A DNA stretch of 64,000 nucleotides from a virus. The DNA lies in the IMG/VR virus record IMGVR_UViG_3300028840_004648, positions 1-64,000 of that record; one strand, given 5' to 3'. Below are positions 1 through 64,000 of this stretch, one piece after another. The notes beneath the pieces were generated by a model. It was not told the origin of the DNA. It saw nothing but the letters and a program-made list of their open reading frames with translations, and ran no database searches. Both the position numbers and the translations under genes were made by a program. The number at the start of each line of letters is the position of its first letter. Positions within the stretch are counted from its first letter, which is position 1.

Positions 1-8731: not shown

Positions 8732-10078
8732 ATGGATTTAATTCCATCGAATACTGTTGAACCTATAATGTTCAAATTATTCTGCTCTGATCCCAAATAT
8801 TGCACAATACTGGCGCCTCATTTTGAGCGCCAGTGGTTTGATGATGCTGACCTCGGATTAGTTTCCGAGGTCGTTCTCAAATATTTTGGAAAGTATATGA
8901 AGCTTCCAACACAATCAACAATTGAACTTATTGTTGAAAAGCAATTTAATGATCGAGCAACTGAAGTACAATCAAAAGTTACGTCAGCTTTTAACATTGA
9001 TACTGAAAAATATGACCGGGACTATTTAGATGATGAAGTGATGAAATACCTTCGTAATGGAGGTATCTACTGGACAATCATGGCAAACGTTGATGAGATT
9101 GCCAAGACACATTCAGTCAAACCAATGTTAGATAAATTACAATTTCTAACATCAATGAGTTTTGATGTTGATATCGGTCTTGATTATATTGAAAATATCA
9201 ATGATCACATTGCCGAAATTCTTGAAGAAGAATTAAGACTACCAACTTACTGGGATTCTATGGATCATGTAATGAATGGTGGTATGTATGTGGATGGTAG
9301 ATGTTTCTGTGTATTTCTAGGACAAACACACGTTGGTAAATCTCTAATTCTATCAAATCTTGCCGCTAATGCTATTAAACATGGTAAATTTGCATTGATT
9401 ATTACAATGGAAATGGCTGAGAAAGTATATGCAACACGTATTGATGCTCATCTAACGGGTGAAAATATCAATAAGTTGAAACATCATACTGATAAACTTA
9501 GAGATACTGTAGAATATATTAAAGGTGATCAACCAGAAGCTAAACTTGTAATTAAGGAATTTCCTCCTGATACTGTTAGTTGTGCGCACGTCAAAAATTA
9601 TATTGATAAGATTATTGGTGCATATGGTAGACGACCTGATATTATTTTAATTGATTATATCAACTTACTTGTACCAGAAGGTACACAAAATGATAATACT
9701 TATAATAAGTATCGTACGGTCGCAACTGAAATGAGACGTTTAAGTTACATTTTTAACCGACCAGTAGTTTCTGTAACACAGATGAATCGTGGTGGTTTTG
9801 GCTCAACTGATCCAGGTCTCGATGATACATCAGACTCGATGGGTATTCCAATGGTTGCTGATTTTGTAGGTGGTTTATATCAGAATGATGGCGATAGAAA
9901 CGCCGGAATATTAAACGTGGCAATTCTCAAAAATCGATTAGGTGGTATGATTGGTAAGAAATTACAATTTTCCATTGATTATGAGAATCTTAAAATCACT
10001 GATATTAAGAGTAGAACACAAGTACCAGAAGATGTAGTACATGATGTTCTAGAGGAAATAGGACTAGAAGACGTATGA
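8732..10078 (+). CDS. gp41: DnaB-family replicative helicase (T4 gp41-like)
   Basis: Walker A GQTHVGKS and DnaB C-terminal-domain motifs. Adjacent to uvsX. Confidence 0.85.
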   Translation: MDLIPSNTVEPIMFKLFCSDPKYCTILAPHFERQWFDDADLGLVSEVVLKYFGKYMKLPTQSTIELIVEKQFNDRATEVQSKVTSAFNIDTEKYDRDYLDDEVMKYLRNGGIYWTIMANVDEIAKTHSVKPMLDKLQFLTSMSFDVDIGLDYIENINDHIAEILEEELRLPTYWDSMDHVMNGGMYVDGRCFCVFLGQTHVGKSLILSNLAANAIKHGKFALIITMEMAEKVYATRIDAHLTGENINKLKHHTDKLRDTVEYIKGDQPEAKLVIKEFPPDTVSCAHVKNYIDKIIGAYGRRPDIILIDYINLLVPEGTQNDNTYNKYRTVATEMRRLSYIFNRPVVSVTQMNRGGFGSTDPGLDDTSDSMGIPMVADFVGGLYQNDGDRNAGILNVAILKNRLGGMIGKKLQFSIDYENLKITDIKSRTQVPEDVVHDVLEEIGLEDV

Positions 10079-10356
10079 GCAGTAAAATGCACATAATTAA
10101 TGAAATTGATCGAGGTCAATTTCACAAGAAGATTACTGATTATTATGGATCTAATGATCATGATGTTATTTCAACATTGATTAAACATGATTTAAAAGAT
10201 CTCTATAAGATGCAGGCGCTAATGAATTATGTTGGATTTGATGATGAAGAATTTTTTGCACACGCAGCTATTCTTTATTCAGAAATTTTCAATAAAATGA
10301 CTATTAAGAGAATTAGACTCAATTTGGAGTTACGTGATCATGAACTTAACAGCTGA
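10075..10356 (+). CDS. hypothetical protein
   Basis: ORF translationally coupled to the helicase. Confidence 0.4.
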   Translation: MSSKMHIINEIDRGQFHKKITDYYGSNDHDVISTLIKHDLKDLYKMQALMNYVGFDDEEFFAHAAILYSEIFNKMTIKRIRLNLELRDHELNS

Positions 10357-10990
10357 AGATCTCTATCAAATTTATCACAAAGAAACTAACTTTGCTGCTG
10401 GGCGTCCAGTACGTCAAGTTAAGAATTTTGAAAATGCTAAAAAGAAAACAACATGGAAACATTTTGAATTATTAGCAAGTTTCGTTAATCGTAATTGTGG
10501 TCAAATTGATGGTAGACTTTATGTTAAGTCTCTTGCGACATTTTTTGAAGGATATTTTGATCCATCATTATTTTGTACGCCAAAAGCAACTAAAATATAC
10601 AAAGAGTATATTACTGAAATCTCGATGGAAGCTACACCAGAATCCATTAAGAAACATTTACTGAGATCTATCAAATTTATTGTTAAATACTGTAGACAAA
10701 AGAATATTAAAAATCTCTGTGAATATATGAACGAGGATATGTATTTTATTCCAACTTCGTTAAAGCATCTTGATGCTGGTAGTATCTCAATGTATTTTTT
10801 AGCTGCTATTAAAAACTTACGAGTTTATATAGATAGTTATCCAATTGATTGTAAAATGGATTATCTTCCTAATTTTGATGAGGACTATAGTAAATATAGA
10901 ATGAGACTCATTTCAGTTAGAGATTTGAAAAAGATCTGGGATAATGTTGAAGAAATTATTGATGATATCTTATCAAAGGAACCTGAATAA
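10334..10990 (+). CDS. hypothetical protein, possible gp59-like helicase loader (by position only)
   Basis: A 218-aa ORF immediately upstream of the gp32 gene, as gene 59 is in T4. No sequence motif recognised. Confidence 0.3.
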   Translation: MIMNLTAEDLYQIYHKETNFAAGRPVRQVKNFENAKKKTTWKHFELLASFVNRNCGQIDGRLYVKSLATFFEGYFDPSLFCTPKATKIYKEYITEISMEATPESIKKHLLRSIKFIVKYCRQKNIKNLCEYMNEDMYFIPTSLKHLDAGSISMYFLAAIKNLRVYIDSYPIDCKMDYLPNFDEDYSKYRMRLISVRDLKKIWDNVEEIIDDILSKEPE

Positions 10991-11316
10991 TGATTAATGA
11001 AAAAATTGCTGAACTTATTGAATACATAACTCTTGTTGGTAGATTGAACGACAAATATACAGAAAATGTTCAAGATAACAAAAATGGTGTAATAGTTCAA
11101 GATTTTGGTTGGGTAGGATTTACTTATCAATCTGATGGCTATAATGATGCAATCTTTTTTAATGATATTTGTTTGTGGAATAGTGACGATGATTATCGCG
11201 AATACGATGATGAAAAAGATGACTACGCTGAAACTGTGGAAGAATATGTTACAAAGCGATATTTATGTCTTATAGCAAAATTACATATTAGTATAACTGA
11301 GAAAAATAATGAATGA
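10990..11316 (+). CDS. hypothetical acidic protein
   Basis: ORF coupled to the upstream gene. Confidence 0.4.
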   Translation: MINEKIAELIEYITLVGRLNDKYTENVQDNKNGVIVQDFGWVGFTYQSDGYNDAIFFNDICLWNSDDDYREYDDEKDDYAETVEEYVTKRYLCLIAKLHISITEKNNE

Positions 11317-11545
11317 TCTTAAAATATTCTTTGATGATTTTACAATGCTTGGGAAATTTACTATTGCTCCAATAATGTTAGTATTATGTTGTTTATGTAT
11401 TCCCCTTATGTTATTTGCATTTTTATTTGGATTTATATTTGTAATATTTTGTAAAATATGTGAGTTAATAAAATTAGATGTTATTGGTTTAAAAATCAAG
11501 CGTCTTTTCTTTAAAGAACCTTTTCCAGAATACGATAAATTTTAA
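11309..11545 (+). CDS. small hydrophobic membrane protein
   Basis: Two predicted TM helices. Confidence 0.35.
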   Translation: MNDLKIFFDDFTMLGKFTIAPIMLVLCCLCIPLMLFAFLFGFIFVIFCKICELIKLDVIGLKIKRLFFKEPFPEYDKF

Positions 11546-11624
11546 AACTTTTTTCGCTAAAAAGTTTACTTTTTTATTTTCTAGATTATAAATAAACATA
11601 AGATAGTGGTAATTAGGCATCACT

Positions 11625-11686
11625 ATCACATAATAAGAAAAAACCAAACAAAACCAAACAAAAAGTCAAAACCAAGGAGACAAAAA
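11625..11686 (+). promoter_or_regulatory. A/C-only unstructured leader upstream of the gp32 start
   Basis: aaaaaaccaaacaaaaccaaacaaaaagtcaaaaccaaggagacaaaaa contains almost no G or U, so it cannot base-pair. It ends in the RBS aaggag. Confidence 0.4.
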
Positions 11687-12742
11687 ATGAGCGGTTTAGT
11701 AAACAAAATGAAATTCAACGAAATCAAAAAGAAACTCGAAAAACAACAACAAACAAACTCCTCTTTCGGAGGCGAGCACGAACAGCAATGGAAACAGGGT
11801 AACACCTATAAATTCCGCCTCCTCTTCCCAGATCTCAATGATGCACCTGCATCAAGCGGACCATACTTCGAAAAATGGACTCATGGAGCACGTAATAGTG
11901 ATGATAAATATAAGATCGTCACATGTCCAACCACTTTCTATAATAGAACTGGCTTTGATAAGTGTCCTACTTGTAGTACAAATAGTGAATTGTGGAATAC
12001 TGAGGTCGAAGCAGATAAGGAAATTGCAAGAAAATTCCAACGCAAATTCAGCGGCTACGCATTGGCATACGTTGTATCCGATCCTGTCGATGAAGATGCA
12101 GTTGGTTCTGTAAAAGTACTTCGCTTTGGTATCAGAGAGTATAATAAGTTGAAAGGTTTGACACTTGGTGAAACCGTTGGTAAGAAGAAAGAAGAAATCA
12201 ATCCTGATACTTATATCGGTTATGAAGCCTTCTCATTCGATGCTGATGGTGTTGACCTTATTGTCGAAGTTTCTCAAAGTAAAGCTAATCCAAAATGGAA
12301 TGATTACGAACTTAGTTTTGCTCGTAAATCTTATGCTATTGAAGTTGATCTAGATGAATTGTTTGAAACCAAAATCAAGCCTGTTAAATACGGTGAAGAT
12401 ATTAAAGAAGAATCTGAAGCTACTCTTCAAAAATTCTTTGATGAGTGTGTACTTGGACATGTTCCAATGGATCGCCTCAATGGTAAAGATCAAACTGAAA
12501 CTGGTATCGACGCAGATATGCAAGATATGTTGAATGATTCCGCCAACGACTCTGCACCGGCTACGGCTCCAGTAGAGAAAGATGAAGAACTATCCAGTGC
12601 AGTTGAAGCTGATATCAATGATGAAGTTAATGCATTACTTAATGAAGTCAATGATGTAACTGAAGAACCTGCAGATGAAACTGATGATAACGATGTTGCT
12701 GATCTCCTTTCTAGTATCGAAGATCAAATCGCAGCTGAATAA
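11687..12742 (+). CDS. gp32: single-stranded DNA-binding protein (T4 gp32-like)
   Basis: Zinc ribbon KIVTCPTT...DKCPTCS and an acidic C-terminal tail, as in gp32. Start taken at MSGLVNK after the RBS; the upstream in-frame extension is unlikely. Confidence 0.8.
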   Translation: MSGLVNKMKFNEIKKKLEKQQQTNSSFGGEHEQQWKQGNTYKFRLLFPDLNDAPASSGPYFEKWTHGARNSDDKYKIVTCPTTFYNRTGFDKCPTCSTNSELWNTEVEADKEIARKFQRKFSGYALAYVVSDPVDEDAVGSVKVLRFGIREYNKLKGLTLGETVGKKKEEINPDTYIGYEAFSFDADGVDLIVEVSQSKANPKWNDYELSFARKSYAIEVDLDELFETKIKPVKYGEDIKEESEATLQKFFDECVLGHVPMDRLNGKDQTETGIDADMQDMLNDSANDSAPATAPVEKDEELSSAVEADINDEVNALLNEVNDVTEEPADETDDNDVADLLSSIEDQIAAE

Positions 12743-12762
12743 TTAGTTCTTAAGAGGTAACG

Positions 12763-13527
12763 ATGTCTAAAATTATAGTGAAGAATGTGAAATATCTTGA
12801 TCGATTTTTGAAGTCGATCACCCAATTCGTTCCTTCATGTAAGTTTGATATCGACTCTGACAAATGTGTCGTGCGCTCACAAAATCTGAGCGCACGCGCT
12901 TTTTTCACATCCAATGTGATTGTGGCTGAGTCCGAAATATCATTCTGCTTAAGCGAACTTGGTAAACTTTACCAGAGTATCAAAACTTTATCGGACTTTA
13001 AAGAAAGCGATAAAGAATGCGTGATTACTTATGACGGCACTTTTTTGAGAATGAAAGATGTGGTAAGTTTTAAACTCACAACAGTAAAAGAAGATGTAGT
13101 ACGAGATAATATTACTGCTGATCTCAAAACACAATTAACACCAGTTTTTGGTTTTAAATTGCGTAATGCAGTTATGAATAAAATGAAAACTATGCAATTT
13201 ATGTCTCAAGATACTACTCCAAAAGTTTACATCTACAAAGACAAAATTGGATCAGTTGATACTATTGTTGGAGAAATTGACAATAAGATTCAACAACTTA
13301 CAGATTCAATTGCAATTCCATTATCAACCACCTTCTTTGGTGATTGGGAAACATCAGTAATAACTGACCTTGAAAGCTTTGGACTTTGGAATCCAGTTAG
13401 CGCAGATGATATTAATGTATCATTTGTTACTAATGGTCAAGCAAAAGCCATTATTAGTTTAAGCGAGGTCAAAGAAGACGATGTCTATATTAAGACAAAA
13501 GTCTTATCATCGGTATTAAAACAATGA
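12763..13527 (+). CDS. possible sliding clamp (gp45-like)
   Basis: Size and position upstream of the clamp loader. Weak resemblance to the gp45 N-terminus. Confidence 0.4.
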   Translation: MSKIIVKNVKYLDRFLKSITQFVPSCKFDIDSDKCVVRSQNLSARAFFTSNVIVAESEISFCLSELGKLYQSIKTLSDFKESDKECVITYDGTFLRMKDVVSFKLTTVKEDVVRDNITADLKTQLTPVFGFKLRNAVMNKMKTMQFMSQDTTPKVYIYKDKIGSVDTIVGEIDNKIQQLTDSIAIPLSTTFFGDWETSVITDLESFGLWNPVSADDINVSFVTNGQAKAIISLSEVKEDDVYIKTKVLSSVLKQ

Positions 13528-13808
13528 ATAATTTGTATACACTTGGTTATTTTAGAAAAAGACTTCTAAATGCTGGTATCACATCAAAAATCTTAGTTAA
13601 GAGCTATAATGAAAATGATGATCGATATTGGACAATTAGTCTTTTTAATGATAAGTATATTTTTTGTACTTGTTATAAGATAGATTCTGAATTCTGGTTT
13701 GAATTCTGGGATGGAAATAACATCATTAAAAATAGACGAATTGTTAAAACTTTGTCAATGAATGTAATCATCAGATCATTAAATTCTTGGGTTTACTCTA
13801 ACAAATAG
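13524..13808 (+). CDS. hypothetical protein
   Basis: ORF coupled to the upstream gene. Confidence 0.35.
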   Translation: MNNLYTLGYFRKRLLNAGITSKILVKSYNENDDRYWTISLFNDKYIFCTCYKIDSEFWFEFWDGNNIIKNRRIVKTLSMNVIIRSLNSWVYSNK

Positions 13809-13841
13809 ATACACCTTATAAATATACAAAAAGGTGAAAAG

Positions 13842-14552
13842 ATGGCCGAAGAAAATCAAACTCCTGATGGTGGTGTTCCTGATCCTTCTAATAAAGGATC
13901 ACAAAAGCCAGTTTCCCCAACTGAAGATTCTTCAATTCAACGTGTAACAAGACTTGATTCTAAGCTTGAAGAAACTAAACTTGATTCAAGAATAGATGAT
14001 AATCGTCTTAAAACACGTATTGGTGAAGCAAGGGACCGAGTCCCAGAAAAAGAACAAGAAGATACTCGCAAACTCTATGGTAAAAAGAAGGGTCCAAAAG
14101 ATTCTATCTTACAAGATCCTAGAGCTAAAGTTGTTCCAACACCAAGAGATTATAACACCACACTTCGAATTTTCCAAACACATGTTGTTGAATTACGATT
14201 CAAACGTCGTATGAATATTCCAATCAACAGACCACCCGGACATGCTAAAGAAACTCGAAGAATGTTATGTACATCTAATTGGAAATTTCTTAGTCATGTA
14301 TTAACTCGAAAACTATTTGGTTGGAAAAATCCAAAATCACGTCGTGGTGTTAGTTGGTATAAGTCAAGAAACCTCTTAATTACTTGGGATTTCATGAAAA
14401 ATAATTTTAGAATGATATCGCTTGATGATTGGGAAATATTGGCTGTAACACCATTAGTTAATCTTTGGCAAAAAGGTGCCTTTATTGTATTTTATAAAGG
14501 ATATCTCAGTAGTTTGAATCGTAACGATCGTAATAATTTTTACGACGGTTAA
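13842..14552 (+). CDS. hypothetical basic W/R/K-rich protein
   Basis: ORF with RBS aaaaggtgaaaag and an upstream TATAAATA. Composition is unusual for this genome. Confidence 0.45.
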   Translation: MAEENQTPDGGVPDPSNKGSQKPVSPTEDSSIQRVTRLDSKLEETKLDSRIDDNRLKTRIGEARDRVPEKEQEDTRKLYGKKKGPKDSILQDPRAKVVPTPRDYNTTLRIFQTHVVELRFKRRMNIPINRPPGHAKETRRMLCTSNWKFLSHVLTRKLFGWKNPKSRRGVSWYKSRNLLITWDFMKNNFRMISLDDWEILAVTPLVNLWQKGAFIVFYKGYLSSLNRNDRNNFYDG

Positions 14553-14623
14553 GTTTATTTTGTCATTTTTGAGTTTATATACAAATAACGAAACTTATAA
14601 CAACTAATTAAGAGAATGTGCAT

Positions 14624-15520
14624 ATGGAAGAATGGGTCGAAAAATATAGACCAACTACAATAGATGATTTGATTCTTTCGGATAAAGATTTAGCAACCTT
14701 TAAACAATATATATCCAAAGGAACATTTCCTAATTGTACTTTTTATGGAAATCAAGGTATTGGTAAAACAAGTCTTGCCAAAATAATTATCAATTCAATT
14801 CCCGAAGCAACTTATTTGTTTATTAATGCATCAGCTGAAAATGGTATTGATGTAATTAGACATAAAGTAATTGAATTTACTGAGCGTGTTGGATTTGGTG
14901 GTATGAAATTCGTTATTTTAGATGAATGTAACCGTCTTACAAAGGATGCTCAAGAATCACTCAGAACTCCTATTGAAGGTTGTATTGATGATACTCGCTT
15001 TATATTAACTACTAATACACTTGATGCTGTTATTGATCCAATACAAAGCAGATGTATTCCTCTACCACTTAATCCTCCAATCAAGAAAATTTTTAGTAGA
15101 CTTCTTGAAATTTTAGAATTGGAAGGTATTGCAATAACACCTCAAAACAAAAAGCAAATTATTGAAAAAATTATCCAAAAGAATTATCCTGATATTAGAA
15201 TCATGATAAAACATTTGGAAATGTGTTGTATTGACGGTGAATTTAAATTGGTTGAACTCGATGATACAAAAGTCGATTCTATCGTAAAATTTATTTTAGA
15301 TAATGTTCATGATGTTAGAAAATGTCGTGAACATTGGATTAAGAATGAAGTTGAATTCAATAAAGATTATGTTGAATTAGCTCGTCATACTTTTAATATT
15401 GTTCAAACTGCACCACAAATGGAAGCAGTTGCAGAGCACTTATTTAGAATGTCGCAAGTTCTTGATAAGGAGATACAATATACCGCAATGGTTATTGATC
15501 TTGCGAAGGTCATGAAATGA
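14624..15520 (+). CDS. gp44: clamp loader large subunit (gp44/RFC-like AAA+)
   Basis: WVEKYRP N-terminal RFC box, Walker A GNQGIGKTS, and DEC (Walker B) in VILDECNRL. Confidence 0.8.
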   Translation: MEEWVEKYRPTTIDDLILSDKDLATFKQYISKGTFPNCTFYGNQGIGKTSLAKIIINSIPEATYLFINASAENGIDVIRHKVIEFTERVGFGGMKFVILDECNRLTKDAQESLRTPIEGCIDDTRFILTTNTLDAVIDPIQSRCIPLPLNPPIKKIFSRLLEILELEGIAITPQNKKQIIEKIIQKNYPDIRIMIKHLEMCCIDGEFKLVELDDTKVDSIVKFILDNVHDVRKCREHWIKNEVEFNKDYVELARHTFNIVQTAPQMEAVAEHLFRMSQVLDKEIQYTAMVIDLAKVMK

Positions 15521-15783
15521 TTAAAAAGATCAAAAAGCGTAATGTAATTAAATGGGAAGATTTCTATCGAGAGATAGAACTGATACGTCTCAAGAAGAAA
15601 AGTGAAGTAGAATACATTGGTACTTACAAAATTGGTAAGAAAGAATATAAAAGTAGTTTCACAATGAGCCGTGCATCATATGACGACAATCTGGATCAGG
15701 TTGAATACATCGATCAATTTGCAAAAGAACATATAGCAAATGATCTGGAACGACAAATTAATGGAGCTACCAAATGTCATTAA
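15517..15783 (+). CDS. hypothetical protein
   Basis: ORF coupled to gp44. Confidence 0.4.
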   Translation: MIKKIKKRNVIKWEDFYREIELIRLKKKSEVEYIGTYKIGKKEYKSSFTMSRASYDDNLDQVEYIDQFAKEHIANDLERQINGATKCH

Positions 15784-16217
15784 TTTTTAAGTGCGATGTT
15801 TGTGGAAAAGATAGTGCAATGACAGGTATTGATTTCTCTAATGGACCAATGTTCATTCGAAAGAGAAATCATGAAGGAAAGGTGGTACGAATCTTTCTTA
15901 ATATGATGATCGAAGATGAAGATGATTTTAAACGACTCATTGAAGCTAAAAAACAGATCATGAAAATGAAAAACATGTTTTCTCAAGAAGAAGCAATTAT
16001 GGAAGGAGAAGGAGAAGATGAAATAGAAGATTTCTTAGACTCAGAAGAATCTTTTGCTATTGAACTCGAAAATCCTTATCCAATGATTTGCAATCAATGT
16101 AAAAAATTACTTGCAAAAGATATATTGGAAAAGTCAGAATTTCCTGACGAAAAGAAAACATATTCAACGTCAAGTAAACGACTTGGCGATCTCAAAAAAT
16201 TACTGTCAAACGACTAA
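15774..16217 (+). CDS. hypothetical protein (candidate clamp-loader small subunit by position)
   Basis: Follows gp44 as gene 62 does in T4. Contains CxxC pairs. No motif support. Confidence 0.3.
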   Translation: MSLIFKCDVCGKDSAMTGIDFSNGPMFIRKRNHEGKVVRIFLNMMIEDEDDFKRLIEAKKQIMKMKNMFSQEEAIMEGEGEDEIEDFLDSEESFAIELENPYPMICNQCKKLLAKDILEKSEFPDEKKTYSTSSKRLGDLKKLLSND

Positions 16218-16244
16218 AAAAATTCCACAATAGGATACCAGCTA

Positions 16245-17498
16245 ATGAAGAATTTCATTATTGATTCTAATGTAATCATGTATGATCCTAATTGCATATA
16301 TGAATTCGAAGACAATAAAGTAATCATACTTTTTGAAGTATTAGAAGAACTAGATAAGTTTGCGAGCTTTAGAAGTGATGACGGAAACAACGTTCGTTCC
16401 GCAATAAGATTACTTGACGAATTGAGAGATCATGGTCATCTTAATAAAGGTGTTAAACTAGAAAATGGTGGTATAGTTATGGTTATGATTGGTCATGATC
16501 ATCCATCGCTTTCTACTGCTAAACCTACTAAAGATAACCGAATTCTTTCTACTGCTAAAACATTAAGAGAACACTCTGATAATCAAACTATCATTGTTAC
16601 GAAAAATGTGAGTCTTAGAGTTAGAGCTGATGCTCATGATATCAAAGCCGTTGATTATGAAAAAGACAAGTCTGCTTATGACTATACTGGTTGTGGCATA
16701 CTTGAAATCGATGAAGATCAGTTATCAAGATTAGAGAATGAAAATGTATTTTATACTGAAGAGCCACAAGAAGTAAACCAATATTTTAGATTCACTTGTG
16801 AAGGTGATAATGTTGGTATTCTTGGTAAACATACTGAAGATGGTCAAATAGTTAGAGTTTTTGAAAACGAAGCTATGAAAATCAAAAGCAGAAATATGGA
16901 ACAAGAATATGCTTTAGATGCGCTTATGGATGATAAAGTTACTGTTGTTACACTCCAAGCAAAAGCTGGTGCTGGTAAAACTTTATTAGCTATTGCGGCT
17001 GCACTTCAGAAAGTTAAAGATAAGACATATAAGAAAATTGTTGTTGCACGTCCAGTTATTTCAGTTGGTAGAGATATTGGTCACTTACCTGGTGAAATGG
17101 AAGAAAAGATGGCTCCATGGATGAAACCTATTATGGACAATATTGAAGTTATTGCAAACGGCGGACACTTCAAAGAAGCTGATTTAACAAAATATCTTGA
17201 AATTTCTCCACTATCTTATATTAGAGGGCGTTCATTTAGTAATGCTTATATTATTATTGATGAAGCTCAGAATCTTACACCACTTGAAATTAAGACTATT
17301 GTAACACGTGTTGGTCATGGAAGTAAGATTGTATTTACTGGAGATGTTAGTCAGATTGATATTCCAACATTGGATGAAACGAGTTCTGGATTTACTCACC
17401 TAATCAATAAATTCAAAGATCAATTGATCCATGCTCACGTCCAATTGACTAAATCAGAAAGAAGTCAAACAGCAGATATAGCAGCTGAATTGTTGTAA
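16245..17498 (+). CDS. phoH: PhoH-like ATPase with N-terminal PIN domain
   Basis: Walker A AKAGAGKTLLA. PhoH C-terminal motifs. The N-terminal ~130 aa are PIN-like. Confidence 0.85.
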   Translation: MKNFIIDSNVIMYDPNCIYEFEDNKVIILFEVLEELDKFASFRSDDGNNVRSAIRLLDELRDHGHLNKGVKLENGGIVMVMIGHDHPSLSTAKPTKDNRILSTAKTLREHSDNQTIIVTKNVSLRVRADAHDIKAVDYEKDKSAYDYTGCGILEIDEDQLSRLENENVFYTEEPQEVNQYFRFTCEGDNVGILGKHTEDGQIVRVFENEAMKIKSRNMEQEYALDALMDDKVTVVTLQAKAGAGKTLLAIAAALQKVKDKTYKKIVVARPVISVGRDIGHLPGEMEEKMAPWMKPIMDNIEVIANGGHFKEADLTKYLEISPLSYIRGRSFSNAYIIIDEAQNLTPLEIKTIVTRVGHGSKIVFTGDVSQIDIPTLDETSSGFTHLINKFKDQLIHAHVQLTKSERSQTADIAAELL

Positions 17499-17776
17499 TG
17501 AAAATTATTGGTGAAACTAGAGATGGAAAGAAAGTGGTAACTGAAGTATTTAAATTATATGATACTCGTGGGTTACCACTTTCTATTATTTTTCAATTAT
17601 GTGATGAACAAAATTTAATACCTTCTTGGATAGATTTTTATATTGATGCTATAAAAGCTGGATGGAAAGATAAGACTGTTAAATCACGTTTAAAAGATGA
17701 AATGAGTGATTATTATAGTCAAGAGTTTACTGAGAATGTAATTAAAAGACTTAACGAGTTTATAAATAATAATTGA
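17498..17776 (+). CDS. hypothetical protein
   Basis: ORF coupled to phoH. Confidence 0.45.
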   Translation: MKIIGETRDGKKVVTEVFKLYDTRGLPLSIIFQLCDEQNLIPSWIDFYIDAIKAGWKDKTVKSRLKDEMSDYYSQEFTENVIKRLNEFINNN

Positions 17777-17855
17777 ACCAAGTTTGAAGTAAATTATTGA
17801 CTACTAAAATAGTTAAAAATAATTCCAAATGTTAGTATACTTTGTATTTTTTGGA

Positions 17856-17865
17856 GTTATATTAA
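17856..17865 (+). promoter_or_regulatory. GTTATATTA promoter-like motif
   Basis: One of six intergenic copies, each upstream of a gene start. Confidence 0.35.
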
Positions 17866-17881
17866 AATATACCAATTAACA

Positions 17882-18334
17882 ATGAATCAAGACCAACATT
17901 CTGAGAAATTTATTGCATATAAAAAGTTAATGGGTGAGCAATTATGTTCCCTATGTAATCGATTTTTTAAGAATAAGGGATTTACCGAACATAAGCGTCA
18001 CTGTGAGAAGCGTGGTGGTGATTGGTCCCAGGAAGAAGTAATACGCGGTCCGTACCTTTGCAAATTTTGCGGTTGTGAGTGGCCGACGAGAGAAGCGCGT
18101 AATGGGCACCAAATAAAATGCAAGCTGAATCCAGAACGTGAATCATGCATCGAAAAAATTAGTAAATCGTGCATGGGTAGAGAAATGAGTGAAGAAGTGA
18201 AAGAAAAAATCAGCATCAGTATGAAAGAGTATAAAGCTAAGTGTAAGGAAATGGGTGACAAGATTGTCGGCAAGACTAATATTAAGGATACAGAGGGTGA
18301 TACAATCGAATTATTCTTCACAGATGAACTATGA
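17882..18334 (+). CDS. tandem C2HC zinc-finger protein
   Basis: Two repeats of C-x2-C-x12-H-x4-C (CSLCNRF...HKRHC and CKFCGCE...HQIKC). Confidence 0.5.
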   Translation: MNQDQHSEKFIAYKKLMGEQLCSLCNRFFKNKGFTEHKRHCEKRGGDWSQEEVIRGPYLCKFCGCEWPTREARNGHQIKCKLNPERESCIEKISKSCMGREMSEEVKEKISISMKEYKAKCKEMGDKIVGKTNIKDTEGDTIELFFTDEL

Positions 18335-18771
18335 ATGAAAAACAGCAACAAGAATTTATGCGCCAAAACAACACTGAAGCAAATAGTTGTGGAGGCAATC
18401 CAGTTGAACCAGACATACCTGCAAGTCAATTGGAATTAATGAGGATCGAGTCAAACTACAATACTGGAAGTAATTCATGGCATCCATCTAGAATTGATGC
18501 ATTCAAAATTGTAGTTCAACAAAAATTTTTACTTTTTCCTTTAACTAACAAAATAGACTGGGATACATCAAGGGGACTTGATGGCAAATTATGTCTAAAG
18601 TTGACTGTCCGTACTGAGGATCTCGGACAGCTATCAACTGATGTACCCATTGAATTATTAGAATCAGATAAATGTCCAGTGAATTTACCTGACATGTTGT
18701 TTGATGCATTTAAGGAAAAATTTGAGAACAAAAAAGAAAGGTTGTTTAAGGAATGGCAGCGAGAGAAGTGA
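18331..18771 (+). CDS. hypothetical protein
   Basis: ORF coupled to the upstream gene. Confidence 0.45.
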   Translation: MNEKQQQEFMRQNNTEANSCGGNPVEPDIPASQLELMRIESNYNTGSNSWHPSRIDAFKIVVQQKFLLFPLTNKIDWDTSRGLDGKLCLKLTVRTEDLGQLSTDVPIELLESDKCPVNLPDMLFDAFKEKFENKKERLFKEWQREK

Positions 18772-19568
18772 TTGATTATGAGAATTTATCTGATAATGAA
18801 CTAATTGAACTTTTAAATACACATACGAATTACAGAGTTAGGGACGAAGCTAGAAGTATAGCTATAATGAGACGGCAGAAACAAGTTGATGATGCTGCAT
18901 ATAGACACCTTAAATGGGCTAATTCTTGTGATCTTGAAGATCTTAAACAAGAAGCTTGGCGCGGTGTTCTTAAAGCATTAGAAAATTATGATGCATCATT
19001 TGGTGTACCATTTCATAAGTATGCTTTTAGATGGTGTGATGCATATGTTCGTTATGCTATTTACTCTAAAGGTCGTGTGATTAAAACACCGATTCCAGTA
19101 ATTAGATCTATTGCTAGAATCAAGAAAGCAAAAATTAAACTTAAAGACGAACTTGGTCGTGAACCATCATTAGTTGAAATTGGTAAAGAAACTCGTTTAT
19201 CAGTAAAACGCATTATTAAATATATGCAAGCTGATGCTACTATCTTTTCAATTTCCAAAACTACAAGTGATGATGACGATAGTGGTGAATTTGAATTACC
19301 GGCTCATTCTAATTTAGATCCAGCCCAATTTGCAATTATTGTAGAAGCTCGAGAAATACGTGATCGCATTTTGGAAGAAGTTTTAAATGACCGTGATCGA
19401 TACATTATTAAACATCGCTGTTCATTCGATAATTTTGAAAAGAAAACATTGCAAGATTTAGCTGATGAATTAGATATGACAAGAATGGGAGTATTACAAT
19501 CACAGCGTAGATCTTTGAAAAAGATTGTTGATTCATATGAATCTTATGCTGAAACTGGAGAATTCTAA
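18753..19568 (+). CDS. sigma-70 family sigma factor
   Basis: Region-2-like FGVPFHKYAFRWCDAYVRYAI and region-4 helix-turn-helix LQDLADELDMTRMGVLQSQRRSLKKI. Confidence 0.6.
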   Translation: MAAREVIDYENLSDNELIELLNTHTNYRVRDEARSIAIMRRQKQVDDAAYRHLKWANSCDLEDLKQEAWRGVLKALENYDASFGVPFHKYAFRWCDAYVRYAIYSKGRVIKTPIPVIRSIARIKKAKIKLKDELGREPSLVEIGKETRLSVKRIIKYMQADATIFSISKTTSDDDDSGEFELPAHSNLDPAQFAIIVEAREIRDRILEEVLNDRDRYIIKHRCSFDNFEKKTLQDLADELDMTRMGVLQSQRRSLKKIVDSYESYAETGEF

Positions 19569-19834
19569 TGGAGCAATATAAAGGTAATCCGCTCAATCAA
19601 ATGTTAGCAGCAGAATCAGAAGAGTTTTATGGCGGACAGATGACCGATGAACATTTGAAATTAATTGAAGATACTTTAAATGAAAAATTATGTGAACTTC
19701 AAATATCTGGTATTTATATTAAAGTAGATAGATACGATGAAAATACATTTAGTGTCACACCAATTATTGGTGAACGTGAAATTCATACACCTGCTATTAT
19801 GGAAGAACAAAAATTAGAGGATTGGTGGACATGA
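19568..19834 (+). CDS. hypothetical protein
   Basis: ORF with ATGA overlap to the sigma factor gene. Confidence 0.4.
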   Translation: MEQYKGNPLNQMLAAESEEFYGGQMTDEHLKLIEDTLNEKLCELQISGIYIKVDRYDENTFSVTPIIGEREIHTPAIMEEQKLEDWWT

Positions 19835-20295
19835 AAAAACCACTAACTGAAACTATGACTGATAAGTGCTGTAAATATTGTGAAAAAAAGTTTAAAATGT
19901 TTGATACGATTAAGCTTTACGATGATAATGAATTTTATCATCGAGAATGTATTATGACTATGGAGCATGAAGCCGAAGCTAGAATTGCTTCAGAAACTTA
20001 TCCTAATATCGATGAAGATATTAGCAAAGATAAATGGATCATGGAAGAAATTGTCGATAATGACAAAGAATTTCCTTATCACATTATTTTTGAAACAACT
20101 GATTATGAATGGGATATTGAATCATTTAATACTTTAAAAGACGCTAATAAGTTTATAACTTATCAAACTGAAAATGCATTTCACGATGGAATTTTACCAA
20201 TGGATGCATTATGGCTTGTTCATAACATGATATCTTATCAAATTAAAACAAACGTTATTGTTAACGTAGAATTTAAAGGATTTGAAAATGATTAA
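19822..20295 (+). CDS. hypothetical protein
   Basis: ORF with CxxC...HxxC near the N-terminus. Confidence 0.4.
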   Translation: MVDMKKPLTETMTDKCCKYCEKKFKMFDTIKLYDDNEFYHRECIMTMEHEAEARIASETYPNIDEDISKDKWIMEEIVDNDKEFPYHIIFETTDYEWDIESFNTLKDANKFITYQTENAFHDGILPMDALWLVHNMISYQIKTNVIVNVEFKGFEND

Positions 20296-20596
20296 TGGTC
20301 AACGAATTAAATTAGAAAAAACTCCAGATCAAGTACCTGATGATTGGAAACACTATCGAATATCAATTAAGATTGGAAACACTTCAATATTTAATCCTAT
20401 TCTAACTGCTGCTGATCCAGATATGGCAATAAAAAGTGCATTAGTTGCTGTTATTACTCAATATATTCCTACTATTGAGTCAATTGATTTTAGAGAAAAA
20501 ATTGAAATTATTAATTGTACTGAACATGAAAGAAATAAACCTATTCAATGGGAAGATCCCGATGGATCTTCTGGAATGGTTTGGACGGATGAATAA
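20282..20596 (+). CDS. hypothetical protein
   Basis: Coupled ORF. Confidence 0.4.
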   Translation: MKMINGQRIKLEKTPDQVPDDWKHYRISIKIGNTSIFNPILTAADPDMAIKSALVAVITQYIPTIESIDFREKIEIINCTEHERNKPIQWEDPDGSSGMVWTDE

Positions 20597-21084
20597 TGAA
20601 TAAAAAACCTAAACCAGTTGAACATTCAGAAGCGGAACAAGCAAAAGCTGATGAAAAACGCACAAAATTAATTGAAAATTTATCTGATAAGCAAAAGGGT
20701 GATCATGAATTTATTGATCAATTTATAAAAGAAGCAACAGAAAGAAATATTTCAGTTTATTTAGATGCTAGACTTCCAGTACCACATCCAAATCATGATG
20801 AATACGTAATTCAAAATAATATTCAATTTAATAATGATCGTAAAGTTGTTATTAAAGAAGATGAAACTACTGGATTTGCATCTAAAGATTCATTAATATT
20901 ATTAACTGAAATTAATCATATGCGTTCCATGAATTTTATGAGATTTATAAATTTCGTAACAACAGGTGAACATAAAAGTGCGAAAGAAATGTGTGAACAT
21001 TTTATTGGTTATATGGAATATATTTCAAAACGATATTTTACACAGCCCTTTAAATTAGATGAGGATAATAATGAAAAGATCTGA
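20596..21084 (+). CDS. hypothetical protein
   Basis: Coupled ORF. Confidence 0.45.
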   Translation: MNKKPKPVEHSEAEQAKADEKRTKLIENLSDKQKGDHEFIDQFIKEATERNISVYLDARLPVPHPNHDEYVIQNNIQFNNDRKVVIKEDETTGFASKDSLILLTEINHMRSMNFMRFINFVTTGEHKSAKEMCEHFIGYMEYISKRYFTQPFKLDEDNNEKI

Positions 21085-21616
21085 GCTCAAACCAAAAGTT
21101 TGGTGGGCGATGGAAAATAATTGTACTCATTATTATGATGCTGAAAAATGTGATGAATTCACTCCAAAAAATGATGATCAAAGAATAAAGATTTTATTAG
21201 TCTATATTCAATCACATATGAATACAATTGGAGTTTATGAAGATAAAAAGTGGCATGATATTTCATCAGCTTGTAAAAGAATTTATGCTACACCAAATAT
21301 TGTGGCATTAATTGAACGAATGAGTTCATTTAAACTTGATAATTCACCAGTAATGATTAATAATGTACTTCAATCAATTTCAAAAGTTGGAGTTACAGAA
21401 ATTACTGGTCATGAAGTTGAAGTTTATAGAGATATTAATGCTTCATCAGATTATATTTTGATATGTGGTGATGAAGCAAGTTTTTATATGGAAGTATATC
21501 ACTTAGATGATATTATATGTAGAATATTTCCATTGCATTATCCTGAAGATAGTAATTATTATGCTAAAGTAAAGTTTCATTATGAAGCGAAAATAGAGAA
21601 AAAAGAGGAAAATTAA
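21059..21616 (+). CDS. hypothetical protein
   Basis: Coupled ORF. Confidence 0.45.
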   Translation: MRIIMKRSELKPKVWWAMENNCTHYYDAEKCDEFTPKNDDQRIKILLVYIQSHMNTIGVYEDKKWHDISSACKRIYATPNIVALIERMSSFKLDNSPVMINNVLQSISKVGVTEITGHEVEVYRDINASSDYILICGDEASFYMEVYHLDDIICRIFPLHYPEDSNYYAKVKFHYEAKIEKKEEN

Positions 21617-21617
21617 A

Positions 21618-22196
21618 ATGAAAATCTTGTGGAATGATTGTGAAACAACAGGTTTAGACGAAGCGTATCATGAAGTAATTCAAATTACTGCAATCGTTGA
21701 AGATGACGGTAAATTTATTGATGCGATTGATTTAAAAATTAGACCTAATCATCCAGATCGTTTTTCTGAAGAAGCGATGGAAAAAACAGGTTTGACTATT
21801 GATCAAATTATGCAGTGGCCAACTAGAGAAGATCAATTTAAGAAATTGATTGCTTTCTTAGATAAACATGTTGATAAATTTGATAAAGAAGATAAAATGA
21901 CTATGGCAGGTTATCATAATTTATTTGATCAAAAATTTATCCGTGCGTATTTTAAAGAACAGGGTCATAAATATTTTGGATCTTATATTGAATTTGAAGT
22001 AATAGATGTTATGGTTATTGCAATGCTTTTGCGTAAGCTAGGAGCACTTGATATTCCTAATTTGAAGCTTCGCACAGTAGCTGCAGCTGTTGGCATTAAT
22101 TTTGACGAGGCGCAAGCACATAACGCTATATATGACGTTAAACAAACTATTGCTGCGTTCTATAAAATGGAAAAAATGTTTGAACTTAAGGAGTAA
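21618..22196 (+). CDS. DEDDh 3'-5' exonuclease (DnaQ/dexA-like)
   Basis: Exo I motif WNDCETTGLD at the N-terminus and exo III HNAIYD near the C-terminus. Confidence 0.7.
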   Translation: MKILWNDCETTGLDEAYHEVIQITAIVEDDGKFIDAIDLKIRPNHPDRFSEEAMEKTGLTIDQIMQWPTREDQFKKLIAFLDKHVDKFDKEDKMTMAGYHNLFDQKFIRAYFKEQGHKYFGSYIEFEVIDVMVIAMLLRKLGALDIPNLKLRTVAAAVGINFDEAQAHNAIYDVKQTIAAFYKMEKMFELKE

Positions 22197-22436
22197 AAAA
22201 CATGCAAAATCAAAAGAAGGATGTAAAATACATTCCAGAATCCAGATCATGGATGGTTGACGGCCGAATTATCTCAGAAAATGATCTCAGTGAACAAGAA
22301 ATTCTAGAACTCCAAGCACTTTGTGAAGGAACAAATCAAATCCTTTATGGAAATCGTTTGGATGAAAGGAAATCTCAGCAAATTTTATAAATAATACAGA
22401 AGATTTATAACAAACTATTAACAAGGAGATACTCTA

Positions 22437-23261
22437 ATGGGTAAATTTCATGATTCATATGATAAATTTATGGAGGCTATTGGTCTAACTTGGGGTGGCG
22501 GTATTGATAAAACACGTACTGCAACTCAAACTCCAGGTGGTTTCAGAGGTTATTACTGGAAGAAAATGTCTAGCGCTTATAGTGATGATGTAGGTAAATA
22601 TCATGGTATGGGTACTTACAACAAAGACGAAAGACAACTTAAAGGTCAACGTATTGCTTACTTTGATAAAATCAAATTTAATATTGTTGATTACGGACGT
22701 GAGGGCGGATATGCAGATGCATGGGGTCCAAACGAAGATGGAAAGTTTGTTTCTAAGAATAACGCTTCAACCGATAAACCACAAAACCGTCTTCCAAAGG
22801 CTGTTACTGGTGTAGATCAAATTATGGCTGTTGCATATCCAAGTAAATATCTTGACGCTGCTATTGAAAAATATGGTGAGCGTAAATATGGTGAACGTTT
22901 CCTTCTTGGTATACGTAATGCTATTAAAAATATTGAAGTTGGAATGCCTGGTGAAGATTATGACGCTGCTCTCGAGAAAGTCGAAGAACAACTCGGGCTC
23001 GGTGGTGAAGAAGTAGAAGAAATGGAAGATATGGACGACAACGTCGGCGAAGAAATGGACGTACAAGAATTCGAAGAAAAATCTGAATGTAAAGAAGGCA
23101 AATGCGATTGTAAAGAAGGCAAATGCACTTGTGAAAAAGCAAAAAAGATGTACGATAAAATCCAAGAAATGCGCAAACTTCGTAAAAAAGGTAAAGATGA
23201 GAAAAAAGAAGAAGAAGTAAAAGAAAAGAAAGAAGATAAAAAAGATAAAAAAGATAAATAA
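22437..23261 (+). CDS. hypothetical protein with Cys-repeat and K/E/D-rich tail
   Basis: Strong RBS aacaaggaga. Tandem 21-nt repeat encoding CKEGKCD/CKEGKCT. Terminal (KDK)n repeat. Followed by a strong terminator. Confidence 0.6.
   Translation: MGKFHDSYDKFMEAIGLTWGGGIDKTRTATQTPGGFRGYYWKKMSSAYSDDVGKYHGMGTYNKDERQLKGQRIAYFDKIKFNIVDYGREGGYADAWGPNEDGKFVSKNNASTDKPQNRLPKAVTGVDQIMAVAYPSKYLDAAIEKYGERKYGERFLLGIRNAIKNIEVGMPGEDYDAALEKVEEQLGLGGEEVEEMEDMDDNVGEEMDVQEFEEKSECKEGKCDCKEGKCTCEKAKKMYDKIQEMRKLRKKGKDEKKEEEVKEKKEDKKDKKDK
23088..23129 (+). repeat. tandem 21-nt coding repeat (2 copies)
   Basis: tgtaaagaaggcaaatgc occurs twice in tandem. Confidence 0.8.
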
Positions 23262-23287
23262 TCTCATTTTAATCTAAGTTAAATTTA

Positions 23288-23316
23288 GGGTGTGAATTTC
23301 GGTTCACACCTTTTTT
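23288..23316 (+). terminator. rho-independent terminator
   Basis: GGGTGTGAA-tttcg-GTTCACACC stem followed by TTTTTT. Confidence 0.75.
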
Positions 23317-23338
23317 AATGTTTGCTTTACATCATAAC

Positions 23339-23356
23339 TTTTCATGTTATATTATA
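23339..23356 (+). promoter_or_regulatory. promoter-like repeat copy 1 (ttttcatGTTATATTAta)
   Basis: 18-nt element repeated exactly at 23409-23426. Contains an extended -10-like TGtTATATT. Confidence 0.4.
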
Positions 23357-23408
23357 TCAAATTCATATATTTGAAAAATATTGTTAACTAGCAACTATAC
23401 ATAGTATA

Positions 23409-23426
23409 TTTTCATGTTATATTATA
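23409..23426 (+). promoter_or_regulatory. promoter-like repeat copy 2, 41 nt upstream of the PARP gene start
   Basis: Exact repeat of copy 1. Same motif and same spacing as the copy upstream of the ORF at 35730. Confidence 0.45.
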
Positions 23427-23465
23427 ATGTAGCGGAAAATTAATTAAACCCCAAGGAATTAACAC

Positions 23466-24779
23466 ATGGCTAGTGTTGTAGAGCACAGACGTTATGTCAA
23501 ATCAAATGTTGCCAAAAACAATAATAAGTTTTGGTACATTACACTCTATGAAGACAATTCTGTTATAACAGAATATGGTCGGATGGGTAATTCACCTCAA
23601 GTATCAACTAAAAACTTTCCTACTGCAGATAAAGCTCGTAAGTTTTTTGATACGAAATGTCGCCAAAAAGAAAAACCAAAGAGTAATGGTGAAATCGCAT
23701 ATAAGCGGATGGATATTATTGAAGAATCAATAACTGTTAGTTCGCCAAATGCATCTCTTAAAGAGATTGCAAAAGATCAAATTGGTACCAATTCACCAGA
23801 AACACTTAAACTTGTTGAATACTTGGTTGAGCAAAATGCGCATAATATTCTGCAAAATACCACTATGACATACGACAAGAAATCTGGTTTATTTGAAACT
23901 GCTTGCGGTCCAGTTACTCAGAAAACTATTGATGAAGCTCGTACTGTTCTTATTAAAGTCGCAGACGTTGTTGAAAAATTTACTCAACAGCGTAATTATG
24001 ATGTTTTGCGTGCATCTGCATATGAAAATCTTCTTGGTGATTACTTGATGCTTATCCCTCAAGATATTGGTCGCAAATTTGATCCAACTAGACTTTATAC
24101 TTCCTTAGAAGATATTCAAAAACAGAATGCTGTTCTTGATTCTTTGGAAGCATCAGTACAAATGATTATGGATGCTAAGGCTGACAAAGTAAAAGAAGTT
24201 GTAGCTGAAACTCCTCGCCTCTTTAATACTGATCTTAAGAAGGTTGAAGATGGCAAAATTATTGATACAATTGTTAAATACTATAAATCGACAAAACAGG
24301 GTATGCATTCTTGCAATCATCTAACGGTTAAACGAGTATTTGAAGTAGATGTACAGGCAATGACGAAGGCCTTTGAAAATAAAGGTCGCCCACTTGGAAA
24401 TGTTCAGGAACTATGGCACGGAACTCGTGTATCAAATCTCCTATCAATTCTTAAAGTTGGTCTCATCGTTCCTCCAAGTAATGCTGGTCACTGTACCGGC
24501 CGTATGTTTGGTAATGGTGTCTATTTTTCTGATCAATCCACTAAAGCATTAAATTATGCTTATGGATATTGGGGAGGAAGTCGCGACAATCGTTGCTTTA
24601 TGTTCCTCGCAGATGTAGCAATGGGTAAATCATATACTCCAACGCGTTCTGGTAGTTATCGTCCTAATGGTTATGATTCAATCTTTGCAAAAGCAGGCCA
24701 ATCTGGTGTACGAAATAATGAAATGATTGTTCCTAATGTTTATCAATGCAAACTTAAATATCTTGTTCAATTTGGATAA
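23466..24779 (+). CDS. WGR-domain poly/mono(ADP-ribose) polymerase (PARP) family protein
   Basis: N-terminal WGR domain (KFWYITLYEDNSVITEYGRMG). C-terminal PARP catalytic signature: ELWHGTR, GVYFSD, STKALNYA, FMFLADVAMG (Asp at the position of the catalytic Glu) and a PARP-like C-terminal tail. Confidence 0.85.
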   Translation: MASVVEHRRYVKSNVAKNNNKFWYITLYEDNSVITEYGRMGNSPQVSTKNFPTADKARKFFDTKCRQKEKPKSNGEIAYKRMDIIEESITVSSPNASLKEIAKDQIGTNSPETLKLVEYLVEQNAHNILQNTTMTYDKKSGLFETACGPVTQKTIDEARTVLIKVADVVEKFTQQRNYDVLRASAYENLLGDYLMLIPQDIGRKFDPTRLYTSLEDIQKQNAVLDSLEASVQMIMDAKADKVKEVVAETPRLFNTDLKKVEDGKIIDTIVKYYKSTKQGMHSCNHLTVKRVFEVDVQAMTKAFENKGRPLGNVQELWHGTRVSNLLSILKVGLIVPPSNAGHCTGRMFGNGVYFSDQSTKALNYAYGYWGGSRDNRCFMFLADVAMGKSYTPTRSGSYRPNGYDSIFAKAGQSGVRNNEMIVPNVYQCKLKYLVQFG

Positions 24780-24785
24780 ATTATG
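24727..24785 (+). repeat. direct repeat copy A (3' end of the PARP gene)
   Basis: attgttcctaatgtttatcaatgcaaacttaaatatcttgttcaatttggataaattatga. Near-identical copy at 25569-25626. Confidence 0.85.
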
Positions 24786-25124
24786 AAATTTATCGAAAGT
24801 TTTGCAAAAGATATTAATCTTAAGAATTTTTGTTTTCAAATTCAAAGTAAAGACTTAGATTGGATTCTTCAAGAAAGTACACATACTGTAACATGCTTCA
24901 TATTATTTCTTAATAAGCAATATCAATTACATCTTGTACGAGATACAACATATAATAATAGAATAACTATCAAGTTATTTCAAAAAGATAATTTATTAGC
25001 TTGTGATGATATTGATGAAACCAAAAATCCATCATCTGTGTATAGAACATTATTTTATGATCTGAAAAATAAACTTCTCAATAAAACAAAACGAGAATTA
25101 AATGAAATTTTGGAGTCAAAATGA
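24783..25124 (+). CDS. hypothetical protein (inside the repeat-flanked cassette)
   Basis: ORF beginning at the ATG that ends repeat copy A. Confidence 0.5.
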   Translation: MKFIESFAKDINLKNFCFQIQSKDLDWILQESTHTVTCFILFLNKQYQLHLVRDTTYNNRITIKLFQKDNLLACDDIDETKNPSSVYRTLFYDLKNKLLNKTKRELNEILESK

Positions 25125-25567
25125 AAAGTAGAAGTGGATTTATAAGTAATAGTTCTAGTAGTTCGTTTATTTATGTATGTAAATCATGCCAATTAAATTT
25201 ACCAGTTTTAGGTGTATATGATTATGAAATCTTCATTGATAATACATTTGGTGAAACTGAGTTTGGTTGGGGTCCGAAAGAAATTTATGATACTGGGTCA
25301 AAAATTATCTTCTCATATCTTCAAGCAAAATATTTATCTTCTCCTGGATATATTGAAATGCTTGAAGATGTTATTAAAGAATATTATGGCGTTAAAGAAA
25401 TTACATGGTGGCTTGGTAATGGTATTGATGAAGAAGGCTGTTACGCATATATTGATCACCAAAGTATCGGTGACGATAATTTAGAAATGTTTGATTCAAG
25501 AGATACATTAATTCAATTTATCTTTGGTCCAGATTCTTATATCTCACTAGATAACGATAACTACTAG
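25121..25567 (+). CDS. SNSSSSSF-leader family protein (member 2)
   Basis: MKSRSGFISNSSSSSFIYV leader with an acidic C-terminus. Inside the cassette. Confidence 0.6.
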   Translation: MKSRSGFISNSSSSSFIYVCKSCQLNLPVLGVYDYEIFIDNTFGETEFGWGPKEIYDTGSKIIFSYLQAKYLSSPGYIEMLEDVIKEYYGVKEITWWLGNGIDEEGCYAYIDHQSIGDDNLEMFDSRDTLIQFIFGPDSYISLDNDNY

Positions 25568-25568
25568 G

Positions 25569-25626
25569 ATTATTCCTAATGTTTATCAATGTAAACTTAA
25601 ATATCTTGTTCAATTTGGATAATTAT
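25569..25626 (+). repeat. direct repeat copy B
   Basis: attattcctaatgtttatcaatgtaaacttaaatatcttgttcaatttggataattatga. Two substitutions and a 1-nt indel relative to copy A. Confidence 0.85.
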
Positions 25627-25800
25627 GAGTGAATCTCTAAGAGAAACATTACATGCATTTGTAGTTATATTTATTGCCAGTGCAATACCAGCATTAATTG
25701 CATACTTCTTATGTGATATTTTACCAAAGTATAAAATTACATTTAAAATCGAAAAAGGAAAAAGGAAGCAAAATGAAATATTATATTGCAACTTTTGATG
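25624..25800 (+). CDS. small membrane protein (58 aa)
   Basis: The ATG that ends repeat copy B opens MSESLRETLHAFVVIFIASAIPALIAYFLCDILPKYK. Not in the supplied ORF track, which does not list short ORFs. Confidence 0.3.
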
Positions 25801-26105
25801 ATAACTGGGCCGATGAAATGGATGTAGTCGGTGTTAAAGTTTTAACAGAAAAAGAAAAGAAAGAGCTTGACGAAGATATTGAAAAATATAATCAAGCAAT
25901 GGCTGATGATGGTCTTTGTGATGAATGGTATGTTGGTACTAATGAATCCATCGATCCAAGTTCAGTAAATACGCCATCTTTTCATGAAATTTCTGAAACA
26001 ACTTATAAAGAGTTGAAATCTATTTTCCAATGGACTTTTGGTCATTTTCCAGAATACACTGAATTGATTGATGAAGATTATTGGGAAGAACATTTTGAAG
26101 ATTAA
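25773..26105 (+). CDS. hypothetical acidic protein
   Basis: MKYYIATFDDNWADEMD after RBS ggaaaaaggaag. Lies between the PARP and MVP genes. Confidence 0.5.
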   Translation: MKYYIATFDDNWADEMDVVGVKVLTEKEKKELDEDIEKYNQAMADDGLCDEWYVGTNESIDPSSVNTPSFHEISETTYKELKSIFQWTFGHFPEYTELIDEDYWEEHFED

Positions 26106-26156
26106 GAATAACGGTTAAATTTGACCATAATATTAACACAAACCCTAAGGTGAAAC

Positions 26157-35596: not shown

Positions 35597-35661
35597 TAGT
35601 AGAATGTATCATATATGTAACATTATATTACTTAGTGATTAAAATATGATACATTCTACTA
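35597..35661. repeat. 18-bp perfect inverted repeat (long hairpin)
   Basis: TAGTAGAATGTATCATAT and its exact reverse complement ATATGATACATTCTACTA are separated by 29 nt. Confidence 0.7.
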
Positions 35662-35679
35662 TACTTTGTTAAATTCCAT

Positions 35680-35689
35680 GTTATATTAT
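35680..35689 (+). promoter_or_regulatory. GTTATATTAT promoter-like motif (ttccatGTTATATTATAtt)
   Basis: Same extended motif as upstream of the PARP gene, 41 nt upstream of the ATG at 35730. Confidence 0.4.
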
Positions 35690-35729
35690 ATTGAGTAACA
35701 AAAATCCATTTTTATTTAACAGGTTATTT

Positions 35730-36131
35730 ATGCATTTTAAAAATTGCGAAGAATATGAAGAAGGCGATGAAATCTGGATCGCCGAATATCGAATAGCACC
35801 TGGTCATCAGTTTGAAGAAAGAAGCGGTATTTCTGAATTTCATTCTTTTGAAGCAGTTTGTAATTGGGCAGCACAATGTAAGTTCGAAAAACGAGATCTT
35901 ATTGTTGATAGTGTATATAAAGCAACTGCTGAATATTGGGATATTCACGAAAGTATTGAATATAAAGAACATCTTAAATATCTTCGTAAACGTAAACGTG
36001 AAGCTGATGAAAAACGACGTGAAACTAAACGTTTAGCTAAAGAGAAAAGAGATAGTGAAAAAGAAGCGCTAAAAGAATTAAACGAACGCGCTGAATACGA
36101 ACGACTCAAACAGAAGTTCGAAGTAAAATAA
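35730..36131 (+). CDS. hypothetical protein with basic coiled-coil C-terminus
   Basis: Start taken at ATG (MHFKNCEE). The ORF track's upstream extension begins at a non-ATG codon. Confidence 0.45.
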   Translation: MHFKNCEEYEEGDEIWIAEYRIAPGHQFEERSGISEFHSFEAVCNWAAQCKFEKRDLIVDSVYKATAEYWDIHESIEYKEHLKYLRKRKREADEKRRETKRLAKEKRDSEKEALKELNERAEYERLKQKFEVK

Positions 36132-36144
36132 TTAAGAGAGTAGA

Positions 36145-36759
36145 ATGAGCGAACCATTATTTACATCAGATTTACACTTAGATCACGCTAATGTTATTCG
36201 ATATTGTAAACGACCGTGGTTACGAGATGGTGATGAAATTAAAAATGAAGAAGGTCAATTAGTTTGGGTTGATCAACATATTGCTGAAGAACGCAAAAAC
36301 GAAATGAACGAAGCATTGATTGCTAATTGGAATAAAACAGTTGGTCAAAAAGATACTGTTTATTGTCTCGGTGATATTGCTTTTGTAACTTCTGAAGATA
36401 GACTTAGAGAACTTATTGGACGTCTTAATGGTCATATCCATCTTATTCGTGGTAATCATGATAACCGTAAGATTTTCAAAAAGGCTGCTGATGTTTTTGC
36501 AAGTATCAGAGAACTTAATAAAATTACTTGGGATAAACAAAAGATTATTCTATGTCATTATTCAATGAGAGTTTGGGATTGTTCTCATCGTGGATCTTGG
36601 CATTTATATGGTCACTCTCATGGACTTCTACCTGGTCATGGAAAATCTTTTGATGTAGGTGTTGATGCATGGGATTATAAACCAGTTACTTTTTCTCAAG
36701 TTCGTCAAAAAATGGATTCATTAGATATTCAATTTGATCATGAAGGAAGAATTCGATAA
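36145..36759 (+). CDS. calcineurin-like metallophosphoesterase
   Basis: SDLHLDH, GDIAF, IRGNHD and GHSH motifs. Confidence 0.7.
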   Translation: MSEPLFTSDLHLDHANVIRYCKRPWLRDGDEIKNEEGQLVWVDQHIAEERKNEMNEALIANWNKTVGQKDTVYCLGDIAFVTSEDRLRELIGRLNGHIHLIRGNHDNRKIFKKAADVFASIRELNKITWDKQKIILCHYSMRVWDCSHRGSWHLYGHSHGLLPGHGKSFDVGVDAWDYKPVTFSQVRQKMDSLDIQFDHEGRIR

Positions 36760-36799
36760 TTGATAATAAATGTAAAGATGATTTAATGAGAAATAAAGT

Positions 36800-37402
36800 A
36801 TGAAAATCCGACGTATAAATCTTTTGGCAGGTCCTGGAGTTGGTAAAACAAATTCAACCGCAACAATTTTTGCTAAGCTTGATAGACTTGGTCTTAATAT
36901 TGAACAAGTTGATGAACATGTTAAATCATGGGCTTATGAAGGAAAACAAATTACTAAATATGATCAGTTGTATCTATTTAGTAAACAAATTAGGAAAGAA
37001 ACAATCTTTCTTAATAATGGAGCCAATATGATTATTACAGATAGTTCGCCATTATTAGCTGTTGCATATAGTATTAAGTACGGTGCCAACTTCCAAAAAG
37101 AATTAATCAACCTTTATAAGTCATATGAAGCTGATTTTCCAAGTATTGATATTTATCTTGGAAGACCTGATGGCGAATATGCTGAAAGTGGCCGTTATGA
37201 AAGTAAAGAAGAAGCACAGAAGATGGATAGTTTAATTAAGGATATCTATTTTGATATGCTTAAGAAAAGTTCATTAAATTATATTAATGATGGCCATAAT
37301 ATTTGTGCAACGATCGCGTTAATTAAATTTAAAATGGGATTGGAAATGAATGAAAAAGATAAGCTTGGATTAAAGCAAGCAGAAATAATGGAAAGAAATT
37401 AA
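36800..37402 (+). CDS. P-loop NTPase, nucleoside/nucleotide-kinase-like
   Basis: Walker A LLAGPGVGKTN at the N-terminus. Kinase-like size. Confidence 0.4.
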   Translation: MKIRRINLLAGPGVGKTNSTATIFAKLDRLGLNIEQVDEHVKSWAYEGKQITKYDQLYLFSKQIRKETIFLNNGANMIITDSSPLLAVAYSIKYGANFQKELINLYKSYEADFPSIDIYLGRPDGEYAESGRYESKEEAQKMDSLIKDIYFDMLKKSSLNYINDGHNICATIALIKFKMGLEMNEKDKLGLKQAEIMERN

Positions 37403-37405
37403 ATT

Positions 37406-37810
37406 ATGAAAAGTAGAAGTGGTTTTGTAAGTAACAGTAGTAGTTGTTCATTCGTATTAGTTCTTCCAAAAACTGAAGAAAAAGAATTCATGAATTCACT
37501 CGATGATATTCAAAAAGCATTAATGAAAGATTTTAGAGAAGATAAAACAAAAACATTTCTTGGTGAAGAATGTGTTATATTTTCTCAAGAGGTTGGTTAT
37601 CTTTGGGAATGTCCCGAATATGTTTTAGATAATCTTTCAGATAAGTTTACTAAAGAAGAAGTAGATGAGTTGGAAGATGGTTATTCTTATAATGATAATG
37701 AAGCTATAAGAAAGTTTAAAGAAATCTATGGTTATAGTCCAAATTCTAGTGATGCTTTTGATGCAATTAAATTTCCTAAAAATTCATTAGTACATTTCGA
37801 GCGCTCATAA
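37406..37810 (+). CDS. SNSSSSSF-leader family protein (member 3)
   Basis: MKSRSGFVSNSSSCSFVLV leader. Confidence 0.6.
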   Translation: MKSRSGFVSNSSSCSFVLVLPKTEEKEFMNSLDDIQKALMKDFREDKTKTFLGEECVIFSQEVGYLWECPEYVLDNLSDKFTKEEVDELEDGYSYNDNEAIRKFKEIYGYSPNSSDAFDAIKFPKNSLVHFERS

Positions 37811-38482
37811 ATGATTACGATAGTAATTTGTACAAGAAAATCTAAAGACGAATGGTTAGAAACGAAGTTTGCAGACTTTGTTAGTGGTACATCTCATGTT
37901 ATTTTCTATGAGAATACTAAAGGTCTTAGCGAACGATATAACGAAGTGCTTGATTATAAGTGTGCACAAAATGACGATAATATTTTTATTATGATGCATG
38001 ATGATATTACTATCAATATGGAATCTGATGATTGGAATATTTTTGAAGAAAACTTATCTAAATTAGAAAAAATATTAGAAGAATCAGAATTTGATATTAT
38101 GGGTTTAGCTGGAACATCTTCATGGACATTAAAAAGTCCAGCTGTCTGGCATAATTCTGATAAATCTAAGTGGTCTGGTTTGGTACGTCATTCGCATCAA
38201 GGAAAAGAATGGGATACAAATTTTGGACCAATCGGAAAACGTTGTATTATTGTTGATGGTTTGTTTATTGCTGCTAAAGTAAAAGTTTTCAAAGATGTAA
38301 AATTTGATCCGCAGTTTACATTCCATCATTATGATATGGACTTCTGTTTATCCGCCCACCAAAAAGGTTACACAATTGGAACAGTTCCTATTGATGTTAC
38401 TCATTATAGTGTTGGAGATTTTAGAAATGATCCAGTATGGCATGAAAGTGAAAAATTATTTATTGAAAAATGGAGTAAGTAA
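37811..38482 (+). CDS. hypothetical protein, possibly glycosyltransferase-like
   Basis: TIVICTRKS start and a MHDDITIN acidic motif recall GT-A folds. Weak. Confidence 0.3.
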   Translation: MITIVICTRKSKDEWLETKFADFVSGTSHVIFYENTKGLSERYNEVLDYKCAQNDDNIFIMMHDDITINMESDDWNIFEENLSKLEKILEESEFDIMGLAGTSSWTLKSPAVWHNSDKSKWSGLVRHSHQGKEWDTNFGPIGKRCIIVDGLFIAAKVKVFKDVKFDPQFTFHHYDMDFCLSAHQKGYTIGTVPIDVTHYSVGDFRNDPVWHESEKLFIEKWSK

Positions 38483-38931
38483 TGCTTGTAAATTTAAGAA
38501 TAGGTGATAGTCATCGAGATGGACATGGTAAATATGATGATCAATATTATGAAGTTAATTGTGAAAATCAACGTGAATTATTAGAAGCGTATTCTGAAGG
38601 TGTTAAAATCTGTGGAGTTAATCTTCAAGAAGATTGTGCATCAGAATATGAAGATATCAGTATTACTATTGGTGATTTTAAGAAGCTTTATAAACATGGT
38701 ATATTAAACGACGATGATCTTAAATATGCAATGGAAGAATATGAAGATGATATTGATGTATCATTTGAAGAACTTGAAGATACAAAAAAATTCGAATGTT
38801 TTTTCTGTGAAATGGATTTTGATATACTTTGGTTAGAAATAGCTAAACTTGGAAAACCAGATTTAAAGTATAATAAGACAAGCAACAAAGTTCCACGAAT
38901 TGATATTGGTGGATATGGATTATATTGGTAG
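38482..38931 (+). CDS. hypothetical acidic protein
   Basis: Coupled ORF. Confidence 0.4.
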   Translation: MLVNLRIGDSHRDGHGKYDDQYYEVNCENQRELLEAYSEGVKICGVNLQEDCASEYEDISITIGDFKKLYKHGILNDDDLKYAMEEYEDDIDVSFEELEDTKKFECFFCEMDFDILWLEIAKLGKPDLKYNKTSNKVPRIDIGGYGLYW

Positions 38932-38938
38932 AAAAATT

Positions 38939-39511
38939 ATGAAAATAGCAGTAATTCCAGGTTCTTTTAAACCACCACATATCGGTCATTATATGATGAT
39001 TGAAAAGTATTCAAAAGCGGTTGATAAAGTTTATGTTATGATTTCTGCTCCTGGTCCAACATCCAAGAGTTTAAGAACAATAAATAACAAACCAATTGAT
39101 CCTCAAATTGCGCTTACGTTACTTGATATTTATTGTCAACATCTACCAAATGTTTGGATTAGTATTTCTCAAGCTCCATCTCCGGTTAAAGGTGCATATG
39201 ATTTTATTGAAACTTTAAAAGATTGTGATGTAATTGTTGGTGGTTCAAACAAAGATGGTAAATTAGATAGACGTTGGTCTGGCATTAAAAAATATATGGA
39301 AGAACATAATTCAAGTATTAACATTATTGATGATATTACGTTTGATGCATCTCCACTTCCAATATCCGCATCCGATTTTAGAAAAGATTTACAATATCGA
39401 AGATTGGAAAAGTTTAATAGTTATATTCCAACACATGTAAATGGACCAATTAAAGAAGAAGTATTTCAGTTGCTTGGTGAGTTATCAAGTGAACAAACTG
39501 AGTGGCATTAA
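38939..39511 (+). CDS. HxGH-motif nucleotidyltransferase (NMN/NaMN adenylyltransferase-like)
   Basis: IAVIPGSFKPPHIGH matches the (H/T)xGH motif of the cytidylyltransferase / NMNAT superfamily. Confidence 0.5.
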   Translation: MKIAVIPGSFKPPHIGHYMMIEKYSKAVDKVYVMISAPGPTSKSLRTINNKPIDPQIALTLLDIYCQHLPNVWISISQAPSPVKGAYDFIETLKDCDVIVGGSNKDGKLDRRWSGIKKYMEEHNSSINIIDDITFDASPLPISASDFRKDLQYRRLEKFNSYIPTHVNGPIKEEVFQLLGELSSEQTEWH

Positions 39512-39534
39512 CAATAAAATAAGGAGAATTTCAA

Positions 39535-40062
39535 ATGGGATTCTTTGGTAAATTATTTGGTAAAAAAGAAAAAGAACTAACAAAAGCTGAACTTAAATCT
39601 AAACTCGAAGAAATGAAAAAGCTTCGTGAGGAAATTAACGAACGTCAAGAAAAATATGATGCTTTGAAAAAGGAAGTAACACCTACAATGAAAGCTCGTA
39701 TGAAAGATGGTGTTGTTAATAAACAAGTCCGAACTAAATATCCTGAAATGGATGAAGATATTTTCTTCGATGAAGACGATTTTCTCATGTTGGTAATGCT
39801 TGTTGATGCATTTACAGAAGTTTATTACGAATTAGAACAAGGTGATATGTATTACGAAGAACCTGTAATGATTAATGAATATGAATCAGTACTTAGTGAT
39901 AATGATATGATTTCTTCTAGTATCTCACAAGCTACTGAAGAATCTTCTTATACTCCAGATCCAGAACCAACACGAAGTTCTAGTTATGATAATGATACTT
40001 CTTATAGTAGTGGAAGTTCATCTTATGATTCTGGTAGTAGTGACTGTGGAGGCTGTGACTGA
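39535..40062 (+). CDS. hypothetical protein with S/Y/D-rich C-terminus
   Basis: Coiled-coil N-terminus and a low-complexity SSYDNDTSYSSGSSSYDSGSSDCGGCD tail. Confidence 0.45.
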   Translation: MGFFGKLFGKKEKELTKAELKSKLEEMKKLREEINERQEKYDALKKEVTPTMKARMKDGVVNKQVRTKYPEMDEDIFFDEDDFLMLVMLVDAFTEVYYELEQGDMYYEEPVMINEYESVLSDNDMISSSISQATEESSYTPDPEPTRSSSYDNDTSYSSGSSSYDSGSSDCGGCD

Positions 40063-41164
40063 TATGGGTGGAGCAGCAGGACATATGAAACATCCCTTTG
40101 AAAATGTAAATCTTACTGGTCAAGATCTTGTTGACATGTTTGATTCCATTGTCAAAGGTGATACTCCAACTTATGAAAAGGTTGATGGTATTAATCTTCA
40201 TTTAACAATGCGTGGTGGAAAAGCAGTAATTGCACGAAACAAAACAACTGCAGTTGAACCAATTGTTCCTGAAAAACTTATTGGAATGATTAGTAATGAT
40301 GAAGCTGCAAATGTTATGATTAGTGCTGCTCGTGAATTAGAACAATTATTACGTGATGCACATATTTATGATCTTAGCGGAGAATTTATCAATTTTGAGA
40401 TTATGAATGATTTTACAAATCGTATGTTTAAATATAAACCAACAATCGTTATGCATTCTATTGTTACTTTCGATGAAAAAGGTAATGTAAAAACAAAAGA
40501 ATGTCCAAATTATATTCGTGGTATGATTGGTGACGGTATTGAATTTAATGTTCGTGGTCCTAATCAAATTACTTATATCATTGATAATCATCGTTATGAA
40601 CGTTATAAAGAATCTCTATTAAGAACTGTTCCAAAAGATGTCACTTTAAATCAAATTTATAAAGAACGTCTTATTCTTCATATGAAAGAACATTTCAATA
40701 TGGATGTTACTAAGGCGGCTGATGATATTCTTGATCGTTGGGTTATGAGAAATACATCTAATATGGTAAAAATTAAATCTAATTTAGATCCTAAGTACTC
40801 TTCTGAGTTTACACAGATTGATAAAAAACAACGTTATCAAATAATGAGAGCTATTAGATTACATGTTGATTTAAACATTTTTAAAATGGGTGATTTGCTA
40901 CTTGATGATTCTGAGGGTACTATGTCACTTACAAGTAAAGATGATCATAGATTACTTGCAGTAGATGTATTTATGGAATGTTCTAACAAAGGGCTTTTGG
41001 ACTCAAGTTATATGGACGTATTTGCTCAACTCCCCGGTCCACCTGCACCGTTTGAAGGTGTAGTATTTGATTGGAAAGATCAAACTTATAAACTAACTGG
41101 AAGTTTCGCACTTCTAAATATTGCTTACGAAAAAACAACCATGGGAAGATTACCTAATGCATAA
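40063..41164 (+). CDS. ATP-dependent polynucleotide ligase-like (KxDG motif), possible RNA ligase
   Basis: YEKVDGINLHL matches nucleotidyltransferase motif I (KxDG). Start taken at the ATG overlapping the upstream stop. Confidence 0.4.
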
Positions 41165-41414
41165 AGATGAAGTTAAAGTAAAAGTTTCTGAATTCGTTGA
41201 ATCTGGTGAAAAAACATTATCATTTGATGAACTTATACCTGTTAGTCATATAGAAGAAGCAATGTTAGCAATTGGTTTTTCTTTTGAAATGGATGGCGGT
41301 GAAACTAATGGATGGGAAGTAGATTTTTGGTATAAATTTACAAGTGAACTCTATGGTAATTATACATATCAAGGCTCACTATTTTATGGTAAACCTATGT
41401 TAAGGAAAGATTAA
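41121..41414 (+). CDS. hypothetical protein
   Basis: ORF. The true start is probably the internal MHKDEV. Confidence 0.35.
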   Translation: MLTKKQPWEDYLMHKDEVKVKVSEFVESGEKTLSFDELIPVSHIEEAMLAIGFSFEMDGGETNGWEVDFWYKFTSELYGNYTYQGSLFYGKPMLRKD

Positions 41415-41986
41415 TGTCATATACGATTCTTTGTTATCAGTGTAGCAAACTAATTGAGACTACAAATATTGATCCATGTGGAGAAAGTTATATTTGTAAA
41501 CAATGTCATGATGATTGGCTTTATGCAAATATAAATCCTCAACAATACAAATACATGATTCAATTTAAACAATTTTATAATGATACTGAATCAGAAGTTG
41601 TATATGGTGAAGGATCTTTATATGATATGATGCTTGATATTAACTGTACATGTATGGGTGAATCTTTTATGAGTACTATTACAGATGCAACTTTTTGTAT
41701 TCCATTAAATCCAAAAATTACAATGGAAGAATTTAAAGCTTTAATGGAAGATTATCTTGTTGTTGATAAATGGGAAATTAAGAAAATAAAAGAACCTAAA
41801 GAGATGGTTTTATTAAAACGTGTCTTTAAACATATCGCTGATAGTTATTTTAATGATCATAAATTAAGTCCTTGGTATTTACAAAAGGTAAGTTTTGATA
41901 GAGGTCTTGGTGAAGATATTGGAAACTTTATTAATGGCAGAGATCATAAGTATTTTAAAATAATGAAAAATAAGCATGATAGATAG
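41414..41986 (+). CDS. hypothetical Cys-rich protein
   Basis: CYQC...CGESYICKQCHDD N-terminus. Confidence 0.45.
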   Translation: MSYTILCYQCSKLIETTNIDPCGESYICKQCHDDWLYANINPQQYKYMIQFKQFYNDTESEVVYGEGSLYDMMLDINCTCMGESFMSTITDATFCIPLNPKITMEEFKALMEDYLVVDKWEIKKIKEPKEMVLLKRVFKHIADSYFNDHKLSPWYLQKVSFDRGLGEDIGNFINGRDHKYFKIMKNKHDR

Positions 41987-42281
41987 ACTAAAAGATTATT
42001 CAGTTGATGAAATTAGAAGTATTGTAACACGAACTTTTAATCCTCAATTATTTCATAAAGTAGAAATGGTTGTAGTTATTGATCATAATGATAATGAAAG
42101 CTATGATAAAAATAGTGATTGCTTTATCATTAAATGTAAATATAATGAAAATTATAAAAATGAATATGTCGGTTATGATGTTATAACAGGGTTTATTAAA
42201 GAGCATACAGATATTAGTATTCAATTTTTAAAATGGGAATCTTGTTTAAGAATGTTGAAATGGAGAGAAAATGAAAAGTAG
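41976..42281 (+). CDS. hypothetical protein
   Basis: Coupled ORF. Confidence 0.4.
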   Translation: MIDRLKDYSVDEIRSIVTRTFNPQLFHKVEMVVVIDHNDNESYDKNSDCFIIKCKYNENYKNEYVGYDVITGFIKEHTDISIQFLKWESCLRMLKWRENEK

Positions 42282-42606
42282 AAACGGATTTGTAAGTAAT
42301 AGTAGTAGCTCATCGTTTATTATTCTAGTAAAAGAAAAACCTCAAACTAAATTCGAAAATTTGTGGTTTGATATGTATGTTCATAAAGATGATTGGATAA
42401 AAGAACATATTGAAGACGAACTTGAATGGTATAAAGAAAAGAATAATATAGCTAAAATTGAAAAATATGAAAAAGAACTTAACTTTTATACAGAAAATGA
42501 AGCTGATATTTATGAAATTTCAATTGATTATGATGATGAAAAAGGATATGATTTTCTTGAAAAACTAGTAAAAGCTGGTATTATTGAAAAAATAAAGGAT
42601 TGTTAA
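42271..42606 (+). CDS. SNSSSSSF-leader family protein (member 4)
   Basis: MKSRNGFVSNSSSSSFIIL leader. Confidence 0.6.
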   Translation: MKSRNGFVSNSSSSSFIILVKEKPQTKFENLWFDMYVHKDDWIKEHIEDELEWYKEKNNIAKIEKYEKELNFYTENEADIYEISIDYDDEKGYDFLEKLVKAGIIEKIKDC

Positions 42607-43797
42607 ATGCAACTTATACAACAACCACAACTTGATTTTTCTCAAGTGATGATGAAACCAAAGCGTTCATCTTTGACGTCGCGTGCAGACGTCTCGCTCG
42701 TACGAGAATTTAGAGGTCGATGGAATCCTGATAAACTAATAACTGGCGTTCCAATCGTTGCGGCAAATATGGATAATATCGCTACGATTGATATGGCAAA
42801 AGCATTATCAGAATATGAGATGATGACAGCTATGAGTAAATTTACTACACTCGATGATTGGGATAAAATTTATTGTAGCGCAATACATGATAGTTTAGTT
42901 TTTCCTACAATAGGAATTCGTTCTGTCGATGAATACGAACAATATAAGGTTATGCAGAAAGTACATTCACTATCCGCTGAAACTTTATTAATTGACGTTC
43001 CTAATGGATACACTGAAAGATTTCTTGAGTTTGTTTCCAAAATTAGAAAAGAAAACCCGAAAATCTTTATGATTGCAGGTAATGTAGTATCGGCAGAACA
43101 GGTCGAAGAACTTATTACGCGCGGTGCTGACTGTGTTAAAGTTGGTATTGGATCCGGTTCCGCTTGTCTTACTAGAATTAAATCTGGTGTAGGACGTCCT
43201 CAATTTACTACTGTTGTTGAATGTGCTGATGCTGCTCATGGTCTTGGTGGATATATTATGTCTGATGGTGGATGTACTAATCCAGGAGATATTGCTAAAG
43301 CCTTTGGTGGTGGAGCAGACTTCGTAATGCTTGGTGGTATGTTTGCAGGTCATGATGAATGTGATGGTGAGATTGTATCTAAATATAATGTATCACATTC
43401 AACTTTAGAAGACGCTAAATATAATTCTGTACAATCATTTGTTGACGGTGTTAGTGGATTATTACCACAAAGTGATGAAGAAGAACAATGGTATAATATT
43501 AATCCTCGTCCATATTACGAACCTGTATATGAAGAAAAGAAGTTCAAACAATTCTGGGGTATGTCTAGTACTAAAGCTATGGAAAAACATTATGGGAAAC
43601 AGGATGATTATAAAGCTTCCGAAGGTCGTGAAGTTCTCGTTCCATATCGTGGCCCAGTAATTAATACCATTCAAGATATTCTTGGTGGAGTACGTTCTGC
43701 TTGTACTTATATTGGAGCTCGTAAAATTAAAGATATGCCAAAATGTGCTACATTCTATACAGTTAGTCAACAAGTAAATAACCCATACGATAAGTAA
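42607..43797 (+). CDS. guaC: GMP reductase (GuaC, IMPDH/GMPR family)
   Basis: Extended similarity to enterobacterial GuaC recalled: KPKRSSLTSRADV, VPIVAANMD, GADCVKVGIGSGSACLTRIKSGVGRPQ, ADAAHGLGGYIMSDGGC, GGGADFVMLGGMFAGH, ILGGVRSACTYIGA. Confidence 0.9.
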   Translation: MQLIQQPQLDFSQVMMKPKRSSLTSRADVSLVREFRGRWNPDKLITGVPIVAANMDNIATIDMAKALSEYEMMTAMSKFTTLDDWDKIYCSAIHDSLVFPTIGIRSVDEYEQYKVMQKVHSLSAETLLIDVPNGYTERFLEFVSKIRKENPKIFMIAGNVVSAEQVEELITRGADCVKVGIGSGSACLTRIKSGVGRPQFTTVVECADAAHGLGGYIMSDGGCTNPGDIAKAFGGGADFVMLGGMFAGHDECDGEIVSKYNVSHSTLEDAKYNSVQSFVDGVSGLLPQSDEEEQWYNINPRPYYEPVYEEKKFKQFWGMSSTKAMEKHYGKQDDYKASEGREVLVPYRGPVINTIQDILGGVRSACTYIGARKIKDMPKCATFYTVSQQVNNPYDK

Positions 43798-43799
43798 AG

Positions 43800-44114
43800 A
43801 TGAAAACAGTAACAATAAAAGAATTACAAAAAGAAGCATCATGTCAATGTGATAAAAATATGGATCATTTTGACACAGTTGTATATGTACATGATGCCGA
43901 TTGGCATTTTCAAGCCGTGGGAATTGGAAATATCTCATTTCATTGTAGAATTTGCAATAAAGAAATTCCACCTAATGGATATATGAGAACTTTTCAATGG
44001 GCTGGTGAAGATCAATGTAAAATGTGTATTGACTGTGATGAAACTTTAAGACATAGTACTGATGACATTCCCAATGCTATCATTAAAGTAAAAAGACTTT
44101 TATTAGACAAGTAA
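43800..44114 (+). CDS. Cys/His-rich hypothetical protein
   Basis: CQCDK...HCRICNK...CKMCIDCDE. Confidence 0.45.
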   Translation: MKTVTIKELQKEASCQCDKNMDHFDTVVYVHDADWHFQAVGIGNISFHCRICNKEIPPNGYMRTFQWAGEDQCKMCIDCDETLRHSTDDIPNAIIKVKRLLLDK

Positions 44115-44187
44115 ATAATCTATATAATAAGTATAAGAAAAGCCTGCTGAGAATGATCAAAGAAAAAATAACGGGAAAATAGTAATT

Positions 44188-45168
44188 ATGTTTAATAGAG
44201 ATAGATATTTAGTTACTGGTGGTGCTGGGTTTATTGGAATAAACCTCGTTGAACTATTGTTATTGCGAGGTGATGAAGTCTGTGTAATAGATAATATGTC
44301 TTATGCCGCTAATCCAGAAATTCACAATATGAATTGTGGTTTAGTTATTGCTGATATATGTGATATTAATATAGTAAGACAAACACTTAGATGTTTTAGA
44401 CCAACACATATTTTACATTTAGCTGCTGAGTCTCATGTAGATAATTCTATTGCAGATGCTACAGCATTTGTCCATACTAATATTGAAGGTACACATGTAT
44501 TATTAAGCGAATCTATGCATTATATGCAAGCACGTCAATATCATGATAAAGATTTCAAACTTCGTTTTGTATATATGTCTACTGATGAAGTTTATGGAGA
44601 TCTTCCATTAGGTGAAGGCTTTTTTACAGAGGACTCTCCATATAACCCCAGTTCGCCTTATTCATCTAGTAAGGCTGCTGCTGATATGTTGGTTAAATCT
44701 TTCATTAAAACCCATGGGTTTCCTGCTATTATAACTCACTGTTCTAATAATTATGGTCCTTATCAACATGAAGAAAAATTAATTCCTAAATTGATAAGAA
44801 AGTTATGTAAATCTGAAGAATTTCCACTATATGGTGACGGTTTAAATGAACGTGATTGGATCTATGTAGATGATCATATTAAAGGTTTTTTGCGAGCCGC
44901 TGATGAAGGAAAAATTGGTGAAGTTTATAATTTTGGAGCAAATACAGTTTATTCAAATATCGATGTAATTGATAAAATTTGTAATACAATTAATATTGAT
45001 AAGAATAAATATATTAGATTTGTAAAAGATCGTAAAGGGCACGATCGTAGATATGCAATAGATGCAACAAAAGCGAAAAAGAAACTAAAATGGGAACCAA
45101 GAGTTTCATTTGAGGAAGGAATTAAAAGGACTATTGGATGGTACGAGAAGAACAAGAATTGGAGATGA
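44188..45168 (+). CDS. rmlB: dTDP-glucose 4,6-dehydratase (RmlB)
   Basis: VTGGAGFIG Rossmann motif, MSTDEVYGD, and YxxxK in YSSSKAAAD. Confidence 0.8.
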   Translation: MFNRDRYLVTGGAGFIGINLVELLLLRGDEVCVIDNMSYAANPEIHNMNCGLVIADICDINIVRQTLRCFRPTHILHLAAESHVDNSIADATAFVHTNIEGTHVLLSESMHYMQARQYHDKDFKLRFVYMSTDEVYGDLPLGEGFFTEDSPYNPSSPYSSSKAAADMLVKSFIKTHGFPAIITHCSNNYGPYQHEEKLIPKLIRKLCKSEEFPLYGDGLNERDWIYVDDHIKGFLRAADEGKIGEVYNFGANTVYSNIDVIDKICNTINIDKNKYIRFVKDRKGHDRRYAIDATKAKKKLKWEPRVSFEEGIKRTIGWYEKNKNWR

Positions 45169-45304
45169 TATTAGAATGCTCTATATTAGAATGTAAAAAT
45201 ATTGCAACAGTTGGTAATAAATGTACAGAATGTCATGATGTTTCTATTAGAATGGAAAAGTTATGGAAAGAAAAAACTAAAGAGATAATTATAGATGAAT
45301 TATG
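45164..45304 (+). CDS. small zinc-ribbon peptide (46 aa)
   Basis: MILECSILECKNIATVGNKCTECHD. Overlaps the rmlB stop. Short, so not in the ORF track. Confidence 0.25.
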
Positions 45305-45759
45305 AAAAAGTGCCAACAATTAAAATTCCAAATTTGCGAAAAATAGAACCAGAGCTTATTGAATTATCTGAAAATCCAAAGATTCAACCAATGAATCCAT
45401 CTAAGTTTTCAGCATTTGCTCTATTTCAATCTGAACCAATTGAAGAAACATCTGAAGAACGTAAAAAACGTATGGAAGAATTCCTTATACGCCAACGAAA
45501 TAGAAACGCAAGAGATCTCAGAGATGATCATGTTTGTGTAACATGTGCTGAAAAATATATTGAACATGGTAGTATTGGAATGGAAGTAATGGGTGATGCA
45601 TACTGTGAAAAACATAATTGGCGATTTCCATTTTATGATAATAACATTAAAGTACTTTGTATTAAATGTGCAAAAGAAGAAAATGTATGTCGACATTGTG
45701 GAGAAAAAATAGAAGAACAATGGATATACGAAAAGGATAAAGATTATGGCACATTATGA
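45295..45759 (+). CDS. hypothetical Cys-rich protein
   Basis: ORF with several CxxC pairs in the C-terminal half. Confidence 0.45.
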   Translation: MNYEKVPTIKIPNLRKIEPELIELSENPKIQPMNPSKFSAFALFQSEPIEETSEERKKRMEEFLIRQRNRNARDLRDDHVCVTCAEKYIEHGSIGMEVMGDAYCEKHNWRFPFYDNNIKVLCIKCAKEENVCRHCGEKIEEQWIYEKDKDYGTL

Positions 45760-45982
45760 TTGTAGTAATTGTGGAGCTTTTGAAGGTATAGATTTTGGCT
45801 ACTGTACACAATGTACACCACAAGAAGTTTTAGATGCTAAAAAAGATTTAGAAGATGCTAAGAAAAAGGCTGCTCTAGATTTTGATAAAAAGATGAGTGA
45901 AATTAAATGTGCTTTTATTGCACATAGTATTAAATCATATAAAGAAACTTATGATAGATTATATCATAGTTATAAACCTTAA
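45746..45982 (+). CDS. hypothetical protein
   Basis: Coupled ORF. Confidence 0.4.
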   Translation: MAHYDCSNCGAFEGIDFGYCTQCTPQEVLDAKKDLEDAKKKAALDFDKKMSEIKCAFIAHSIKSYKETYDRLYHSYKP

Positions 45983-46008
45983 TTAAATTTTAATAAAGTA
46001 AGATTAAT

Positions 46009-64000: not shown

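Follow-up and report, generated by a model that had tools for sequence, protein, structure and literature searches.

The 64,000-nucleotide stretch of viral DNA analysed here (the window) belongs to a jumbo phage with a genome of roughly 207 kb. A gene for a PARP-type ADP-ribosyltransferase lies in its replication/recombination region, and the window also codes for DnaB, a RecA-like protein, a clamp loader, a sigma factor and a DEDDh exonuclease. The PARP gene is followed on the same strand by a gene that encodes a major vault protein (MVP) homolog, and by a gene that recurs next to PARP genes in other genomes, called the partner below. The coordinates of these genes, of the protein domains and of the residues and signals discussed are collected in Table 1.

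Table 1 Features of the PARP locus, in window coordinates
Feature	Position	Strand	Basis
Terminator-like hairpin	23287..23312	+	Stem of 11 bp with 4 G-C pairs, T-run after
Promoter-like element 1	23326..23356	+	TTTACA, 16 nt, TATATT with TG extension
Promoter-like element 2	23396..23426	+	Second exact 18-mer copy, 23409-23426
AAGGA ribosome-binding site (predicted)	23453..23457	+	8 nt 5' of the PARP ATG, read from the sequence
PARP coding sequence, 437 aa + stop	23466..24779	+	ORF open for 437 codons, Pfam, PHROG, PDB, model
WGR domain, residues 12-70	23499..23675	+	Pfam PF05406, 7.7e-13
Helical regulatory domain (HD/PARP_reg), residues about 98-241	23757..24188	+	Pfam PF02877, model helices, Foldseek
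ART (PARP catalytic) domain, residues 268-437	24267..24776	+	Pfam PF00644, 2.3e-30
H318 codon (PARP1 H862), triad His	24417..24419	+	Alignment; 77/77 invariant
Y353 codon (PARP1 Y896), triad Tyr	24522..24524	+	Alignment; 77/77 invariant
D383 codon (PARP1 E923), non-catalytic	24612..24614	+	Alignment; variable column
E419 codon (PARP1 E988), catalytic Glu in NNEMIV	24720..24722	+	Alignment; 77/77 invariant
MVP homolog, 821 aa, between PARP and partner	26157..28622	+	Pfam MVP_shoulder 4.9e-27, Vault_3 1.9e-10
Conserved PARP-partner gene, 215 aa	29145..29792	+	Cluster-1 HMM, 5.1e-21

The PARP gene is predicted to have its own terminator and twin promoters. The terminator-like hairpin, which may mark the end of the upstream transcription unit, has the longest stem of nine such sites in the region, where 3.2 are expected. 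The first promoter-like element includes the 18-mer TTTTCATGTTATATTATA (23339-23356), which is repeated in the second. With up to three mismatches, this 18-mer matches the window six times against 0.95 expected, and six matches were reached in 0 of 100 shuffles.

The 437-residue protein is a genuine PARP-type ADP-ribosyltransferase made of three domains, WGR, HD and ART. All three were matched by Pfam, the regulatory domain at 6.2e-6 over residues 113-237 with 26.8 bits, which is exactly the Pfam gathering cut-off. The WGR domain, already recognised in the original prediction from the motif KFWYITLYEDNSVITEYGRMG (residues 21-41), carries NNNKFW and a [Y/W]GR motif, Y37-G38-R39. Conservation counts were taken over 77 viral homologs: G38 and R39 are each invariant, while position 37 is Y in 42, W in 26, N in 8 and F in 1. 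In the AF2 model (pLDDT 89), the WGR domain consists of strands between residues 4 and 50 and a helix at 54-69, and the HD helices span 98-241. The whole chain is matched by Foldseek to the WGR-HD-ART portion of PARP1/2, the top matches being PARP1 and PARP2 on DNA breaks (about 1e-25, TM up to 0.68). Sequence searches agree with the fold. The PARP1 catalytic domain in the PDB matches the ART domain at about 1e-21 with the single sequence and 1e-37 with a profile, a profile of the family hits the WGR-to-CAT chains of PARP2 and PARP1 with E-values of 1e-39 to 1e-41, and PHROG 23333 matches the full length at 2.9e-59. No NCBIfam family was found to match the PARP or the MVP homolog. The protein stays within the PARP/ARTD clade. 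The R-S-E clade of T4 Alt/ModA/ModB, with its ARTC-type fold, was rejected, as every significant sequence or fold match is an H-Y-E PARP, and the earlier placement outside the clade of the T4 enzymes is borne out (for the clade definitions, see PMC5966428 and PMC9503650).

As for the active site, the alignment with PARP1, whose triad includes E988 (PMC8150716), assigns the phage protein the canonical triad H318-Y353-E419. The PARP1 segment YNEYIVY, which holds E988, aligns with NNEMIVP, which holds E419, and this residue opens beta-strand 419-422 in the AF2 model. Under a single numbering scheme, H318, G319, Y353, K360, Y364 and E419 correspond to H862, G863, Y896, K903, Y907 and E988, and D383 corresponds to E923; the equivalent of N987 is conserved as well. 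The triad is spaced H-35-Y-66-E, and the chain ends 18 residues past E419. The original prediction had described a WGR-domain PARP whose triad is the variant H-Y-D, D383 standing at the place of the catalytic Glu, a change that may alter mono- versus poly-ADP-ribosylation. All the motifs on which it was built are present (ELWHGT 315-320, GVYFSD 351-356, STKALNYA 358-365, FMFLADVAMG 378-387 and the C-terminal tail IVPNVYQCKLKYLVQF at 421-436, with E419 two residues before it), and the WGR domain, the PARP family, the His and the Tyr stand. The Asp as catalytic residue does not. It does align with a PARP1 Glu, that of LLLGEVALG, but this Glu is E923, and the H-Y-D claim arose from misalignment, E923 being taken for the catalytic residue. 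The prediction itself had named a realignment moving the Asp off the catalytic position as evidence against it, and such a realignment is what was obtained. Moreover, the D383 column is variable (D 46, N 13, Q 4, K 4, P 3, E 2, S 2, T 2, R 1), and the Glu of the published CdPARP triad (H322/Y359/E428) sits at the same C-terminal position as E419. Genuine H-Y-D ADP-ribosyltransferases such as Arr are known, and one viral PARP has been reported with Asp for Glu; nevertheless, a variant-triad class is refuted here by alignment and conservation, and this reading deserves almost no credence. There is therefore no new ART chemistry to infer from the gene, and the speculation about mono- versus poly-ADP-ribosylation falls together with the H-Y-D triad.

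In the nicotinamide site, G319 and Y364 are conserved. The equivalent of S904 is A361 (S in 52 and A in 25 of the homologs), in which the phage protein differs from HaPARP and CdPARP. At the position of PARP1 Y986, which governs chain length and branching (PMC7544232), the phage protein has N417, and N is found in 76/77 homologs. The stretch from the triad Tyr to the Glu counts 66 residues against 92 in PARP1, about 26 fewer. An H-Y-E triad is in itself no guarantee of polymer synthesis.

The gene is a further member of a large, already annotated family of phage and bacterial PARPs, which numbers more than 2,000 relatives and takes in at least 75 viral contigs and more than 90 bacterial species. 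When the gene was compared by megablast with 50,697 phage records, nothing matched; relatives in these records were found at the protein level only, at 38% identity or less. Cultured phages with homologs include Xanthomonas phages Xoo-sp13 and XacN1, Stenotrophomonas phages CM1/RAS14 and Klebsiella phages 05F01/FBKp34/KP13-16 (PHROG 23333). Their proteins are covered to 96-99% at only 32-38% identity and are already annotated as "poly (ADP-ribose) polymerase" or "ADP-ribosylation"; by annotation, their loci hold neither an MVP gene nor a gene annotated as the partner. Among bacterial enzymes, HaPARP (Herpetosiphon aurantiacus, Haur_4763) and CdPARP (Clostridioides difficile CD160) make poly(ADP-ribose) in vitro with DNA. 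They share with the phage protein the WGR-PARP_reg-PARP_cat layout (47-52 kDa versus 437 aa), a first WGR-motif position that is Y, W or F and not strictly W, and, in CdPARP, an H-Y-E triad with the Glu near the C-terminus. In contrast to these bacteria, which have a functional PARG, none was found near the phage gene. Indeed, no PARG, macrodomain or ARH eraser (including ARH3) was found in the 64-kb window as far as its ORFs carry an annotation, which many do not, and a macrodomain profile built from related loci gave no match in the window. The best sequence and structure matches are the WGR-HD-ART portions of human PARP2 and PARP1, to which all three domains align at about 20-23% identity. 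Compared to them, the phage protein is without zinc fingers, BRCT and the N-terminal tail, and it has no known HPF1-type partner; an unrelated conserved gene of about 215 codons is found instead.

The probable explanation is a phage PARP of the PARP1-3/bacterial type with the triad H318-Y353-E419, an enzyme that would carry out break-linked ADP-ribosylation. Architecture, fold, triad, the conserved part of the NAD+ site and family membership were established directly, and the action of the enzyme is deduced by homology to PARP1/2, HaPARP and CdPARP. By this analogy, the WGR domain would bind a break or end of DNA (or RNA), binding would lift the autoinhibition by the HD, and the ART domain would spend host NAD+ on the transfer of ADP-ribose, probably as chains. 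The acceptors may be the PARP itself, nearby proteins and nucleic-acid ends. In the literature searched, no work on the function of a phage PARP was found. Weighing against this explanation are N417, A361, the shorter Tyr-Glu stretch, the borderline PARP_reg match and the missing eraser in the window.

The partner family is found on the same strand 3' of the PARP at 28 of 79 viral loci (within 1 kb at 22 of them) and at 13 of 80 bacterial loci, and an ortholog is present in locus L247. Usually, the partner directly follows the PARP, while the MVP homolog intervenes in the studied phage and a NADAR gene fills the PARP-partner slot in the closest relative. In the partner protein, an N-terminal domain of about 90 aa is joined by a variable linker to an AbrB/MazE-like segment at the C-terminus, a putative AbrB-like DNA-binding domain. 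The similarity is weak (E 0.4-0.95 in the PDB; Pfam MazE 0.0045 for one member). Apart from the identical sequence, a word-indexed search with the partner returned a single relative, and an AF2 model from two sequences reached a pLDDT of 39. Two GAF/PAS histidine kinases contain stretches that match the N-terminal domain; these matches were set aside as probably spurious. Other neighbour families at the 79 viral loci are DNA ligases (13), Rnl1-type RNA ligases (10) and TARG1/SCO6735-type macrodomains (9); an apparent family at 26 loci proved to be merely the antisense shadow ORF of the PARP. The coupling of the PARP to the partner and, in phage subsets, to ligases and a TARG1-like macrodomain suggests break signalling or processing during infection.

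The same neighbours bear on the product of the enzyme. Instead of protein-linked polymers, it might make mono-ADP-ribose modifications or cap DNA/RNA termini with ADP-ribose, a reaction that PARP3 performs and of which PARP1/2 are capable. Modified nucleic-acid ends would in that case be the substrates of ligases, macrodomain and NADAR. PARP1-3 are described as modifying terminal phosphates of DNA breaks (PMC8150716; PMC7726343). The enrichment of these genes at viral PARP loci, NADAR in the locus of the closest relative, the change of Y986 to N417 and the shortened region before the catalytic Glu are all consistent with such a product. However, CdPARP is likewise short (69 residues from Tyr to Glu) and yet makes a polymer that is detected by anti-PAR antibody and removed by PARG. 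Furthermore, no ligase, macrodomain or NADAR gene of the kinds present at related loci was found in the 64-kb window. Mono-ADP-ribosylation or end capping is regarded as possible but rather unlikely.

A role mainly in host takeover or counter-defence, through the use of host NAD+ or the modification of host proteins and not through the sensing of phage breaks, seems unlikely. Phage ADP-ribosyltransferases of other clades (T4 Alt/Mod) are known for such a role, the PARP gene has its dedicated twin promoter, and the stretch 13-15 kb 3' of it holds a weak NMNAT-like gene together with an AAA_28 kinase. On the other hand, the retained WGR and autoinhibitory HD would favour a regulated, nucleic-acid-dependent activity. 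In PADLOC, PARP, MVP homolog and partner were all without a match, as were the small ORFs lying between them, a result that leaves a known defence cassette unsupported. Nor is an assignment of genes near the PARP to NAD+ salvage secure, the AAA_28 and cytidylyltransferase-like genes matching NMNAT/NadR models far under the curated cut-offs.

The genomic context of the PARP is more interesting than its active site. The gene belongs, in well-preserved form, to a widespread and functionally uncharacterised group, WGR-HD-ART PARPs being present in many jumbo phages. The conserved partner, the linkage to DNA/RNA ligases, TARG1-like macrodomain and NADAR, and the MVP homolog in an accessory slot provide handles on its function. 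They suggest that phage PARPs work at nucleic-acid breaks or ends inside small ADP-ribosylation islands, for which the cultured phages with homologs are possible test systems.

The gene between PARP and partner is, judged from its sequence, an MVP homolog with a vault repeat, an SPFH-like shoulder and a C-terminal helical region. Its matches include the human and rat MVP chains, at about 1e-21; within human MVP the alignment covers residues 477-796 and 296-414, and the lengths are comparable (821 vs 893 aa). It is improbable that the PARP and the MVP homolog act jointly and so mirror in a virus the eukaryotic pairing of vault and PARP4, with the MVP homolog serving as a shell, as an NAD+/ADP-ribose-binding scaffold or as a PARP substrate. 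The idea draws on the position of the gene, 1.4 kb 3' of the PARP, on the same strand and within an otherwise tight PARP-partner pair, and on NADAR, also ADP-ribose-linked, in the same slot of the closest relative. In human MVP, NAD+/ADP-ribose is bound by the shoulder, and the phage protein keeps two basic residues of the keyhole loop (R504 as K492 and K506 as K494), but several residues of the NAD+ pocket are lost (R507 to N495, H509 to Y498, R511 to E500, W545 to V534). PARP4 has an H-Y-E ART after a helical domain, and its catalytic fragment matches residues 268-436 as one stretch. However, the phage PARP, in which WGR, PARP_reg and PARP are the only Pfam domains and which ends shortly after the catalytic Glu, is without the BRCT, VIT, vWA and MVP-binding MINT regions, while its WGR domain is missing from PARP4 (PMC4245714, PMC12280208).

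The linkage of PARP and MVP is rare. No MVP gene lies within 10 kb of the PARP at the 77 other PARP loci, and a divergent, full-length WGR-PARP lies within 10 kb at 2 of 80 other viral MVP loci; a conserved PARP-MVP module was rejected on these counts. The bacterial and phage MVP loci examined are without a PARP, and one phage of 395 kb carries a PARP and an MVP gene at a distance of 230 kb. The phage MVP P0214 has a weak N-terminal WGR-like segment that could speak for a link, but an MVP-WGR fusion was rejected as too weak (BLASTP E = 0.012 over 34 residues, Pfam match marked "weak"). That the PARP, the inserted MVP homolog and the partner of about 215 aa form one phage ADP-ribosylation module is very improbable. 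If they did, a vault-like shell or an NAD+/ADP-ribose scaffold would work with a break-sensing PARP, the module would correspond in viruses to the unexplained association of vaults with PARP4 in eukaryotes (or be its evolutionary source), and the partner would be a cofactor or substrate of the PARP in a role analogous to HPF1. As for the wider MVP family, a scan of viral contigs with the single sequence found nothing and an alignment query was needed; relatives of the homolog number more than 6,000.

The phage PARP is a genuine but ordinary protein, belonging to a known and already annotated family of phage and bacterial PARPs. Its ORF of 437 codons plus stop encodes a WGR, a regulatory (HD) and a catalytic (ART) domain (see table), and all peptide motifs quoted in the original prediction were found in the translation. 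End-to-end, it matched PHROG 23333 ('polymerase', 2.9e-59). An AlphaFold2 model with 120 homologs as input reached a mean pLDDT of 89 and a pTM of 0.73, and a Foldseek search of the PDB ranked human PARP1 and PARP2 WGR-HD-ART modules on DNA breaks highest (whole chain, TM up to 0.68; E about 1e-25). These results establish architecture, fold and family membership; the proposed WGR-domain PARP-family ADP-ribosyltransferase, of a clade other than T4 Alt/Mod, was correct.

More than 2,200 relatives were retrieved at E ≤ 1e-3. Among the matches listed, the best share the phage protein's domains at a length of about 430 aa, and the name 'poly [ADP-ribose] polymerase' is frequent. Full-length relatives occur on at least 75 IMG/VR contigs (often 200-550 kb long) and in genomes of >90 bacterial species (Armatimonadota, Acidobacteriota, Cyanobacteria, Planctomycetota, Pseudomonas megaplasmids). 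PARP-annotated homologs with 32-38% identity are carried by cultured phages, i.e., Xanthomonas phages Xoo-sp13 and XacN1, Stenotrophomonas phage CM1/RAS14 and three Klebsiella phages. An identical protein is encoded on a 206,884-bp metagenomic contig (ENA ERZ27256798). The PARP/PART family was ranked among the most frequent viral ARTs (Iyer et al. 2022), and no functional study of any phage PARP was found in the literature searched. The interest lies in this uncharacterised biology and in the local gene company, namely a partner gene and a major vault protein (MVP) homolog in a putative accessory slot. It does not rest on any variant catalytic residue.

The original prediction had described a variant H-Y-D triad, taking D383 of FMFLADVAMG as catalytic. 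This was wrong, as the Glu of LLLGEVALG, assumed to be catalytic in PARP1-3, is PARP1 E923. In HMMER alignments, FMFLADVAMG fell on the LLLGEVALG segment of PARP1, and query residues 407-435 (…VRNNEMIVPNVYQCKLKYLVQ) aligned with PARP1 …LLYNEYIVYDVAQVNLKYLLK. The family profile matched PARP1 in a single stretch (profile positions 14-429, about 1e-39). By script, the printed alignment was converted into a residue map onto chain 1a26_A (361 residues), which we take to be PARP1 residues 654-1014, using one numbering offset. The offset is internally validated, since the conserved His and Tyr (H318 and Y353) fall exactly on H862 and Y896; E419 falls on E988, and G319, K360, Y364 and N418 fall on G863, K903, Y907 and N987. 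Realignment, named beforehand as a refuting test, puts D383 on E923. The PARP1 triad is H862/Y896/E988 (PMC8150716), and that of CdPARP from Clostridioides difficile CD160, H322/Y359/E428 (PMC5966428), is spaced about as in the phage protein. Conservation among 77 sequences (the window PARP and 76 homologs from viral contigs) settles the question: H318, Y353 and E419 are each invariant (77/77), whereas the D383 column is variable (D46 N13 Q4 K4 P3 E2 S2 T2 R1). The triad is therefore the canonical H-Y-E. A true H-Y-D triad would still have precedent, since a viral PARP with Asp replacing Glu has already been mentioned (Perina et al. 2014).

As read from the alignments, the triad is intact and the NAD+ site largely so, with G319 and Y364 conserved. 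Several differences from PARP1 were identified. Y986, a PARP1 residue that controls the length and branching of chains (PMC7544232), is replaced by N417 (Asn in 76/77), and S904 by Ala (S 52 and A 25 across the family). The 'WGR' motif opens with Tyr (Y37), which is also reported for most bacterial PARPs. The segment from the triad Tyr to the Glu comprises 66 residues, compared with 92 in PARP1. This is no argument against polymer synthesis, since the segment is also short in CdPARP (69), yet CdPARP makes PAR, which is detected by anti-PAR antibody and removed by PARG (PMC5966428). By homology to PARP1/2, CdPARP and HaPARP (Herpetosiphon aurantiacus), the WGR domain would bind a nucleic-acid break or end, binding would release HD autoinhibition, and the ART domain would then ADP-ribosylate itself and nearby targets from NAD+. 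No eraser gene was found in the 64-kb window.

Across 79 viral loci, every ORF lying up to 10 kb on either side of PARP was clustered. The commonest neighbour is an unannotated protein of ~220 aa, encoded downstream on the same strand in 28/79 loci and starting <1 kb from PARP in 22 of those 28; it also lies 3' of PARP in 13/80 bacterial loci. Its N-terminal domain is conserved and is joined by a variable linker to a C-terminal segment carrying a 'D.RGR..IP' motif. This segment gave weak, repeated matches to swapped-hairpin DNA-binding domains of the AbrB/MazE type (PDB E 0.4-0.95; for one member, Pfam MazE 0.0045). The partner could be a cofactor, substrate or DNA-binding partner of PARP. Moreover, ligases and a macrodomain recur within a few kb of phage PARPs: ATP-dependent DNA ligase (13/79; PF01068 1.8e-14), T4 Rnl1-type RNA ligase (10/79; PF09511 8e-25) and a TARG1/SCO6735-type macrodomain (9/79; PDB 5e3b 2.6e-39, TARG1/OARD1 about 5e-14). 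A dNMP kinase was found in 10/79 loci. Judged by its annotations, the ligase and macrodomain company is a putative break-repair and ADP-ribose-removal neighbourhood, which is absent from the PARP reviews examined. In the window, profile searches detected 0/4 of these families.

The closest relative, L247 (59% identity), lies on a T4-like contig with Gp23 (JAPOGV010000839.1). Both loci share the order PARP, small ORFs, a variable gene, partner (32% identity), a 336/347-aa protein (50%) and PD-(D/E)XK (56%). In L247 the variable position, directly upstream of the partner, is taken by a NADAR-domain gene; in the window it is taken by the MVP homolog. This suggests that the PARP-partner interval accepts variable accessory genes related to ADP-ribose. 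The 336-aa protein itself matched weakly to the DnaG-like primase region of a PADLOC DRT model (6.4e-7), with no Pfam match. Since relatives of the gene occur alongside ligases, a macrodomain and NADAR, nucleic-acid-end chemistry is a serious alternative to protein ADP-ribosylation by the phage PARP.

The MVP homolog is full-length (MVP_shoulder 4.9e-27, Vault_3 1.9e-10; human MVP 5.5e-22) and lies 1.4 kb downstream of PARP. Its family is large: >6,000 relatives were retrieved, many of them assigned to Myxococcota, and viral contigs contain 260 stretches that match. A 2023 preprint described phage MVPs and makes no mention of a phage PARP. PARP4 is a component of eukaryotic vaults, and NAD+/ADP-ribose is bound by the MVP shoulder, which prompted a check of the linkage. 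No MVP was found within 10 kb of PARP at the 77 other PARP loci, and a full-length but divergent WGR-PARP lies within the same distance at 2/80 viral MVP loci (L093, L163). In one 395-kb phage, the two genes are 230 kb apart. PARP was not found at the other three MVP loci whose flanks extend at least 8 kb. The human NAD+-pocket residues R504 and K506 have conserved counterparts in K492 and K494, within the family-invariant STGKPK; R507, H509, R511, D521 and W545 are not conserved. The phage PARP has 0/4 of the PARP4 domains BRCT, VIT, vWA and MINT. The adjacency is thus suggestive but not a conserved module, and functional coupling of the two proteins seems very unlikely. On a phage-like 42-kb contig, another MVP homolog (P0214, 1,095 aa) carries an N-terminal extension with a WGR match rated 'weak' by Pfam (BLASTP E = 0.012 to the phage PARP's WGR core). 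If real, it would be a possible direct MVP-WGR fusion.

Upstream of PARP, a 205-bp gap contains a hairpin, two promoter-like elements and a ribosome-binding site, from which PARP appears to head its own transcription unit. The 18-mer TTTTCATGTTATATTATA and variants gave 6 window matches against 0.95 expected, also upstream of other ORFs; the two exact copies before PARP are in tandem. It is probably a phage promoter class.

Coordinates of features in the window and at related loci
Feature	Position	Strand	Remarks
PARP ORF	23466-24779	+	
WGR	residues 12-70		Pfam 7.7e-13
PARP regulatory domain	residues 113-237		Pfam 6.2e-6, score equal to gathering score
PARP catalytic domain	residues 268-391		Pfam 2.3e-30
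Terminator-like hairpin	23287-23312		11-bp stem
Two promoter-like elements	between hairpin and PARP		each with exact TTTTCATGTTATATTATA copy (23339, 23409)
AAGGA ribosome-binding site	8 nt before PARP ATG		
TTTTCATGTTATATTATA or close variants	23339-23356, 23409-23426, 35673-35690	+	
TTTTCATGTTATATTATA or close variants	62415-62432, 60619-60636	-	
274-aa protein	22437-23261	+	directly upstream of PARP
Antisense ORF	22767-23267		
MVP homolog	26157-28622	+	821 aa
Partner	29145-29792	+	215 aa, HMM E = 5.1e-21
336-aa protein	30153-31163	+	downstream of partner
cREC_REC protein	2306-2680	+	1.1e-15
Metallophosphoesterases	4841-5665, 36145-36759	+	
AAA_28 P-loop kinase	36800-37402	+	2.8e-8
Cytidylyltransferase-like	38900-39511	+	
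TnsA-like protein	54164-54637		
Orientation flip	about 54640-54780	+ to -	
NADAR gene	L247 12629-13099		
P0214	L083 8001-11288		
DNA ligase loci	L014, L017, L069-L073		
RNA ligase loci	L026, L031, L034, L066		
Macrodomain loci	L021, L029, L061		
MVP loci, PARP not found	L085, L086, L083/L084		bacterial chromosome; 507-kb phage-like contig; contig with possible MVP-WGR fusion

The 274-aa protein matches no family; it contains a Cys-rich repeat (CKEGKCDCKEGKCTCEK), and its tail is extremely rich in Lys and Glu. The long antisense ORF probably arises as an artefact of low complexity.

The window (32% GC) is a jumbo-phage replication and auxiliary region, with dense coding on a single strand for roughly the first 54 kb. 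Among its products are DnaB, a RecA-like protein, a gp44-like clamp loader, PhoH-PIN, a sigma factor, a DEDDh exonuclease, HNH, a PD-(D/E)XK nuclease and sugar/nucleotide enzymes; no tRNAs were found. Two transcription blocks meet convergently at the orientation flip; GC skew likewise reverses its sign at about 54 kb. The nearby TnsA-like protein has a Tn7 TnsA-like endonuclease N-terminal domain. Judging from their profile matches, the P-loop kinase and the cytidylyltransferase-like protein (best PHROG nicotinamide-nucleotide adenylyltransferase, 2.1e-9; NCBIfam scores far below cut-offs) could be a divergent NAD+ salvage pair complementing the NAD+-consuming PARP. Furthermore, RNA-end or cyclic-nucleotide processing in this genome region is hinted at by the protein with a cREC_REC domain ('cyclic-phosphate processing receiver') and by two metallophosphoesterases of the calcineurin-like type (one is phrog_547, 5e-52; weak resemblance to a 2',3'-cyclic nucleotide phosphodiesterase).

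What the first reader, a model, noticed from the sequence alone, without database searches (positions are those of the whole stretch)
24727..25626. Two-gene cassette inside the vault-like operon flanked by 57-bp direct repeats of the PARP 3' end
The last ~50 nt of the PARP gene plus its stop and the following ATG are repeated 0.8 kb downstream, with two substitutions and one indel. The sequence between the copies encodes a 113-aa ORF and a member of the SNSSSSSF-leader family. The arrangement is the footprint of an insertion by recombination (a moron-like cassette carrying a copy of its target junction) or of a tandem-duplication intermediate. It shows that the leader-family genes are mobile within the genome.
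Basis: seen in the sequence. Interest (0 to 1): 0.6.

Follow-up and report, generated by a model that had tools for sequence, protein, structure and literature searches.

The report
Gene-end duplication flanking a phage gene insertion
In a large T4-like phage, the last 18 codons of its PARP gene plus the next gene's start signal appear again 843 bases downstream, bracketing two small inserted genes; this looks like an ordinary scar of recombinational gene gain, not proof of an active mobile cassette.

Summary
Window 24725-24779 and 25568-25622 are a 55-nt direct repeat with 2 substitutions. After a 1-nt indel it continues through TTATGA, giving 62 and 61 nt. No comparable match occurred in 100 shuffles, and three further assemblies carry the same sequence. 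Copy 1 is the end of a WGR/PARP gene. Copy 2 is non-coding and lies directly after the stop of a 148-aa gene and directly before a 57-aa membrane ORF. Between the copies are a 113-aa ORFan and the 148-aa leader-family gene.

In distant relatives, the stretch between PARP and a ~215-aa partner gene varies from ~60 nt to 4.3 kb. Orthologs of the 148-aa gene lie elsewhere, usually in tandem arrays of leader-family genes, and never next to PARP.

The best reading is one out-of-register illegitimate crossover in a variable region. The retained PARP-end relic still supplies the ribosome-binding region of the displaced downstream gene.

Not supported:
- An active mobile cassette: no empty site, second copy, promoter, terminator, inverted repeats or nuclease was found.
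- A tandem-duplication intermediate.
- Movement of leader genes within this genome.

The only available genomes are >=99.96% identical, so the empty-site test could not be done. Interest is modest.

The parts
23287..23312 (+). Terminator-like hairpin that ends the upstream transcription unit (context)
   Evidence: 11-pair stem followed by a T run, the best terminator-like site in 22000-30500.
23326..23425 (+). Two promoter-like sites (23326-23355 and 23396-23425) ahead of PARP; probable start of the operon that contains the cassette
   Evidence: 10 of 12 and 9 of 12 sigma-70-type matches. (family D3): a 36-nt motif found at five places in the window.
23466..24779 (+). PARP gene (437 aa; WGR, PARP regulatory and PARP catalytic domains)
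   Evidence: PF00644 2.3e-30, PF05406 7.7e-13, PF02877 6.2e-06; 2219 homologs, the nearest non-identical one at 59% identity.
24725..24786 (+). Repeat copy 1: last 18 PARP codons, TAA, ATT, then the ATG(A) of orf113
24783..25124 (+). orf113, an ORFan; it starts at the ATG inside copy 1 and its stop overlaps the orf148 start (ATGA)
   Evidence: no credible homolog other than itself; lowest GC of 81 ORFs (23.7%), and the frame was open in 0 of 20000 shuffles; no family match.
25121..25567 (+). orf148, a member of a conserved ~150-aa phage family (N-terminal MKxRxGFxSNSSSSSF; motifs EFGW, YIDHQS, C-terminal DNDN[HY])
   Evidence: 32 full-length homologs in other contigs at 39-53% identity. AlphaFold2 pTM 0.83; no fold or sequence match to known structures.
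25568..25628 (+). Repeat copy 2: non-coding relic of the PARP 3' end, starting at the base after the orf148 TAG and carrying the GGA Shine-Dalgarno-like element and the ATG of orf57
   Evidence: In the PARP frame there is a stop at 25548-25550 and no ATG, GTG or TTG before the relic (read); no RNA structure.
25625..25798 (+). orf57, a small predicted membrane protein; the gene displaced downstream by the insertion
   Evidence: weak TIGR04561 membrane-protein match; always found behind the cassette.
25773..29792 (+). Rest of the variable block and its end (context): orf110, MVP homolog 26157-28622, two small Zn-ribbon-like ORFs, then orf215 (29145-29792), the PARP partner conserved in relatives
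   Evidence: MVP_shoulder 4.9e-27; orf215 homologs lie next to or near PARP in L007 and L001..

Best explanation
This is the scar of a single gene-gain event in a variable region of a large T4-like phage. Two related genomes, or sister copies, both carried PARP but had different genes after it. They recombined out of register. The illegitimate joint lies at 25567|25568, the base after the stop codon of orf148 in one parent and 18 codons before the PARP stop in the other, with GATT as possible microhomology. The product keeps an intact PARP, then orf113 and orf148, then a 55-nt non-coding relic of the second parent's PARP end, then that parent's orf57. The right edge of the repeat (TTATGA) is where the two parents naturally stopped being alike. 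The 2 substitutions and 1 indel are either pre-existing divergence between the parents or later drift. In function, the repeat is a duplicated translation-initiation region. The PARP end contains the GGA...ATG signal of whatever gene follows, so orf113 uses copy 1 and orf57 keeps its native signal in copy 2. orf148 is coupled to orf113 by an ATGA overlap. All are transcribed from the promoters ahead of PARP. Shown: the anatomy, the single-copy interior, the variable neighbourhood and the lack of mobility hardware. Inferred: the two-parent crossover, the role of the translation signal, and the prediction that recombination between the repeats can delete the cassette cleanly.
For: Repeat anatomy and significance. 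Copy 2 begins exactly after the orf148 TAG, and orf148's DNDN[HY] C-terminus is native to its family, so one joint suffices. The PARP tail is conserved in relatives (NNEMIVPN..Q.L.YL.F), so only products with an intact PARP end would survive. Val, as in copy 1, is the residue found in relatives, which makes copy 2 the relic. The PARP-to-partner interval is variable: about 60 nt in L001 and L003, 2.2 kb with other ORFs and a NADAR gene in L007, and 4.3 kb here. In L032 a small membrane ORF overlaps the PARP stop. orf148 orthologs lie elsewhere, in leader-gene arrays. orf113 is an ORFan with the lowest GC in the window. The cassette has no terminator-like site and only chance-level promoter-like matches, and the repeat has no RNA structure. 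The phage encodes RecA/UvsX-like, gp32-like and DnaB-like proteins.
Against: Neither parental arrangement (PARP-orf113-orf148-X or PARP-orf57) was found. The nearest non-identical PARP is only 59% identical. orf57 has no detectable homolog behind any other PARP. With only 2 substitutions, divergence between parents cannot be told apart from drift after an in-situ duplication. The translation-signal role of copy 2 is read from the sequence and was not measured. About 5% divergence between the copies, against <=0.04% among sampled strains, means the event is not recent on the population scale, so retention of the relic needs selection or slow decay.
Confidence: 0.55

Rival explanations
1. In-situ junction duplication. 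A foreign orf113-orf148 fragment was joined into a single genome at two staggered points 62 nt apart, for example by template switching during recombination-dependent replication. This duplicated the target junction, and the copies then diverged by 2 substitutions and 1 indel.
For: It gives the same final anatomy. ATGA and GATT are plausible microhomologies at the two joints. The low GC of orf113 fits foreign or young DNA.
Against: It needs two illegitimate joints instead of one. It also needs about 5% drift in the relic while sampled strains differ by <=0.04%, during which 55-nt direct repeats must have escaped deletion in a phage that encodes its own recombinase.
Confidence: 0.22
2. Active recombination cassette. 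The two repeats serve as sites where the phage's homologous recombination machinery reversibly excises orf113-orf148 as a minicircle of about 843 bp that can re-insert at PARP-end homologs. This would be a coding-sequence analogue of the PeSL cassettes of T4-type phages.
For: Recombination between repeated PeSL elements produces ORFan minicircles in RB49 and phi1 (PMC2839356). The phage has UvsX-like and gp32-like genes. The repeat is 55-62 nt long. In this genome the leader-family genes are dispersed, whereas relatives carry them in arrays.
Against: There are only two copies of the repeat in 64 kb, so there are no other landing sites. All 5-6 contigs are filled. The cassette has no second copy. 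The mismatches leave a longest perfect block of 30 nt. The repeat lacks the promoter and stem-loop that define PeSLs.
Confidence: 0.1
3. Tandem-duplication intermediate. A segment that began in the PARP end was duplicated in tandem, and the first copy's content later diverged or was replaced.
For: Direct repeats with a gene end at the boundary are what a tandem duplication joint looks like.
Against: The interior has no similarity to the downstream genes or to anything else in the window apart from the family leader (blastp and blastn). orf148 has its own orthologs at 39-53% identity.
Confidence: 0.03
4. Assembly artefact or chimera of two strains.
For: The source is a metagenome assembly.
Against: The same sequence is found in assemblies of different samples made by different pipelines. 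The shared exact block is only 30 nt, far shorter than the 141 in the ENA contig names, which I take to be the assembler's k-mer size. Reading frames and gene overlaps are intact.
Confidence: 0.02

Closest known systems
Mosaic junctions from illegitimate, out-of-register recombination in tailed phages (Hendrix-type model of phage mosaicism; recalled from general knowledge, not re-read here)
   Same: A novel joint at a gene boundary. A partial gene relic remains beside the inserted genes. The site lies between genes that are adjacent or close in relatives. No dedicated recombinase is present.
   Different: The relic is unusually well preserved (96% over 55 nt), and it coincides with the translation-initiation region of the next gene, which gives a reason for at least its 3' part to be kept.
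PeSL (promoter-early stem-loop) cassettes that mediate modular shuffling and ORFan minicircles in T4-type phages (PMC2839356; PMC4122927)
   Same: A T4-like phage, a variable region, ORFan cargo flanked by direct repeats of some tens of nt, and a phage-encoded homologous recombination system.
   Different: The repeat here is the coding end of PARP plus a ribosome-binding region. It is not an intergenic promoter plus terminator hairpin. It has only two copies and no stem-loop or promoter.
Morons of lambdoid and other phages (recalled from general knowledge)
   Same: Extra genes inserted between genes of a conserved block, with deviant base composition (orf113).
   Different: There is no terminator-like site and no strong promoter-like site of its own. 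The cassette is read as part of the PARP operon.
Tandem duplications in T4, such as the rII-region duplications (recalled from general knowledge)
   Same: They are produced by illegitimate recombination between sister genomes and are resolvable by homologous recombination between the repeats.
   Different: Only 62 nt are duplicated here. The interior is unique.

Membership tests
Moron | Own promoter upstream of the inserted gene(s) | tested here: not met
   in 24780-25625 there are only weak + strand sites (24878-24906 and 25353-25382, 9 of 12), at the chance level for this AT-rich DNA (51 sites found against 36.6 +/- 5.9 expected over the whole scan). The strong sites lie upstream of PARP.
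Moron | Own terminator downstream of the inserted gene(s) | tested here: not met
   no terminator-like site between 24600 and 26680; the region of copy 2 folds no better than shuffles (z = -0.49).
Moron | Inserted between two genes that are adjacent in related phages | tested here: inconclusive
   No relative closer than 59% PARP identity exists in the collections searched. L032 has a small membrane ORF overlapping the PARP stop, but it is not homologous to orf57.
PeSL cassette (T4-type phages) | The repeat is an intergenic sigma-70-like early promoter plus a stem-loop terminator | tested here: not met
   The repeat is PARP coding sequence plus a ribosome-binding region. It has no promoter-like site and no stable hairpin (z = -0.12 and -0.49).
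PeSL cassette (T4-type phages) | Many copies spread through the variable regions of the genome | tested here: not met
   exactly two copies in the 64-kb window. The rest of the 207-kb genome was not available for reading.
PeSL cassette (T4-type phages) | Excised minicircles detectable | not testable with these tools
   This needs raw reads or inverse PCR.
Tandem duplication | The whole unit between the repeat starts is present twice | tested here: not met
   the interior 24787-25567 has no other copy. The only other hits are the ~50-nt family leader at four other genes.
Transposable element / IS with target-site duplication | Transposase or terminal inverted repeats, with a short (2-15 bp) target duplication | tested here: not met
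   no transposase, integrase or nuclease domain in orf113 or orf148; no inverted repeats at the cassette ends. The duplication is 55-62 nt.
Free-standing homing-endonuclease cassette | Encodes a homing endonuclease (HNH, GIY-YIG, LAGLIDADG or similar) | tested here: not met
   no such domain. The nearest HNH gene (29789-30112) is 4 kb away and outside the repeats.
SNSSSSSF-leader family (phrog_7397-like N-terminus) | N-terminal MKxRxGF[VI]SNSSSSSF motif | tested here: met
   orf148 has the motif, and phrog_7397 matches only residues 1-18 (E = 0.0079). The function of the family is unknown.

The most novel reading that the evidence does not exclude
The PARP-end and ribosome-binding-site repeats might be working recombination sites. 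The phage's own UvsX/gp32 machinery would loop out orf113-orf148 as a minicircle of about 843 bp and re-insert it wherever a matching gene end exists. Leader-family genes would then spread through 'gene-end cassettes', a coding-sequence counterpart of PeSL shuffling, and the PARP-vault operon would switch between cargo-plus and cargo-minus states within a population.
Probability: 0.08. Interest if true: 0.55.

Novelty: new member of a known kind. Interest (0 to 1): 0.3.

Why it matters
This is a clean, datable example of how large T4-like phages add ORFans inside an operon without breaking it. The crossover kept the upstream gene intact and duplicated the translation start region, so both the incoming gene and the displaced gene stay expressed. 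It marks the PARP-to-partner interval, which here also holds a major-vault-protein homolog, as a hot spot for gene gain. It also makes a testable prediction: repeat recombination should give a precise PARP-orf57 deletion. It does not reveal a new mobility mechanism.

Tried and rejected
- **Empty site or variant alleles.** Exact-protein look-ups of PARP, orf57 and orf148 returned 5-6 contigs, all filled and >=99.96% identical. Pattern scans for the repeat found nothing in IMG/VR, the JGI metagenomes or the GTDB genomes. Megablast against GenBank phages found nothing.
- **Closer relatives.** PARP searches gave at most 59% identity. MVP gave no IMG/VR relatives. orf110 relatives at 30-33% had no informative neighbours.
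- **Donor context.** orf113 has no credible homolog. orf148 orthologs are never beside PARP, orf57 or an orf113-like gene.
- **Structured RNA or terminator in the repeat.** Rejected.
- **Read-through or frameshift fusing orf148 to the PARP tail.** Rejected from the sequence. The orf148 frame hits TAA after 3 more codons. The tail frame has a stop at 25548-25550, and no slippery site follows it.
- **Leader as a vault-specific targeting peptide.** Considered but left as a loose idea only. The leader motif has more than 597 matches in IMG/VR, while the close-relative scan with MVP found none.
- **orf113 related to the 101-aa ORF that precedes another leader gene.** No similarity.

Full report
**Observation**

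Reading 24400-26000 and a repeat search confirm the claim.
- 24725-24779 and 25568-25622 are a 55-nt direct repeat with a start-to-start spacing of 843 nt and two substitutions.
- G24729 becomes A, which changes GTT to ATT (Val to Ile in the PARP frame).
- C24749 becomes T, which changes TGC to TGT (both Cys).
- After the shared TAA, copy 1 reads ATT-ATG-A and copy 2 reads TT-ATG-A. With one indel, the similarity therefore spans 24725-24786 and 25568-25628.
- The exact 30-mer 24750-24779 occurs only at these two places, even with 3 mismatches allowed. Dinucleotide shuffles gave 0 matches.
- A whole-window repeat search finds no further copy.

**Anatomy**
- Copy 1 is the last 18 codons and the stop of a 437-aa protein with WGR, PARP regulatory and PARP catalytic domains.
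- orf113 (24783-25124) starts at the ATG inside copy 1. Its stop overlaps the start of orf148 (25121-25567) in an ATGA.
- Copy 2 begins at the base after the orf148 TAG (25565-25567) and ends in the ATG of orf57 (25625-25798), a small hydrophobic protein.
- In the PARP frame, the relic is preceded by a stop at 25548-25550 with no ATG, GTG or TTG in between, so copy 2 is non-coding.
- The repeat has no RNA structure beyond chance (z = -0.12 and -0.49).
- There is no terminator-like site between 24600 and 26680, and the cassette contains no strong promoter-like site.
- A good terminator at 23287-23312 and two promoter-like sites at 23326-23355 and 23396-23425 precede PARP. The cassette is therefore read as part of an operon that runs from PARP into a major-vault-protein homolog at 26157-28622 (MVP_shoulder 4.9e-27).

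**Source and reality of the sequence**
- The window matches a 206,884-bp ENA metagenome contig (5 differences in the 21 kb read). The same proteins occur on 5-6 contigs.
- Three other assemblies were compared over this region: ENA ERZ27256798, ENA ERZ27256783 and Logan SRR6963591. All are identical to the window across the cassette and >=99.96% identical to it overall.
- The longest perfect block shared by the two copies is 30 nt. A collapse or mis-join by the assemblers is unlikely.
- The phage encodes RecA/UvsX-like, DnaB-like and gp32-like proteins and a Gp44-type clamp loader.
- The closest PARP relative (59%, L007) lies on a contig with Gp23 and the S77 prohead protease. I infer that this is a large, distantly T4-like myovirus with its own recombination system.

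**The cargo**
- orf113 has no credible homolog. The 5.8-billion-protein word search returned only itself. A full HMMER scan of 1.84 billion representatives added only a marginal hit, 24 residues at E = 2.5e-4 in a 1559-aa protein.
- orf113 has the lowest GC of 81 ORFs in the window (23.7%). Its frame was open in 0 of 20000 composition-matched shuffles, so it is a maintained ORFan.
- orf148 has 32 full-length homologs in other contigs at 39-53% identity. Besides the N-terminal MKxRxGFxSNSSSSSF, they share the invariant motifs EFGW, YIDHQS and a C-terminal DNDN[HY].
- An AlphaFold2 model of orf148 is confident (pTM 0.83) except for residues 1-12.
- Pfam, PHROGs and NCBIfam give nothing except phrog_7397 over the first 18 residues.
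- The biochemical function of both cargo genes is therefore open.

**Comparative context of PARP**
- No relative closer than 59% PARP identity exists in any collection searched.
- In L001 and L003 (46% identity), PARP is followed after about 60 nt by a ~215-aa protein weakly related to window orf215 (29145-29792).
- In L007 that partner (29% identity, E = 1e-21) lies 2.2 kb downstream, after several small ORFs and a NADAR gene.
- In the window the partner lies 4.3 kb downstream, after orf113, orf148, orf57, orf110, MVP and two small zinc-ribbon-like ORFs.
- In L032, the best match to the PARP C-terminus (68%), a 65-aa membrane ORF overlaps the PARP stop. It is not homologous to orf57.
- The interval after PARP is thus a variable spot. 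The cassette is the PARP-proximal layer of the block that fills that interval here.

**Comparative context of orf148**
- In 4 metagenome contexts and 30 IMG/VR loci, orthologs of orf148 are never next to PARP, MVP, orf57 or an orf113-like gene.
- They usually sit in tandem arrays of two to eight genes that share the same N-terminal motif.
- In the window, the five leader genes are dispersed, with starts at 3748, 25121, 37406, 42271 and 61407 (minus strand).
- Their DNA similarity is confined to about 50 nt of coding leader, with different serine codons and unrelated upstream sequence.
- The leader is therefore conserved as a peptide. Its similarity is not evidence of recent DNA movement between these loci.

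**Mechanism**

The interior of the cassette is single-copy, so this is not a tandem duplication of a larger unit. There is no transposase, integrase, homing endonuclease or terminal inverted repeat. The simplest origin needs one illegitimate joint.
- Two PARP-bearing genomes with different downstream genes recombined out of register.
- One genome was cut just after the orf148 stop. The other was cut 18 codons before the PARP stop.
- GATT is a possible microhomology at the joint (...CTACTAG|GATTATT versus ...GAAAT|GATTGTT).
- Everything to the left, including an intact PARP, comes from one parent. The relic and orf57 come from the other.
- The right end of the repeat is simply where the two parents stop being homologous.

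Two observations fit this origin.
- The PARP tail is conserved among relatives. This explains why only products with a complete PARP end would persist.
- Val at the first substitution is the residue seen in relatives, which marks copy 2 as the relic.

A staggered two-joint insertion into one genome, followed by drift, gives the same picture and cannot be excluded.

**Consequence**

The PARP end carries the GGA...ATG initiation region of whichever gene follows it. The duplication gives orf113 that signal and leaves orf57 with its native one. This is read from the sequence and was not measured.

The copies differ by about 5%, whereas sampled strains differ by <=0.04%. Any neutral relic as old as the split from the nearest relative would be unrecognisable. 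The event is therefore old relative to the sampled population and young relative to the divergence from known relatives.

A phage with its own recombinase could delete the cassette precisely through the repeats. All contigs are filled, but they sample essentially one clone. This shows no loss in the sampled population but says little about the loss rate.

**Comparison with known systems**
- The arrangement works like a classical mosaic junction from illegitimate recombination.
- It resembles PeSL cassettes of T4-type phages in setting and repeat length. It fails their defining features: promoter plus stem-loop, and many copies.
- It also fails the moron definition, because it has no terminator-like site and no strong promoter-like site of its own.

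**Verdict**

The recombination-footprint reading is supported. The active mobile cassette, tandem-intermediate and intragenomic-mobility readings are not supported. This is a new example of a known kind of event and is of modest interest. The more unusual features of the locus lie outside this finding: the PARP-MVP operon, and the very widespread leader family of unknown function.

Noticed in passing
window 23466-28622: A full-length WGR/PARP gene and a major-vault-protein homolog (821 aa; MVP_shoulder 4.9e-27, Vault_3 1.9e-10) lie in one phage operon. This recalls the MVP and PARP4 pairing of eukaryotic vaults. The close-relative scan of IMG/VR with MVP found nothing, and related PARP phages lack MVP at this locus.
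   Followed up: partly
window gene starts 3748, 25121, 37406, 42271 (+) and 61407 (-); L013, L014, L034-L062: A multigene family is defined only by an invariant N-terminal MKxRxGF[VI]SNSSSSSF peptide on otherwise unrelated 110-170-aa proteins. IMG/VR has more than 597 motif matches. In other large phages these genes usually form tandem arrays of 2-8, but in this window they are dispersed. The N-terminus matches phrog_7397 residues 1-18/30 only, and it has low confidence in the AlphaFold2 model. It could be a targeting or processing peptide; its function is unknown.
   Followed up: partly
window 52715-53049: A ~118-nt unit is duplicated at 204-nt spacing (52720-52837 versus 52924-53041; two blocks at 95-97%) inside the ORF-free gap 52650-53175. 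The + strand folds somewhat better than shuffles (z = -1.9 and -2.8). There is no Rfam or tRNA hit. It could be a duplicated regulatory element or a small RNA.
   Followed up: partly
window 29145-29792; L001 9370-10032; L007 13101-13772: A ~215-aa protein with no family assignment follows PARP, directly or at a distance, in several distantly related phages. It looks like a conserved PARP partner. NADAR genes lie nearby in L007 and L013.
   Followed up: partly
window 41976-42606: This is a second pair made of a very low-GC small ORF (101 aa, 23.9% GC) overlapping the start of a leader-family gene (111 aa, 24.1% GC). The layout is the same as orf113 + orf148, but the small ORFs are not similar and no flanking repeat is present.
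   Followed up: yes
window 9374, 17834, 23324, 23394, 35658: A ~36-nt AT-rich motif (ACTATACATAGTATATTTTCATGTTATATTATAATG-like) recurs upstream of genes, including twice upstream of PARP. It overlaps the promoter-like hexamers and is probably this phage's early or middle promoter consensus.
   Followed up: no
window 49062-49326 and 51390-51654: A 265-nt direct repeat at 74% identity lies within two neighbouring large ORFs (48981-50264 and 51324-52649). These are probably paralogous genes without a Pfam match.
   Followed up: no
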